In this document: positions 1 through 64,000 of the stretch, piece by piece
Position numbering within the stretch: position 1 is the stretch's first letter
How the letters are laid out: each line of letters begins with the position of its first letter
NCBI GenBank assembly: GCA_041640035.1
Contig: JBEQBC010000003.1
Location: 1 to 64,000, forward strand
Length of the DNA: 64,000 bases
Direction of reading: 5' to 3'
From: Candidatus Nanohaloarchaea archaeon
GTDB taxonomy: Archaea > Nanohalarchaeota > Nanosalinia > Nanosalinales > Nanosalinaceae
Program-made: the position numbers and the translations under genes
The notes under the pieces: model-generated
Seen by the model: the letters and a program-made list of their open reading frames with translations, nothing else
Told to the model about the DNA's origin: nothing
Database searches by the model: none

Positions 1-187
1 TTTCGGAAAGGTATTCTGCTATTTCTCTGATCTTTTCGTCGGTCTGCTGGACATCTAGAACTGCCAGCTGGTTCTTCTTTACATGGAAGATGTACTGTTC
101 CATGTCCTTTGTTTGGCTTCTGGTTCCGATATGTACGCCGTTAGCCAGGTACTCATCCCGGTCGATTAGGAGTTCTTCTTCGCTCAT
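1..187 (-). CDS. rps2: 30S ribosomal protein S2 (5' part; runs off window start)
   Basis: Manual translation MSEEELLIDRDEYLANGVHIGTRSQTKDMEQYIFHVKKNQLAVLDV matches the uS2 N-terminal GVHIG motif; usual rpoK-eno-rps2 order. Confidence 0.93.
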   Translation of the reverse strand, partial: MSEEELLIDRDEYLANGVHIGTRSQTKDMEQYIFHVKKNQLAVLDVQQTDEKIREIAEYLSE

Positions 188-233
188 AGACCTGAAGTTG
201 TAGAATAAAAGTTAAATAAGAGGGAGACTGGCG

Positions 234-413
234 TTACGAAGACCCGCTTTCAGCCTTTCTGACACGGTAAAGCATACCTGCAGACCAGAGAATACCGGCC
301 GATAGAGGTACCCCGAATTTCAGTTCCGGACTTGTCAACCACTGCTCCGAAAGTATACCTGCTACAAACACTGTTAATACTCCGGTAACGCTTTCCAGGA
401 ACAGCCGGTTCAT
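234..413 (-). CDS. Small hypothetical membrane protein, 59 aa
   Basis: Manual ORF MNRLFLESVTGVLTVFVAGILSEQW...GVPLSAGILWSAGMLYRVRKAESGSS with two hydrophobic stretches; purine-rich GAGTGAGGA upstream; fills the eno-rps2 gap; below the ORF track cutoff. Confidence 0.65.
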   Translation of the reverse strand: MNRLFLESVTGVLTVFVAGILSEQWLTSPELKFGVPLSAGILWSAGMLYRVRKAESGSS

Positions 414-425
414 ATATCCTCACTC

Positions 426-1556
426 TCAGAAACTCATGCTTTTGTTCAATTCTGGGTTCTTCATCTCGTCCCAAAGCCTCATCAACCGGTTCAGTTTCGC
501 GATCCTGATATCAGCTATACCAGCCTTAATTATCGGACATTCCCATTCCAATGCCAGGTCAGCTATAGTTGCATCACATGTCTCTCCGCTTCTGTGGGAA
601 ATAACCGGTGTGTAGTCTTCTTCTTTCGCTACTTCTACTGTTCTTTTGGCCTGTGAAACTGTTCCAATCTGATTAGGTTTCACAATAAGGGAGTTACATG
701 CTCCGTTCTCCACACCTTCTCTTAACCGGGTTTTGTTCGTGGTGAACAGGTCGTCCCCGCATATCAGTACATCCGGGTTGGCGCGTGTAAGCTCAGCGTG
801 ATGCCTAAAGTCCTCTTGATCGAACGGGTCCTCTACATATACAAGTTCAAACTCGTTGATCAGTTTCTGGATGAACTTGCGGTGCTCTTCAGGGCTGTTC
901 ACCTGGTTGACAGAGTCCAGGTGGTATTTGCCATTTTCATATAGCTCGCCTGCAGCTACATCCAGTCCAATCCGTGCGTCGTGACGGTCCGCGACTTTCT
1001 TCAATACTTTCAGAGTTTTTTCGTCGTCCATCGAGGTGATCAAGGCACCTTCGTCGTTCATTCCTTTGATCTTTGATGCGTAATTTTCCTTCAGGTCCTG
1101 GTATATTGCAGTGTTAGTTTTCAGTGCTTCAGGAAAGCTTTCTGCGTTGACAGGCAGAACAAGGAATTCCTGGATGCTTGTGTTCCCGCCGTGTTCTCCG
1201 CCTCCAATCACATTGCTTAGCGGTAATGGGAACTTCTTGCTGTGATCGAATCCCTGTGCATTCTTGTAGGCGAAGCTTGAGGCGATCGCTGTCGCACCTA
1301 GTCTTGAGAAGTCGTGCGTGTCGTCTAGTGTTTTGAGTTTGTCGTCGAACTCTTTCTGTGTGAGATCCATTCCTTCCAGGTTTTTCAGCAGCCCTCTGAT
1401 CTCTGGAAGGTTGTCGGGCACGAAGCATTTGGCCTCGTGGGTTCCTGTGGATGCTCCTGAAGGTGCTTTTCCGTAATCGCCGTTTATTTCAGTTTCTACT
1501 GTGGGTTGTGTACGGGAGTCTATGATTTCTCGGACCTCTAGTTTCCGTATCTTCAT
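426..1556 (-). CDS. eno: Enolase (compact, 376 aa)
   Basis: PSGASTG, QEFL, DEG, GLDVAA, EDPF, GDDLF, KPNQIG and SHRSGET motifs. Confidence 0.96.
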   Translation of the reverse strand: MKIRKLEVREIIDSRTQPTVETEINGDYGKAPSGASTGTHEAKCFVPDNLPEIRGLLKNLEGMDLTQKEFDDKLKTLDDTHDFSRLGATAIASSFAYKNAQGFDHSKKFPLPLSNVIGGGEHGGNTSIQEFLVLPVNAESFPEALKTNTAIYQDLKENYASKIKGMNDEGALITSMDDEKTLKVLKKVADRHDARIGLDVAAGELYENGKYHLDSVNQVNSPEEHRKFIQKLINEFELVYVEDPFDQEDFRHHAELTRANPDVLICGDDLFTTNKTRLREGVENGACNSLIVKPNQIGTVSQAKRTVEVAKEEDYTPVISHRSGETCDATIADLALEWECPIIKAGIADIRIAKLNRLMRLWDEMKNPELNKSMSF

Positions 1557-1703
1557 ATAATAGTAATTACTGGATTACCTCGGTATTAAGTCTAATCCAA
1601 AACTTGTTCAAAACTCCAAACGGAGAGGTTGTTTGATAGAAAAAATTTCCCCTTTCAGTGGTGGTTAAGAATAAGTGAGAAGGGATATGTGGTGGAGCGT
1701 GTT

Positions 1704-1868
1704 TCAGCTCTTCACTGTGATCGGGAGTTTTCCTTCCTCAAGTTCCTTCTTCGCTATTTCGAGTGGTTTCTCTCTTCCTTCGTAATCGACGAATGGTGGT
1801 GCTCCCATTGCGATCTGAAGGCTTCTTGCTCCCAGTACCCGTGCTTTCTCGTATCTTGTGTAACTCAT
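1704..1868 (-). CDS. rpoK: RNA polymerase subunit K (Rpo6), 54 aa
   Basis: Manual translation MSYTRYEKARVLGARSLQIAMGAPP...ELEEGKLPITVKS is the Rpo6 signature; missed by the ORF track. Confidence 0.95.
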   Translation of the reverse strand: MSYTRYEKARVLGARSLQIAMGAPPFVDYEGREKPLEIAKKELEEGKLPITVKS

Positions 1869-1876
1869 TGTATTAT

Positions 1877-2647
1877 TCAACCTATGTATCCTAGATCGTT
1901 GCCGCCGCCCTGCTGCTTGTCCTGGTCAGGGCTCTGCTGATTTTGTAGTTTCTGAAGTTTTTTAAGTACTTCCTGTGATTCCTCAACTTTCTTGTCCAGT
2001 TCGCTGTAATCCAGTTCTACATGCATAATGCTTTCAAGAGCGTTCAGAACTGCCTCAGTGGATTTTGGATCACTCAAAAGGAATCCTGGTGTTTCTCCGA
2101 GCAGACAGATACCTGGCAGATCTTGGTCCTGCGCTTCTGAAAGCAGTAGTCCTGATACTCCTACTATCTGGTCGACATCGTGTTCGAACCGTACTCCGTG
2201 TTCGCTGTACTCGTCCTTCAGGTTTTCTTCTGTCACTGCTCCGAATACTTCAGGATCTTCTACTACATCTCCTGTTCCGTATCCTCCTACTGTGAGGACT
2301 TTGGATACATCGTTGTCTTCAGCGAAGTCTGTTATTTTTCTTGCTACTTCGTGGTGTCCTTCAGGTGTCTGTGCCTGTGCGTTTCCTTCGATTAGGATGT
2401 AGTCTTCGTTTTCTGTATGGAGCTGGTAGACGCTGTTCTTCATTTTTTCGACTGTTTTGTCGTCTTTTACTATTGTGTAAGGTGGGAAGTGGTCGCTGTG
2501 TAGCTCTCCGATTTTCTCTGCTTCAAGGTCTTCGGCTAGATAGCTTACTACATTTCTTCCTATGTGGCCTATTCCTGCTAGGCCTTCTATTAGTACAGGG
2601 TTTTCGAGTTCTGGCTGTTTTTCTAGTTTGAGTTCGGTTCTTGTCAT
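1877..2647 (-). CDS. PAC2-family proteasome assembly chaperone
   Basis: IEGLAGIGHIG, HFPP, GGYGTG, IVGVSGLL, CLLGET, DPKS; position downstream of nop10; start placed at MTRTEL. Confidence 0.88.
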   Translation of the reverse strand: MTRTELKLEKQPELENPVLIEGLAGIGHIGRNVVSYLAEDLEAEKIGELHSDHFPPYTIVKDDKTVEKMKNSVYQLHTENEDYILIEGNAQAQTPEGHHEVARKITDFAEDNDVSKVLTVGGYGTGDVVEDPEVFGAVTEENLKDEYSEHGVRFEHDVDQIVGVSGLLLSEAQDQDLPGICLLGETPGFLLSDPKSTEAVLNALESIMHVELDYSELDKKVEESQEVLKKLQKLQNQQSPDQDKQQGGGNDLGYIG

Positions 2648-2654
2648 AAAAATT

Positions 2655-2795
2655 TCAGCTCCGTTTTGTTTTTCTCCGGTATTCTCCGTAGTTGTCTGGG
2701 TAAGAGAATTTAGGTGGTCGAGTGGTTTCTGTTTCTTCACCGCAGTGTTTCTCTTTCAGTGTGTATGATTTACATTTGACGCATTTTTTAATCAA
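2655..2795 (-). CDS. nop10: H/ACA RNP protein Nop10, 46 aa (TTG start)
   Basis: Manual translation (M)IKKCVKCKSYTLKEKHCGEETETTRPPKFSYPDNYGEYRR; AAGGAGG RBS upstream; conserved aIF2a-nop10 order. Confidence 0.92.
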   Translation of the reverse strand: MIKKCVKCKSYTLKEKHCGEETETTRPPKFSYPDNYGEYRRKTKRS

Positions 2796-2836
2796 GGGTT
2801 CCAAAACCTCCTTTTCTACAGGTCAAATAAGAGTTC

Positions 2837-3595
2837 TCAAGCTTTCGAGAATTCGAATTCGCCGTCAAGCTCCTCTGCCTTGTTTCTTACCTGGTCAAGT
2901 GTCTTGTCCATTTTCTTTTTCGCCAGTTCCTTTGTCCGGCCCCAGGCAGTGATGGAGTAGTTTGGTGCAGAAACATACTTTATCTCGACGCCTTCGTGAT
3001 CGTTTGCTACGGCTTTCTTGATTCTTTCAAGTCCGTTGCTCTGGTTGAACCTGAGCTCGATTTCTCCTTCAAGCTTCTCTTTCTTCAGGTCGATGTTGTC
3101 CTCTGCTACTTCCTGTACTGCTGTAAGTGTTTCTTCGTCGAAAAGGTCTTCTAGTTGGTCTTCCTTTCCTACGGAGATTTCGAATCCGTGGAAGCTTGAG
3201 TCGAACTTTCGCTGCATCGGGAACGCTATTTCCTCTATAGCTGTTTCCTTGTCCATTCCTAGTTTTTCAGCTACCTGTTCTATGAATTCTTCTGCTTTCT
3301 GTTCTTTGTTCCATCGGCTCATTGCCTCTCGTTTCTGTTTATCGTTTACACGCTTGATGGAGAGGCTGATGTTGTTTTCGTCTTCGGCTTCTACTACCTG
3401 TGCTACTGTTTTCTCTCCTTCGCTGAGTTCTTTGTTGATGTCCTGTACCCAGGATCTAGAAACTTCTGATATATGAATAAGTCCGCTTAGGTCTTCGTAT
3501 TCGTCTAGTTCTGCATAGGCAGAGTTCTGATCTATATCTGTAAGGGTTATTACGACTAGGTCGCCTTCATCCGGGATTTCTTTGTACCATTTCAT
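2837..3595 (-). CDS. eif2a: Translation initiation factor aIF2 subunit alpha
   Basis: S1 domain PDEGDLVV...LDEY..LSGLIHISEVS and C-terminal YVSAPNY. Confidence 0.94.
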   Translation of the reverse strand: MKWYKEIPDEGDLVVITLTDIDQNSAYAELDEYEDLSGLIHISEVSRSWVQDINKELSEGEKTVAQVVEAEDENNISLSIKRVNDKQKREAMSRWNKEQKAEEFIEQVAEKLGMDKETAIEEIAFPMQRKFDSSFHGFEISVGKEDQLEDLFDEETLTAVQEVAEDNIDLKKEKLEGEIELRFNQSNGLERIKKAVANDHEGVEIKYVSAPNYSITAWGRTKELAKKKMDKTLDQVRNKAEELDGEFEFSKA

Positions 3596-3673
3596 TTTCT
3601 TTGTTGTTCACCTATGCAGGTCTTGAAAAGTTTGAATAGAGAGTAAAAAATGTTGCTTCTTCCGGAAGGTTTT

Positions 3674-3847
3674 TTATTCCGGACTGAGTGTTTCTACTAC
3701 TTTTCCGTTGAGTTCAGGCTTTCCGCCCTTTGGATCTGCGATTACTGTGCTGCAAACCAGGCATTCTACTTCTGATGCTGCTCTTGAGAAGATTGTCTGC
3801 TGGTTTCCGCATTCTTCGCATTCTACTCTTAGAAAGTCTTGTGCCAT
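3674..3847 (-). CDS. rps27e: 30S ribosomal protein S27e, 57 aa
   Basis: Manual translation MAQDFLRVECEECGNQQTIFSRAASEVECLVCSTVIADPKGGK. Confidence 0.95.
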   Translation of the reverse strand: MAQDFLRVECEECGNQQTIFSRAASEVECLVCSTVIADPKGGKPELNGKVVETLSPE

Positions 3848-3855
3848 TAATTATT

Positions 3856-4158
3856 TCACCTCTCGATCTCGAATTTTGCTGCTCTGATGGCGTCTTTAGG
3901 TTTGTTTGACTTTCCGCATTCCTGACACTGGAACTGAAGATCTCTCTTCTTGGATGTCGGGTTCTTTCCTCCACGGCTTCTGATTGCCGGGTTCTCGTAT
4001 GGGAATGAACCGTATCCGTGGTCGATCTTTCGCTGTCTCTTTCGGAACTTCTTTCTCATCTTTCCGTCAGGTCTTCCAGTTACTTCTTTCACTGTCTGAG
4101 TTGTATGCTGGTCGCAGTGTGGACAGTACCTTTTCTGCTCTTTTGGAATCTTGACCAT
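3856..4158 (-). CDS. rpl44e: 50S ribosomal protein L44e
   Basis: MVKIPK..RYCPHCDQHT...KKRDLQFQCQECGK; L44e-S27e-aIF2a cluster. Confidence 0.94.
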   Translation of the reverse strand: MVKIPKEQKRYCPHCDQHTTQTVKEVTGRPDGKMRKKFRKRQRKIDHGYGSFPYENPAIRSRGGKNPTSKKRDLQFQCQECGKSNKPKDAIRAAKFEIER

Positions 4159-4190
4159 ACTAGACAAGTATAGAATAAATCTTTAAAAGG

Positions 4191-4832
4191 TCACTTATCC
4201 GGTGACCTGATTTCCGTACCATCAGCATCCTCAGGATCGACAATATTCTCATTATCCGCATAGAAAACCTTCGTCCTGATACCCGACCGCTCAATCAAAC
4301 GAAGAGCCGACTCATCAACAACAGAATAAGTTCCAGGTTCATTTTTACCGCCAGTCAGTTCAAGAAGCTCCTCAACCGTGATCTCATCGAACTTCTCAGC
4401 ATCTTCGTCCTCCTCAGGATCACCGGAATAGATGCCGTCAACACGCGTTGCGATGTACAGGTCGGCGTCAAGAAGTTCTGCGACTGTTGCTGCGACCGCA
4501 TCGGTTGAGTATCCTGGTACGAGTCCGCCGGTTACTACATTTTTGCCGGTGGATGCTGCTTTCTGTATTTCTTCAGGTTTCTCAGGTACCTCGGGATAGC
4601 TGTCTTCGATCTCTGTGAGAAGTGTCTGTGCGTGAAGCCGGGTCGCTTTGATACCTATGAGGTCTTTCTCTCCTTTGTTACCTTCGACAGCTTTCTGGTA
4701 TTTGCTTAGTCCTCCTGCGCCTGTTACGATTATCTTCTGTTCTTCGCCTGAGTTCAGTGCTTCTGCCAGTTCAGTTATGTTGTCTAGTTTGTCTCTTATG
4801 ATTGATCCACTTATCGCGTATACTTCTGTCAT
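4191..4832 (-). CDS. pyrH: UMP kinase (archaeal type)
   Basis: ISGSI, VTGAGG, DLIGIKAT, GGLVPGYSTDAVAA, VDGIYSGDP. Confidence 0.9.
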   Translation of the reverse strand: MTEVYAISGSIIRDKLDNITELAEALNSGEEQKIIVTGAGGLSKYQKAVEGNKGEKDLIGIKATRLHAQTLLTEIEDSYPEVPEKPEEIQKAASTGKNVVTGGLVPGYSTDAVAATVAELLDADLYIATRVDGIYSGDPEEDEDAEKFDEITVEELLELTGGKNEPGTYSVVDESALRLIERSGIRTKVFYADNENIVDPEDADGTEIRSPDK

Positions 4833-5497
4833 TCTACTACCTCTGCATTCCCACGGTTTACAAGTATCTCTGCGTTTTCCTCAGGGATTGCTGCCTCTTC
4901 ACCTTCCTCGAACGGTCCATAAGGTTCCAGGTCTGTTCCCATAAACTCAGGTACATCTGATGTGATTTTCACCAGTTCGTATCCGTCCTCAACATCTTGA
5001 CCTTCGTTTTCTTCCTCTTCTTCTGTTTTGTTTTCCTCATTTTCCATGGTTTCTTCCATCTGGACAGGTTCATCTGTTTCTATATCAGTTTCAGTTTCTT
5101 CTCCCTCTGTTTCTTCAGTATTTGATTCATTTGTTTCTACTTTCTGTACGGAGGTTGTGTCGATGCGGTCTTCTATCCTTGTACGGTGATTTTTGAAGTC
5201 TTTTTTGATTTCTCTGAATAGTTCCTGTTCGCTGGGTAGCAAGTTGAGGTTACCTGCGTTTAGATCTGTCTTAACGGCTATCTGTGCCTGTCTGTATATC
5301 TTTTTCTCTCTGAGTGATATTATTTTGTCGAATACGCGTTTGGCGTTGTTGAATTCTCTGTCCTCTCCTAGTTCCTCTTTGTTTGCAAGGTATTCGGAGA
5401 CTTGTCTGAAGAAGTTTTCATCCAGCTCTGTTAGTTCGTCCTGTCTTTTCTCTGATTTCTGTACTTTTCGGAGTTCGCTGAATGTGAGAGGATCCAT
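4829..5497 (-). CDS. GINS subunit (Gins51/15-like) with acidic linker
   Basis: LTELDENFF, REKKI, LLPSEQELF; C-terminal VPEFMGTDLEPYGPF...ENAEILV B-domain; adjacent to primase and PCNA. Confidence 0.85.
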   Translation of the reverse strand: MDPLTFSELRKVQKSEKRQDELTELDENFFRQVSEYLANKEELGEDREFNNAKRVFDKIISLREKKIYRQAQIAVKTDLNAGNLNLLPSEQELFREIKKDFKNHRTRIEDRIDTTSVQKVETNESNTEETEGEETETDIETDEPVQMEETMENEENKTEEEEENEGQDVEDGYELVKITSDVPEFMGTDLEPYGPFEEGEEAAIPEENAEILVNRGNAEVVE

Positions 5498-5534
5498 TTT
5501 CTATAGAAATAGTCGCGGTGTAAACTTTTTTACC

Positions 5535-6920
5535 TTACTCAATCTTCCTGACTTTGTCATCTTCGTTACAGGTCTGGACATGTTTCTTGTAGTAGCTCTC
5601 CATCTCGTATGTTTTACCGCAGTAAGGACATTCAAATGTGTCTTCATCATCCTCTTCATCGCCGCCTCCGTCCTCCTTCCGGGCCTTTCTGAAAGCATAA
5701 CTTACAGGGTTAGGAACTTTTTCCTCAAGGTTGTCGCCTTCGTATACCTGCATATCCTTGTAGTAGCCTTTGGAATCGTAGTTCGGTGGTGGAACAGTCT
5801 CGTCCCTTTTCCGGTGCCAGTTCAGTTGGCCTTTTACATAGCTTTCACGCAGCTCCTCCTTGTTCTCACTATTCCATTCCCAGATCTTGGACTCTATCTC
5901 CTCCCAGGAATATCCAACTGTTCGGAAGAAATTGATCAAAATAAACAAAGCTCTTTTTCGACCATCTTCCAGGCCGTCAAGAATATTGTTTATGGTTGGC
6001 GGGAAGTACTTCTCCGGTACTGCTTCATCCGGCCTGTCGAACTCTTTCTCCTCGCTTTCGATCCTTTTCTCTCTTTTCTCTTTTTTCCTGCTTTCGATGA
6101 AGTCCAGTGCCTGTACAACCAGGTTGCGGGCTTCATCTTCCTCAAAGCTATCTAGGAAGCCGGTTTCAAAATCAATCTTATCGATTTCCGCGTCTTCTTT
6201 CTCGAAATCCTGTATCTCGTCGATCTCTATCGGCTTGGAGACAAGCCAGCTTTTGTCGTTGATGGAGTAAGGCATACGGAAGAGATGTCTCTGACCCCAG
6301 TCATTCTCTACATCCGCTACCTGGAATGGATCTAGGCCGTTATCTGTCTGCATCTCTTCCTCAAAGCCGTATTCTTTTACTAGGTTTTCTACTTCGTCTT
6401 TGATGTTTTTTCTTATGTAGTCGATTATTCCGCGGGGTAGTTCGGGGTAGTGGTCGGCTATCTCTGTTTCTTCTGCTTCTTCTGGGAATGCTTCTTCTCT
6501 TACGCCTATGTGGAATCCTCTGTTGCCTGAGAATTTGACCGAGATGTGATCTATTCCGTGGTGCTGGAGTTCCTGTATAACTAGTTCTGCTACATCTTTT
6601 GAGAGTTCGAAGCTTTCGTCACAGTCGATATCGATGACAAGGTCCCAGCCTGTCCTGAGATCGTTTAATGTGCTTACTTTATCGATGAGTAAGGGGTTTC
6701 TCCATCGTTCGACTGATGCGTGGAATGCGATTGCTCCGTCTTCAACGAGCTGGGTGAAGTCGCCGGGAAAGTTGATCGCGTCAGGACGTTTTCCGTAGCC
6801 CTGTGGATATGTGGGAGCGATTTCTCGGTACTGGCAGAGTTCGACTATTCGTTCTACCAGTTCTTCCTGCTGGTAGTACTGTCTTATCTTCCAGTCCTGT
6901 GGTTTTTCCCGCTCCCCCAT
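5535..6920 (-). CDS. Single-chain DNA primase (PriS catalytic domain fused to PriL/PriX-like domain), DPANN type, with C-terminal Zn finger
   Basis: WDLVIDID, KFSGNRGFH, HLFRMPYS; then FPPTI..ILDGLEDGRKRALFILINF; tail CPYC..H...C. Confidence 0.9.
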   Translation of the reverse strand: MGEREKPQDWKIRQYYQQEELVERIVELCQYREIAPTYPQGYGKRPDAINFPGDFTQLVEDGAIAFHASVERWRNPLLIDKVSTLNDLRTGWDLVIDIDCDESFELSKDVAELVIQELQHHGIDHISVKFSGNRGFHIGVREEAFPEEAEETEIADHYPELPRGIIDYIRKNIKDEVENLVKEYGFEEEMQTDNGLDPFQVADVENDWGQRHLFRMPYSINDKSWLVSKPIEIDEIQDFEKEDAEIDKIDFETGFLDSFEEDEARNLVVQALDFIESRKKEKREKRIESEEKEFDRPDEAVPEKYFPPTINNILDGLEDGRKRALFILINFFRTVGYSWEEIESKIWEWNSENKEELRESYVKGQLNWHRKRDETVPPPNYDSKGYYKDMQVYEGDNLEEKVPNPVSYAFRKARKEDGGGDEEDDEDTFECPYCGKTYEMESYYKKHVQTCNEDDKVRKIE

Positions 6921-7055
6921 TTGTCTATTTCACTTTTGGTTTGAAAGGTAAAAAAGCCCGTTCTATACTCTGATTTTTCTTGATGTAGCTGCTGCTGATA
7001 GCATTTAGAACAGAATTAAAGTAAAAGAGTAAGAATGGTTTTGTCGACTGTTGAA

Positions 7056-7808
7056 TCAGTCTTCCTCGATTCTTGGTGCGAGAACAAAGCTCAGGTTCGC
7101 TTCATCTGGGATAACGAACTCGAGTCTCATCGGGAAGTCCTGTCCTAGCTTGACTCCTACATTGTCGGAGAGTTTCTTGCCTCCGATCATCTTGGATAGG
7201 TAGTCAAGGCTGAACATGGATTTGGCTTCTCCTCCTTCAAGGCTGATGACTCCTGGTGAGTCGCCTGTAATTGTGAATGATGCGTTGCTCTGATCTCCTT
7301 CTGCGCTGATGTTGATCTGGTCGCCGTCAGCGGTTACTGTTACTGAGTCGGATACGACCATTGCGTCCTTGATTGCGCTTTCAAGTACTGAGGTGTCCAG
7401 TTCTGCTTCTACTGTGAAGTCTAGCTGGTCTGTGCTTGGGATGTCGTCTTCTGACAGGTTTAGTATTGGTAGTGAGAAGTTTCGTGTTGAAGAGCTTTCC
7501 ATTGTGATGTGGAACTGTGAGTTTTCCTCGTCCAGTTCGAAGGTGATTGTGTCGTCGCTGTTTGCTCTTCTGAGGATTGAGTAAAAGTTCTCTAGGTTCA
7601 GACCGACTTTAGTTTCCTCGTCTAGTTCGTAGTTTTCGAATACTTCTTTCTCTATTTTGAAGTCTACGAGTCCGACCATTGCCGGGTCTGCTGCGACTAG
7701 TTTGATTCCGTCTTCCTGCAGCTGGAATAGTCCTTCGCTGATCAGGTCGGAGATGGTTTTCATGGAGTCTTTGATGAGGCTTACTTCTTCTGTTTCTGCT
7801 TTGAACAC
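7056..7808 (-). CDS. pcn: DNA polymerase sliding clamp PCNA
   Basis: ADPAMVGLVD, FSLDYL, DFPM, FVLAPRIE; GTG start at 7808 chosen from a GGTGA RBS (track start 7817). Confidence 0.95.
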   Translation of the reverse strand: MFKAETEEVSLIKDSMKTISDLISEGLFQLQEDGIKLVAADPAMVGLVDFKIEKEVFENYELDEETKVGLNLENFYSILRRANSDDTITFELDEENSQFHITMESSSTRNFSLPILNLSEDDIPSTDQLDFTVEAELDTSVLESAIKDAMVVSDSVTVTADGDQINISAEGDQSNASFTITGDSPGVISLEGGEAKSMFSLDYLSKMIGGKKLSDNVGVKLGQDFPMRLEFVIPDEANLSFVLAPRIEED

Positions 7809-7823
7809 TGAAATCACCTATTG

Positions 7824-8156
7824 TTATTGACTGGTGTTAACAACTTTTTTAACTTTGTTGTGGAGTTCTGAATCAATGCTTGAGAAGTCCTGCACGATCT
7901 CTCCCTGGATCTCGAAGCTGTCCGGTGTTGGCAGTACTCGGCCCAGAACACGGATCCGGTCCTGTTCTTCAACTCCCTGAAGAAGGTCTTCTTCAAGGAA
8001 TACTTCGGTGCTTCCTGTTCCGTCGTCCAGGGTAAGTGAGTCCTCTGATTTGGAAAGTACTGTGCCTACTATTCTTACACGGATATCGGACTGAGGTGAG
8101 ATATCCTCTATGTCCCTTGGTTCGGCTGCAGCTCTTCTCTGTCTTTCTTCTGGCAT
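7824..8156 (-). CDS. Single OB-fold protein, RPA small-subunit-like
   Basis: RVRIVGTV...LDDGTG...IRVLGRV OB-fold pattern; co-oriented upstream of PCNA. Confidence 0.75.
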   Translation of the reverse strand: MPEERQRRAAAEPRDIEDISPQSDIRVRIVGTVLSKSEDSLTLDDGTGSTEVFLEEDLLQGVEEQDRIRVLGRVLPTPDSFEIQGEIVQDFSSIDSELHNKVKKVVNTSQ

Positions 8157-8239
8157 ATCTAGAAAAACTCGTCCAAATGTTATAACTCTTCCCCGGTTTT
8201 TTCCGAAGTTTCAAATACCACCGAACCGGTACTTAAATC

Positions 8240-8833
8240 ATGGATCTGACTGGGAAGAAAGGTGAACAGGCAGCGGAAGGCGTACAGAACATCTCACAGC
8301 GCCTGGAAGAACTTGAATCACATATCAACGCGCTTGATGATGCGGTACAGGACAACCAGGATAAGATCCAGAACTTCTCTTCGATTGAAAGCACAGTCGC
8401 TAACCTGAGATTTGAACTTGGAAACTACTTCACGAACTACAATAACCGTATACAATCACTGGAAGGTATGCGTGACTCGGTTGAAGAAGATATCAACAGT
8501 AACTCTGACAGGATTTCAGGACTTGAGAAGATGAATATCAAGCTAGAGGACCGGCTTGATGACCTCGAAGACAGTGTTGAGGAGAACAGCGAGTCGCTCT
8601 CAGAGATCAAGAACCAGGTTGAAAGTCTTCAAGAAGATATAGATAATATTGAGGCCCGCAGTGAGGAAGCTGATACTTCAGAGTTTGATGACAAGATTGA
8701 TCAGAAGGTTGATCGTAACCGGTTCAAGAGCAGGCAGCGAGCTGTTAATCATGAAATCAACAAGCTCCGTACCTCTATTAACGCTTTAGCGGATAGTATA
8801 GATGAAAATGATAAGATAGAGATTGATAACTAG
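8240..8833 (+). CDS. Hypothetical long coiled-coil protein
   Basis: Continuous heptad pattern over about 170 aa, acidic. Confidence 0.75.
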   Translation: MDLTGKKGEQAAEGVQNISQRLEELESHINALDDAVQDNQDKIQNFSSIESTVANLRFELGNYFTNYNNRIQSLEGMRDSVEEDINSNSDRISGLEKMNIKLEDRLDDLEDSVEENSESLSEIKNQVESLQEDIDNIEARSEEADTSEFDDKIDQKVDRNRFKSRQRAVNHEINKLRTSINALADSIDENDKIEIDN

Positions 8834-8853
8834 AGTTTCTCAAAAATAATTCT

Positions 8854-9186
8854 CTAGTCGTATTCCTTGTGAACATTCCCACATTCTGTGCATCTGTAGA
8901 ATCTTGTAGGTGGTTCGTCTGATGCACGGGTCTGTTCCATCCAGAACTCACATTCCATGTTCCCACATTTTGGACATTCCTTCTCTGTTGTCGGGTTCAT
9001 GGTTTCTTCTTCGCCTTCTTCGTTCACATTCAGGCGGTCCATTGGATCGTCTTCTTTTTCCTCGGTGACTTTGTAGTCTTCTTCGTCTGCGTCCTGTACC
9101 TGTCCGCAGTTACGGCATTTCATCACATTTCCGTCGTCGGTTTTCTCGGAGACAAGCATGCCTCCACAATCATCACAGAAGTCCAT
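8854..9186 (-). CDS. tfs: Transcription factor S (TFS)
   Basis: FCDDCG...CRNCG and CPKCG...QTRASDEPPTRFYRCTECG. Confidence 0.95.
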   Translation of the reverse strand: MDFCDDCGGMLVSEKTDDGNVMKCRNCGQVQDADEEDYKVTEEKEDDPMDRLNVNEEGEEETMNPTTEKECPKCGNMECEFWMEQTRASDEPPTRFYRCTECGNVHKEYD

Positions 9187-9238
9187 GGTGACAGATATTA
9201 GACAAGAAATTCTTTTATAACCTATCAATACCCTTCAT

Positions 9239-9946
9239 CTAAGATTCCTGACAGACCGGATAAGTATCGAAAACAACCGGCTTACCCCCGTTCAAGCCCA
9301 TGAAGTCCATAAGCAGCAGTTTGAATCCTCCGATACGGGGAATCCTGAACCTTGAAACACCGTAAATCTGCTCTGGACGGACATCTTCTTCAAAACGGAT
9401 CTGTCTCGGATTGTTGTCGCCCTTGGTCTCTAGATAGTTATCATGCTTCTCAACTACTCTGTGGACTACAGGTATATCCATTCCGGCCGCGTATTCAAGG
9501 CCTATACGGACTCCATCAGCATTACCGTACTCTCCCTGATTGATTCGGAATCTTTCACCGTCTAGACTCAGGACCGCGTACTGCTCTCCGTTCGAACGGG
9601 CATCAACAAGTTCAAGAGTCTCTTCATTCATGCTGTATGTGGAGTTTTCCTCGTTCAATTTGACCTGCTGACCATTCACCTCGAGCACTGCCTGATCAAT
9701 TACATCGTATACCGCGATATCATCTTCCTCTATATCCTCGAAATCTGTGCCTTGAACTATCAGTATATCTCCTACATTCAGATCTGGGTACATCGAACAG
9801 GATACAACTGATATTACCGGTCTCTCTGTCTGCATTACTGTGCCTGCTGTCTGCAGAGTTCCAAAGGCGAGTAATGCTGCTACCGCTAGAAAGAAACCAG
9901 TGTTCAGAATCTCTTCTATTTGCTCAGGTATTTCTGGTTCGTCCAT
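9239..9946 (-). CDS. Signal peptidase I (Sec11-like) with an internal insertion
   Basis: N-terminal TM helix, VVSCSMYP, GDIL, VVHRVV, TKGDNN, IPRIG. Confidence 0.85.
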   Translation of the reverse strand: MDEPEIPEQIEEILNTGFFLAVAALLAFGTLQTAGTVMQTERPVISVVSCSMYPDLNVGDILIVQGTDFEDIEEDDIAVYDVIDQAVLEVNGQQVKLNEENSTYSMNEETLELVDARSNGEQYAVLSLDGERFRINQGEYGNADGVRIGLEYAAGMDIPVVHRVVEKHDNYLETKGDNNPRQIRFEEDVRPEQIYGVSRFRIPRIGGFKLLLMDFMGLNGGKPVVFDTYPVCQES

Positions 9947-9995
9947 TTGAATTAAGAAAAAGTATAGGTGAGGAGTTACTTTAATCCTGCTGACT

Positions 9996-10238
9996 TTAGA
10001 TCTGGCCTTGAAGTTCGGTGATCCAGTTCTTAGCTGTCTCAAGTGCTTCGTCAAGGTCGTCTTCAGGTGTGTCGGATACCACTACTAGGTTGGATTCGTC
10101 TCCAAGCGGGTGTCCTTTGTCGTAACCTGCTTCGCTGTCGTTCTTCCATAGAGCTTTTCTCATCAGGTTCGCAACGGTGTGATTGCCGTCCATATCAACG
10201 ATAAGCCGGTCTTCCTTTTCTACAGTTGTAATTTCCAT
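9996..10238 (-). CDS. rpoL: RNA polymerase subunit L (Rpo11)
   Basis: NHTVANLMRKAL...AGYDKGHPL motif; near tfs. Confidence 0.88.
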   Translation of the reverse strand: MEITTVEKEDRLIVDMDGNHTVANLMRKALWKNDSEAGYDKGHPLGDESNLVVVSDTPEDDLDEALETAKNWITELQGQI

Positions 10239-10250
10239 AGTATAAGTTTG

Positions 10251-10850
10251 TCAATCCTCCTTTTGTTCTGCGATTATGATATCCACCTCGATATCCTGGC
10301 TTGCCTCTGTATGGAAGCCAAAAGTCGGTGGAAGTGAAACAGTGTAGCCCTCAGTCGCTACAACTCTAAAACCTGATTTCTCGACAAAATCTTTTATAAC
10401 CGAGCGCTTCCCTCTAGGAGAAATACCGTACACTTTCGAACCTATACTCACAGCCTTCTCCCAGAACTTCATACCCAGATCACTGTGAACAGAAAACGGC
10501 GGATTCATCAAAACTGTATCAAAACCAGAATCAACTTTATTCATATCCTCATTCACGACATCAAGTTCTACATCATATTCGTCAATATTTTTCTGCAGGG
10601 TTTCTACGGCATCTTCATCCTTTTCGACCGCAGTAACATTTCCTCCAACTAATGCTGCTCCGATCGAAAGCATTCCAGTTCCGGCACCCAGATCCACAAC
10701 TTCTTGATTCTCTATATCTCCTTGCATGTACGCTGTGTAGATTAGATCAGCCGCAAGGTGTGCAGGGGTAAGGTACTGCTCCATTTTTATCTTTGGATCT
10801 TCAAAGTCCTCTACCTCTGAAAGCTTCCGGGCTAAATGGTTCTTCTTCAC
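10251..10850 (-). CDS. METTL5-family SAM-dependent RNA methyltransferase
   Basis: EQYLTP, DLGAGTG, MNPPF, FHT. Confidence 0.88.
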   Translation of the reverse strand: MKKNHLARKLSEVEDFEDPKIKMEQYLTPAHLAADLIYTAYMQGDIENQEVVDLGAGTGMLSIGAALVGGNVTAVEKDEDAVETLQKNIDEYDVELDVVNEDMNKVDSGFDTVLMNPPFSVHSDLGMKFWEKAVSIGSKVYGISPRGKRSVIKDFVEKSGFRVVATEGYTVSLPPTFGFHTEASQDIEVDIIIAEQKED

Positions 10851-10908
10851 ATCGAGAGAATTCGAGTCGGCAGTGATTTAAGATTAAGCAGGCTAAACCC
10901 CAAAAGTA

Positions 10909-12531
10909 ATGTCCGAATACGAAGATCTATCCCGAGAAGAACTGATTGAACTGCTTGAAGAAAAAGAAACTGAAGACCAGATCGTGTTTTTCGAGCCACA
11001 GCGAGAGATAATAGTCTCAGATCCAGATGAGGAAACACTGAACGAATTATCACAGATAGCCCACATGGAAACTTCTTCCGAGCAGCACTACAAGTTCCAG
11101 GTACGGGAAATGGATATATGGAACTCGGACAGATCCCTAGAAGAGATGAAAGAGATATACACCCGTCTACTCGGAAGCTATCCAAGCTTCCTAGAATGGG
11201 TAGAAAGAACATATGAGCGCCAGAACATCTTCTCAATCGAACACAGAGGAAGATACCACGCACTAGAATCCTCCGACCCCGAAAGAATGGAATGGGCCCG
11301 GAACATCGACAAGGTAAGAGACAATCTAGCAGTAGATCTATCAGATACAGCATCCAGAATCGCGATGGGCTCCAAATCCCGTGCAGAGATCAAAGAAGCA
11401 CTTCTAAAGAAGGGATATCCGGTAGAAGACAACTCAAAGTACCGTGAAGTAGACGAGAAGATCGGATGCGACCTGACAATCGATCTCAGAGACTACCAGA
11501 ACGAATATGTAGAAAGAGCATACGATGAACGCGCAGCAGTACTAGCCAATCCAGCGGGATCCGGAAAAACAGTTACATCAATCGGACTAATGGCGAAAAT
11601 CGACGCACCAACCCTTGTACTGGTACCTCAGCGCTCACTTGTTAACCAGTGGAAAAGAGAAATACTAGACAAAACAACACTAACAGAAGATCAAATCGGT
11701 GAATATCACGGCGGACAAAAAAAGATGCAGGATGTAACCATCGCAACATATCACATGGCTGCTGAAAAAACCTCGCTCTTCAGAAAGGACTGGGGACTGA
11801 TTATCTTCGATGAAGTACACCACATCCCATCCAAGATGTTCAGAAAGACCGCAAACCTCCAGTCAACACGCAGAATCGGGCTTTCAGCCTCACCAGTAAG
11901 AGAGGACAGCAAAGAAAGAGAGATATTCGCCTTGATAGGAAAAGAGATTGGTGGAGAATGGGCTCGTTTCTTCCAGGAGGGCCATGTAGTCAAGCCAGAT
12001 GTAGAACTACGGTTTGTCGAATTTGAATCCGATTACTACCGGAACAAATACGAACAGGCTTCAGGTATCAAGAAAGCAATAGTAGCCTCGAAGAACCCTG
12101 CAAAGATCCCTGTTCTTGAGGAACTTCTTGAGAAGCATGAGGATGAAAAGACCATCATCTTCTGTGACTGGATCGATCAAGGAGAGGATATCTCTGAGAA
12201 GTTCGATATACCGTTCGTCTCAGGGGAAACAGATTTCGAGGAGAGGGAAGATTACTTCCAGAAATTCCGTGAAAACGAACTGACGACACTTATCGTATCC
12301 CGTATCGGGGACGAAGGCCTCGACCTACCTGACGCAGAAGTCGGAATCGTCATGAGCGGACAGGGAGGCAGCCGAAGACAGGCAACACAGCGAGCAGGAA
12401 GAGTAATGCGACCGTTTGGCGACGCACAGGTTTACATGATAGCCACAAAAGGAAGTAATGAAGAAGATTTCGTTAAACGCCAGGTAGAACTCCTCAAAGA
12501 GAAAGGCGTACCTGTAACGATAAAGGATTGA
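10909..12531 (+). CDS. XPB/Rad25-like SF2 helicase
   Basis: LRDYQ, PAGSGKT, DEVHH, GLSASPVRED (RED motif), QRAGRVMR. Confidence 0.9.
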   Translation: MSEYEDLSREELIELLEEKETEDQIVFFEPQREIIVSDPDEETLNELSQIAHMETSSEQHYKFQVREMDIWNSDRSLEEMKEIYTRLLGSYPSFLEWVERTYERQNIFSIEHRGRYHALESSDPERMEWARNIDKVRDNLAVDLSDTASRIAMGSKSRAEIKEALLKKGYPVEDNSKYREVDEKIGCDLTIDLRDYQNEYVERAYDERAAVLANPAGSGKTVTSIGLMAKIDAPTLVLVPQRSLVNQWKREILDKTTLTEDQIGEYHGGQKKMQDVTIATYHMAAEKTSLFRKDWGLIIFDEVHHIPSKMFRKTANLQSTRRIGLSASPVREDSKEREIFALIGKEIGGEWARFFQEGHVVKPDVELRFVEFESDYYRNKYEQASGIKKAIVASKNPAKIPVLEELLEKHEDEKTIIFCDWIDQGEDISEKFDIPFVSGETDFEEREDYFQKFRENELTTLIVSRIGDEGLDLPDAEVGIVMSGQGGSRRQATQRAGRVMRPFGDAQVYMIATKGSNEEDFVKRQVELLKEKGVPVTIKD

Positions 12532-12693
12532 AGTGGCTTTACCAATCCCGCGGGAGTAATTTGTGCAGTATCTTAGAGCTCCGAACCGATTAGCTCCAAG
12601 ATATGAGGCCGCATGGGCTGAACTAAGAGATTCTATTGAACCAATCTCTTGATTAAAAACATATTTAACTTCTTTTGTCACCAACTGGTAATA

Positions 12694-13248
12694 ATGGCAG
12701 ATAATATTATTGACGATATGGGTAAGACTACTCGTAGACAGGCTATGGCAGGCGCGTCAGGAGGTCTATTAGGGCTATTGTCGGCGCCGCTATTTTATGA
12801 ATTATTTTTCGATTCTTCGCAGAATTTGGAAGAGGGAGAACATGATATCAGCGAAAATATAAATCAAACTAGAAAAAACCTAGAATCTCGAGATTACACA
12901 CACTTTAACACTGAAGAATTAATATTCGGCCAAGATAATGACAGTAGTGAAGTATATCTTGGAGTAGAGGTTAATTTTGCTGAAGAAGTAAGATTTGAGA
13001 ATGTCATAGATGCTCTAAATGAGGAAAACTACCTATCTGAAGGATCAGAGATATTTGAAATTTATGCAAGTGAGTTCCTAGAGATGGATGAAGTAGAATA
13101 TATCGAACTTGGTTATCGTTCCGATTCGTTTGATGAAGAAGTTACTTACGGAGTTGAGATGGATGAGCTACAGGATTATTTGAGCAAGGGCCGGTCATTA
13201 AGTGAATTCTACAGAGAGACAGCAAGCTCAAACATTGGAATCTCCTAA
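12694..13248 (+). CDS. Hypothetical exported or membrane-anchored protein with twin-arginine-like motif
   Basis: TTRRQAM followed by a hydrophobic helix; AT-rich DNA; start placed at MADNII. Confidence 0.6.
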   Translation: MADNIIDDMGKTTRRQAMAGASGGLLGLLSAPLFYELFFDSSQNLEEGEHDISENINQTRKNLESRDYTHFNTEELIFGQDNDSSEVYLGVEVNFAEEVRFENVIDALNEENYLSEGSEIFEIYASEFLEMDEVEYIELGYRSDSFDEEVTYGVEMDELQDYLSKGRSLSEFYRETASSNIGIS

Positions 13249-13286
13249 AGTTCCTTTAATAAAAACAGGTTGAATGGTATATTCTT

Positions 13287-14270
13287 ATGACACTGATCAA
13301 AGCCGAGAATTTGAACAAGACCTTCCGCATCTACAACCAAGGAGAAGGTATCAGAGGATACCTCAAATCATTCATCAGACGCGACTACGAAGAAGTACAC
13401 GCAGTAGAGGACCTGAACCTAAAAATAGATGAGGGCGAGATGATAGGTTACATCGGAGCGAACGGAGCTGGAAAATCCACCACGGTCAAGATGCTGACTG
13501 GGATATTGGAACCTTCCTCCGGCGATATAACCGTTGATGGAAGGAATCCAAGCCAGGAGCGGAAGAAGAACGCGATGAATATTGGAGTGGTATTCGGTCA
13601 GAAAACCCAGCTCTGGTGGGATCTACCAGTCAAAGAAAGCTTCAAACTTCTGAAGGAAATATACGAAGTAAACGAAGAAGACTATCAGGACAGGATCGAT
13701 GAGTTCGATGAAGTACTTCAGCTATCAGATTTCTGGGATCAACCTGTTAGAAAGCTTAGTCTCGGACAGAAAATGCGTTGCGAGCTCGCAGCAGCGTTCC
13801 TCCATCATCCCAAGATTGTTTACCTGGATGAACCGACTATCGGATTGGATGTAGCGGTCAAGGAGCGTATCAGAGACTTCATCCGGAAAATGAATCGTGA
13901 GAAAGACATCACAGTGATGCTGACAACACATGACATAGGAGATATAGAAGATCTCTGTGACCGGATCGTTGTCCTAGATGAAGGCAAGAAAATCTACGAT
14001 GGACAGCTGGAAACACTGGTAAACCGTTTCTCATCCAGAAGACTAGTTCTTGAAACAGACGACAGCATAGAACTAGATATCGATGGCGTAAAAGAAGTAC
14101 AGAATGTGAATGGCCAGGTCGAGATTGTTTTTGACCGGGAGATTATCTCAGCGACCGATCTGATGCAAGAAGTGCTTGAAAGATATGATGTAAGCGATTT
14201 CCAGATCAAAGAGCCGGATATCGAGGCAGTAGTCAAGAAAATCTACAATGAAGGTCTGGCTGAGGAATAA
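13287..14270 (+). CDS. ABC exporter ATP-binding protein
   Basis: GANGAGKST, LSLGQ, LDEPTIGLD, TTH. Confidence 0.95.
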   Translation: MTLIKAENLNKTFRIYNQGEGIRGYLKSFIRRDYEEVHAVEDLNLKIDEGEMIGYIGANGAGKSTTVKMLTGILEPSSGDITVDGRNPSQERKKNAMNIGVVFGQKTQLWWDLPVKESFKLLKEIYEVNEEDYQDRIDEFDEVLQLSDFWDQPVRKLSLGQKMRCELAAAFLHHPKIVYLDEPTIGLDVAVKERIRDFIRKMNREKDITVMLTTHDIGDIEDLCDRIVVLDEGKKIYDGQLETLVNRFSSRRLVLETDDSIELDIDGVKEVQNVNGQVEIVFDREIISATDLMQEVLERYDVSDFQIKEPDIEAVVKKIYNEGLAEE

Positions 14271-14271
14271 A

Positions 14272-15063
14272 ATGTCTAAAGCAAGAAAATACCTAGAGTT
14301 CATGCGCATAGGATTCAGAGAATCAACAGCCTACCGATTCAACGCAGTTATGTCCCTGGTAGCATCAGTTCTCTACCTAGTCATGGTATACGCTATCTGG
14401 ACAGCGATAGACGCCGGTGGACAGCTAGCAGCAAGTCTCTCCGGAGTACTAACATACATCCTGTTAGGACAGGTAGTATCAAACTCCGTATTCACAGAAG
14501 TAGAGAGCTTTCTTTCAGAAAGAGTGAGAGAAGGAACTATAGTAAACGAGCTGAAGAGACCTGTATCTCTCAGACTTCAGATATACTCATACCTTGTTGG
14601 AAAATCTGCTTTCAACATACTAACTAAAGGAATACCAGTACTGATCATAGGCTTCCTGTTCATAGATATACAGACGCCTTCAATGGTAAACGCAGCTGGT
14701 TTCATAATTTCACTTGTCCTCAGCTTCAACCTGGTGTTCACATTCTCGTTCCTGACATCCATGCTGGTGTTCTGGACCGAGATCGGATGGGGTATCAGAG
14801 CAATGAGAACCAATATCCAAGATGTTTTCTCAGGCGTCCTATTCCCGCTCTATCTTCTTCCGGCAGGACTTTCAGGAGTGTTCGACTTGCTTCCGTTCAA
14901 GTGGATGGCTGACGGCCCGATACAGATATTCACGATGGAGGCTACCGGTACAGAGATGCTTAACATCTTCGGACTACAGCTTTTCTGGATAGCAGTAATC
15001 GGAGTCACAGGAGAGCTAGCATGGCGAAAAGCCAAGAAAAAACTCACAGTACAGGGAGGATAA
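14272..15063 (+). CDS. ABC-2 type permease (DUF990-like)
   Basis: About 6 TM helices, ELKRP, FSG..FPL, C-terminal LTVQGG. Confidence 0.85.
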   Translation: MSKARKYLEFMRIGFRESTAYRFNAVMSLVASVLYLVMVYAIWTAIDAGGQLAASLSGVLTYILLGQVVSNSVFTEVESFLSERVREGTIVNELKRPVSLRLQIYSYLVGKSAFNILTKGIPVLIIGFLFIDIQTPSMVNAAGFIISLVLSFNLVFTFSFLTSMLVFWTEIGWGIRAMRTNIQDVFSGVLFPLYLLPAGLSGVFDLLPFKWMADGPIQIFTMEATGTEMLNIFGLQLFWIAVIGVTGELAWRKAKKKLTVQGG

Positions 15064-15069
15064 AAACAG

Positions 15070-15885
15070 ATGATAACACAGAAATATGAGATCTTGAGAA
15101 AGTACCTGAGTATCTACTGGTACTACTTCAAACAGTACTGGAAGACCAGACTGGTCTACAAGGCAGACTTCACGGTAGGTTTTGTCGCACAGCTAGTCAA
15201 TCTTGCAGCATCACTTGCATTTTTGACTTTGCTCTTCACTCAGGTTGAGGCCATTAACGGTTGGTCATTCAACGAGATGCTGTTCCTCGCAGGACTTGGA
15301 GGATTCATAATGAACTTCCATCATGTATTCCTGTTCAACATGTTCAACCTGGAAGACTACATTGTTGAAGGACGGATGGACAGGTTCCTTCTGCGTCCTT
15401 TAAGCCCGCTATTTCAGGTATATGCCGATGAGGTATCAGATAACAATCTTTCCAAACTGATAGCGAACTCAGCACTAATCATCTACTCCGCCAACCAGAT
15501 TGGACTGAAGCTTCTCACACCAGAGAACATTCTGTACGGTATTGCAGCTCTGGCCTCAGGTATGCTTGTATTTGCAGCTGCCTATATGGTATTTGCTACC
15601 ACTGGTTTCTGGACGGGTAGAAGCAGGAGCGCTATCTGGCTGATCTTCCGTCTAAGTGAGTACAGAAGGTATCCGTACAATATCTACAGTCTTCCAATCC
15701 AGATTATCCTGGTGACGGCGATCCCGATAGCTTTTGCGTCTTTCTTCCCGGCAACATTCTTCCTGGATCGTACCGCTTGGCAGACATGGCAGATGATCTC
15801 TATAGCCGCTGGTCCGGTTCTTTATGCTTTGGCACTGGTGTTCTGGAAGATCGGGTTAAGCAATTACTCAAGCACCGGGAGCTAA
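15070..15885 (+). CDS. ABC-2 type permease (DUF990-like)
   Basis: GWS, G.MDRFLLRP, YP..IY, C-terminal YSSTGS. Confidence 0.85.
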   Translation: MITQKYEILRKYLSIYWYYFKQYWKTRLVYKADFTVGFVAQLVNLAASLAFLTLLFTQVEAINGWSFNEMLFLAGLGGFIMNFHHVFLFNMFNLEDYIVEGRMDRFLLRPLSPLFQVYADEVSDNNLSKLIANSALIIYSANQIGLKLLTPENILYGIAALASGMLVFAAAYMVFATTGFWTGRSRSAIWLIFRLSEYRRYPYNIYSLPIQIILVTAIPIAFASFFPATFFLDRTAWQTWQMISIAAGPVLYALALVFWKIGLSNYSSTGS

Positions 15886-15945
15886 CTCTCTACGGGTAGA
15901 TTAAAATATTTTAACTAGGTTAAACATTCTTCCTGAACCACGAAA

Positions 15946-16281
15946 ATGAGTTACACCTACCTTGACCATGTAAACACTGAGTTCCTGACAGATGAAGAAA
16001 AAGTCGGTGAAGCAGCGGATGCAATGCTTAGAGACTTTTTCCAAAGTCGTATAGCCACCAAATCCAGAGCCATACAGGGAGACGACCTCAGATATGTAGT
16101 TATCGAGAACGGAGAGCATCCCGAGATAATCGAAGAGGAAGGAGAATGGCAGAACGGCAACTACAGTGTAACGGACGAGAACGAGTACGAAAGAATATAT
16201 GAAGAAAATAGTGGAGATGTGGAAAAAGAAGAGATAACTGCGTCCGAAGCTGCTGAACACTTCGGAACCGCCGACATCTGA
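15946..16281 (+). CDS. Hypothetical acidic protein
   Basis: Clean ATG ORF with a typical acidic composition. Confidence 0.65.
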   Translation: MSYTYLDHVNTEFLTDEEKVGEAADAMLRDFFQSRIATKSRAIQGDDLRYVVIENGEHPEIIEEEGEWQNGNYSVTDENEYERIYEENSGDVEKEEITASEAAEHFGTADI

Positions 16282-16283
16282 AA

Positions 16284-16817
16284 TTACTCAAAGTTCTCTC
16301 TGTAAAGTTCTTGGCTTCTTTCGATTGCTTCTTTGGCGTCTTCTGCGTCGCCCCAGCCTTCGATCTCTACTTCTTTCTTAGGTTCGAGGTTCTTGTAGGT
16401 CTTGAAGAATTCTGAGATTTCCTTCTTCTTGTGTTCGTTTACATCTGCCAGGTCTTCTACATTGTTCCAGCGTGGGTCTTCGGTGGGTACGGCGATGATG
16501 TTGTCGTCCTGTTCTCCGTCGTCGTCCATGTAGAGGATTCCGACCGGTCGAACTTCTATTACGCATCCTGGGAAGGTGCTGTGTGTTGTTAGGACGAGGA
16601 TGTCCATTGGGTCGCCGTCTTCGTAGTAGGCTTGTGGGATGAATCCGTAGTCGCCTGGGTACTGGATTGATGAGTAAAGTACTCTGTCTAGTACGACGCT
16701 TTCTTTCTCCTTGTCGTATTCGTATTTGTTTTCTGTTCCGTCTGGGTTTTCGATTACTGCGTTGATTACATCTGGTGCGTCCGGACCTGTTTCATAGTCC
16801 TGCCATTTGTTTACCAT
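16284..16817 (-). CDS. ppa: Inorganic pyrophosphatase (family I)
   Basis: KYEYDK, YPGDYGF, DGDPMD, FFKTYK. Confidence 0.96.
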   Translation of the reverse strand: MVNKWQDYETGPDAPDVINAVIENPDGTENKYEYDKEKESVVLDRVLYSSIQYPGDYGFIPQAYYEDGDPMDILVLTTHSTFPGCVIEVRPVGILYMDDDGEQDDNIIAVPTEDPRWNNVEDLADVNEHKKKEISEFFKTYKNLEPKKEVEIEGWGDAEDAKEAIERSQELYRENFE

Positions 16818-16901
16818 TGTGGTTCTAACGGAGAATTGGTCAGTTACACTTTTTTAACTGAGTGCTGAATTCAGTGAAATGAGAAAAAAGGTGTAGAAGT
16901 T

Positions 16902-17057
16902 TTATTCGGTGTTCTTGGCTGTAGCTGACAGTCTGATCATGGATATATCGGTTACATGACCGCAGTTACTGCAGACGACCTTCACCCAGTCGATGTTAGG
17001 TTTATCAACGGCGTTGACATGTAGTTCGTTACCACATTCTTCGCATTCAAGTGTCAT
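16902..17057 (-). CDS. Small Zn-ribbon protein, 51 aa
   Basis: Manual ORF MTLECEECGNELHVNAVDKPNIDWVKVVCSNCGHVTD with two CxxCG knuckles; GAGGA upstream. Confidence 0.75.
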   Translation of the reverse strand: MTLECEECGNELHVNAVDKPNIDWVKVVCSNCGHVTDISMIRLSATAKNTE

Positions 17058-17100
17058 GAATTTTGTTCGTCCTCTTCCCAGTTTAAAAATAGGTTCCCAA

Positions 17101-17110
17101 CTATTTAAGC
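17101..17110 (+). promoter_or_regulatory. Putative TATA box for tRNA-Val
   Basis: TATTTAAG about 40-48 nt upstream of the tRNA. Confidence 0.4.
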
Positions 17111-17149
17111 CTAACTAGACCTTGATTCATTATACAGATTTTTTGCCTT

Positions 17150-17224
17150 GGGTTCGTGGTCTAGCTTGGTTATGACACCTCCTTGACGTGGAGGAGATCC
17201 CCAGTTCAAATCTGGGCGAACCCA
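17150..17224 (+). tRNA. tRNA-Val(GAC), no intron, CCA not encoded
   Basis: Acceptor stem GGGTTCG/CGAACCC, anticodon stem CCTCC-TT-GAC-GT-GGAGG, T loop TTCAAAT. Confidence 0.96.
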
Positions 17225-17347
17225 CTCGATTTTCTCATCAACTTTCTGATTGATTACCTGGTTCTATACTGTACAGCCAGGGATTCGTTACCAAAGAGTC
17301 AAAAAACTTTTATTTCTTGTTTCAAAATAGTATTATGGTGGATAACC

Positions 17348-18187
17348 ATGGAAAACGAAAATGATTTGCCTGATAAGCGTGAAGGCGCAGGATTGATCTG
17401 GAATCTATCTGGCAACCTAGTGATGCCGGTGAGAGATAACGGACCGATCGCACAGCCAAAACGGTTGGACGGGCAGATGGGCCGCGTAGAAGACGAAAAA
17501 GTAAAGGTAGCGCAGGCAAGAGAAGGAACTGAAGAGACAGCCCTTGTCCGTGAAAGAGAAAACACGGAACTCGGTGTCCCTGAAAACATCAGAGGCAGCG
17601 AACTCGAACATAACCTGGTAAGAACCTACAGAAGAGCGGGCAGTGATGAAAACAGCTCACTTCCAGAGATTGATGATGTCTTTTACTACGAGGCATCACA
17701 GGAAGTACCCGAGAACATGCCCCAGGCAGAAGTCGATGCAGGACACATCACTGGTTATACCTATGAGATTACCGATGATGTCAGTGAGGAGCGAATGAAC
17801 GACCTGAGTATCGATATAGATCCCGAGAGAGTAGGTGAGGACCTGGCAGTCTACGACCTGGAGCACATGGTAGGTGAAGAAGGAGAAGTGACTCATTTTG
17901 ACCGGCCTGTAGCCATGCTGGACCCTGAAGAGAACCATGTCGAGGTCTACAGATCAGGTGAGAAGCAATACAGTGGCGATGTCTCAGGTCTGAAAGGCTT
18001 CATGGAAGAAGAGTACGACTGGGATATGGAAGATATCAGTCATCCAGCTACAGCTAAGGTACAGGCAAGACTGAAAGCCTACAGGGACAGACTTGGAGAT
18101 CAGACCAGAGAAGAACTGGTAAACGATCAGTACTGGGATTCAATGTCCGATATCGGCGCTGAATTTGGCGATGTACCTGAACCATAA
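17348..18187 (+). CDS. Hypothetical protein with a Nudix-box-like motif
   Basis: MGRVEDEKVKVAQAREGTEET resembles Gx5Ex7REUxEE; start placed at MENEND because the track start overlaps the tRNA. Confidence 0.55.
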   Translation: MENENDLPDKREGAGLIWNLSGNLVMPVRDNGPIAQPKRLDGQMGRVEDEKVKVAQAREGTEETALVRERENTELGVPENIRGSELEHNLVRTYRRAGSDENSSLPEIDDVFYYEASQEVPENMPQAEVDAGHITGYTYEITDDVSEERMNDLSIDIDPERVGEDLAVYDLEHMVGEEGEVTHFDRPVAMLDPEENHVEVYRSGEKQYSGDVSGLKGFMEEEYDWDMEDISHPATAKVQARLKAYRDRLGDQTREELVNDQYWDSMSDIGAEFGDVPEP

Positions 18188-18292
18188 AAATTCCTTTATC
18201 CTTCTTACCGACTGGACGGTGCGCTGTGATTTTTCAAGCTTGCTGCGAATCAACATTCAAAAGCATAATCCTCCAATAAGAGTTTGTAAGAA

Positions 18293-18459
18293 GGGAAAGT
18301 AGCTCAGGGGTTAGAGCGCTGCGCTCATAACAATTCAGTTTGTATGAGCGATGAGGAAGCCGGTGATTCTGGATAGCTGGTTTCCGATGATTAAATGTAC
18401 TCTCCAGAAAAGATTTGTGAGAAACGCAGAGGTCCCGGGTTCGATTCCCGGCTTTCCCA
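18293..18459 (+). tRNA. tRNA(CAU), probably elongator tRNA-Met, with a 94-nt intron at 37/38 (18330-18423)
   Basis: Acceptor GGGAAAG/CTTTCCC-A; anticodon stem CTGCG/CGCAG; CAT at 18326-18328; canonical BHB (helix CTCA/TGAG, bulges TAA and AAA). Ile2 identity is not excluded. Confidence 0.92.
18330..18423 (+). ncRNA. Putative intron-encoded box C/D-type guide RNA for tRNA C34
   Basis: Antisense TATGAGCG (18343-50), D'-like ATGA (18351-54), 10-bp hairpin, C'-like ATGATTA (18387-93). Confidence 0.7.
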
Positions 18460-18581
18460 AAATCATTTTCTACCTGTCGAAATTCCATTTTTCTCTTTGA
18501 TGATTTATCTTCGTCATGAGTTGGTTTAACCACCTTGGCAATGGGGGAACATTAAAATGCATGTACTTGGAATATGTTGAT

Positions 18582-18947
18582 ATGGCAAGTAAAGAGGAAA
18601 AACTTGATGAACCGCTAAATGATCTGGACGATGTTCAGAGTGTTAATGGAGCTGCAGTCGTCCGGAGAGATGGATTACTGATCGCTTCTAACATGGGCGA
18701 TGATATAAATGATGATCAGGTCGGAGCTATGACAGCTTCAACCGTAGGATCAGGAGAAACCGCTTCTGAATCCCTAGAGTTGGGTGATGTAGAGGCAGTT
18801 ACTATTGAAGCTGAGAACGGTAAACTGGTCGCCACAGGAGCCGGAGACGAAGGAATTCTCGCAATCCTAACCGACGACGATGTCAACATGGGACTAGTCA
18901 AAGTAGAAATGGAGAAGGCGACTAAGAAGATCAAAAGAGTTCTTTAA
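18582..18947 (+). CDS. Roadblock/LC7 (MglB-like) domain protein
   Basis: AAVVRRDGLLIAS...GAMTAS...IEAENGKLV...NMGLV. Confidence 0.9.
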   Translation: MASKEEKLDEPLNDLDDVQSVNGAAVVRRDGLLIASNMGDDINDDQVGAMTASTVGSGETASESLELGDVEAVTIEAENGKLVATGAGDEGILAILTDDDVNMGLVKVEMEKATKKIKRVL

Positions 18948-19015
18948 AAAATAATTTTGAGGAAGGAGAACGAAGGAACTCAATTTCTCTTCGTCTCCGA
19001 TCCCCCGCGTTTTCT

Positions 19016-19168
19016 CTACGCCTTTATTTCTGTACCTGTTTCTCTCAGTATGCATCTCTTATGGCAGTAGCCTTCTGAAGCCTTCACATAAGGTTCTTTC
19101 TTGAAGACTCTCTTTTCACAAAGAGTGCAGAAACCAAGTTTAACAGGTGATAGTTCAGACTCTACTAT
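19016..19168 (-). CDS. Small Zn-finger protein (CxxC...CHxxC, LIM-like half), 50 aa, non-canonical start
   Basis: Manual ORF (I)VESELSPVKLGFCTLCEKRVFKKEPYVKASEGYCHKRCIL; GGGGAGGGGG RBS precedes ATA; no in-frame ATG/GTG/TTG upstream of the finger. Confidence 0.6.
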   Translation of the reverse strand: MVESELSPVKLGFCTLCEKRVFKKEPYVKASEGYCHKRCILRETGTEIKA

Positions 19169-19294
19169 AACCCCCTCCCCTCGCGGGAGTAAGTATTACT
19201 TTTCCCTGCCTTAAATGGATATATTTACAGCTCCACGATACTACCTTGAAGACAAAAAAGAAGTTGAAAGCAGATATACTGATCTAAATATGCA

Positions 19295-20962
19295 TCACTG
19301 ATGCCCGTAGATGAAAAGCCCGTTATCCTCCTTTCTGACAAAGCCAAATCTCTCGAACTGGACGATTTCCTCTGTCTCAATATCATTCGGTTCGATACGG
19401 CCCTCAACCTTCCTGCCATCAGGCATCCAAACTGTTACTGTTCCGGCATCATGAGGAGTCCACTGAACAAAGTCCAGATCTTGTTCAAGCGCCTCCTTGT
19501 GGTCTTCATCAACATAATACGCTTCATCGTCCTCAAAACGGATGGTGCATAAGCCCTTCAACCTGACCTTATCGTCCTCAATATCTTCCCGGTTAACATG
19601 TACCTTGAAACTGCCGTCCTCAACATCAATTTCCGGGCTTCTATAACCCCGATCTACATCGGGATGAACAGGTATCTCGGCCTTGATATCTTGAGGAGCA
19701 TCTTTCACAGTCACTTCAACAGGTTTATCGACGAAGAAGTACCTGTCTGCGTCCTCATCGATTACGCGTGTGTTCTCTTTCTCAAGGCTTTCGATACTTG
19801 CCTCGATATTGTTTTCAGTGACTCCCATCTCTATAAAGAACTCCTGGATCGCTTCAGGCTGGAAACCTCTCCGCTTCAAAGCTCTCAATGTTCCGCATCT
19901 CGGGTCATCCCAACCGTCCAGCTCACCGTTTTCAACCATCTCGGCGATAGAAGAAGTGGACATTGGAGCTGTGAACCCGGATACTTCGACTGTTCCCCAG
20001 TACTGGATATAGGGGTACTTCCAGTCAAGGTAGTCGTAAATGTATTTCTGTCTCTTGGTTGATGCTCTCAGGTCTTTTCCGCGTACGATATGTGTTGTTC
20101 CCATCTCCTGGTCTTCTATCGCTCCCTGGAAGTCCAGCATCGGCCATACACGGTACTGGTTACCTGTAATCGGGTGGTTTGGTTCATCTATTATTCTGAA
20201 TGCTACGAAATCTCTGACAGCTGGGTTCTTGTGGTCCATATCTGTCTTGATCTTGAGCGTGGCTTCTCCTTCCTCTATACCGCCGTTCTTCATTTTCTCC
20301 CAGTTATCCATGGCTTCCTCAGGGTCCTGGTCTCTGTGCGGACACGCTTCACCGTTCTTCCTGTATTCCTGTCCTTCTTCCTGGCTGCAGAAACATACAT
20401 ACGCTTTGTTCATCTCGATTAGTTTTTCAGCGTATTCTATGTAAGTATCAAAGTTTTTCGAACTGTACCGTATTTCATCAGGTTCGTAGCCCAGCCATTC
20501 ATAGTCCTCCTGGTACATCTCATAGGCTTCTTCCAGAGGCCGCTTGGTCACTGGATCGGTATCGTCATATCTCAGGATCAGTTTGCCGTCGTACTTGTCT
20601 CTTAGCTCGCCGTTAACTGTCATTCCACGGGCGTGTCCCAGATGCGGAGGACCGTTTGGATTCGGTGCGAACCTTACAACGACTTCGTCCATTTCCTCTG
20701 CATTTTTCAAGTCTGGAACAGGGTCGTGCTCCTTTTTCTCTGGTATATCGAATTCATAGTTTTCAAGTTCTTCTTCCTGTTCCTCTAGAGATAGCTCGTT
20801 TACCTCCTGGCAGACCTCTTGAGCGGTACCGGTGACTTTTCCTTTGTCATCGAACTCTTCCTCTGCAAAGATCTTTCCGATAACTGCTCCAGGGTTGCAT
20901 TCTCCGTCGTGCTGTACTGCATTTCTCAAAGCGTATTTCCGCGCTATCTCCTCTAAACTCAT
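19295..20962 (-). CDS. gltX: Glutamyl-tRNA synthetase (probably non-discriminating)
   Basis: RFAPNPNGPPHLGH, RYDDTDP, THIVRGKD, QFERFGF; gatD/gatE nearby. Confidence 0.96.
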   Translation of the reverse strand: MSLEEIARKYALRNAVQHDGECNPGAVIGKIFAEEEFDDKGKVTGTAQEVCQEVNELSLEEQEEELENYEFDIPEKKEHDPVPDLKNAEEMDEVVVRFAPNPNGPPHLGHARGMTVNGELRDKYDGKLILRYDDTDPVTKRPLEEAYEMYQEDYEWLGYEPDEIRYSSKNFDTYIEYAEKLIEMNKAYVCFCSQEEGQEYRKNGEACPHRDQDPEEAMDNWEKMKNGGIEEGEATLKIKTDMDHKNPAVRDFVAFRIIDEPNHPITGNQYRVWPMLDFQGAIEDQEMGTTHIVRGKDLRASTKRQKYIYDYLDWKYPYIQYWGTVEVSGFTAPMSTSSIAEMVENGELDGWDDPRCGTLRALKRRGFQPEAIQEFFIEMGVTENNIEASIESLEKENTRVIDEDADRYFFVDKPVEVTVKDAPQDIKAEIPVHPDVDRGYRSPEIDVEDGSFKVHVNREDIEDDKVRLKGLCTIRFEDDEAYYVDEDHKEALEQDLDFVQWTPHDAGTVTVWMPDGRKVEGRIEPNDIETEEIVQFERFGFVRKEDNGLFIYGHQ

Positions 20963-21012
20963 ACAAGAATCTAATTAGGTAGAAAATTTCTATAAAGTAG
21001 GTGGTTCTGAAC

Positions 21013-21687
21013 TCAGATGGCTGAAACTAGGTTGTTTTTCCTTCTTCTCAGGTCTTTCCAGGTGTAATATAGGAGAACCCCGGTTAGGCCGTACTTCTTT
21101 ACTCTTCGACCTGAGTTTACAACCAATTTGTCTGGGTGAATACCTACATTGCCGTATTTCGAAATTTCTTTCGAGAACTGAAGATCTTCTCCGGCTATAT
21201 CTTCGAAACCTCTGGAATAGTCGTAGATAGGCTTTCTAACAACTGTATTAAACCCTGGTAGTAGTGCAGGTTTCATACGAGGGAAAACAGTATTTCCGAA
21301 TCCTTGGATCAGTTTGCTTCTAATACCTGTCATCTTGAACTTTGTGGCGCAGGCATCTAAATCGTTGTTCTCCATAAACGCCATCACTTCTGAGGCAAAG
21401 TTCTCAGCGATTTCTGTATCGGCGTCCACAAAAACAAGCAGTTCGTTCTCAGCTCTCTGAGCACCTTTGTCTCTGCTTTCTCCTCGGCCATCAACTCCGT
21501 AAATAATCTTGTCAGCGTATTCTTCAGCTATGTTCAGTGTTCCATCACTGCTTCCGCCGTCAACGACTATAATCTCCTTGGAAACTTCTTGTTTTTGAAT
21601 TGATTTCAGGCAGTTCTCAAGGTAGTCCTCCTCGTTCAGGGTCGGAACGATGAAGCTGACGGAGTTAGTTTCTTTATCTTTTTCCAT
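21013..21687 (-). CDS. Glycosyltransferase family 2
   Basis: VPTLNEE, VDGGSSDGT, FVDAD, GEDL. Confidence 0.9.
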   Translation of the reverse strand: MEKDKETNSVSFIVPTLNEEDYLENCLKSIQKQEVSKEIIVVDGGSSDGTLNIAEEYADKIIYGVDGRGESRDKGAQRAENELLVFVDADTEIAENFASEVMAFMENNDLDACATKFKMTGIRSKLIQGFGNTVFPRMKPALLPGFNTVVRKPIYDYSRGFEDIAGEDLQFSKEISKYGNVGIHPDKLVVNSGRRVKKYGLTGVLLYYTWKDLRRRKNNLVSAI

Positions 21688-21692
21688 ACCGT

Positions 21693-22196
21693 TTACTGAC
21701 CGTTTGAGAGCAGTGTCCATCTTTTTTCTACATCAGTGTTATTGATTATTCTCTTGTTTCCATCTTCCATTTCCACCCGTGACTTTCGGAGACCTACATC
21801 CACTACCTCGCCTTTTATTCCATCTACCTCTACATCATCGCCTTTGTTGAAGTCCGGATCGTGAACCAGGTAGATGCCTGCTACCGTATCGGAAATCACA
21901 TCTTTTAGTGCGAATGAGACTCCTAAAGCCACGAATCCTGCTGCGGTTCCCAGTGAAGCTGCGATCTGGTTGAAGCCTAGGATTCCGAGAGAGAGTAAAA
22001 TAGCTGAGAACCATGCTCCTGCCTTGAAAACATCTTCCACTAGGTCAAGAACCGTTCTTTCAGAAAACTTGTGGGATGCCGCTCTCCTCACTACTAGCGA
22101 GGCTCGGGTTATCAGGAATCCTGCGCCAATCAGTACCGCTGCGGCTACACCTATCCTTGCAGCTACCGCCGTCAGCAGGACACTATCCAGAATCAT
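21693..22196 (-). CDS. Short MscS-family mechanosensitive channel
   Basis: 3 TM helices, ALGVSFALKDVISD..AG, F.KGD.V...G.V...GLRK. Confidence 0.82.
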   Translation of the reverse strand: MILDSVLLTAVAARIGVAAAVLIGAGFLITRASLVVRRAASHKFSERTVLDLVEDVFKAGAWFSAILLSLGILGFNQIAASLGTAAGFVALGVSFALKDVISDTVAGIYLVHDPDFNKGDDVEVDGIKGEVVDVGLRKSRVEMEDGNKRIINNTDVEKRWTLLSNGQ

Positions 22197-22278
22197 ATAG
22201 TTTTATTGAGGTGGTAGCTGTTTTTACCTTTAATCCCGGGTCAAGGGATTTTAATCAATCCAGTTCAGAAATCTGTGT

Positions 22279-22758
22279 ATGGATGAACTGAAATCCTCGC
22301 TTCTGATAATCGGTTTGCTCATCGCGGTTTTCACAACTGTAAGCCTGCTCGGCGTCAACAATAAACCAAGGGTGGTTTTTCAGACAGGTACTCTAGACTC
22401 AACGGTAGAGGTTGAAGTATCAGATAACCAGAGTGAGAGAGCGGAGGGCTTGATGAACAGAGAAAGTTTATGCCAGGACTGCGGAATGTTGTTCGTCTAT
22501 GAAGACTCGGAGCAGAGAGCTTTCTGGATGAAGAACACGAGTATACCCTTGGATATCATCTTCATATCAGAGGAGCAGGAAGTGATCAATATCGCGGAGG
22601 CTGATCCGGAACCAGAAGTAGCTGATGAGAATCTAACCCGATACTACAGTGATGAACCGGCGAAGTATGTTGTAGAAGTGAATCAGGGGTACAGTGAAAG
22701 AAAAAGTATAGAGGAGGGAACAAAGGTTTTGTTCCGCTCTATTCCTCTAAGTCGATAA
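22279..22758 (+). CDS. DUF192 family protein
   Basis: ERAEGLM.R, GMLFV, FWMKNT.IPLDIIF, YVVEV. Confidence 0.92.
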   Translation: MDELKSSLLIIGLLIAVFTTVSLLGVNNKPRVVFQTGTLDSTVEVEVSDNQSERAEGLMNRESLCQDCGMLFVYEDSEQRAFWMKNTSIPLDIIFISEEQEVINIAEADPEPEVADENLTRYYSDEPAKYVVEVNQGYSERKSIEEGTKVLFRSIPLSR

Positions 22759-24055
22759 CGCTCTGGTTCTCGCTGATGAAGATATCCTTGTTCAAGGTGT
22801 ATCCTTCCTGGCGAGCCAGTTCTACATAGCTTCCAAGCTTCTGGATGTGTCCATGGCTTGGAACGATGTTATCAGGGTCGAAGAACTTGATGAAGTCTCT
22901 GTGATCTTCTTTCTTAGCGTGTCCGGATGTATGGACATTCTTGTAGATTCTTACTCCTTGTTCCTTCATCTTCTTCTCTAGCTGGTACCGGTTAGCCTTT
23001 GTTGGCGGTGTTGGGATGGTTCGTGAGGAGAAGATTACATGATCTCCTTTCTCGAACTCGAAGGGATATTGCTGTGATGTGATCTTGTCCATCTGTGCGC
23101 CAGGTTCTCCCTGGTTACCGGTTGCTACAACAAGCCATTCCTCTCTTTCTCCGTCTACTCTGTCCATCAGTTCCTTACATTCATCGAAGTATGATACAAC
23201 TTCGACATCGGAAAGATCGATGAGGTCAAGTTCCTCTGCAGCTTCAGCGTTCTCTCGAAGGCTTCTACCGACAAACGCGACCTTTCTCCGTCCATCGTTC
23301 GCTTCAAGGATGGAGTTCAGTCGTGCGATCTGGCTTGAGAAAGTGGTTACGAATACTGCTCCGCCTGCGTCGTAAGAGGCGTTCAGTACATTCTCAAGCT
23401 CGACCTGTACTGCTCTTTCAGGTCTTACTCTTCCTGGTTCGTCTACGGATGTTGTTCCTGGAACCATGAGTCTGACTCCTTCTTCTCCTACTTCTTTGAT
23501 TCTCTCGATATCTGTGTTCTCTCCGAGTACAGGGCTACGGTCGAACTTCATGTCGTTTCCGTAGATTACATTCCCTTCCTCGGTTCTGAGAAGTGAGAGT
23601 GTAGCATCAGGAATGCTGTGGTTCACATGCAGGAACTCCACGCTTTTTCCAGGCTTGATATCGTATTCTTCACCTGTCTCCATCTCAACGATCTCGTTGT
23701 TGATGTTCTTCCGGTCTCCTTCCATCCCGTTCTCGATAATCTTCTTTGTGAACGGTGTGCAAAGGATCGGAGCGTTGTACTGTCCTGCTAGCTTTGGAAT
23801 TGCTCCTACATGGTCAAGGTGGCCGTGACCGATAACGATCGCAACCACATTCTTGTCCATGATTTGCTTGTCTTTTGGTATTGCACCTGTTTCTAGGGTT
23901 TGATTTGTAGTTAGTTCGTCGATTTGTTCTTCTGCGGCCACGACCTCTTCCATATCATAACCCATGTCGAAGATGACGACATCTCCGTCCTCAGTTTCGA
24001 CTGCGGTCATGTTCTTTCCGATTTCTTCGTAGCCTCCAATTGTGTGTACTTTCAT
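22739..24055 (-). CDS. rnj: Ribonuclease J (beta-CASP MBL)
   Basis: GGYEEIGKNMT, HGHLDHVG, HSIP, TGNQGEP, HTSGHA, PSHG. Confidence 0.93.
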   Translation of the reverse strand: MKVHTIGGYEEIGKNMTAVETEDGDVVIFDMGYDMEEVVAAEEQIDELTTNQTLETGAIPKDKQIMDKNVVAIVIGHGHLDHVGAIPKLAGQYNAPILCTPFTKKIIENGMEGDRKNINNEIVEMETGEEYDIKPGKSVEFLHVNHSIPDATLSLLRTEEGNVIYGNDMKFDRSPVLGENTDIERIKEVGEEGVRLMVPGTTSVDEPGRVRPERAVQVELENVLNASYDAGGAVFVTTFSSQIARLNSILEANDGRRKVAFVGRSLRENAEAAEELDLIDLSDVEVVSYFDECKELMDRVDGEREEWLVVATGNQGEPGAQMDKITSQQYPFEFEKGDHVIFSSRTIPTPPTKANRYQLEKKMKEQGVRIYKNVHTSGHAKKEDHRDFIKFFDPDNIVPSHGHIQKLGSYVELARQEGYTLNKDIFISENQSVIDLEE

Positions 24056-24185
24056 AAAGTGAGAAATTCACCTAAAATTTTGAAGTCTTTATAATAGACT
24101 ACGAGGACGAGACTCTTTTAAATCCCACATCGGGGTAGGCCGGTGGAATACTTAAGACTTCCACTAACTCAATCAAATTGTAACA

Positions 24186-25484
24186 ATGTACTCCGATCAA
24201 ATCCAGCAACTTCTCGAAGAAAAAGATATCGAAACAGGAGACCGAGTAAAAGCCGACGAACACAGAGGCGTACTAATGCCGAAACCAAGCAGCGGCAACC
24301 CGGAAGTACTGGTACTAAAACTGGAAAGCGGATACAACATCGGAGTACAGCCAGAAGAACTCGAACTGATCGAGAAAAACGAAGTTGAAGAAGAAACCAG
24401 GGAAGAGGTACAGCACTTGGAAGACAAACCGGATATACTAGTATTGCATACCGGGGGAACAATCGCCTCACGCGTATCGTATGAAGAAGGAGGAGTCAAA
24501 CCAGCCTTCGACCCCGAAGACCTCGTAGAGATGTACCCTGAACTCGCTGAGGAAGTAAATATACACAGCAAAGTCGTCGCACAGATGCTATCCGAAGATA
24601 TGGAGCCGGAGCACTGGCAGGAAATCGCAGAGGAAATCGACGAAAACCGCGACTACAACGGAATCATTCTCGGACACGGAACAGACACGATGCAGTACAC
24701 AGGCGCAGCACTAACACTGATGCTGCAGAATCTGGATACAGGAGTAATGATCGTAGGTTCACAGAGAAGCAGCGACCGTCCAAGCAGCGACGCACCGATG
24801 AACATGTACTGCGCAGCACAGTTCCTCACAAATACAGACTTCAACGGTGTAGGAGTATGTATGCACTCAACAACAAACGATACCGAATGTAATATACTGA
24901 ATCCGGCCAAAGTACGGAAGATGCATACCTCAAGGAGAGATGCATTCGAACCAATCAACACAGAGCCTCTGGCAACAGTAAACTACGAAACAGGGAAAGT
25001 AGAATACAATGAAGAAACAGATAACAGAGAAGAGTACATTAAAAAGACAGAACTTGATACAAAGGTAGCAGTACTCAAGACAAGACCTGGCATGAAGCCT
25101 GTAGAGGTACAGAACCTGATAGATCGTGATTTAGACGGCGTGGTGGTCGAAGGAACAGGTCTAGGACATATGCCGGTAAACGCGTTCGATGATAAAACTC
25201 AGCACCATGCAGAAATCCTTGAAAAACTTGAAGAACTGGCAGAAGACACGGTAGTGGTTATGAGCTCCCAGTGTCTAAACGGCCGTGTCGATATGAATGT
25301 ATATGACGCAGGTCTGAAGATTCAGGACGCAGGGGTTTACAGCTCGAAGGATATGCATCCAGAGCTGGCTTATGTGAAACTTATGTGGTCTCTAGGCCAG
25401 TCCGACGACAGGGAGGAAGCGCTTGAACTCTTCCAGGAAAATATCAACGGAGAGATCAACGAACGAACTCCTTATATTGAATGA
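24186..25484 (+). CDS. gatD: Glu-tRNA(Gln) amidotransferase subunit D
   Basis: KLESGYNIG, TGGTIASR, HGTDT, GSQRSSDRPSSD, KMHTSRRDAF. Confidence 0.97.
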   Translation: MYSDQIQQLLEEKDIETGDRVKADEHRGVLMPKPSSGNPEVLVLKLESGYNIGVQPEELELIEKNEVEEETREEVQHLEDKPDILVLHTGGTIASRVSYEEGGVKPAFDPEDLVEMYPELAEEVNIHSKVVAQMLSEDMEPEHWQEIAEEIDENRDYNGIILGHGTDTMQYTGAALTLMLQNLDTGVMIVGSQRSSDRPSSDAPMNMYCAAQFLTNTDFNGVGVCMHSTTNDTECNILNPAKVRKMHTSRRDAFEPINTEPLATVNYETGKVEYNEETDNREEYIKKTELDTKVAVLKTRPGMKPVEVQNLIDRDLDGVVVEGTGLGHMPVNAFDDKTQHHAEILEKLEELAEDTVVVMSSQCLNGRVDMNVYDAGLKIQDAGVYSSKDMHPELAYVKLMWSLGQSDDREEALELFQENINGEINERTPYIE

Positions 25485-25499
25485 AAAGGGTATTTAGTG

Positions 25500-25739
25500 A
25501 TGGATAAAGACGAATTTGACTCAAAAGCAGAGAAATTTCTAGATGAAGGAAATCAAGAAAGAGTTAGAGACATCCTCAGAGAATACGCAATGTGCATAGC
25601 TTTCGAAGAAGACAAGGAGCTAGACAATCCGACCCATATGATTGATTCTCTTGTAGATATATCCACTGTTAATGACTTCACCGAGTATCGGGTCGCAAAA
25701 TCCCTTATCAGAAATGAGATTAAGAGAGGAGAAATATAG
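25500..25739 (+). CDS. Hypothetical protein, about 79 aa
   Basis: In-operon ORF between gatD and the kinase gene, overlapping the next start. Confidence 0.65.
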   Translation: MDKDEFDSKAEKFLDEGNQERVRDILREYAMCIAFEEDKELDNPTHMIDSLVDISTVNDFTEYRVAKSLIRNEIKRGEI

Positions 25740-26287
25740 TGACGGAGATTTACGGTATAGCAGGACTTCCGCTATCAGGTAAGACGACTGTCGCTGACAA
25801 GATGCAGGAAGAAGGATTTACTAAGATCGATATGGGAGATGTAGTTAGAGAAGAGATGGATAAGAGAGGGATACCGGCGGAAGAAACAGGAGAATTCGTA
25901 TCAGCTCTACGAGAACAGAACGGTATGGAAGCCATAGCAGAACTCACACTTCCATATGTAGAAGAAGCTATCCAGAAACATGAAAAAATAGTTATCAGCG
26001 GTATGCGCGGTTGGATAGAGAAAGAATGCTTCGAAGACAATCTAAGTGAAGAAGTCAAGGTTATCGCAGTATGGGCGTCCAGAGAGGAAAGAAGAAAAAG
26101 AGAGGAATCCCGAGCCCGTGAAGAGGATAAAGTAGCCGAGATAGAGGACAGAGATGAAAGAGAGATAGAACATGGCGCAGCCAAACTCATCACACTTGCA
26201 GACCACCTCATACTTAACGAAAATATCTCACTTGAACAGTTCGAACAAAGAATTGAGAATACTTTACAAGAATTGGAGGTCAAATAA
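25739..26287 (+). CDS. P-loop nucleotide kinase, archaeal dephospho-CoA-kinase-like (UPF0200)
   Basis: GLPLSGKTT, DMGDVVR, RDEREI..G. Confidence 0.78.
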   Translation: MTEIYGIAGLPLSGKTTVADKMQEEGFTKIDMGDVVREEMDKRGIPAEETGEFVSALREQNGMEAIAELTLPYVEEAIQKHEKIVISGMRGWIEKECFEDNLSEEVKVIAVWASREERRKREESRAREEDKVAEIEDRDEREIEHGAAKLITLADHLILNENISLEQFEQRIENTLQELEVK

Positions 26288-26292
26288 ATACT

Positions 26293-28137
26293 ATGGATTA
26301 CGAAAACCTAGGCTTCAAATGCGGAATCGAAATACATCAACAGCTAGCAACAGAAACCAAACTCTTCTGCAACTGCCCTGTCGAAATGGAGGACGAAGAG
26401 AAAGACTTCCAGGTCCGAAGACAGCTTAAATCAGTAGCAGGAGAAAGCGGAGAACGAGATGAAGCCGCAGAAGTCGAATCAGAAAGCTCAAACACATTTA
26501 TCTACAACTACTACCAGAGAAACAACTGCCTAGTCGAACTAGACGAAGAACCACCACACGAAATAAACAATGAAGCACTCGACACAGCGATGACCTTCGC
26601 ACGAATGGTAGACGCAAACATCCCTGCCGAGATCCAGATCATGCGTAAAATAGTCGTCGACGGATCTAACACCTCAGGTTTCCAGAGAACAGCCATGATC
26701 GGGCTCGACGGCGTACTGGAGACAGAAACAGGTACAGTAGCGATCGACGATATCGAACTTGAAGAAGAATCAGCAGGTATCCACAGCCGGAACGCCAACG
26801 AATCAGTATACGACCTCAACCGCCTGGGAATACCTTTAGTAGAAGTCGGAACCGATGCATCAATCCAGAATCCTGAGCACGCCAGAGAAGTAGCCAAGAA
26901 ACTGGGAATGCTTCTCAGATCAACAGGAAAAGCACGGAGAGGAATCGGAACAATTCGACAGGATGTAAATGTATCTATAGAGGACGGCGCCAGAGTCGAG
27001 ATCAAGGGATTCCAGGATGTAGAGAACATCGACAAACTGATTGAATTCGAGGTAAAAAGACAGAAGAACCTCGTAGAACTCGGAGAAGACCTGGAAGAAA
27101 CAGAGGTTCTCGCAGACAATGTTACACATCTTTTCGATGATTCTGACAACGAAATACTATCAACAGTGCTTGAAAACGATGGAGAGGTCTACGGCTTCAA
27201 ACTTCCACAGCTGGAAGGCAAGATGAAGCAGAATATCTCCGCAGACCGATACCTGGCCAAAGAACTGGTCGATTACGGCCGCAAATACGGAATCAACGGT
27301 CTGATCCATACAGATGAAGATATCCAAGGTTACGGCCTAGAGGAAGAGTTCGAGGAACTGGCAGACACATTCAAGCGTGAAGATGGAGATGTACTAGCAG
27401 TGATGGCTGGGCCGAAGCAGAAGGTCAGAGCGGCAGCCAAAGCAGTAAGAGATAGAGCCGAAAAAATCTACAAGGGAGAAGTGCCCGAAGAAACTCGTAA
27501 TGCGGAACAGGACTTCACATCATCATATCTTAGACCTCTACCAGGAAGCGCACGGATGTACCCGGAAACAGATATTCAACCGGTTGAAATCACTGATGAA
27601 AAGGTTGAAGAGATCGATCAGAATCTTCCGGACACTCTTGAAGAGCGTAGAGAACGCTACGCAGAGGAAATCGGCGAAGAGCTAGCCAAGCAGATCACAA
27701 GCAGCAGAAAACTGAATACTTTCGAAAAACTGAAAGAAAGCCATGATATGAAGACCGCAGCCAATCTTCTCGTCAACACCTTACCTCAGTTAGAGGATGA
27801 TGGCGTCGCAGTTGATCGGCTGTCTACAGACGATCTAAGCTATCTTCTGGAAGCTCTTGAAGACGATGATATCAAGTCCGGTGAACTTGAGAAGGCGGTG
27901 AAGCTGTCAGTCAAGCAAGGTCCGGCAGAAGCTGTCGAAGAGATACAGGAGAACAGGGTAAGTGAAGACGAGATCCGTGAAGCTGTTCAGGAAGTAATCG
28001 ATGAGAAACAAGGAATGATTGAGGAGCAGGGCGAGCATGCGCAAGGTGCTTTGATGGGACTGGTTATGCAGAAGGTTGACTCCGACGGTTCCACAGTTTC
28101 AAGGATTCTTTCCGAGGAACTGTCAGAGCACCTGTAA
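26293..28137 (+). CDS. gatE: Glu-tRNA(Gln) amidotransferase subunit E
   Basis: [51 protein letters not shown]. Confidence 0.97.
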
Positions 28138-28233
28138 ACCGGCTCAAACCTGTTTTCAGTCAATCTTTTAAATTTTAACATACTTCTACTAAAACAAGTT
28201 CTACATTTTCTCAAAAGAGGTGTACCAAAACAA

Positions 28234-29913
28234 ATGCCAGGATTCGGAAACAACCCAGTTTTCATCATGTCTGAAGACGCCGAGAGGCAGCATGGTGAAG
28301 ACGCACAACAAAACAATATCGAAGCATGCAAAACCGTAGGAAACTCAGTCAGAACCACTCTAGGTCCAAAAGGAATGGACAAGATGATGGTCGACGGAGT
28401 AGGAGACCTAGTAGTCACCAACGACGGTGTAACAATACTAGAAGAGATGGATATACAGCATCCAGCGGCTAAGATGATGGTAGAAGTCGCACAGACACAG
28501 GAAGAAGAAGTCGGCGACGGAACCACAACAGCAGTAGTCCTCGCAGGAGAACTACTCAAACAGGCAGAAGACCTGCTGGATCAAGAAATCCATCCAACAA
28601 TAATCACACAGGGATATCGCCTGGCACGAGAAAAAAGCATAGAAGTACTAAACGACATCTCAGAAGAAGTAGAGCTCGGCGATACTGAAACACTTGAGAA
28701 AGTCGCTAAAACAGCCATGACAGGCAAGTCAGCTGAAAGCTCACGCGAATACCTCTCCGAGATCGCAGTCAAGGCTGTTAATCAGGTAGCAGAAGAAGGC
28801 CGAGACAGCATAATGGTCGACCGAGAACAGATCAAGGTCGAGAAACAGCAGGGAGGTACAATCGACGACACAGAACTCGTAGAAGGAGTAATCCTCGGCA
28901 AAGAAAAGGTACACAATAACATGCCTGACTCAGTAGAAGACGGCAACATCGCACTTCTCAACACCGCAATCGAAGTCAAGGAAACAGAAACGGACGCAGA
29001 GATCAACATCTCCGATCCAAGCCAGATGAAGAACTTCGTAGAACAGGAAGAAAAACAGCTCAAAGAGATGGTCAACCAGCTTGACGAAGCAGGAGTCGAT
29101 GTAGTATTCTGCAAGAAAGGAATCGACGATATCGCACAGCACTACCTCGCCAAGAAAGGAATCCTCGCATTCAGAAGAGTCAGCAGCGGCGACCTAGAAA
29201 AACTAAGCAGAGCAACAGGAGCAAACATCCTCACAAGCCTAGAAGATATCGAAGACTCTGACCTAGGAACAGCAGGAACAGTCGAAAACCGAATCGTCGG
29301 TGGTGACTCCATGACATTCGTCTACGACTGCCCAGAAGCTAAATCTGTCTCCATCCTCATCAGAGGAGGAACAGAACATGTAATCGACGAGATCGAAAGA
29401 GCAGTAGAAGACGCAATCGGCGGAGTAAGCTCGGCTCTCCGACATGGACATGTAGTCGGAGGAGGCGGAGCAACAGAAGTTGAACTAGCCCGAGAACTCC
29501 GTGACTACGCAGACAGCGTCGGTGGACGAGAACAATTAGCTATCAACGCATTCGCAGACGCCATGGAGGTCATCCCACGAACACTTGCAGAAAACGCAGG
29601 GCATGACCCGATCGATACACTGGTCGATCTCAGAAACAAGCATGAAGAAGGAGAGGTCTGGGCAGGAATCGATGTAACAACCGGAGAAAGCAACGCACTG
29701 TTCGAAAGAGGAGTACTCGAACCACGCCAGACCAAGACACAGGCAGTACAATCAGCCTCAGAAGCAGCAGAGATGATCCTCCGTATCGACGATGTAATCT
29801 CCGCATCAGGATTCGACGATGAAGGCGGCGGAGACGCAGGCGGACCTCCAGCCGGCGGTCCAGGCGGTGGAATGCCTGGCGGCGGTATGGGAGGAATGGG
29901 CGGCATGATGTAA
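28234..29913 (+). CDS. ths: Thermosome (group II chaperonin) subunit
   Basis: [29 protein letters not shown]-rich tail. Confidence 0.97.
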
Positions 29914-29969
29914 ACAGCCGCTCATAATCTCCGTATCATTTTTATTCTACTACTTCTCTAACTGTAAAT

Positions 29970-30578
29970 GTGAACAGAGAAAATATCTTTCTTGTATCAG
30001 GTTCCTTCATCGCCGCAGTGGCTATCATAGCTTATCTTTCTACTCCGGTATTCATGCCTGAAGAAACCAGTTCTGAACCTGGGACTGACAGTATTCAGGG
30101 AGAGGCCGAGAAATTAAGAGATGGATTTCTTAGATCGGCCGAGAACCAGGAAAACATCAGTATCAGTCTTGAAATTGAGGAGAACGCTTCGATCACTGTA
30201 GATGAGGAAAACAATGTTATCCAGATAGAAAATCCTAGAGAAAACAAGATGTACCCTGCTGAATGGCAGCTGGTCAACGGAACCACTTTACTGGGTACAT
30301 CTTTAGGTGAAGGCGATTTCGCATTAGACGATTATGATCGGCAATCAATTATTGCGGCGAGAAGCCTTCCCGACGGTTCAACAGTGTACCATATCGAGTT
30401 CAGAGAGATGCGTTCTGGAGATACTATCGAGCTCATAGATATACAGGTAGGCGATCAGATAGAACCTTCTGAGGATCTAAATATCGATTATCTCGGTATG
30501 GAGAACGAAACGATAGGAGCATCTACAGGAGAGCGACTTGACCGTATTACCCGTGAAATCCTGATCTCATCCAACTGA
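29970..30578 (+). CDS. Membrane-anchored protein, apparent paralog of the pilin-like protein at 33273
   Basis: N-terminal TM helix; shared blocks W.L..G...G.S.G.G and Y..EFR. Confidence 0.65.
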   Translation: MNRENIFLVSGSFIAAVAIIAYLSTPVFMPEETSSEPGTDSIQGEAEKLRDGFLRSAENQENISISLEIEENASITVDEENNVIQIENPRENKMYPAEWQLVNGTTLLGTSLGEGDFALDDYDRQSIIAARSLPDGSTVYHIEFREMRSGDTIELIDIQVGDQIEPSEDLNIDYLGMENETIGASTGERLDRITREILISSN

Positions 30579-30658
30579 CTTGTAACTACGGAAGGTTCTC
30601 CATTGGTTATAAATACAGGCTGCGGAAATATTGGATTACAAAGAGGTTTTCTAAAAAC

Positions 30659-31441
30659 ATGTCAGATCCATCAGATAACGAGGTCGAAATAAACTCTGGA
30701 AACGGCGACGATTATGAAGTAGTCCCTGTAGGACCTATCAAGAAACTGGAAAGAAGAATTGACGAAATGGAGCAATCCCAGCAACAGGGCGGAGGCAGTG
30801 GTCAGGACAGAGTGGTCAGCGACATGATTGACATCATGAAGACTAACCAAAAGATTGTCAATGATATGACCGAGTCAACTCATGAACTTAAGAACTCGGT
30901 AGAAGACCTCACACACAAGATGGATGAAGTAGTAGACAACATGAACAGCTTCATGGATCTCCTGAAAGAAGCATCCGAAGTCGATATGGAAGGAGAAGTC
31001 ATGGGCGACATGGAAAGCCGTATATCCAAGGCAATCGGCGACGAAATGCAAGATGTAGCAAGCGACATTAAAGAATCTAATCAAGAAGTCGTTGAGAATC
31101 TAAACAATATTAATGAGAGTCTGAGAAGAGCTTATGCTTCTCAGGACAGCCAGGGTTTCTCACCTCAGCAACAGCAAAACCAAGGTCAGCAGGGTGGCGG
31201 ACAGTCTAGACAGCAGAGAGGTCAGCAAAGCCAGTCCAGTAGTGGTATGCAGTCCTCAGGAAGCAATAGAAGTCAGGGAGGAAACAGTTCTGGATCTTCA
31301 AATAGAGGTTCGGGTCTTCAGTCTTCGACAAGCCAGCAGAGTACCAGTCAGAGTTCAGGTAACTCAGATGCGGAGCTTGGTAACATAGGGGATAATTCTG
31401 ACAGGATGGAAAAGTTAAAGCAAAAGTTCTCTGAAGAATGA
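30659..31441 (+). CDS. Coiled-coil protein with Q/S/G-rich disordered tail, first gene of the pilus operon
   Basis: EVVPVGPIKKLERRI, long heptads, low-complexity C-terminus; stop overlaps the next start. Confidence 0.75.
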   Translation: MSDPSDNEVEINSGNGDDYEVVPVGPIKKLERRIDEMEQSQQQGGGSGQDRVVSDMIDIMKTNQKIVNDMTESTHELKNSVEDLTHKMDEVVDNMNSFMDLLKEASEVDMEGEVMGDMESRISKAIGDEMQDVASDIKESNQEVVENLNNINESLRRAYASQDSQGFSPQQQQNQGQQGGGQSRQQRGQQSQSSSGMQSSGSNRSQGGNSSGSSNRGSGLQSSTSQQSTSQSSGNSDAELGNIGDNSDRMEKLKQKFSEE

Positions 31442-31935
31442 TGAACGACAGGAAAGGAGTAACACCTGTAGTAGCGACGGTTCTACTCATATCGATAGGT
31501 ATAGCAGCAGTTGGTTCAGCAGGTATCTTTCTACAGAACTTAGGAGATCAACTTCGGCAGAATGCCGAGGATAGGATAGCTGGTGAAAACCAAATCGAAA
31601 ACTCCGATATATCGATTACGTATGCCTTTGAAAATCCTGACGGTGATATAGCTCTTGATGTGAGAAACACAGGTTCTACAACTCTTGAAGTAAAAGATGA
31701 TGGAGAGAATCTGTGGAACATCTACGTTGACGGTGAGCCACAGGGAACTTGGGAGTTTTCTGATAGTTCCTTGAACGGTGATGATAATGTGGATTTATCA
31801 CCGCAAGAACAGATAAGGCTGGATACGAATGCTGATTATCCAACTTCAGGAAACTCGAAGCGGGTTCAGGTTTCAGGCGTGTATGAGACTCAGTCATCGA
31901 TAATCTGTGGATACAGTGCAGACGGGTCCTGTTAG
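31438..31935 (+). CDS. Type IV pilin-like protein
   Basis: Class III signal RKG|VTPVVATVLLI; VRNTG; C-terminal Cys pair. Confidence 0.88.
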   Translation: MMNDRKGVTPVVATVLLISIGIAAVGSAGIFLQNLGDQLRQNAEDRIAGENQIENSDISITYAFENPDGDIALDVRNTGSTTLEVKDDGENLWNIYVDGEPQGTWEFSDSSLNGDDNVDLSPQEQIRLDTNADYPTSGNSKRVQVSGVYETQSSIICGYSADGSC

Positions 31936-31963
31936 ACCTAGATAACCCGATAAACCTGTATTA

Positions 31964-31975
31964 ACTTATATAAAC
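31964..31975 (+). promoter_or_regulatory. Putative TATA box of pilin 32008
   Basis: ACTTATATAAAC about 33 nt upstream of the ATG. Confidence 0.55.
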
Positions 31976-32007
31976 AGGCTGTGACTATTGATTGATAGAG
32001 CGATACT

Positions 32008-32535
32008 ATGATTCGTATGAAAAACAGAAAGGGTATTACCCCTGTAATCGCGATTGTTTTGCTTCTGATGGTTACTGTTGGGGCTGTTGGAGTTGTTTAT
32101 ACTCAGTTCCAGTCCTTAGTCGGTGACCCGGCAGAAGCCGTAGGTAGTCAACAGGAGGTAAGAAACACAGAGATGAGTTTCTCCTCCGTCTACAACAATA
32201 ACAGTGGCGACCTGGTTGTTCAGGTAAGTAACACTGGAAGCGTAGCATGGAACACAAGCGAGTTCACCATGCAGTTCATTCCCGGCGGAGAAGGAACCGC
32301 AGTAAACTGGAATGTAGCTGAACAGGAATTCTCAGGATCTTCTTCGGATTTCAACTGCTTCTCTGACTCAAGCAGTTATGAAGTTGTTCAGCCTGAGGGC
32401 ACCTACGAATGTGACACAGGATTTGCATTCCCTGGTTCCACGGACACGATTGGAATTCAGGTAGAGATGAACGGAGCAGATAAGTCCTGGAGTTACACTT
32501 GCTCACCTGCGACTGCAGACTCACTTGGATGTTAA
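32008..32535 (+). CDS. Type IV pilin (candidate major pilin, copy 1)
   Basis: RKG|ITPVIAIVLLLMVTVGAVG; VSNTG; 4 Cys. Confidence 0.92.
   Translation: MIRMKNRKGITPVIAIVLLLMVTVGAVGVVYTQFQSLVGDPAEAVGSQQEVRNTEMSFSSVYNNNSGDLVVQVSNTGSVAWNTSEFTMQFIPGGEGTAVNWNVAEQEFSGSSSDFNCFSDSSSYEVVQPEGTYECDTGFAFPGSTDTIGIQVEMNGADKSWSYTCSPATADSLGC
32041..32129 (+). repeat. 89-bp exact direct repeat, copy 1
   Basis: Identical to 32717-32805. Confidence 0.93.
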
Positions 32536-32642
32536 AATCCAGAAAGGGTCCATCAGAACACAATCACAATTTTCTTCCCATTATTTTTTCTTGAAAAACA
32601 ATCAACTGAACACGGATTTTCGGATGCATATCCTTCTGTTCC

Positions 32643-32655
32643 AACCTATATAAAG
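32643..32655 (+). promoter_or_regulatory. Putative TATA box of pilin 32687
   Basis: AACCTATATAAAG about 32 nt upstream of the ATG, parallel to the copy-1 promoter. Confidence 0.55.
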
Positions 32656-32686
32656 AGCTCTACATCATTTCTGTGTAGAACACTCT

Positions 32687-33211
32687 ATGTTAACTGAAAG
32701 CCGGAAAGGAATTACTCCTGTAATCGCGATTGTTTTGCTTCTGATGGTTACTGTTGGGGCTGTTGGAGTTGTTTATACTCAGTTCCAGTCCTTAGTCGGT
32801 GACCCAGCGCAGGCGGTCGGTGATCAGCAGGAAATCCGGAACACGGAACTCAGCTATTCCTCAGTTTACAGAGACAATTCGGATAACCTCAAAGTATATG
32901 TGAAGAACACAGGCAGCGTGGCCTGGAATATCAGCGATTTCAAGATGCAATTTGTACCAAACGCGCAAGGAACCGCAGTCAACTGGATAGTAGCCAGTCA
33001 GGAACTAACCGGCACACAGTCTGACTTTAACTGCTTCACCGACGCAAACAGCTACCAGGTAATACAGCCAGGTCAGACATACGAATGTGATACCGGTTTC
33101 GAGTTCCCTCCATCAACTCAGTCGGTAGGAATTGAGATTGAGATGAGAGGAGCAGATAGATCCTGGAGTTACACTTGCTCGCCTACAACAGCTTCAGCGT
33201 ACGGTTGTTAG
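32687..33211 (+). CDS. Type IV pilin (candidate major pilin, copy 2)
   Basis: Same N-terminal helix as copy 1; colinear paralog with the same 4 Cys. Confidence 0.92.
   Translation: MLTESRKGITPVIAIVLLLMVTVGAVGVVYTQFQSLVGDPAQAVGDQQEIRNTELSYSSVYRDNSDNLKVYVKNTGSVAWNISDFKMQFVPNAQGTAVNWIVASQELTGTQSDFNCFTDANSYQVIQPGQTYECDTGFEFPPSTQSVGIEIEMRGADRSWSYTCSPTTASAYGC
32717..32805 (+). repeat. 89-bp exact direct repeat, copy 2
   Basis: Identical to 32041-32129. Confidence 0.93.
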
Positions 33212-33272
33212 AAAGAACCGGTTTTTTCTCTCCCTTTATTTTATATTCAGGTTAGAACAAACTAGTCGATAT

Positions 33273-33935
33273 ATGGATAAAGGTCAGACCCAGGCAGTAA
33301 CTGCTGTAATAATTACAGGTATCACTTTGAGCGCGGTATCAGCGACCTATATCTGGGGTACACCGATACTTGAAAAGAGACAGAGCCAGCAGCAACTGGT
33401 TCAGACTGAGGAACAGGTCAGATCAATATATAACGGCCTTAACTCGATCAGAAACGGTGGAGAAGGAACTACAGAAAGAGTATCGCTTGACTTCTCTGAA
33501 GGAACAACTATAGACATAAATGAAACCGGAAACTACATTGAAATCACCACAACCGCGCAGAGCTCGCCTTACGCCCGTGGAACATGGTTCCTGCTGGAAG
33601 GACAAAGAGTACAAGGTCTTTCAGTTGGAGATGGAACATATGGTCAGAAAGGTCAGGACAGTCCTGGCGTAATCGCTTTGAGAGCGACAGGGTCGGAGAC
33701 AGTCACTATTCAGTACCGGGTCGAGTTCAGAAATCTGTATACTGAAACAGCTTCAGGACCGATACTGGAGATGACAGATGTACAGCCGCAGGGCGGAGAT
33801 TCAGCTACTGGAGAGACAGATTTGGTTCTTTCAAATGAAGGTGTTGAAATGGACACAGGGACAGATGCAGTAGAAACTGAAACAGGAGAACTTCTTAACC
33901 GTGAAAGGACTGTGGTTACAACTGAATTCCGGTGA
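33273..33935 (+). CDS. Minor pilin-like protein
   Basis: KG|QTQAVTAVIITG class III signal. Confidence 0.8.
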   Translation: MDKGQTQAVTAVIITGITLSAVSATYIWGTPILEKRQSQQQLVQTEEQVRSIYNGLNSIRNGGEGTTERVSLDFSEGTTIDINETGNYIEITTTAQSSPYARGTWFLLEGQRVQGLSVGDGTYGQKGQDSPGVIALRATGSETVTIQYRVEFRNLYTETASGPILEMTDVQPQGGDSATGETDLVLSNEGVEMDTGTDAVETETGELLNRERTVVTTEFR

Positions 33936-33975
33936 GAAAAATCGGATACAAGCTGAGTGCCGAGGAAGATAAATC

Positions 33976-34380
33976 TTGAAAGGACAGTACCTTGCCGTAG
34001 AGTACATTTTTGTAACAGGTCTCAGCCTTATACTCGTCTTAGGATCAGTAAGTATATTCGATCTCTACAGGGAAGAAGTCATGGAGACATCAGTCTCCGG
34101 TCAAACAGATATCGTAGCTTCCAAGATGACAGTACAGATGAACAACCTAGATCAGGTGGAGAGCGGAACTGTCGAGAAATCGGTTAGTTTGCCGGAAGAA
34201 ATGGGTAACCGCGAGTACGAATTATCGCTTGCACCTCCCAACAACCTACTGATAGATGTTCAAGGACAGGAATATACCTACGAATTGAGATCTCTGAATG
34301 AGTATGATTTTACCGGTACTGCTGAAGGCGGTCAAATAACTTTATACAAAAACAATGACCAATACAGTATAGCGGGGTGA
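33976..34380 (+). CDS. Minor pilin-like protein (TTG start)
   Basis: KG|QYLAVEY class III signal; LPEEMG.REY. Confidence 0.8.
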   Translation: MKGQYLAVEYIFVTGLSLILVLGSVSIFDLYREEVMETSVSGQTDIVASKMTVQMNNLDQVESGTVEKSVSLPEEMGNREYELSLAPPNNLLIDVQGQEYTYELRSLNEYDFTGTAEGGQITLYKNNDQYSIAG

Positions 34381-34392
34381 AAGTAAGTATAT

Positions 34393-36090
34393 ATGAGAAT
34401 GAACGGATTGGTAGAAAGGTTAAGAAGGGTTCAACATCCGGAATGGTATGAAGAAGAGGAAGAAGAGGACACACATCAAGAAGGTGTAAGACTTCCAACC
34501 CCAGGAGAATTCTCCCCAGACATGGTCGATGAAGGAGAAGAATCCGCTGACCTAACCGATGTAGATACGACTTACCCGCTAGTTCCTGAGGATCCGGACA
34601 AAGGCGAAATGGTGTACGCTTGGGCTCATATCAAATGGAATGAAGAAAGAGGGGAAGTAGTCTACAAGGTAATTGAACCTGAACTAACAGAAGAAACTGA
34701 GAAAATACTGGATAAGATCAGCGAGATAATGGAGAGAAGCTTCGATGTCACCTTCAACGACATGGAGAGCGAAGAAGCTGAGGACTACCTCGAAGAGAAA
34801 ATCGACATGATCGTTGACAAGTATGATATTTCTATAGACGACAGACAGCGCGAAATAATCCGTTACTACACAAAGAGAGATTTCGCCGGTCTGGGCAAGC
34901 TACAGCCACTGATGAATGATACAGAGGTAGAGGATATCTCATGCGACGGAAGCAGGATACCCGTATACGCATACCATAGAAATCCACGGTTCGGATCAGT
35001 AAAGACAAGTATTACCTGGGATGACAAAGACGAACTGGACGAGTTCGTCATGAAACTGGCACAGAGATGTGGAAAATCAGTTTCAGTATCCAGCCCGCTC
35101 CTAGACGGATCCCTTCCTGACGGATCTCGTGTACAGGCAACACTTGCTACAGATATTGCCCGTAAAGGTTCCAACTTCACGATCCGACGGTTCACAGAAG
35201 ATCCGTTGACACCGATTCATATGATGGATTATGAAACTGAGAATGCACAGATGCTTTCCTACCTTTGGACACTGGTCGAGCACGGTAAATCGATACTTGT
35301 ATGTGGAACAACTGGAGCTGGAAAAACTTCTCAGCTAAACTCCTTATCCCTATTCATCAAACCGGAGAAGAAGATTGTATCTATCGAGGATACGCCTGAG
35401 CTACGGCTTCCTCACGACCACTGGGTACCAGAAGTTGCCCGTTCAGGGTTCGGTTCCAGTGCAGAAGGTGGCGGAGAAGTAACAATGGACAATCTGTTAA
35501 AGGAATCTCTGCGTCAGAGACCGGAGTACATTATTGTCGGAGAAGTCCGAGGAGAAGAGGCTTACATCCTGTTCCAGCAGATGGCAACAGGACATACAGG
35601 GTTATCGACGATCCACGCAGATTCACTTGAGATGCTTATGGACCGTTTGACCACCGACCCGATCGATCTTTCACCTTCTCTGATTGAAACTCTTGACTTG
35701 GTTATGCTTATTAAGAGGATTAGAAGAGGCGGGAGCTATATTAGAAGGATTACCGGTCTTCATGAGATCAGAGGTTACGATGAGCGTACTGGTATCGATT
35801 CTAACAAAGTTTTCGGCTGGGATCCGCATGATGACGAGTATATAGTGGAGAATAACTCTCTTATCTTGAAGGATATTGCTGATCAGAGTGGTATGGAATA
35901 CTCTGATCTTCAGTCAGAGCTACGGAACCGTCAGCATGTCTTGAACTGGATGCAGGAGGAGCAGTACAAGCATTACAGGAAGGTTGGAGACCTGATTTCC
36001 CGTTATTATTCAGATCCTGAGTCAATTATGGAGAAAGTCGGGCAAACATTTAATTCAAATAATGAAGAAGTAGAAGTTAAGGATGCTTAG
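34393..36090 (+). CDS. Type IV pilus assembly ATPase (PilB/ArlI family)
   Basis: EDISCDG, LPDGSR, GTTGAGKTS, SIEDTPE, LRQRPEYIIVGEVRG, TGH. Confidence 0.95.
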   Translation: MRMNGLVERLRRVQHPEWYEEEEEEDTHQEGVRLPTPGEFSPDMVDEGEESADLTDVDTTYPLVPEDPDKGEMVYAWAHIKWNEERGEVVYKVIEPELTEETEKILDKISEIMERSFDVTFNDMESEEAEDYLEEKIDMIVDKYDISIDDRQREIIRYYTKRDFAGLGKLQPLMNDTEVEDISCDGSRIPVYAYHRNPRFGSVKTSITWDDKDELDEFVMKLAQRCGKSVSVSSPLLDGSLPDGSRVQATLATDIARKGSNFTIRRFTEDPLTPIHMMDYETENAQMLSYLWTLVEHGKSILVCGTTGAGKTSQLNSLSLFIKPEKKIVSIEDTPELRLPHDHWVPEVARSGFGSSAEGGGEVTMDNLLKESLRQRPEYIIVGEVRGEEAYILFQQMATGHTGLSTIHADSLEMLMDRLTTDPIDLSPSLIETLDLVMLIKRIRRGGSYIRRITGLHEIRGYDERTGIDSNKVFGWDPHDDEYIVENNSLILKDIADQSGMEYSDLQSELRNRQHVLNWMQEEQYKHYRKVGDLISRYYSDPESIMEKVGQTFNSNNEEVEVKDA

Positions 36091-36955
36091 AAAGTATGCC
36101 AATTTCTGCTACAATCTAGTGGGAAGTTTTGTCCTTCCGTATGTAGATGTTTTCGAAGGGCTTAGACCTCAGATTACAAAGGCAGATATCGAAGTATCCT
36201 TACCAGAATATGTCAGCATGATGTTCGCATCAGCTGGATTTGTCACCTTATTCATCGCACTGGTAGTAGGTACTCTACTTCTTCTTTCTCAGGGAATATC
36301 AGGTATGATAATCGCATTAACCTTCTCTCTCATCTCCGGAGCAGCTACAATCGTCGGTTTCTACATATATCCCTCGCTTATCAAAAGCAGCAGAGCCTCA
36401 AAAATACGGGACACACTACCTTTCGCCACGATGTATCTCTCAACTCTTGCAGGAACCGGAACAGCACTTCCAGAGATATTTGCCAACCTATCCAAAGTCG
36501 ACGAATACGGAGAAGTAGCGAGAGAAGCAGAAAAAATAGACAGAGATATCAAAACATTTGGAATGGATGCAAGCAAAGCAATACAGAGAGCAGCAGAAAG
36601 AACACCAAGCGAAGACTTCAGAGAACTGATGTGGGGAATGAACCATGTACTTACCACCGGAGGAACCATGCGAGACTTCCTTCAGCAGAGAGCAGCATCC
36701 CTGATGGACGATTACGAAAGAAGAGTAGAAGAGTTCGCAGATACACTATCTCTACTAGTTGAAATGTATATTACAGTTGTTATTGTCGGTTCAATCGTAT
36801 TCACTTCGATGTCCGCAGTCATGACAACATTCACACAGCTATCACCATCTGTAATCGTTACAATCCAGCTTCTACTGATATTCATGGGTCTTCCATTAAT
36901 CTCAGGCATGTTTATACTACTAGTACAGGGTCTATCACCGGGTGGTATCAATTGA
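36083..36955 (+). CDS. Pilus membrane platform protein (T2SSF/TadC-like)
   Basis: LPFA..Y, YGEVA.E, ERTPS, TM pairs; follows the ATPase. Confidence 0.88.
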   Translation: MLRKYANFCYNLVGSFVLPYVDVFEGLRPQITKADIEVSLPEYVSMMFASAGFVTLFIALVVGTLLLLSQGISGMIIALTFSLISGAATIVGFYIYPSLIKSSRASKIRDTLPFATMYLSTLAGTGTALPEIFANLSKVDEYGEVAREAEKIDRDIKTFGMDASKAIQRAAERTPSEDFRELMWGMNHVLTTGGTMRDFLQQRAASLMDDYERRVEEFADTLSLLVEMYITVVIVGSIVFTSMSAVMTTFTQLSPSVIVTIQLLLIFMGLPLISGMFILLVQGLSPGGIN

Positions 36956-37983
36956 TTGATTTCTTCAAAGATGAAGAACTGGAACCTGGATGGACCTTTG
37001 AAGATAAACTCATATTCGCCTCAGTAGCCATAGGTATAGTAACTATAGCCGTTGGAATCCTATTCTATACAAGCTTAGGTCCTCAGATCGGAGGATCAAT
37101 CCTGATATTCGGATTGATCATATCAATACTTCCATACGCAGGATACTCATTCCTCAAAAACCGTGCAGTTAGAGAAATCGAGAACCAGTTCCCCTCATTC
37201 CTAAACGACCTGGCAGAATCCAAAAGAGGAGGTATGACCCTGCTTAGAGCCCTTGAGTCAGCACGGGAATCAGACTACGGAAGACTGAACAATGAGATAG
37301 AAAAAGTACACAACCAGATGACATGGGGAGTACCGTTCCCACAAGTCATGCAAAGATTCTCACGCAGAATGAGCGACTCCTCAGTAGTTCAGGAATCACT
37401 CTCGATTATTATCCAGAGCTTCGAGAGTGGAGGAAACATAACAGATACAATCGATTCAGTAGCAGAGGACGCAGACCAATTAAGAGAGGTAATACAAGAG
37501 AAAGATGCACAGCTCAAACAGCAGCTCGTCATCATGTATGTCATCTTCTTCCTCTTCATAGGGATCACAGTAGGAATCTACTTCCTGCTAGCCCAGTTAC
37601 TCGGACTGGGGTCAACAGACCCTGGAGCACTTTCCGGAATCGGAGAAGTCATCGGCTCTGGAGGAGGAAACACAGATGTCAACTTCTGCGGAGGACAGAT
37701 CGCGACAGCACAGCCATTCTGTTCAACAGCACGAATATTCGGCTTCGTACCGGCGGATATGTCGCTTACCTCACAGGAAGCAGAAAAGAGAAGTTATGGG
37801 AATATGGCGTACTATAAGTCGTTGCTGTTCTTGATGCTTATGATTCAGGGGATGTGTACCGCTGCCGTAGCAGGACAAATAAAGGAAGGAAGTCCAAGCG
37901 GAGGTATAAAACATGCACTGATAATGCTTCCGCTTGCACTCGTTGTATACATACTGGTTGTAGCTCCTGCAGGTGTAAGCTAG
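36952..37983 (+). CDS. Second pilus platform protein (T2SSF/TadC-like)
   Basis: IENQFPSFL.DL, YGRL, WGVPF, SGG, GIKH. Confidence 0.88.
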   Translation: MIDFFKDEELEPGWTFEDKLIFASVAIGIVTIAVGILFYTSLGPQIGGSILIFGLIISILPYAGYSFLKNRAVREIENQFPSFLNDLAESKRGGMTLLRALESARESDYGRLNNEIEKVHNQMTWGVPFPQVMQRFSRRMSDSSVVQESLSIIIQSFESGGNITDTIDSVAEDADQLREVIQEKDAQLKQQLVIMYVIFFLFIGITVGIYFLLAQLLGLGSTDPGALSGIGEVIGSGGGNTDVNFCGGQIATAQPFCSTARIFGFVPADMSLTSQEAEKRSYGNMAYYKSLLFLMLMIQGMCTAAVAGQIKEGSPSGGIKHALIMLPLALVVYILVVAPAGVS

Positions 37984-37987
37984 GAAA

Positions 37988-38812
37988 ATGAGAAAAGGCC
38001 AGTCCACAATCGAATTCCTGGGAACATCACTGATGTTCATCGCACTTCTCGGCTCAATCCTGATGGTGGCATCTGATTCCATACCCCAGTTCGATGACGA
38101 AGTAGAGGAAGCACGGATGAACATGGAGATACACTCTCTGACAAGTCAGATGCTCACACAGCCAGGCTCAACACCTTCATCATCGAACTGGGAACAAAAC
38201 CCTGACGATATCCAAACCTTTGGACTGGCAGACAAAAACGGAGAAGTCGAACTTTCAAAGATCGGAGCACTGGATGATTCAGCAAACAACCCGTCTACAC
38301 TAAACTACACAGAGTTCAGAGAGGTAACAGAGATAAACAATCAATACCGGATGATATTCACTTGGTATCCGGTCGTGGAGACCTACAAAACCTTTACACG
38401 CTCAAATCCTCCCAGCCAGATACTGGAACCTACAGTAAGTGAATACCAGAACTCAGATAACACCGTTCACTACGGAACAGCCTTCATAAACGGACATGAG
38501 ATGAAGTTCGTCGTAACTGCTCATGACGGTGTTTATGACACAGTTTACATCTCGGAGAACTGGAACTTCGGTACATCTGAAAGAGCACAGCGCGGACAAG
38601 TAGTGAATATACAGGGAATGGATTTCACAGTCACACAGTTCCAGAACAGAGTTAACGACCCTGGTAACATGGTGATCTTCTCATCACAGATCAAAGATTT
38701 CGGAGCACCTCAGGAGCAGGCAGCAACCGTAGTAAAGCTTAACAGGTACGCAGTACTCAAAGATATAGAATCTGACGACTTCCCGGTCAAGATCGAGGTG
38801 TTAACATGGTAA
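37988..38812 (+). CDS. Minor pilin-like protein
   Basis: RKG|QSTIEF class III signal; L.QPG.P...W. Confidence 0.82.
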   Translation: MRKGQSTIEFLGTSLMFIALLGSILMVASDSIPQFDDEVEEARMNMEIHSLTSQMLTQPGSTPSSSNWEQNPDDIQTFGLADKNGEVELSKIGALDDSANNPSTLNYTEFREVTEINNQYRMIFTWYPVVETYKTFTRSNPPSQILEPTVSEYQNSDNTVHYGTAFINGHEMKFVVTAHDGVYDTVYISENWNFGTSERAQRGQVVNIQGMDFTVTQFQNRVNDPGNMVIFSSQIKDFGAPQEQAATVVKLNRYAVLKDIESDDFPVKIEVLTW

Positions 38813-40551
38813 AAAACAGGAAAGGACTAAGCTACTCGCTTGAAGTCATCATATCAGCACTGATAATAATCAGCTTCACCTACGGAATATTCCAGGTACC
38901 TCAAGGAAATGACTGGGGACAGTACCGCTCAAAGATCGAAGCCCAGGACCTGACACAGACAATGCATAAATCAGGTATCGCCACCAGTGTGATCAGCAGA
39001 GGTGAAACAGGCTCACTTCAAACAGCAATAACCACCGTATCGGATAGCGGAAAGGAGGTATCCGGAAGCGTCACCAATATTCCGATCGGAGATGTGGAAG
39101 TAGGGTATAACACGGTGGATTCCAAACAGTTTACACCTGCACTGGAGGAAGTATCCGCTGTAGGCGGTACTTGTGACGGTGATCTCCAAGACGATATCGA
39201 TACAGAGCAACCTATCCTCCGGACCGAAAACCTGGGTGTAGGAGGAGATAACTATGATGTGAGGCTTTACATAGCTGATACAGAGTCCCAGTTCGATGAA
39301 TCGGTAGATTACAACACTATCTGGGTCGATAACGGCACACAGTGCCAGTTCGAGGCAGATGAAGGACCATACTACCTTGAAGACAACTTCAAATGGGGAG
39401 ATAGCAACAAAACGGGGTATCCACGAGATTACTTCCAGGTGAAAGATATTACAGCAGGTGAACTAACCCTTTACCAGTCAACTCTTCCGACACAGATCCA
39501 CAAACAGATGAGCGAACCTCTTAATTCTCTCAGACCGGAAGTAGAAATCGATGTAATAGATATCAGGGATGAGGAAATGAATCAGGATCTCTTTGTATTC
39601 AGGAACTCAGACGCCCTGAATATAATCGACGGAGGTGAGAGAGGAGATCTAGAGGAGTATATGCGCGACAATCCGGTTGTCATGATGATGGATATGTCAG
39701 AAAGCCAGTTCGATAGCTCAAACTTCATGGATGACACGGGGCTGCACTGGATAGATATAGGTTTCAACGGAGGTTACTCCGGTGGACCAACTGATATATC
39801 TTTCAGTAACTCCGACAGATCCCGGAACATAGAGACACTTCTCGAAGGAATGGAAGGTGACCGATCAAACATACAGCTACCGCCAGCAGGACCAATAACC
39901 TCAAACACCTCAGGCACAATCACCGATCAAAACCCTGCTGTGGAAGGTGCAGCACTTCTCAACACAGATCTCTGGAGCGATCAGGTAAACGGAATGTCCA
40001 GTGTAAGTGCTGCAGGTGATCCCCAGCCTAACTGCGGTAATAGATACGAAGGTAATGTTAATCTACCAAGCGGAAACTACGATATAATAAATACGGAAGT
40101 CGGAGCTGCTGGAAGCTGTCCAACTGATGCCTGGGCAGTCAACATCGACCTCCCGGATGTATCCTCTCCGGGGCTCGGACCTTACCTTCAGGGAGAGAGA
40201 ACAACAATCGATAGAAGACAGTACACTATCATTACAAACTCTGGGGATGCGAGCTGCGATCTTGGGGAATGTGTAGAGTTAAGGTTCTCCGGTAATTCAA
40301 ATGTGGAAGTCGTAAATTATCGTGAAAGCTTTGAGGGCTTTGATGGTGATAGACTGGCTTTAACAGGTAAGAAATCCAGTTACAATGAGGACGAGCTGGA
40401 ACTGCTTGGGTCTCTCATGTTCAGTATGTACGACTCAGAGGTCGTCTTCGAAGGAAGAGATGATCCAACATCGATCTCAACAAATGTGATCGCAAGCGTT
40501 GATAACACTACCTACATGCCTTACCAATTGAGACTGAGGTGGAGTCAGTGA
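38806..40551 (+). CDS. Large pilin-like or adhesin protein, 581 aa
   Basis: RKG|LSYSLEVIIS class III-like signal; several Cys pairs; beta-rich body. Confidence 0.72.
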   Translation: MVKNRKGLSYSLEVIISALIIISFTYGIFQVPQGNDWGQYRSKIEAQDLTQTMHKSGIATSVISRGETGSLQTAITTVSDSGKEVSGSVTNIPIGDVEVGYNTVDSKQFTPALEEVSAVGGTCDGDLQDDIDTEQPILRTENLGVGGDNYDVRLYIADTESQFDESVDYNTIWVDNGTQCQFEADEGPYYLEDNFKWGDSNKTGYPRDYFQVKDITAGELTLYQSTLPTQIHKQMSEPLNSLRPEVEIDVIDIRDEEMNQDLFVFRNSDALNIIDGGERGDLEEYMRDNPVVMMMDMSESQFDSSNFMDDTGLHWIDIGFNGGYSGGPTDISFSNSDRSRNIETLLEGMEGDRSNIQLPPAGPITSNTSGTITDQNPAVEGAALLNTDLWSDQVNGMSSVSAAGDPQPNCGNRYEGNVNLPSGNYDIINTEVGAAGSCPTDAWAVNIDLPDVSSPGLGPYLQGERTTIDRRQYTIITNSGDASCDLGECVELRFSGNSNVEVVNYRESFEGFDGDRLALTGKKSSYNEDELELLGSLMFSMYDSEVVFEGRDDPTSISTNVIASVDNTTYMPYQLRLRWSQ

Positions 40552-41423
40552 AGAGTAAAGGACAGTTTATGGCCTTAACATCAGTACTTGTATCTGTTAT
40601 AGTTCTTTCCATGACAGGAGCTATAACCCAGTTCCAGAACCAGAACTACCAGCTAGATGATACCGCACACATAATTGATACTGTGAAGGAGGAAGCCGGG
40701 AAAGTAGATGTCAACAAAGTAGATGAAAGGGAAAGCTTCAGAGAATTCATCGAATCGATACCGAACTACCGCTCAACCACTGAATACGATGCCACAAATG
40801 AATGCTTCGATGTAACCATGGAGAGAACCGGTGACCAGATCACGCTTGAATGCATAGGGGGTAACAGCGCCACTACAGAAGAAGTAAGACTGATTTCAAT
40901 AGGACTGAACGCACGACAGGGTGATGAGGGAGGTAGTGGTACAGGAACCGCTCCAATACCACCGGGAGAAACAGAAAACGACTACGGAGGGGTTTACGAT
41001 GCAGAAAACGGCAGGAAACTACACGATGGATCAAGATCCTACGCCGTATCTGTTTATGACCTAGATACTAACAGCTTCCAGTACCACAGAAACTACGATG
41101 TATATGGCGAAACAGATGAAGCAGATAGGATGGCCCAGGATATCGAGGACCTTGGAAACGACAGATCCAAGATAGTAATGATCACGACACAAGATGAACC
41201 ACAGAACAACAGGTTCCACGGAGATTTACCTGATGAAATGTATGATTTAGGAGCTTCAGAAGATGTATGGGGTGCTGGCACAGGTCAGTTCGTATACAGA
41301 AGTGCGTATGTACTGGTTGGAAGGCCGGGACTGGGAGAAGGAAACGCCTATCTAGAGGAGTACAAAGGTGAAGAAGACCGGCATGAAGATTCCTGGGTTG
41401 ATGTAACCTTTGAATTAAGCTGA
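40548..41423 (+). CDS. Pilin-like protein with a C-terminal ILEI/GG-type lectin-like domain
   Basis: KSKG|QFMAL signal (GTG start at 40548); RSYAVSVYD..YDVY..IVMITTQDE..LGA..YRSAYVLVG..G. Confidence 0.72.
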   Translation: MKSKGQFMALTSVLVSVIVLSMTGAITQFQNQNYQLDDTAHIIDTVKEEAGKVDVNKVDERESFREFIESIPNYRSTTEYDATNECFDVTMERTGDQITLECIGGNSATTEEVRLISIGLNARQGDEGGSGTGTAPIPPGETENDYGGVYDAENGRKLHDGSRSYAVSVYDLDTNSFQYHRNYDVYGETDEADRMAQDIEDLGNDRSKIVMITTQDEPQNNRFHGDLPDEMYDLGASEDVWGAGTGQFVYRSAYVLVGRPGLGEGNAYLEEYKGEEDRHEDSWVDVTFELS

Positions 41424-42605
41424 AAACTTCTTGATGAAGTCAACTTCCTTGTCATCGAAATCAAAGTCTTCAGAAATTTCAGGATTATCTTCAAGCACTT
41501 CAGCAAGGAACGGAAGCGATCTTTTTGCTTCCCTCTTTGATATATGCATTTTTTCGGATAGTTTGCCTGCTATACTGTCCATCCTGTTTCTTGCCGCGTG
41601 TGTCTGACCCATTCTCTTGATCTTTCCAGGATACTGATACTTCGTCCATCCCTTGTACTTCTCATCCTTGGATAACGCTACACCTACACTTGAGAAAAAG
41701 TAGACATACTTCAACAGTTTCCAGTGCTGTCTAATTCTGATCCTTCCGTTGAACAGATCGGCGTTGGACAACTGATCATATGCCTCAGCTACATCCTCCG
41801 GTTTCTTGTACTCCCTTGGAATATTCTCTCTGATCCACTGAAGGAATGTGTCCGCATCTTCGTCTAGATTCTCAGTTGCCTGCTTTGCGTTCTGAGGGTT
41901 TGTGGTCTTGAAGATGACTTTCAGAGAATCAAAGATCTCCTGCCGGTTATCACGCTGACTGATCGCATCCAAATCCTCAACCTCGAGCTTGTCTTTACCT
42001 AGGGCTACTGCTTCCAGATCGTTAATCGCTGAACGCATCTGACCTCCGCTCCCACGGGCAATACGCTTGACAGCGCTTTTATCATACTCTATACCTTCAT
42101 TCTCAAGTATCCGCTTCAGATGAGCTGTGATAGAGTTTGTATGAACGGAGCCCAGTTCGATAAGTTTCGCTTTGTTTCTTATACTCTGTATGTTGCTGGA
42201 ATAGGCGTCGTTGGCGGTGAGAACTACGGGAAAACGGGATTCTTTGATTATGTTGAGTAGTTCGCTGGTTCCGCCTCTGTCGGCTCTTCCCATGCCGTCA
42301 ACTTCGTCGATAAGTATAATTTTCTGTTTACCGAGGAAACTTGCCTGTCTAGTGGCTTCTTTCAGTTCGGATTTCAGTTTTTTCTTTGTCCTTACATCTG
42401 AGGCGTTGGTTTCGACTAGTTCACGGTCGTAGTCTTTGGCTAGTGCTTCCGCCATCGATGTTTTTCCTGTTCCGGCCTGTCCGTGTAGAAGTACTGGTTT
42501 GCCGCCTTTTTCCCAGTTTTCCAGCCATTTCTGTATCTCTTCTTTTTCGCTTGATGCGCCTCTGTAGTCTTCCAGGCTTTCCGGACGGTATTGTTCTACC
42601 CACAT
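41415..42605 (-). CDS. rfcL: Replication factor C large subunit
   Basis: WVEQYRP, GQAGTGKT, NASD.R, IDEVDG, RSAINDL, WIRENIP. Confidence 0.94.
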   Translation of the reverse strand: MWVEQYRPESLEDYRGASSEKEEIQKWLENWEKGGKPVLLHGQAGTGKTSMAEALAKDYDRELVETNASDVRTKKKLKSELKEATRQASFLGKQKIILIDEVDGMGRADRGGTSELLNIIKESRFPVVLTANDAYSSNIQSIRNKAKLIELGSVHTNSITAHLKRILENEGIEYDKSAVKRIARGSGGQMRSAINDLEAVALGKDKLEVEDLDAISQRDNRQEIFDSLKVIFKTTNPQNAKQATENLDEDADTFLQWIRENIPREYKKPEDVAEAYDQLSNADLFNGRIRIRQHWKLLKYVYFFSSVGVALSKDEKYKGWTKYQYPGKIKRMGQTHAARNRMDSIAGKLSEKMHISKREAKRSLPFLAEVLEDNPEISEDFDFDDKEVDFIKKFSA

Positions 42606-42611
42606 GGTACT

Positions 42612-43562
42612 TTATTTCTGACCTATTTCTGCTAGTTTTGCAAGCATTGCTTCGATCTGGATGTCGCTGCTTCCTCCTTCGCTTATCCGGAATTCGTATT
42701 CTCCGAGCTGTTCGACTACTTCGAGTTTTTGCTGGTCGTCCAGGTCGAGGTCAAGAATTTCTCTGTGGATGGAGTCTATTATGTCGGTTCCATCGAGCCC
42801 TCTGTCAACCATCAGGTCGGTGAGCATCTCTCTCGCGTCCATGAAGCTGCCTTCAAACGCAAGGTCGAGTACTTCACGGATTTCATCCGGTCGAAGGCTG
42901 GCTGCAACGCCGTAAACATCTTCTTCCTCGATTTCGCTGTTCTGGATTGCCGCGGTCTGAAGGATGTTCGTAACTCTTCTCATATCTCCGCTGGAAACAC
43001 GCATAACGGCTTCAACAGCTTCCTCGGAGATCTTGAAGTCTTCTTTCTCTCCCAGTTTCTGAATGTACTCTGTTACATCTTCCTCTTCCAATCGGTTGAA
43101 TCTGAATACTGCGCACCGTGACTGAATCGGGTCGATGATCTTCGATGAGTAGTTGCATGAGAGGATGAACCGGCAGTTATCTGAGAACTGCTCCATAGTC
43201 CTCCTCAAGGCCTGCTGTGCATCACTTGTTAAGGAGTCGGCCTCGTCCAGGAAGATTATCTTGTAGTCTGCGTTGACAGGTTTAGTCCGGGCGAAGTCCT
43301 TGATCTTTTCTCTTACTACATCGATCCCTCGCTCATCTGAGGCGTTGGTTTCCATGAAGTTCTGCTTCCACTCATCTCCGTACAAGTCTTTGGCTAGAGC
43401 TACTGCGGAAGTTGTCTTCCCTGTTCCTGCAGGACCAGCATACAGCATGTGAGGGATAGAATCCTCCTCCACGAACGCCTGCAGTCTTTCAATTATTTTG
43501 TCCTGTCCTATTACATCGTCAAGTGTTTCCGGCCGGTATTTTTCAGTCCATATATCAATCAT
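42612..43562 (-). CDS. rfcS: Replication factor C small subunit (no intein)
   Basis: WTEKYRP, GPAGTGKT, NASDERG, DEAD, QQALRRTME, QSRC; start placed at MIDIW. Confidence 0.96.
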   Translation of the reverse strand: MIDIWTEKYRPETLDDVIGQDKIIERLQAFVEEDSIPHMLYAGPAGTGKTTSAVALAKDLYGDEWKQNFMETNASDERGIDVVREKIKDFARTKPVNADYKIIFLDEADSLTSDAQQALRRTMEQFSDNCRFILSCNYSSKIIDPIQSRCAVFRFNRLEEEDVTEYIQKLGEKEDFKISEEAVEAVMRVSSGDMRRVTNILQTAAIQNSEIEEEDVYGVAASLRPDEIREVLDLAFEGSFMDAREMLTDLMVDRGLDGTDIIDSIHREILDLDLDDQQKLEVVEQLGEYEFRISEGGSSDIQIEAMLAKLAEIGQK

Positions 43563-43703
43563 AAATCTGGGTTCAATCCTCCTCAAAAAACAGAAAAACT
43601 TTCCTGTTCTTTGAGCCAAAAACCTTTCATATCAGGTTCCTGACTCTTTGAATACTGATACCTGTTCTATTCTTTTATGCCTTCACACCGCAACAGGATA
43701 ACC

Positions 43704-44213
43704 ATGAAGATAGCCATAACAGGTACGCCAGGAACCGGAAAAACCACGGTCACAGACCATCTAAATACAGATTACCAGATAGTGCATCTAACAGAGTACA
43801 TTAAAGAGAACAATCTGGGCGAGCCTGTTGAAGGCGTAACCGAAGTCGATACCGAAGAACTCAAAGCAAAAATAGCCGAGGAATTTGAATCAGATGATAT
43901 CATCTTCGAAGGCCATCTCGCACACCACCTCGATGTCGACTACTGTATAGTTCTAAGATGCAAGCCGGAGATTCTTGAGGAAAGACTTTCCGGAAGAGAT
44001 TACTCTGATGAGAAAGTTAGAGAGAACATGGAGGCTGAAGCCCTTGATGTCATCCTTTCTGAATCAGTTCAACTGCATGAAAATGTTCTGGAGATTGATA
44101 CAACCGGTAAAACAGTTGATGAAGTAGTTATAGAGTTTGAAGAAGGTATTGAGAATAAGAAAACAGGTTATGGTGAAGTGGATTGGTCTGAAAGTTTTCA
44201 GGCGTTGTTCTGA
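43704..44213 (+). CDS. Adenylate kinase AK6/Fap7 family
   Basis: ITGTPGTGKTT, EGHLAH, RDYS..KVRENMEAE. Confidence 0.9.
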   Translation: MKIAITGTPGTGKTTVTDHLNTDYQIVHLTEYIKENNLGEPVEGVTEVDTEELKAKIAEEFESDDIIFEGHLAHHLDVDYCIVLRCKPEILEERLSGRDYSDEKVRENMEAEALDVILSESVQLHENVLEIDTTGKTVDEVVIEFEEGIENKKTGYGEVDWSESFQALF

Positions 44214-44509
44214 ATCCACTCTGTAAGCTTATCTTTCTTCATAGCGCCGGAAGCTCTTGCAACTTCTTCCCCGTTCTGGATCATGAGTAATGTCGGTAGA
44301 GCTCTTACTCCATATTTTCCACCGGCTTCATCATGTTCTTCCATGTCCAGTTTTGCGAAGTTGATATCGTCGAACTCCTCTGAGACCTCCTCAAATACAG
44401 GTGCTAGTACCTTGCATGGCTGGCACCAGTCTGCCCAGAAATCTACGATCCAGGTTTCATCTGACTCAAAAGCCTCGTCAAGTTCTTCCGCTGTAAGTTC
44501 TTGTACCAT
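44198..44509 (-). CDS. trxA: Thioredoxin
   Basis: DFWADWCQPCK, VRALPT. Confidence 0.92.
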   Translation of the reverse strand: MVQELTAEELDEAFESDETWIVDFWADWCQPCKVLAPVFEEVSEEFDDINFAKLDMEEHDEAGGKYGVRALPTLLMIQNGEEVARASGAMKKDKLTEWIQNNA

Positions 44510-44612
44510 ACACCAAAGACGGAAAACTGAGACTTAATTAACTTGCCATAACCCGGAGGTTACCAGCAAAATTAGATGTAAATATGAAAGAAGGAAGAGA
44601 AGTTTGGAGGAT

Positions 44613-45422
44613 TTATTCCTCCATGTAGACTGTACGGATCGGATAAGGGATATCGATTCCTTCCTCGTCGTACCTGTCCTTGATCAGATGTGTTAGCTCG
44701 GATGAGGCCTTCACGATATTGGACTTATGTGTGTCTGTCCAGCCTCTCAGCTTCAGGTTCACGGATGAACCTCCAAGTTCGTTTACCAGTACCTGTGGCT
44801 CTGGATCAGCTTCAACATGATCTGCATCTTCAAGAGCATTCTCAGCTATTTCTTTCGCAGTCTTGATGTCGTCATCGTAACCTACACCGACGATAACCTC
44901 GAATCTTCTGCTGCCGTACGCCGTGTTGTTCACGATTACATCGTTGTACAGCTTGGAGTTAGGTATAATCACTTTTCTACCGTCGTAGGTTCTGATGTCA
45001 GTGGCTCTGATCCGGATGTCCTGAACTGTTCCTTCCTCGCCTCCAGCTTCGATCTGATCACCGATCTTGAAAGGCCGACTGATCAGGATCATCACTCCGG
45101 AGATGAAGTTCGCGATCATATCCTGCATCGCGAAGGACAGACCCAGGCCAAGCAGTCCGACAAGGGTGGCCAGCGAACCAAGCGGGACATTATATACGCC
45201 GAGCAAGGCTATCAGGGTCAGTCCGTATACCAGGAAGGATGAGAGCTTCGAGGCTGTCTTGTAGACATGTTCGTCTACCTCGGTTCCTACGCTTCTCTTT
45301 ATCACTCTTTTAACCAGTTTATTTCCTATGTAACCTGCTAGTATTATCGCTAAGGTAAGTGCAATAGTTTTTGGAGCTATATATTCTGTGATTAGAGAGG
45401 TTATCTGCGTAATACTTGTCAT
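44613..45422 (-). CDS. mscS: MscS mechanosensitive channel
   Basis: LSFAMQD..NFISG, RPFKIGD, IPNS, GIDIPYP. Confidence 0.92.
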   Translation of the reverse strand: MTSITQITSLITEYIAPKTIALTLAIILAGYIGNKLVKRVIKRSVGTEVDEHVYKTASKLSSFLVYGLTLIALLGVYNVPLGSLATLVGLLGLGLSFAMQDMIANFISGVMILISRPFKIGDQIEAGGEEGTVQDIRIRATDIRTYDGRKVIIPNSKLYNDVIVNNTAYGSRRFEVIVGVGYDDDIKTAKEIAENALEDADHVEADPEPQVLVNELGGSSVNLKLRGWTDTHKSNIVKASSELTHLIKDRYDEEGIDIPYPIRTVYMEE

Positions 45423-45529
45423 AATTCGGGTTCGCCCGTACCTCAATTCAACTCTTGGAGTGTTATAAACCTTCAACAGCCAAGAGGTCACTCGATTTAA
45501 AAATCAGGTCAACAAACTCTACTTATTCC

Positions 45530-46381
45530 ATGGATTCAGTCGAGAAATATGTAGAATATGCCGGAGTATTCGCCTTATCACTACTCGCAGTATCAGCAGC
45601 CTACATGGTAGAACCCACACAGCCAGCTACTTTCAGCCTACTACTAACATTCCCACTTCTATACGCGTTCGTGGCCAGCATCTCGACAGAAGAATTCAAC
45701 AAAGCATCACTCATATCACTACTTTCACTCGTCCTCGCACCAGTAGACCTGTTCATGGCAGCATCAGCAGCATTCATATCATTCACATCAATCACAGTAT
45801 CATTTTTCTCCGGAGGAAACAGATTCAGGGACTTCTACAGCTCCACAGCCCTACCACTACTACTCACAGGTCTCTTACTGAGCTCAGGAATATACGCAGT
45901 ATCCACAATAAACCAGGAGTTCGGATCAACCGTAACAAATACTACAGCATCCTTCCTAGGTGGCTCAACCCAGCAAGTGGTCGAGACCACAGGAATAATC
46001 AGCATGCAGCAGGAACAACAGGCAAGAATAGTCGAATCAACAAGCAGAAGCACAGTAACACTTACACAAACAAAAGTCTTGAACGAGACAAAGGGAGAGT
46101 TCTCACAGTCACAGCTCCAGACTCTGAACCAGGCATTCGTAAACGCTCAGCAGGATATACCGCAGCAGCTTTCATCCAATATCGAGGATCAAGACCTGAA
46201 CATCGATATAGAGAAACAGGTCGAACAAATAGTAAGTCAAACCTTCACAGGCAAACTTCTCATACTTCTGATCCCGTTAATCACTCTGGCAGCATTCTCG
46301 CTTCAGCCACTGATCGGGCTTGTAACAGCCTTTATGGCTGTGATAATCACTCGTTTGATGGACGCCTGGAAAGAGGGTTAA
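45530..46381 (+). CDS. Hypothetical multi-pass membrane protein with a Q-rich extracytoplasmic helical region
   Basis: About 5 N-terminal and 1-2 C-terminal TM segments; start placed at MDSVEK. Confidence 0.7.
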   Translation: MDSVEKYVEYAGVFALSLLAVSAAYMVEPTQPATFSLLLTFPLLYAFVASISTEEFNKASLISLLSLVLAPVDLFMAASAAFISFTSITVSFFSGGNRFRDFYSSTALPLLLTGLLLSSGIYAVSTINQEFGSTVTNTTASFLGGSTQQVVETTGIISMQQEQQARIVESTSRSTVTLTQTKVLNETKGEFSQSQLQTLNQAFVNAQQDIPQQLSSNIEDQDLNIDIEKQVEQIVSQTFTGKLLILLIPLITLAAFSLQPLIGLVTAFMAVIITRLMDAWKEG

Positions 46382-46419
46382 CATAGCTTGTTAAATCTTG
46401 GCAACTAGGTGATAATCAA

Positions 46420-49110
46420 ATGCCAGAAATCGCGTTCCACAGTGAAGAACAGGCCTCTGATGAACTACCAGAAGACTTCCAACCATATGTAAAGGACTGG
46501 TTCAACTCCAAATTTGAGTCACTGAGCCCACCACAGAGACACTCTTTCCAACTCATACATAATGAGGAAAACTCTCTGATCTGTGCGCCAACAGGCTCAG
46601 GTAAAACACTGTCCGCATTTCTATCAGGACTAAACGAACTCTTCCGACTAGGAGAAGAAGACGAACTGGAAGACCAGATCTACATGGTCTATGTATCACC
46701 ACTAAGAGCACTAAACAACGATATCAAAAGAAACCTGGAAGAACCACTTACAGAGATCAAAGAGAAGGCGGAAGAACAGGGATACGATGTACCGGAGGTA
46801 AGAAGCGCGGTCCGAACCGGAGATACAACAGATAAAGAGAAATCAGAAATGCTTGAAAACCCGCCACACATACTAATAACAACTCCAGAAACACTGGGAA
46901 TTCTTCTCAACTCGCCAAAGTTCCAGAACCACCTCAAAAATGTAGAGTACACAATCGTGGACGAAATCCATAGCCTATCCGAGAACAAACGCGGGGTACA
47001 TCTATCATTATCACTTGAAAGATTGGAAGAGATGGCTAACACCTCGCCGACCCGTATAGGCCTTTCAGCTACACAGGCGCCAATCAAAGAGATAGCCAAA
47101 TACCTCGTGGGCTTCCAGCCAGAAAACAGAGAAAGCTACATGAAGGAAACAGAGTACGATGAAATCTCGGCTGATGAAAAGATGCTGGAGGCAGATGAAT
47201 TCGATACCAGAGGATGCCAGATTGTTGATGTAGCAGCGTCCAAAGAGATTGATCTAGAAACAGTCTCGCCGGTTAGAGATCTGATACATACTGACCCGGG
47301 TGAGATCAGAGAGGCCATGTATGACAAGATACATAACCTGGTTGAGGAACATGAATCCACGATTATATTCACTAATACTAGAAGCGCAACTGAAAGAGTG
47401 GTGAACAATCTGAAGGAGCGGTTCCCGGATTATTACGACGATAATATTGGAGCGCATCACTCATCGATGAGCCGTGAAAAAAGACTTACAGTAGAAGAAC
47501 GGCTCAAGAAAGGCGAACTAGAAGTAGGAGTCACATCAACCTCACTGGAACTAGGAGTCGACATCGGAACAGTCGACCTAGTGCTTCAGATTGGTTCTCC
47601 TAAAGGAGTGGCCAGAGGTATCCAGAGAATCGGTCGCTCAGGACATAAAATTGGGGAAAAAGCTAAAGGAAAAATGATAGTAACCGACAGAGACGAAGCA
47701 GTCGAATGCTCAGTTCTGACAAAATGTGCAAAGGAAGACGAACTCGACAAGATACAAATACCAAGAAACGCATTAGATGTACTAGCACAGCATGTAGTCG
47801 GAATGGCATGTAACCATCGCTGGGACTTCAAAAGAGCTTTCAACACGGTAAAGCAGAGCTATTGCTATCTGAACCTTAGTGAAGAGGACTGGGATAATGT
47901 CCTGAAATACCTGTCCGGAGAATACGAGCTTGAGGATCAGAATGTCTACAGCAAGATATGGATCAACAGAGAGAAAGAACTCTTCGGCCGCTCAGGAAAG
48001 ATGACCCGTGTAATCTACATGACCAACATAGGGACAATACCTGATGAATCCGGATACGAGGTGAAGACCCGTGGAGAAGGTGAGTATGTCGGAACACTGG
48101 ACGAGGAGTTCCTGGACCGGCTGACCAAAGGCGATATCTTCACTTTGGGCGGCTCCACATACCAGTTCTCATATGCCAAAGGAATGAAAGTGTTTGTTGA
48201 TCCGAAGCCTCAGAAGAAGCCGACAGTACCTTCCTGGTACTCGGAAAGACTACCTCTAAGCTACGACCTAGGTATGAGGATGAGTGATTTCCGGGAAAGC
48301 ATAGCTGAACAACTTGAGTACGGTGCTGGAGACGACGATATCATCCAGTGGATAATGCATAACTACTACCTGGATGAGAACACGGCTAACTCCATCTTCC
48401 AGTATGTGAAAGAGCAGTACAGATTCACGGACAAGGTTTCAAACAACGAGGATATAGTGGTCGAGAAGTATATCGATGATGATAACCGTCAGAACCTGAT
48501 CTTCCAGACAACCTACGGCAGAAGAACGCATGACGCTCTTGCCCGTATAATGGCCAATATCCTCCAGGATAAGCTGAATACTAATATCGGTATGGTTATC
48601 GATGACAACGGCTTCATACTATTGACTCCACGCAGACCTATCGACCTGGAATGGCTTATCGACAGTCTTGAGAACTGTAATCCTGAGGAAGAGCTGAGGG
48701 ATGCTGTTTCGAAGACTGAGTTGATGAAGAGGCGTTTCAGGCATGTAGCCGGTAGAAGCCTGATGATCCTACGGAACTATCAGGGGGAGTCCAAGACTGT
48801 GGGCCAGCAGCAGATGAAAGGTCATTTCCTGCTTTCAACCGTCCGCAACCGGTATGATGAAGATTTCCCGATGATAAAGGAGACTTACCGGGAGATCATG
48901 GAGGACGCGATGGATATCAAACATACACTGGAAGTGATTGAAGGATTAAGAGATGATGATATAACATATGAGATGCGGGATACTGATATACCGTCTCCTT
49001 TCAGCCACAACCTGCTTCTGCAGAACAGCACCGATGTGGTGAAGATGGAGGACCGGAAACAACGGTTGGAGGAACTGCATGAGAAAGTGATGGAGAGGAT
49101 AGAAGATTAA
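46420..49110 (+). CDS. lhr: Lhr-family ATP-dependent helicase
   Basis: APTGSGKT, SPLRALNND, DEIH, GLSAT, SLELGVD, QRIGRSGH, C-terminal PSPF. Confidence 0.93.
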   Translation: MPEIAFHSEEQASDELPEDFQPYVKDWFNSKFESLSPPQRHSFQLIHNEENSLICAPTGSGKTLSAFLSGLNELFRLGEEDELEDQIYMVYVSPLRALNNDIKRNLEEPLTEIKEKAEEQGYDVPEVRSAVRTGDTTDKEKSEMLENPPHILITTPETLGILLNSPKFQNHLKNVEYTIVDEIHSLSENKRGVHLSLSLERLEEMANTSPTRIGLSATQAPIKEIAKYLVGFQPENRESYMKETEYDEISADEKMLEADEFDTRGCQIVDVAASKEIDLETVSPVRDLIHTDPGEIREAMYDKIHNLVEEHESTIIFTNTRSATERVVNNLKERFPDYYDDNIGAHHSSMSREKRLTVEERLKKGELEVGVTSTSLELGVDIGTVDLVLQIGSPKGVARGIQRIGRSGHKIGEKAKGKMIVTDRDEAVECSVLTKCAKEDELDKIQIPRNALDVLAQHVVGMACNHRWDFKRAFNTVKQSYCYLNLSEEDWDNVLKYLSGEYELEDQNVYSKIWINREKELFGRSGKMTRVIYMTNIGTIPDESGYEVKTRGEGEYVGTLDEEFLDRLTKGDIFTLGGSTYQFSYAKGMKVFVDPKPQKKPTVPSWYSERLPLSYDLGMRMSDFRESIAEQLEYGAGDDDIIQWIMHNYYLDENTANSIFQYVKEQYRFTDKVSNNEDIVVEKYIDDDNRQNLIFQTTYGRRTHDALARIMANILQDKLNTNIGMVIDDNGFILLTPRRPIDLEWLIDSLENCNPEEELRDAVSKTELMKRRFRHVAGRSLMILRNYQGESKTVGQQQMKGHFLLSTVRNRYDEDFPMIKETYREIMEDAMDIKHTLEVIEGLRDDDITYEMRDTDIPSPFSHNLLLQNSTDVVKMEDRKQRLEELHEKVMERIED

Positions 49111-49147
49111 AGAAACTCCCTGACTCAAGTATTGTTAGAGGCAACTG

Positions 49148-50740
49148 ATGATACAGCAACTGCAACAGTACTTTCTCAATCCACAGAACCTTATCGCAGC
49201 TGCCTCAATCCTTGTACTACTGAGTCTCTACTTACTGAAACCGAAACCGGAGAAAAAGATGATGCCCTCCGTAATGTTCTTCAGAGAGGAAGAAAACCCG
49301 GGCAAACTCAAACAGGGAATAAGAAAACTACTTAACAACAAGTTCCTGTTCCTACACCTACTGGTATTCTCTCTACTTGCTGTAGCGCTGGCCGACCCAT
49401 TCGTTAACTCAAGCATGGAGTCGGAAGAAGCCACAATTCTACTGGACGCAACAGCAAACACGGCAGATAACTTCGAGGACTACAGAGAATACGCAGAGAG
49501 CAACCTAGCTCCTACCACAAACCTGGTGGTTGTAGGCGACCAGATTGAAACATACACGGATCTGGAGAGATCAACTGCCTCACAGATAATTCAGGAAACA
49601 AGTTCAACTGAAATAAAAAGAGACATACAGCCTGTGATATCAGCAGCAACCAGCTTGGACGGAAACCTGTACATGGCAACCAACATGGCCTCTATAGAGA
49701 GCAGCGAAGCAGAAAGAACGATCACTTCAGCATCAAGCCAGAAATACCTTGATCTCAAAGAAACAGAGTTCTCAAACAGTCACGGAATCACCGATTACGA
49801 AATAAATAATCAGACAGCGACGATCTATGTAAAGAACTACCTTGAAGAACAGTCAGAAATAACTATACAGACAAATTCAGATAATAGAAAAATCGAACTG
49901 GAAGCTTCGGGTCTTGAACCGGTTCAGGTCCAGCTTCAGAGAGGAAGAAACAATATTACACTTGGTGAAGATGAATACGAAGTCGATAACTCGTTGTACC
50001 TCTACAGACCGCAGTCAGACTCCATCCGGGTTAGAATCTCGGATAATTTACCGTACTTCAGGGAGGCGGTGAAATCCATTCCGGAAGCGAGGATAAGCGG
50101 CTCCGAACCCGATATTGAAGCAGTTTCTGGTTCGGATATTACTGATATATCCAGAGAGGAGATAGAGAATGGTCTTGATGTAATTTACTTTTCAGAAACA
50201 GGAGTGAACTATCCAGATTATCTTCCGGTAACCTCTCTCTCAGAGGAAAACGGTGATATCGATATAAACAGGTTTGCTGAGACTACAGTTTACCAGGAGA
50301 AATACCTTTCTGGAAACATTGCTCAGGATTCTGGAAACTATACAGAACCTGCTTCAGCCATAGTAGGCAGAGAGATAGGGCAGGGGACAGTTGTGCAGTA
50401 TAACCTTCAGGGAACCGGTTTTGAGGAACAACTTGTATACCCTTTATTCTGGAGAGATGTTTTCAACCAGGTGCAGAATATTAGAACGATCTCAAGTTCA
50501 AATCCGGATACAGGATCAGCCCAACTTCAGGAGACAAAGACAGTTCAGGGATACGAGAGTATCGATGGAGATGTTTACGGTTTTTCAACTGCTGGTGTTT
50601 TCGAACCAAAAAGTATAGATATTAAGGAGGGAGATAAAATCGGTCAGAAGAAACAGTCGGTTTCACAGATGGTAGCATCGCTCATATTTGTGCTTCTAAT
50701 CCTGGAAACCGTACTGCTTTACAGAGAGAGGTTGATCTGA
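49148..50740 (+). CDS. BatA-N-domain membrane protein with a degenerate vWA domain
   Basis: LYLLKPKP...PSVMF...LLAVALADP; C-terminal TM helix. Confidence 0.75.
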   Translation: MIQQLQQYFLNPQNLIAAASILVLLSLYLLKPKPEKKMMPSVMFFREEENPGKLKQGIRKLLNNKFLFLHLLVFSLLAVALADPFVNSSMESEEATILLDATANTADNFEDYREYAESNLAPTTNLVVVGDQIETYTDLERSTASQIIQETSSTEIKRDIQPVISAATSLDGNLYMATNMASIESSEAERTITSASSQKYLDLKETEFSNSHGITDYEINNQTATIYVKNYLEEQSEITIQTNSDNRKIELEASGLEPVQVQLQRGRNNITLGEDEYEVDNSLYLYRPQSDSIRVRISDNLPYFREAVKSIPEARISGSEPDIEAVSGSDITDISREEIENGLDVIYFSETGVNYPDYLPVTSLSEENGDIDINRFAETTVYQEKYLSGNIAQDSGNYTEPASAIVGREIGQGTVVQYNLQGTGFEEQLVYPLFWRDVFNQVQNIRTISSSNPDTGSAQLQETKTVQGYESIDGDVYGFSTAGVFEPKSIDIKEGDKIGQKKQSVSQMVASLIFVLLILETVLLYRERLI

Positions 50741-52902
50741 TGATTGACGCACTGAGCTTCCAGAGACCGCTTGCATTACTGGTCCTAATTCCGCTCGTAT
50801 CCATGATGGTGTACAGGTTCAGAGAGGAAGCTGGAAGCAACTTCCTGCAGATAACCCGTCTGATGGTGATGGCAGTAGCTGTAATGGCGATAGCAAATCC
50901 CTCAGTTATAATTCCTGAGGTCTCAGGTCAAAAAACAGTTACATTACTACAAGATCAGTCGGACTCCTCCCAGATAATTCAGAGACAGCCATTAGATGTA
51001 CCTGGAGTCGAAATCAGAGAAAGAGAGTTCTCAGGTAGTACGCCTCAACAAACCACTAAAGCACTGATTTCTACCATGGAAGAGGATACAAATTATCTGA
51101 TATCATCGGATTTCCAGCTTGCTAAACAGAAGCTGAGCGATGAGCTAGAGGAGAAAAATGTAACTCTCTACGCACTTAAACAGGATACGAAAAAAGAGTA
51201 TGCGGTCAGCATTGAAGGACCAGATGAAACATACTTGGAAGCTGAGAACAGATATCAGGTAGAAATTGATACTTCTACAGCGGATAAGCCTTTACCAGAT
51301 GTAACAGTGGAAGGGAATCGAGTATCTCTAACGGAAAATGAGGAAGGATACAGCTTCAACTACACATTTGACTCAGAAGGTACCAAGAAGATTAAAGCAG
51401 AAATAAGCAATGATGATCAGTACAACAAGAACAACAGGTTTTACCATGTAGTTGATGTGAGGGATAAGCCGGACATCCTCTATGTAGGGGAAAGAGTTCA
51501 GGGATCTCACAATAGCTTACTGGATCAAAGCTTTTCTCAAGAGGCGCCAGATTCTCTGGAGAACTATGACACGGTAGTCACCAACTCTGAAGTTCCATCC
51601 CGGCTAAAATCGGAGATAATCTCAGGGCAGTCAGTTCTTCACACTGGACCGCTGAAAGAAAGAGAATACCTCCCACTCAAACCGGCTGAACAAGGACAGA
51701 GCGATGAATCTACCTTTGATATGGCCAGAGTAGTGATAGTGATAGATATCTCGGTAAGCAACACAGAGGATATAAGAAATAACAAAGCAATCGCCCTCAA
51801 CGCAGTTGACGGCCTATCAGCAAGTTCACAGGTGGCTGTAGTAGCTTATAACGATAATCCTTATCTTCTGTCTGAACTGAGATCTCTTCAGAACAATAGA
51901 GAAGAACTGAAGAACACTATCAAATCTATAGAGACAAAAGGACCGACCGATCATGCTGTAGGACTGAAAGCAGGAGATGACGCCTTAAACGGTCAAGGAA
52001 ACATGATAATGATTACTGATGGAGGTCTGAAAACCGACGCTCCCGGAGTTGAGAATGTGAAAGAAAGAACGCTGAGAAAAGCAGCTAACTCGTCTCTCAG
52101 GATTAATGTTGTGGATTCCAAGCCTTCCGTCAACCCTGAGTTCCTCCAAGAGGTAGCACAGCTGACAGACGGTATCTACTCCTCTACCGGTACTGAAGGA
52201 CCTCTCTCATTCGTATTTGATTCTCAGGAAGCATCCGGTAGAAACATGATTACAACAGTTGATAGAACTCATCCTGTAACCCGGCAGTATAGTTCAACTG
52301 TTTTCAGAGATATTCCGGGGGCTGAGGAAAAGGAGGGTGCTCAAACACTTATGAGATCTGAGCAGGGAACGCCTTACCTGTCCGTCTGGCGATACGGCAT
52401 CGGAAAAGTCGCAGCGATTAACGACCAGCAAATATCTCTGTCCTCTCTCACCTCACAGGACCCACAGATTGTTTTGAACACTCTCCAGTGGCTTTCTTCA
52501 GGAGGGGAAGACAATAAGACTGTTTTCGAGGGCACAAGGATGCCTGAGTCTACATATGTCAGTAGCAGCGGTTCCTTTGAAGGAGCTAATAGGCTTTCCC
52601 GCAACCGTTATGTGAAAACATTTGATTTCAACCAGACAGGATTCAAGAATGTAGCTGGGTCGGTAACACCATACAACTATCCTCTTGAAAAACAGAAGAT
52701 AGGTTACAGTGACGACATGAACGAAGTAGTCTCAGATACAGGTGGCGAGGTACTGGAAGAGGTAAGAAATGGACAAATTGATCAGATAGCAAACCAGGGT
52801 ACATCTAAAGACGCGTTATCACTGGAGAATCATCTGCTTGCGATACTTCTCGTCCTCCTCTTGATAGAGATTGGATTTAGGAAGAGAAAACGGATGATGT
52901 AA
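50740..52902 (+). CDS. vWA-domain membrane protein
   Basis: N-terminal TMs, MIDAS IDISVS..T..ITDG, WRYGIGKVAA, C-terminal TM + RKRKR. Confidence 0.8.
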   Translation: MIDALSFQRPLALLVLIPLVSMMVYRFREEAGSNFLQITRLMVMAVAVMAIANPSVIIPEVSGQKTVTLLQDQSDSSQIIQRQPLDVPGVEIREREFSGSTPQQTTKALISTMEEDTNYLISSDFQLAKQKLSDELEEKNVTLYALKQDTKKEYAVSIEGPDETYLEAENRYQVEIDTSTADKPLPDVTVEGNRVSLTENEEGYSFNYTFDSEGTKKIKAEISNDDQYNKNNRFYHVVDVRDKPDILYVGERVQGSHNSLLDQSFSQEAPDSLENYDTVVTNSEVPSRLKSEIISGQSVLHTGPLKEREYLPLKPAEQGQSDESTFDMARVVIVIDISVSNTEDIRNNKAIALNAVDGLSASSQVAVVAYNDNPYLLSELRSLQNNREELKNTIKSIETKGPTDHAVGLKAGDDALNGQGNMIMITDGGLKTDAPGVENVKERTLRKAANSSLRINVVDSKPSVNPEFLQEVAQLTDGIYSSTGTEGPLSFVFDSQEASGRNMITTVDRTHPVTRQYSSTVFRDIPGAEEKEGAQTLMRSEQGTPYLSVWRYGIGKVAAINDQQISLSSLTSQDPQIVLNTLQWLSSGGEDNKTVFEGTRMPESTYVSSSGSFEGANRLSRNRYVKTFDFNQTGFKNVAGSVTPYNYPLEKQKIGYSDDMNEVVSDTGGEVLEEVRNGQIDQIANQGTSKDALSLENHLLAILLVLLLIEIGFRKRKRMM

Positions 52903-52959
52903 ACAGATTTTGACATATGTACTACTAGTTTTATACGACGCCCTGACTAACTCAGATAT

Positions 52960-53577
52960 ATGTCCAAAGTTCAGGAAAGCTTCTACGAACTAGCTCCCTA
53001 TCTACTAGATATCACGGTAGATAGTGACGGGAAAAGGATGTATGAAGGGAGAAGATTCGTTTATTTCCGTACAGGGCTCTTTTCTGAACTTTTCAAAAGT
53101 ATGAAGGATGTAATAGGACCTGTCGCTAACAGAAAGATAAAGGAGTTTGGAGTAAACGCCGGTGAAGATATCGCAACAGGTATGGATGAGGCTTTCAAGG
53201 ACACAGGTCCAATTGAAATAGCGCAGTTGATGCTAGCAACCGGTTTTGACTACAAAAACATCTTGAACATCAAGCCTACAGATGATCTCTCACAGCTCCA
53301 CAAGATCTTTGGATATGGCCGTTATGTCGGCTGGATTGGACCTGTAGAGATACTAGAGTACGAGGAAGAACAAAAGATTGTTGTCGAAGTTAAGAATACT
53401 TTCGAATCCTACAGCTACGATATAACAGAAGAAAAACAGTGCAAATTCATAACAGGAGTGTTTGAAGGTCTCGTCAAATATTACTGGGAAGCAGAAAACC
53501 TTGAATCAGGGGAAATACAGTGTAAATGCGAATCAGAGGACAACCAGACCTGTCAGATGAAGGTGACGGCGGAATGA
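52960..53577 (+). CDS. V4R-domain protein
   Basis: G..AG, YGRYVGWIG, C.FITG.FEG, EIQC......C. Confidence 0.75.
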   Translation: MSKVQESFYELAPYLLDITVDSDGKRMYEGRRFVYFRTGLFSELFKSMKDVIGPVANRKIKEFGVNAGEDIATGMDEAFKDTGPIEIAQLMLATGFDYKNILNIKPTDDLSQLHKIFGYGRYVGWIGPVEILEYEEEQKIVVEVKNTFESYSYDITEEKQCKFITGVFEGLVKYYWEAENLESGEIQCKCESEDNQTCQMKVTAE

Positions 53578-54110
53578 AGTTTGACACAGATGAGATAAAC
53601 AACAGAATATCAGAAAGATTCAACATGCTGAATAAGAACCACGATGTGGCAGCCGATGAAAACGGCGATGCTATGATAGGTGCCCACAGGTTCAATATAA
53701 TGGGAGCTGACTACTTCATGGCAGATATGCTTCATGACCTGAAAGAAATCTATGGAGATGGAGCTGGAGCCATTATGAAGAGTACAGGACAGAGCTACGG
53801 CAAAAACATTCACGGCGTACTTGATGGCGCAGATGATGCATCAGAAGCACTAGGGTACGATCTTGGGCTTCTAAAATACCTTGGTTACTCGAACATCTCT
53901 ATAGAAGACGATAAAATAATTGTTGCATCCTCGCCAACAGCTGAATCATACAAAAGAAAGTATGATGAAGAGGTCAAGACTTGTTTCTTTCTCTCAGGTG
54001 TTTTTCAGTCTCTGATACAGGCGCATAACGAAGATGCATCAGTTCAAGAAGTGAAATGTCTTGCTGATGGAGCTGAAAAGTGCATATTCAGGGTAGAAAC
54101 CGGTCAGTAA
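53574..54110 (+). CDS. V4R-domain protein
   Basis: G..YG, LGY, C.FLSG, EVKCLADGAEKCIF; ATGA overlap with the previous gene. Confidence 0.8.
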   Translation: MKFDTDEINNRISERFNMLNKNHDVAADENGDAMIGAHRFNIMGADYFMADMLHDLKEIYGDGAGAIMKSTGQSYGKNIHGVLDGADDASEALGYDLGLLKYLGYSNISIEDDKIIVASSPTAESYKRKYDEEVKTCFFLSGVFQSLIQAHNEDASVQEVKCLADGAEKCIFRVETGQ

Positions 54111-54183
54111 TACCGTGGTTAAGCTATAAAAGCCGGTAAAGCCCAATACGAACTATAACCCAAAAAGGTGTAACAAATACTCA

Positions 54184-54858
54184 ATGAGTTTCTTTGACAA
54201 TATAAGAGGATCAGTGGAAAAAATAAAGCCAGGCTCCGACTCCAGCAGCGGTAGTAGTGGGGGAAGCGGTTCTGGAGGCTTCGAAGGTTCAGACTTCGAT
54301 TCATCATTCGACGGCGGAGACTCAGGTGGCGACGCAGGAAACTCGTTTGATTCTGACCTAGGAGGAAACTCAGGAGGTCAAGGACCTGATCCTATGGGAG
54401 GACAGGGACAGCAGCCTTCAGGTAACGGGCCAGGTCAGCAAGCCCCACAGGGCGGTCAAAACGACGCCATGGGTGGACAAAGTCCACAGCAGGGTCCTTC
54501 ACAGCCTGGAAATAACAATAATATGGGCGGTAGAGGAGGACAGCAACAAGGTAATCAGAATACGCCTTCTGGAATGAAATCAGGTAACCAAGGTCAGGGA
54601 TTAAATGCTGGCAATGATCAGCAGAACTCTCTGGGCCAGAACAACCAGTCCGGAAGTTCGATTGATGCACCTAATCCTCAGGCAGGCAGACCTCAGCAGG
54701 GAGGAGATTCACCGCAGGTCAGTCAGCAGACCGAGCAGAAGATGCAGAATGCGTTAGGCGGCGGTTCAGGCGGTGATTCCGGTGATATGGAGGAGTTGAA
54801 GCAGCAGAATCAGCAGATTATCCAGTTGCTTCAGCAGATTTCCAACCAGCTTCAATAA
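54184..54858 (+). CDS. G/Q/N/S-rich disordered protein with terminal helices
   Basis: Amphipathic MSFFDNIRGSVEKIK, about 170 aa of low complexity, C-terminal MEELKQQNQQIIQLLQQISNQLQ. Confidence 0.75.
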   Translation: MSFFDNIRGSVEKIKPGSDSSSGSSGGSGSGGFEGSDFDSSFDGGDSGGDAGNSFDSDLGGNSGGQGPDPMGGQGQQPSGNGPGQQAPQGGQNDAMGGQSPQQGPSQPGNNNNMGGRGGQQQGNQNTPSGMKSGNQGQGLNAGNDQQNSLGQNNQSGSSIDAPNPQAGRPQQGGDSPQVSQQTEQKMQNALGGGSGGDSGDMEELKQQNQQIIQLLQQISNQLQ

Positions 54859-54875
54859 ACTTCTTTTTTCCCTCA

Positions 54876-55199
54876 TTAATTCATTATTGTTGATACACTC
54901 CAGATGCCTTTTATGACAAGTATGTAGGCCAGGTATATCTTGAAGTCGGCCAGTATCGGCGGTGTTCCTATGTAAAGTATTCCTGCTGACATTATGTCTG
55001 CTCCGCCACCTAGATAGTAGACAGGGGCTGGCAGAGGAAACGGTTTCACCATGGTTCCGATTCCCTTGAATATAAGGAATGCAGCATGAACTTCTGATAT
55101 TACATCGGGTACTGCCGAGGCCGTGAATAATAGAAGTATTCCGGATATAAGGTCTGCGAGGCCTAGTGGGTCTAGAGGATTTACTGGTCCGGGAATCAT
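54876..55199 (-). CDS. Small membrane protein
   Basis: Two related halves (D...G.LL ... KG), about 4 TM helices. Confidence 0.7.
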   Translation of the reverse strand: MIPGPVNPLDPLGLADLISGILLLFTASAVPDVISEVHAAFLIFKGIGTMVKPFPLPAPVYYLGGGADIMSAGILYIGTPPILADFKIYLAYILVIKGIWSVSTIMN

Positions 55200-55227
55200 T
55201 CCAAGATTTGATTTGAACCTGAGTTAT

Positions 55228-55692
55228 TTATTCCAGTTCCACTACTTTGTCAGCTGCATTTCTCAGGGCTGTTGAGAATCCTGGCTCCATACCGATAATC
55301 ACAGTTTCCTTCCCATGCTCCTTCGCCTTCTGTATAACTGGAAGAAAGTCTGTGTCTCTGGTTACAAGTACAATTATATCGATATCGTCGTTGAAAACTG
55401 CTTCCATGGCGTTTACTGCCATGTATACATCTACATCGCTTTCCTTGTCTTTCTCTCCGCCCAGACCGAGATCTGCTTCGAATCCCTGTGAAATGATGGC
55501 TTCAATTAGCTTATCGGATGCGTACTGGTTGAGAAATACTTTTCCTATCTTTATCTCTCCAAATTCTGATATCTCTTCTCTCAGGTTATCTAGATCTAGG
55601 TCGAACTCTCTTCTAACGACATTAGGACCGTCTACGAATGCTGCTACATTCGGCTCATTTGAGATTCCTTCTTTTATCCTGTTGAAAACCAT
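55228..55692 (-). CDS. NYN-domain protein (TIGR00288-like)
   Basis: FVDGPN, LNQYASDKLIEA, DVDV, TRDTDFLP, GFS.AL...AD. Confidence 0.9.
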   Translation of the reverse strand: MVFNRIKEGISNEPNVAAFVDGPNVVRREFDLDLDNLREEISEFGEIKIGKVFLNQYASDKLIEAIISQGFEADLGLGGEKDKESDVDVYMAVNAMEAVFNDDIDIIVLVTRDTDFLPVIQKAKEHGKETVIIGMEPGFSTALRNAADKVVELE

Positions 55693-55757
55693 AGATCTCT
55701 TCCACTTACTCCTATCTAAATAATTTGGACGATGCCTTGAAATAATGTAGGTCCCGG

Positions 55758-56510
55758 TCACCGCTCAAGGTCAAAAAGTTCACGGCAGTTCCTCGTCGTA
55801 ACCTCCTTAACCTTTGAAACCGGCACATTCTTGATCTCTGCTACTTCTTCCGCGACTTCATCCACGGTTATAGGAGTGTTTCGTTCTCCCTGCTTCAGAA
55901 ACGGTGAATCGGTCTCAAGAACAAGATTTTCCAGAGGAACAGTCTCAACAATACTTTGAACTCTGCTGGAGTAAACCACTTGATAGGTCACTCCGACAAC
56001 CATGTCATCCTCAACAGCTTCTTCAACCTGAGAAACACTTCCGTTGAAACAGTGCAGGTAGCAGTCAATATCTCTACCTTTCAGCACTTCCAGAACTTGC
56101 TTTTCGGCGTTTCTGCTGTGAACAACGACCGGAAGATTAAGCTCCTCAGCAGTTTCCACCATTTCGATGAAAACCTTTTCTTGCTTCTCACGCATCTCTT
56201 CTTCCTCTACATGGTGGTAGTCCATTCCTATTTCACCGACGGCCCAGAAATTGTGCTTCTCTAACTGTTTCTTGACTTCTTCGACCTGGTCAAAAGCATC
56301 GGTATGAGTTGGATGTATTCCTGCAGTAGCATAGATAAAATCAGAATGATTTCCCTGTAGTGAAAGCGATTCCTGGTTTGTTTCTGGATCTCTTCCGGAG
56401 TTAACAACGAGTTCAAGTTCTTCACTGCATTTTTCGATGACTTCTTCTCTGTCTTCGTCGAAACTGTCGTAGTCTAGGTGGCAGTGGGCGTCCGCAGCCT
56501 TTTCGTTCAT
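55758..56510 (-). CDS. tatD: TatD-family hydrolase
   Basis: DAHCH, GIHP, GEIGMDY, VHSR, HCF, LETDSP. Confidence 0.93.
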   Translation of the reverse strand: MNEKAADAHCHLDYDSFDEDREEVIEKCSEELELVVNSGRDPETNQESLSLQGNHSDFIYATAGIHPTHTDAFDQVEEVKKQLEKHNFWAVGEIGMDYHHVEEEEMREKQEKVFIEMVETAEELNLPVVVHSRNAEKQVLEVLKGRDIDCYLHCFNGSVSQVEEAVEDDMVVGVTYQVVYSSRVQSIVETVPLENLVLETDSPFLKQGERNTPITVDEVAEEVAEIKNVPVSKVKEVTTRNCRELFDLER

Positions 56511-57091
56511 CTTTTCTCCCTGTCCAGTCTTGCCTCGGTAGCTCCTTTCTGACCCATGTATTTGGAATCTTTTTTCTCTCCGTAAGGGTTCTCCGCTTCA
56601 CTTGTCATGGTTTCGATTGCCATTTGGCAGATACGGTCTTCAGGGTATATCGTGATAGGTACATTTCCAAGGTTCTGGATCTCCAGTGTTATCTGGCCTC
56701 TGAAACCGGCGTCGACGAATCCTCCGGCTGCGTGAGGGATTAATCCCATTCTTGCGTAGCTGCTTCGTCCTTCAATCCTTGCTACAAGGTCGTTCGGTAT
56801 GTTCACAGTTTCCAGGGTTGTTCCCAGAACAAATTCTCCTGGATGTACCACGATCCCTTCTTCTGGTGTTGCCTTCATATTTTCCTGCAGGTTGCTGTAC
56901 TGGTCCATGTCTTTAGTATCGAGTGCCTGCACTTTTCGGGTTCTCAGAAGCCCGAACTCGTATCCTAGTCTGAGATCTATGGAAGAAGGACCAATCTGTA
57001 GGTCCTGATCTATTTCTGGTCCCTCGTCTACATATACCGCGTTTTCCTCCTCTATCACTTTTTTCAGATCCTTGTCTGAAAGTATAGCCAT
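56507..57091 (-). CDS. dcd: dCTP deaminase
   Basis: PSSIDLRL, EGRSS.ARMG, VDAGFRGQITLE, Y......KY.GQ. Confidence 0.94.
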   Translation of the reverse strand: MAILSDKDLKKVIEEENAVYVDEGPEIDQDLQIGPSSIDLRLGYEFGLLRTRKVQALDTKDMDQYSNLQENMKATPEEGIVVHPGEFVLGTTLETVNIPNDLVARIEGRSSYARMGLIPHAAGGFVDAGFRGQITLEIQNLGNVPITIYPEDRICQMAIETMTSEAENPYGEKKDSKYMGQKGATEARLDREKR

Positions 57092-57153
57092 ATACAGAAT
57101 ACCTGTTCGTCGAAGTTTTTAATCTTCACAACCCATTTATTCAGTAAAGTTTC

Positions 57154-58650
57154 ATGAAAACCAAAATCTTACTTCTACTCAGTATACTGATGTTGCCTGC
57201 TGTGGCAGCACAGGTAAGCTATGATATAGAAACAGAGCCTGATAACGCAAATATATCGGTAGAGGTGGTGTTGGACTGTGCTAGATTTAGATGTCCGGAA
57301 CTTCAATGGGCAAAATCCTCTCACCACCAACTAGTTAATGTAACTGACGCAGAAGGTATTATTGAAGATTATGAAGTAACTGATGAATATGTAGTAGTTG
57401 ATGCTGGTTCTCCGATAAGAGGCCAAGAAAAGGTACTCAAATTGAACTTTCGGACGGATAAAGATGCTGAAGAAATATATAATGGTCTACATAGAAGAAT
57501 AATATCTCTCTCAGGTTTTTCGAATGAGTCTATGCAAGGTAAAGTATACAGCGAAAATCTGGTATCTGGAGATATAGGCTATGGTTTTGAATCATCCTAT
57601 GAGGACAGCAATTTTAATTTCACTGGCAAGGGACAAGTTAATATCTATCTAAACTTCGGTTCGGGCCAGGAAACCGATCACTATATTTTCTTCGGTGAAG
57701 ATCCCGGATTTGATACTGAAGAGGTATACGAAATCTCGGTCGGAACTACAGGGCTTGTGCAGAGATATGAGAAGATACCTGTAGCTATCATGCCTTCAGA
57801 AAGGTATAACCGGACACAAACCAAGTGGAGTGCGGGGGAATACAGTTCTGGCTCAATCAGGCTCCGTGACACTGATGAAAGTTCTCTGAAGGCAACACTT
57901 GGCCGTGAAACCGTTCATGCCTTGAATGATGACTTACTTGACTGGGATGCAACTTCCTCCTCCTACATGGACGAAGGAACTTCCGAATTTGTGGGTTACC
58001 TTTTTGAGAGAAGGCAGGTTCCGGTTGATGAGAGAGATGGGAGCGTGAGGCAGCTTTTTGGCGAACCAGTGACTTTTGATGAGGATCCTACTGATAGGCA
58101 TTATACCAAGATTTCTTCTAGAGGCAATATAGAGGAATTATGGAACTACTATCAGAATGATTTAGATTATATGAAAACTTGGTCTCCGACTGATCAAGAA
58201 CACAGAAGTTTTGGCTACGCCTACTCACAGCTTATAGTCAGGCATAACTTGATTGAAAAGAATATTACTTTGCAGCAACTGTATGATTATCTTGAAGTGG
58301 ATAGGGAGATCGAAAGCTCCGAGAAAAAATGGCAGGCTCTCTCAGAAAATCTGGATTTGACGCCGTGCAATTCTGAGAGCCGTGAAGAGTTCGATCAGTG
58401 TCTTGAGGAAGCGAACGACCATTCTAACTTTGAATCATTCAGAGCCGAACCTAACAGAGACCGTGGTAACCTGATAATCAATGAAACTGAGACGCCAGAG
58501 TACGACGAGAACAAGTTAAATTATGGCTCAGACAACAGGACGGTTACCGATGGTGTATCCGGCAGAGAATCCTTCGGCTCTTTCGTTAAAAGCATTCTGG
58601 ACTTCACTACAGATCTGATAAATTCGCTGCTTCTCAATATCGGTAAGTGA
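57154..58650 (+). CDS. Secreted gluzincin-like protein with a variant zinc motif (RETVH...DEG)
   Basis: Sec signal peptide; AGEY..G.I; LGRETVHA; YMDEGTSEF; GYAYS. Confidence 0.6.
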   Translation: MKTKILLLLSILMLPAVAAQVSYDIETEPDNANISVEVVLDCARFRCPELQWAKSSHHQLVNVTDAEGIIEDYEVTDEYVVVDAGSPIRGQEKVLKLNFRTDKDAEEIYNGLHRRIISLSGFSNESMQGKVYSENLVSGDIGYGFESSYEDSNFNFTGKGQVNIYLNFGSGQETDHYIFFGEDPGFDTEEVYEISVGTTGLVQRYEKIPVAIMPSERYNRTQTKWSAGEYSSGSIRLRDTDESSLKATLGRETVHALNDDLLDWDATSSSYMDEGTSEFVGYLFERRQVPVDERDGSVRQLFGEPVTFDEDPTDRHYTKISSRGNIEELWNYYQNDLDYMKTWSPTDQEHRSFGYAYSQLIVRHNLIEKNITLQQLYDYLEVDREIESSEKKWQALSENLDLTPCNSESREEFDQCLEEANDHSNFESFRAEPNRDRGNLIINETETPEYDENKLNYGSDNRTVTDGVSGRESFGSFVKSILDFTTDLINSLLLNIGK

Positions 58651-58700
58651 AAGGCTATGTTTTGGAATCCTGTTAAATACCTGGAGTATCCAAGATTTGA

Positions 58701-59651
58701 ATGATGGATAGTAAGTACCGTGAATATCTTTCAGTATATCTGAAAGGTCTAGGAATGGGTACAGCCGACGCAATACCCGGTGTTTCTGGAGGAACGATTG
58801 CACTCATCACAGGCATCTATCAGCGACTGATACATGCGATATCAGCGATTGATGTTTACACAGGCCTGGACATGCTGAAAGCTCTAGGAAGCGGAGATAA
58901 AGATAATCTCAAACAGGAAATAGACGATATAGACGGCTACTTCCTCGTATCACTCGCCGCCGGTATCATGACGGCGCTCTTCTTCGTACTGAACCTGATG
59001 CATTACCTACTGGCAAACCACACAGTTATCACCTATGGATTCTTCTTCGGACTGATAGCAGCCTCAGCCATATTATTATTCAGCCAAGCACAGCTTCAAA
59101 CACATAGAAGCCGTATAGCAGCTTTAACCGGTTTTTTGACAGCTTTCCTGCTCTCAGGTTATGGAGCTGCCACGCTTGGAAACAGCTTACCAGTCTTGTT
59201 TATTTCGGGCGCGGTTGCTGTCAGCGCGATGCTGCTTCCCGGTATCTCCGGATCTCTTATCCTGGTTATTATGGGGCAGTATGATTTCATGACTTCTGCT
59301 CTCTCAGACTTCACTGATGCTGTGATAAGTATCGGAGACACAGGTCTTGATGGAGTTGCTGAATCAGCTCCTCCTATAGTAGTTTTTGTTTTTGGAGCAG
59401 TTGTAGGTGTGTTTTCAGTTGCTAATCTGGTTCAGAAAGCGCTTGATAATTATAGGCAGGCTACGATGGCGTTCCTTGTAAGTATGATTGTTGGAGCGCT
59501 TCGTGCACCGGTCGCAGAAGTAAATATCTTCCTTGCAGAACAATCAACTACATGGATAACGGTACTTCCGTCCTTCGTGGGCTCAGCGATTTTCGGCGGC
59601 TTACTTGTCGGAGCGGTAAGTTTCTTTACTTCAGCGGATCCTATATCTTAG
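58701..59651 (+). CDS. DUF368 family membrane protein (polyprenyl-phosphate translocase family)
   Basis: Repeated PGVSGG and LPGISGS motifs, FFFGLI. Confidence 0.92.
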   Translation: MMDSKYREYLSVYLKGLGMGTADAIPGVSGGTIALITGIYQRLIHAISAIDVYTGLDMLKALGSGDKDNLKQEIDDIDGYFLVSLAAGIMTALFFVLNLMHYLLANHTVITYGFFFGLIAASAILLFSQAQLQTHRSRIAALTGFLTAFLLSGYGAATLGNSLPVLFISGAVAVSAMLLPGISGSLILVIMGQYDFMTSALSDFTDAVISIGDTGLDGVAESAPPIVVFVFGAVVGVFSVANLVQKALDNYRQATMAFLVSMIVGALRAPVAEVNIFLAEQSTTWITVLPSFVGSAIFGGLLVGAVSFFTSADPIS

Positions 59652-60869
59652 GATGGCCGCGATTCCTCCCATGTTCATCAATCTCTGTCCTTCCTCATGA
59701 TCTGTAGAAATTATCTCTAGCTCTGAGCTCATTTCCTCAGCTTTCTTACCCAGTACATCGACGATATCTCCCAGTTCTTCTAGAGACATGGATTCTCCGC
59801 ATTCTGGGCATTCTATCTCGTCAGCTATGTCAGCTTCTTCCTCGTAAATTCGTTCCTCGTGGCCGTTTTCACATTCGTAGATTGCTTCGTACATGTTGAC
59901 ATCTTCGGATATCAGTACTGTGTCTACAGCTCCGATCTTCATTGCTTCATGGACCTGGTCTATACCGTACTCTGATTTGCCATTATCTGTTTTCAGGTTC
60001 TCATAGAACTTGTTAACGAGGTTGCGCTCCTTGACAACTTGGCTGTCTTCGATAGATTCTTCTGCTTTGTCGACTAGTCTTGAAAGTCCTGCTTCTCCGG
60101 ATACATCCAGGGATTTCACATCGATAATTTCGTCCTGCAGTGCCTGGTGAAGGTGGTCGTCGTCAACAAGTTTGTCCTTCACGAATCCTGGTCCTCCTAT
60201 TATCAGGCCTAGAAGGTTGCCTTCTCGTGCTTTCTTCATGAATGCGTTCTTTGCTTTCTCTGCTATTTCGTCAAGGAATGTCTTCAGCATCTCCTCTCTG
60301 AGACGGGAGAAACGCTGTGCTGACTGCCCTCCGGCCTTGGTCTTACCAGGGACATTAGATTCAAGTGTGTAGACTGTCTTGATACTTGAACCCTGAAGAT
60401 AACCAATCGCAGCCTCGTTCTTATCAGCAACAATCAGGCCGTACACACGGTCATCAACGACCATCTCTTTCAAGGGTTCGAGTACGAACTCTTTGTCGCA
60501 CCTGTAGTGCCGGGATTCGATTGGCTGAGGTGGCTGTACCTCCCATATCTGGATATCTGGTCGTCCTTCAGTATCTGAAACATTTCCTGCGAAGAAAGCT
60601 ACTCCGTTCTCAGGTGTGGTCTGCTCTTCCTTCACTTTACGGCCGATTTTGCCCAGTGCGTCCTGAACATTGGTCCGTGTATGTTTGGACTTGATGTTCT
60701 CTGCCTCGGACTGTTCGCTTGTGATGAAGTCCGAGATCTTGGACATATCGTAACCGGCCGGGATGTAGAGTGAGACCAGTTCGGTGTTACGGCCTCTGAT
60801 ATCCTCGAGGTCGCTGATCAGTTTCTTCAATTGGTACTTGTTCATTCCGTGGTTTTCGTCTTTGCTCAT
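59631..60869 (-). CDS. prf1: Peptide chain release factor aRF1
   Basis: TELVSLYIP, NIKS, YRCD, GGQSAQRF, GGIAAILRY. Confidence 0.97.
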   Translation of the reverse strand: MSKDENHGMNKYQLKKLISDLEDIRGRNTELVSLYIPAGYDMSKISDFITSEQSEAENIKSKHTRTNVQDALGKIGRKVKEEQTTPENGVAFFAGNVSDTEGRPDIQIWEVQPPQPIESRHYRCDKEFVLEPLKEMVVDDRVYGLIVADKNEAAIGYLQGSSIKTVYTLESNVPGKTKAGGQSAQRFSRLREEMLKTFLDEIAEKAKNAFMKKAREGNLLGLIIGGPGFVKDKLVDDDHLHQALQDEIIDVKSLDVSGEAGLSRLVDKAEESIEDSQVVKERNLVNKFYENLKTDNGKSEYGIDQVHEAMKIGAVDTVLISEDVNMYEAIYECENGHEERIYEEEADIADEIECPECGESMSLEELGDIVDVLGKKAEEMSSELEIISTDHEEGQRLMNMGGIAAILRYRIR

Positions 60870-60895
60870 ATCTTTAGATGGCGAAGTGAATTCTT

Positions 60896-61639
60896 TTAAC
60901 TCAAATCAATCCGTTGACGGGATACCTCAAGGTACTCTTCGTCGCTGCAGAATATCTCCATACACTTCGTACCCTCGAAATCCGACAGGAATTCCTCGAG
61001 CTGGTCAAAGTCTATTTCTCCAACTCCTATCGGAAGGTGAAGATCCTCTCCTTCACGAGTATCCTGTAAATGAAGATGTGAGACCTGTTCTCCGTATTCT
61101 GCGATGAACATCTCTAGTTCTTCCTGTCCGACTTCAGCGAATCCGTGTCCGGTGTCCAGACACATTGAGAACTCTTCTTCTCGGCAGATCTCTCCCAGTT
61201 CCTGCAGTGTGATTCCGTGTATTGAGCCTACATTAACATTCTCGAAGCATATCTCAACTCCGTGTTTCTCGCCCAGGCTGTTTATCACCGTCATCTGGTT
61301 GACCAGTCCGTCGATCGATTCCTGTATATCTACAGTGTATCGGCAGTCGACATGGACAACTGCTTTATCAGCTTCAAGCTGTGAAGAGAACTCCAGCAGT
61401 CTGTCGAAGTAGTCAACAAGTGCTTCGTCCAGTTCTTCTACGCCGCTGTAAAGTGGCTGTCGGAAAGGAAGATGTACAATCAGGTCAAGACCTTTATCCT
61501 CCAGGTCCTGCCTGATCTGCTGTGCATCCAGTTCCTCTAAAGGTACTTCGCCTTCTCCTAGCGACAGCTCCACGAAGTCGTATTTCTCGTCTATTTCCGG
61601 GATTCTGTCGGTGTTTGGTCCTATGGAGAGACCGATCAC
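60896..61639 (-). CDS. Sugar-phosphate isomerase/AP-endonuclease-2 family TIM barrel
   Basis: VHLP, VVH, FEN, LDTGH, HLQD, DLHLPIG.G.ID, E. Confidence 0.82.
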   Translation of the reverse strand: MIGLSIGPNTDRIPEIDEKYDFVELSLGEGEVPLEELDAQQIRQDLEDKGLDLIVHLPFRQPLYSGVEELDEALVDYFDRLLEFSSQLEADKAVVHVDCRYTVDIQESIDGLVNQMTVINSLGEKHGVEICFENVNVGSIHGITLQELGEICREEEFSMCLDTGHGFAEVGQEELEMFIAEYGEQVSHLHLQDTREGEDLHLPIGVGEIDFDQLEEFLSDFEGTKCMEIFCSDEEYLEVSRQRIDLS

Positions 61640-64000
61640 TTGATTACCACCAGTATATTCTCTGCTTCGATCATCTCTCCATGTCCGGTGTAAGTTCTTT
61701 CCTCTTCAACTTCGTACATCTCCGGCGCCAGGTGTTCGTCTGCTACGACGAGTTTACCGGCGTCGATGCTGTACTCATTGTTCTCAAGTGCGTCTTCGAT
61801 TTCTCCGACTTTGTCTCCGTACTTTGGACCGGCTTTGGAGTAGTCGAGGCTGATCTCGATAATCTTCTTCTCTGTTTCAGGTTCTCCTTCATGTGTCTCA
61901 AGGTTTTTGATATGCATGACTTCCTTGATTGCGTCCTCGAAACCTGCAATATCTCCATAGATGTGAACTTCTTCCAGTGTCTCGTTCAGACTCATCTGGT
62001 TACCAGTCTTGTATTTACGGAGTGCTGAAATTGCTTCCATAGCGTTCTCTCCTTTGACCGGATCCATCTCGACTTCAAGTGTTTCTGGCCATTCTTCTCT
62101 GTGAATGGTCTGGTTCTCGTACATTTCCTGCCAGATCTCCTCTGTTATGTGTGGCATGATTGGTGCGAACATCTTCAGGAAACTTTTGTGAGCTGCTCTC
62201 AGTGTATGTTCTGTCGAACGGTTCTCTTCATCGCTGAGTTTCTGTTTTGCGATTTCGAGGTAGTCGTCGCAGAAGGTGTTCCAGAACATGTCTCTTAGTT
62301 TGTCTCTGGCCTTTGAGAACTCGTATTCCTGGAAGTGTTCTGTGACTTCTTCGACTGTTTCATCGAGTTCTGCCAGTATCCACTTGTCGACTGCATCTAG
62401 ATCCTCTGTTTCGAGGTCGGCATGGTCCATAGCTGTCAGTTCATCAACCAGCTTGGAGGCGTTCCACATCTTTCTCAAGAGTTTTTCTCCGGAGATGAGG
62501 TCTTTCTCGCTGAAGGCGAGGTCGTCTCCTACGCTGGTTCCTGCGCTCCAGTATCTTGCGGCGTCGACAGGGTAGTCTTTGATGACATTCTGTGGTAGGA
62601 CGACATTTCCTCGGCTTTTGCTCATTTTCTCTCGGTTCTCGTCTAGAACCATTCCGTTGATGGCGACTTCGTCGAAAGGTACTTCTCCGGTGTGTTCAAG
62701 GCATTTGACGACTGTGTGGAAAAGCCAGAAGCTGATGATGTCGTGGCCCTGAGGTCTGAGGTTCATAGGGTAGAGCTCATCTTTCTCCATCTGGTACTCC
62801 TCTTCTTCCTCGTCCCAGTGCCATCCAGCGTTGATCAAAGGTGTCAGTGAGGAAGTTGCCCATGTATCGAATACATCCTCTTCTGCCTCGAAACCGGTTG
62901 ATCCACATTCTGGGCATTCGTTGACCGGTGGTTCGTCTTCGATTGGGTCGACAGGTAGTTCTGTCTTGTCTGCGATGATTTCTTCCCCGCAGTCCTCGCA
63001 GTACCAGACTGGGAACGGTATTCCGCTGTCTCTCTGCCGGCTGATGCACCAGTCCCATTCAAGGCCTTCGATCCAGTGCTCGTACCGTGTAAACATTTTC
63101 TCCGGATACCAGTCCAGGTCTTCTCCTGCTTCAAGATATTTATCCTTCTTGTCGAGCAGTTCGACATACCATTGTTCTTTGACTAGGAACTCGATGCCTG
63201 TGTCGCATCTTTCGTGGACTTTGACTGTGTGGTTGATTGCTCTGCGGTCGATGAGCTTGCCTTCTTCGTCGAGGTCGTCGACTATTTCTTCCCGTGCTTC
63301 TTCGGTTGATAGTCCTGAGTATTTGTCTGCTTTGTCTGTCATCTGTCCGGATTCGTCGATTGCGATCCTCAGGTCTAGGTCGTGTGCTTTGTACCATTCG
63401 ATATCGGTTTCGTCTCCGAATGTGCAGCACATGACGACTCCTGTACCTGTTTCTAGGTCTACTCGGTCGTCTTCGATTATCGGGACCTCGTAGTTGAATA
63501 ATGGTACTTCTGCTTTCTCTCCAGCTAGGTGGTTGTTTGCTTCATCGTCTGGGTGTACGAAGATTGCGACGCATGCTGGAAGTAGTTCTGGTCGTGTTGT
63601 TGAGATTATTATTGAGCCGTGTCCGGTGGCGAGGTCGAACTCGATGTCGTTGAAGTGTGAGTCTTCGTCCATTCCTTCCATTTCTACTTGGCTGATAGCT
63701 GTTTCACATTCTGGGCACCAGATTGCCGGTGCTTTCTCCCGGTACTCCAGGTCTTTCTCGTACAGGTCGATGAATGAGAGCTGTGAGACTTTTTGGACTC
63801 GTGGTTCTATGGTTTTGTATGTGTTGTTCCAGTCCATGGAGAACGCGAACTTCCGCATAATTTCTTGGAAGTCATCTTCGTACTCTTGGCAGACTTCTCT
63901 GACTTTTTCTTGGAATTCTCTGCGGCTGAAGTCTTGGTGTCTGATGTCAAGTTCTTTTTCTGTTAGTCTTTCGCTTGCGATGCCGTTGTTGTCGTATCCG
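61636..64000 (-). CDS. valS: Valyl-tRNA synthetase (N-terminus outside window)
   Basis: TTRPELL, GTGVVMCCTFGD, WCISRQR, DTWATS, KMSKSRGN; frame stays open to the window edge. Confidence 0.95.
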   Translation of the reverse strand, partial: GYDNNGIASERLTEKELDIRHQDFSRREFQEKVREVCQEYEDDFQEIMRKFAFSMDWNNTYKTIEPRVQKVSQLSFIDLYEKDLEYREKAPAIWCPECETAISQVEMEGMDEDSHFNDIEFDLATGHGSIIISTTRPELLPACVAIFVHPDDEANNHLAGEKAEVPLFNYEVPIIEDDRVDLETGTGVVMCCTFGDETDIEWYKAHDLDLRIAIDESGQMTDKADKYSGLSTEEAREEIVDDLDEEGKLIDRRAINHTVKVHERCDTGIEFLVKEQWYVELLDKKDKYLEAGEDLDWYPEKMFTRYEHWIEGLEWDWCISRQRDSGIPFPVWYCEDCGEEIIADKTELPVDPIEDEPPVNECPECGSTGFEAEEDVFDTWATSSLTPLINAGWHWDEEEEEYQMEKDELYPMNLRPQGHDIISFWLFHTVVKCLEHTGEVPFDEVAINGMVLDENREKMSKSRGNVVLPQNVIKDYPVDAARYWSAGTSVGDDLAFSEKDLISGEKLLRKMWNASKLVDELTAMDHADLETEDLDAVDKWILAELDETVEEVTEHFQEYEFSKARDKLRDMFWNTFCDDYLEIAKQKLSDEENRSTEHTLRAAHKSFLKMFAPIMPHITEEIWQEMYENQTIHREEWPETLEVEMDPVKGENAMEAISALRKYKTGNQMSLNETLEEVHIYGDIAGFEDAIKEVMHIKNLETHEGEPETEKKIIEISLDYSKAGPKYGDKVGEIEDALENNEYSIDAGKLVVADEHLAPEMYEVEEERTYTGHGEMIEAENILVVIK

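Follow-up and report, generated by a model that had tools for sequence, protein, structure and literature searches.

[quoted passage not shown] We put the probability of this reading at about 0.7. We infer that the methylation takes place, that the intron acts in cis on its own precursor, and that methylation comes before splicing.

The gene was found on the plus strand of the window, which is the whole 64-kb stretch of DNA that was analyzed. The Rfam tRNA model matched positions 18293 to 18459 with 56.3 bits, and ARAGORN, when introns were allowed, called a tRNA(CAU) with a 94-nt intron at 18330-18423, at the canonical site between positions 37 and 38. With the intron option off, ARAGORN missed the gene. 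The 5' exon (18293-18329) holds positions 1 to 37, with C34 at 18326, and the 3' exon (18424-18459) holds positions 38 to 73; the acceptor end is G1-C72. No Rfam family except tRNA reached its gathering score over the region. The gene is situated between open reading frames about 1 kb downstream of tRNA-Val(GAC), a neighborhood that is maintained in most relatives. The host genome assembly comprises 978 kb in 24 contigs, with 89% completeness and 45% G+C. The proteins that it encodes are very acidic.

The intron carries a candidate 8-nt guide, TATGAGCG, at 18343-18350, which is the exact reverse complement of CGCTCATA at 18322-18329 (tRNA positions 30 to 37). In addition, TTG at 18340-18342 can pair with CAA at 18331-18333 if A18330 is bulged, and the guide duplex in the host's genus can thus extend through 18340-18342. 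Directly after the guide is the D'-type box, ATGA (18351-18354), which forms the non-bulged strand of the K-turn. It is followed by a hairpin (18355-18385) in which GGAAGCCGGT (18355-18364) pairs with GCTGGTTTCC (18376-18385) over 10 bp, 3 bp of them G.U, around a loop at 18365-18375; this hairpin is the canonical stem of the K-turn. The C'-type box, GATGATTA, then occupies 18386-18393 (GAUGAUUA in the RNA reading) and supplies the bulge GAU, the sheared GA and UUA of AUGAUUA. The fifth base upstream of the ATGA (N+5) is G18346, and it pairs with C34. Accordingly, the guide runs from N+8 to N+1 opposite tRNA positions 37 to 30, an assignment drawn from the sequence, the folds and the register test described below.

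The K-turn consensus consists of a Watson-Crick stem, a 3-nt bulge, tandem sheared G.A pairs and a G-C pair beside the bulge. At the sequence level, the AUGA, the 10-bp hairpin and GAUGAUUA together have all of these features. One strand carries GA before the stem; the other carries the GAU bulge and GA after it, followed by a U.U pair and an A-U pair in which U18392 can pair with A18351 in place of the usual G-C. The preliminary description had claimed the exact complement, its extension by TTG/CAA with one bulged A, the K-turn pattern of a D'-like ATGA, a 10-bp hairpin and a C'-like box, and the pairing of G18346 with C34. Each of these elements was found in the sequence, and the minimum-energy fold drew the extension identically.

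An exact 8-mer complement within the 94-nt intron would be expected by chance in about 1 of 750 cases (87/65536), and the guide 8-mer itself has 6 occurrences in the window, both strands counted, versus 1.2 expected from shuffles. Folding of the anticodon arm with the intron gave z = -3.74, and none of 200 shuffled sequences folded as well.

We then analyzed the tRNA-Met introns of relatives. A DNA search of 60 relatives and the host's own genome gave matches in 55 of the 61, from which 30 loci were taken. Of these, 28 contain a tRNA-Met with an intron according to ARAGORN, and the other two were interrupted by contig ends. In every one of the 28 introns, which were 65 to 262 nt long, we found T[AG]TGAG[CT]N, [AC]TGA, a hairpin and NATGAT[TC]N in that order. 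The closing stem of the hairpin varied from 2 to 10 bp, and the hairpins shared no sequence. The same module was present in 12 of 14 further tRNA-Met loci from other families of the order; one of the remaining two (L158) has a bare 16-nt intron, and the other could not be parsed. With these families included, the lengths of the tRNA-Met introns ranged from 42 to 292 nt. Since the other families have a canonical CTGA as the first box, this box is of the D type and not of the C type. The preliminary description had let its reading stand or fall with the conservation of guide and K-turn among relatives, and the counts above uphold it.

To survey a wider range, a pattern scan was run over the genomes of 185,579 species, and it returned 46 stretches. 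ARAGORN identified 27 of them as tRNA-Met introns, and 9 more were recognized by eye as archaeal tRNA-Met genes; the remaining 10 were in bacterial-labelled records without tRNA context and were chance matches. The 36 archaeal stretches reach beyond the Nanohaloarchaea and include metagenome-assembled genomes labelled Aenigmatarchaeota and Nanoarchaeota. Among the Nanohaloarchaea, near-identical introns were found in records titled Nanosalina, Nanohalobium and Nanoanaerosalina.

The target, CTGCGCTCATA, was invariant in all 28 tRNA-Met genes. Therefore, the guide changes within tRNA-Met only from A to G, giving G.U pairs, and the covariation of guide and target rests on the comparison of three tRNA species rather than on changes within tRNA-Met. 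The covariation of guide and anticodon arm that the preliminary description had asked for was seen as a re-aiming of the guide across three tRNAs, the target being fixed within tRNA-Met.

The two other tRNAs are tRNA-Trp and tRNA-Lys(UUU). The host's own tRNA-Trp gene (C1:252267-252404), which ARAGORN called Arg(CCT), has the anticodon loop CTCCAGA, and its intron contains CTGGAGG, an A, ATGA, a hairpin and GATGATTA. The intron of the host's own tRNA-Lys(UUU) gene (C1:79720-79870) contains TTAAAAGC, an A, CTGA, a hairpin and GATGACGA. Among distinct introns, the module was present in 18 of 19 from tRNA-Trp, with the 19th recognized by eye from a GTGATTA variant, and in 13 of 23 from tRNA-Lys(UUU), with a 14th recognized by eye and 9 without it. 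In these by-eye additions, either the box was a variant or the insert was very long. The lack of the module in L158 and in the 9 tRNA-Lys(UUU) introns indicated that it is dispensable in some lineages. The 25 other introns called by ARAGORN in the loci analyzed (Val-GAC, Ser-GGA, Ile-GAU, Lys-CUU and others) had no in-register module, except for one mis-called tRNA-Met.

The register of guide and target was analyzed in 59 introns (28 Met, 18 Trp and 13 Lys). Because a MAFFT alignment of the introns loses the tail register, the pairs were counted by script. We found standard pairs between N+2 to N+8 and positions 31 to 37 in 411 of 413 cells, with all seven positions paired in each of the 28 tRNA-Met introns. 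When the register was slid by 1 to 3, only 118 to 212 of the 413 cells were paired. N+5 formed a Watson-Crick pair with position 34 in 59 of 59 introns (C-G in Met and Trp, U-A in Lys), so that the N+5 geometry was retained in three different tRNAs. Of the seven positions, five (31, 34, 35, 36 and 37) differed in pair type among the three tRNAs, and guides matched to the wrong tRNA made 3.2 to 6.0 of 7 pairs versus 6.9 to 7.0 for the right one. Pairing was less regular in the flanks (N+1 in 18 of 59, N+9 in 40 and N+10 in 35), and the guide duplex is short, at 7 to 9 bp. In the K-turn stem, the pair beside the bulge was G-C in 51 introns and G.U in 8, while the second pair showed 6 pair types and the next pairs 5 to 6 standard types.

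Archaeal box C/D guides have, by definition, two K-turns. Both motifs are reported to be needed for function or site specificity (PMC1635284, PMC8413462). In the 28 decomposed tRNA-Met introns, no conserved terminal C or D box was found outside the internal D'/C' pair, and the introns of 40 nt (L139), 42 nt (L150) and 65 nt (L013, L149) leave no room for terminal boxes. Downstream of the C' box, the introns are not conserved, and no segment complementary to the 3' exon was seen there. The best Rfam C/D families scored only 11.8 and 8.4 bits on the intron, against gathering scores of 37 and 45. A weak alignment to sR33 would make GCGAUGA a box C, and this was rejected since the other families of the order have CTGA there.

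Two further candidates for a second arm came from the preliminary description, which had seen a degenerate box D in the CAGA at 18405 and had suggested completion of the guide in the circularized intron. Neither survived. The CAGA is part of TCCAGAA (18403-18409), the tail strand of a helix whose other strand, TTCTGGA (18367-18373), lies in the loop of the hairpin. This loop-tail helix is kept in nine related introns (L004-L009, L011, L016 and L018), and its strands are swapped in L010. We accept it because of this conservation and the strand swap and not because of shuffle statistics, in which the observed helix length was reached by 2 to 166 of 500 shuffles per sequence in the ten carriers, a result without significance by itself. 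As for a second K-turn completed by circularization, the GUGAGAA and CAGA-like motifs that would form it are absent from the short tRNA-Met introns (40 to 65 nt) and from all tRNA-Trp introns. The third suggestion of the preliminary description, that of a one-armed guide, is the one that these results support.

When compared with a canonical archaeal box C/D sRNA, the intron has the internal D'/C' pair (NUGA, hairpin and NAUGAUNA in the 28 of 28 and 12 of 14 introns) and a guide directly upstream of D' with its target at N+5 (59 of 59), and it lacks the terminal K-turn of box C (RUGAUGA) and box D (CUGA). The host genome also has one canonical two-K-turn C/D sRNA (G000:C4:45220-45285), which has a hairpin between its D' and C' boxes too; its targets were not found in the assembly.

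The guide shares its target with the splicing element. A canonical bulge-helix-bulge (BHB) can be drawn from the pre-tRNA-Met sequence, with a 4-bp central helix between C32-A35 and TGAG at 18418-18421. The central helix is flanked by two 3-nt bulges, AAA at 18422-18424, which adjoins the anticodon stem and contains the 3' splice site, and 18328-18330, and the second helix joins 18331-18336 to 18412-18417 with one U.U. The 3' strand of the BHB, placed by the sequence and constrained folds, thus covers 18412-18424 and competes with the guide for tRNA positions 32 to 37. Since guide pairing draws on the same bases of the anticodon loop as the BHB, the two are mutually exclusive, as had been proposed. 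The energies agree. When each conformer was forced, the guide conformer was favored over the BHB conformer in 28 of 28 precursors, by 0.6 to 15.6 kcal/mol (mean, 5.9), in a nearest-neighbor model that takes no account of proteins, high salt or the tertiary structure of the tRNA. Minimum-energy folding paired C34 with the guide G in 26 of 28 tRNA-Met precursors, and it paired position 34 with N+5 in 14 of the 18 Trp and 12 of the 13 Lys precursors.

We propose that the intron would work as follows. It would consist of one K-turn (the D'-type AUGA, the hairpin as canonical stem and the C'-type AUGAUUA) with a guide of 7 to 9 nt directly upstream. As the precursor is made, the guide would pair with positions 31 to 37 of the just-transcribed anticodon loop of its own precursor, placing C34 opposite the fifth nucleotide upstream of the box. 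The tether between guide and target is only 5 to 13 nt in the host's family, so the duplex would form as a hairpin in the nascent precursor, which is the predicted default fold. The K-turn would bind L7Ae, Nop5 would dock, and fibrillarin would 2'-O-methylate C34 at N+5. After methylation, the RNA would refold into the BHB and then be spliced; because the anticodon-loop bases are also needed for the BHB with the 3' end of the intron, refolding would have to precede the cut by the splicing endonuclease.

The main alternative is that the guide works only in trans, so that the excised intron (linear or circular) or another precursor methylates a second pre-tRNA-Met or the spliced tRNA. The Haloferax pre-tRNA-Trp intron is reported to act in trans, and the Nanoarchaeum tRNA-Met intron is described as accumulating as a stable RNA (PMC3491384). 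The seven core pairs of the guide (positions 31 to 37) are entirely exonic, and N+9 is a T in 21 of 28 introns, which could also pair with A38 of the spliced tRNA. Against this, both the tether and the duplex are short, which is why we favor action in cis, and the intramolecular hairpin is the minimum-energy fold in nearly all tRNA-Met precursors. Archaeal trans guides usually form a duplex of about 10 bp, longer than that found here. Furthermore, positions 31 to 38 are identical between the elongator tRNA-Met and an initiator-like tRNA of the same genome, so that a free guide could not distinguish the two and only the tether could give elongator specificity. We therefore consider action solely in trans improbable, though it deserves some weight.

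The self-targeting guide would also need its proteins, and the preliminary description had named fibrillarin and Nop5 as proteins without which its reading would fail. Both are encoded in the host genome, as is L7Ae (profile matches of 229.8 bits for fibrillarin, 166.3 bits for the Nop domain and 94.2 bits for L7Ae), and nop5 and the fibrillarin gene overlap by 4 nt. The host Nop5 is an unusual protein of 250 aa, and its alignment to the 388-aa Sulfolobus Nop5 is confined to residues 127-375. Because this alignment covers only the coiled coil and the C-terminal domain, the N-terminal domain is missing in the host's family, and this domain is described as the one that binds fibrillarin (PMC6239191). 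The 120 best relatives of the protein in the database had 150 to 274 aa, all but one of them at least 245, and the Nop5 open frames of the host's family were mostly 248 to 287 aa long versus 314 to 362 aa in other families of the order. A search for a separate gene for the N-terminal domain, with the N termini of relatives as queries, gave one weak acidic match (E = 0.0035) and otherwise nothing. The Pfam model NOP5NT fell below its cut-off in all archaeal controls and was thus uninformative.

We then modeled the complex of the host Nop5 with fibrillarin. The model passed, with a score of 0.78 versus 0.00 for the best control; of 80 solved complexes, 58 reached the same mark, as did 2 of 110 mismatched pairs. 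Contacts agreed to at least 97% among the runs, the partner pLDDT was at least 92, and residues 1-21 of Nop5 were placed on fibrillarin in the predicted complex. Since solved Nop5-fibrillarin complexes exist, the pass may reflect likeness to these.

The shortened Nop5 bears on a second alternative, in which the K-turn and the anticodon complement are a structural or regulatory element without methylation, serving for L7Ae binding, masking of the loop, the timing or checking of splicing, or stabilization of the intron. L7Ae is reported to bind K-turns of several unrelated RNAs, guide pairing and BHB formation compete in each of the 28 precursors, and the Nop5 has no domain of the usual fibrillarin-binding kind. 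However, a mask needs no invariant distance to the K-turn, whereas the observed register is nearly perfect and position 34 forms a Watson-Crick pair at N+5 in three tRNAs. The three host tRNAs are ones in which a ribose methyl group at position 34 is either known or plausible, as Cm34 in Met and in Trp, and fibrillarin has been retained, its gene overlapping nop5. A role without methylation is thus unlikely, clearly more so than action in trans.

The Cm34 reading further depends on the identity of the tRNA, since a CAU anticodon by itself cannot separate Met from the AUA-reading tRNA-Ile2, in which C34 would become agmatidine and the complement would be unrelated to ribose methylation. ARAGORN found only two CAU tRNAs in the host genome. 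The other one shows initiator features, namely A1-U72 and an anticodon stem with three G-C pairs, unlike the intron-bearing gene with its G1-C72. A tRNA-Ile(UAU) gene, with an intron, is also present, and the TiaS_FLD model gave no match at E up to 1 in the 89% complete genome, while it rang in four archaeal controls. Given the initiator-like CAU tRNA, the tRNA-Ile(UAU) gene and the lack of a TiaS match, the tRNA at 18293-18459 is elongator tRNA-Met and not Ile2, and the agmatidinylated tRNA that had been named as the case against Cm34 is highly improbable. Least probable of all is chance complementarity next to chance GA motifs, for although short motifs are common and a loose box-hairpin-box regular expression matches 36 places in the genome, this explanation is already refuted by the comparative data, in which 40 of 42 parsed introns of relatives conserve the module despite unrelated hairpin sequences and the guide is re-aimed in the Trp and Lys introns.

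The closest precedent for the predicted self-targeting intron is that of the elongator tRNA-Met of Nanoarchaeum equitans, a 66-nt intron in which a stable RNA with a GC hairpin and C/D features has been described (Randau 2012, PMC3491384). The preliminary description had pointed to such a precedent, and it proved to be real in the published account. By that account, the two share an elongator Met host, an intronic position, one box each of the C type and the D type, a stable hairpin and a DPANN lineage, and the nanohaloarchaeal intron matches the published type in its C/D-like boxes and stable hairpin. The passages that describe the Nanoarchaeum RNA name no target and no N+5 geometry (PMC3491384). 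Compared with the published description, what is added here is the aim at the tRNA's own C34, the order-wide conservation and the sister modules in Trp and Lys.

A C/D guide is also known in the intron of euryarchaeal pre-tRNA-Trp, in Haloferax volcanii and as Pyrococcus sR50 (Clouet d'Orval 2001, cited in PMC7994747, PMC11408192), where it is reported to guide Cm34 and Um39 (PMC11408192). Like that guide, the nanohaloarchaeal one sits in the 37/38 intron of the tRNA to be modified, would select C34 with its D' guide and would use L7Ae, Nop5 and fibrillarin. The pre-tRNA-Trp guide is described with both sets of boxes and with another guide aimed at U39, whereas the nanohaloarchaeal tRNA-Met intron has one K-turn and one guide, without the four boxes. 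No guide for position 39 was seen in the tRNA-Met introns or in the tRNA-Trp introns, including that of the host genome itself.

Other systems are reported to make the same predicted product with separate guides. Cm34 of haloarchaeal tRNA-Met is made by the C/D guide sR-tMet (Joardar 2011, PMC4033218), which likewise yields Cm34 in the elongator tRNA-Met of a salt-loving archaeon and is described as a separate gene acting in trans, whereas here the guide lies inside its target. In humans, Cm34 of elongator tRNA-Met is guided by SNORD97 and SCARNA97 (Vitali and Kiss 2019, PMC6601510); unlike the one-armed intron guide, each of these eukaryotic RNAs stands alone and has a complete set of boxes. 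The nearest likeness in architecture is the engineered single-site (hemi) box C/D RNP, which also has one K-turn and one guide and was reported to be active and not site-specific (Hardin and Batey 2006, PMC1635284); the single-site constructs made before it had reportedly not been viable (PMC1635284). That loss of site specificity is the main reason for our caution about a one-armed guide. The engineered RNP is artificial and acts in trans, whereas the natural intron RNA is tethered to its target.

A conserved natural single-K-turn guide tethered to its target would demonstrate that a guide can work with a single arm if its substrate is kept in cis, and it would serve as a minimal natural system in which to study how the site of methylation is measured. 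Intron-borne wobble guides, described in tRNA-Trp, would then also occur in tRNA-Met and tRNA-Lys(UUU); our literature search found no publication that deals with intron guides of nanohaloarchaea or with a guide in a tRNA-Lys intron. The ordered pathway of folding, methylation, refolding and splicing is made testable. Moreover, the module offers a reason for tRNA introns in very small genomes, as the intron would be a guide that is made one-to-one with its substrate.

More tentatively, and with considerable doubt, it could be suggested that Nanohaloarchaea, and probably many DPANN, use a minimal methylation enzyme in which one K-turn and a cis-tethered guide serve a Nop5 without the domain that holds fibrillarin. 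The guide duplex, as the default fold, would then be a checkpoint for methylation before the refolding for splicing, and the Met, Trp and Lys(UUU) introns would form a wobble-fidelity set for codon boxes in which misreading of the third base changes the meaning. Cm34 is thought to stop C34 from pairing with A, that is, from misreading AUA or UGA (PMC7668247), which fits Met and Trp and, by extension, may apply to wobble methylation in Lys(UUU). If true, such a wobble-fidelity set would explain the survival of these introns in 1-Mb genomes.

[quoted passage not shown] The 64-nt intron of this tRNA carries CTGGAGG-A-ATGA, a hairpin, and GATGATTA, and its guide is predicted from the sequence to aim at C34; no guide for position 39 was found in the intron. 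Among the relatives, the module was present in 18 of the 19 distinct tRNA-Trp introns.

The tRNA-Met and tRNA-Trp introns of the source genome both start with ACAATT (window 18330-18393 versus L034:138-190), and their hairpin strands are alike (GAAGCCGGT/GCTGGTTTC in tRNA-Met and GAACCGGT/ACTGGTTC in tRNA-Trp). The common start and the similar hairpin strands suggest that the two introns share an origin or have undergone gene conversion.

The single-K-turn module was also found in the intron of tRNA-Lys(UUU) (G000:C1:79720-79870, equal to L035:101-251), in which TTAAAAGC-A-CTGA is followed by a hairpin and GATGACGA, with the N+5 nucleotide opposite U34. The tRNA-Lys(UUU) module was present in 13 of 23 distinct introns among the relatives, while the tRNA-Lys(UUU) genes of other relatives have an intron without the module or no intron at all. 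A literature search found no published guide of this kind in a tRNA-Lys(UUU) intron.

Within the tRNA-Met intron, the hairpin loop (TTCTGGA, window 18367-18373) is complementary to the intron tail (TCCAGAA, 18403-18409), and pairing of the two would form a pseudoknot over the K-turn hairpin. This loop-tail helix is conserved in nine related introns, and in the intron at locus L010 its two strands are exchanged. The guide, the CTGA box, and a C'-type box are all retained in tRNA-Met introns of only 40 nt (L139, from a metagenome-assembled genome labelled Aenigmatarchaeota) and 42 nt (L150, from relative G037); the L139 intron has a short loop in place of the long hairpin, and its BHB looks relaxed. 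In one relative (L158, G050:C1) the tRNA-Met intron is 16 nt long, and both the guide and the K-turn are missing from it. Four introns of family f3 (L031, L033, L155, and L156) have further conserved elements in common: a 5' hairpin, CTGAGA 12 to 14 nt downstream of the C' box, and CCAACAAAC close to the 3' end. Typical nanohaloarchaeal tRNA-Met introns were also seen on contigs binned as Colwellia polaris and Magasanikbacteria (L113 and L129), which for that reason are probably mis-binned.

The Nop5 gene (G000:C5:1542-2291, minus strand, equal to L002:1474-2226) encodes a protein of just 250 amino acids, without the N-terminal domain for fibrillarin binding. The short form is a trait of the family, while Nop5 in other families of the order retains a short N-terminal extension. 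A search for a separate gene encoding the N-terminal domain found none; nevertheless, a model of the complex placed fibrillarin on Nop5 residues 1-21. The sole canonical two-K-turn C/D sRNA detected in the genome (G000:C4:45220-45285, plus strand) has the order ATGATGA, 13 nt, CTGA, hairpin, ATGATGA, 15 nt, CTGA, and no target for it was found across the assembly.

The 54-nt intron of tRNA-Ile(UAU) (G000:C1:231893-232022, locus L036) has no K-turn module, and TiaS had no match in the assembly, which is 89% complete. AUA in this archaeon seems to be decoded by the UAU anticodon, a mode of reading known from a few other small archaea.
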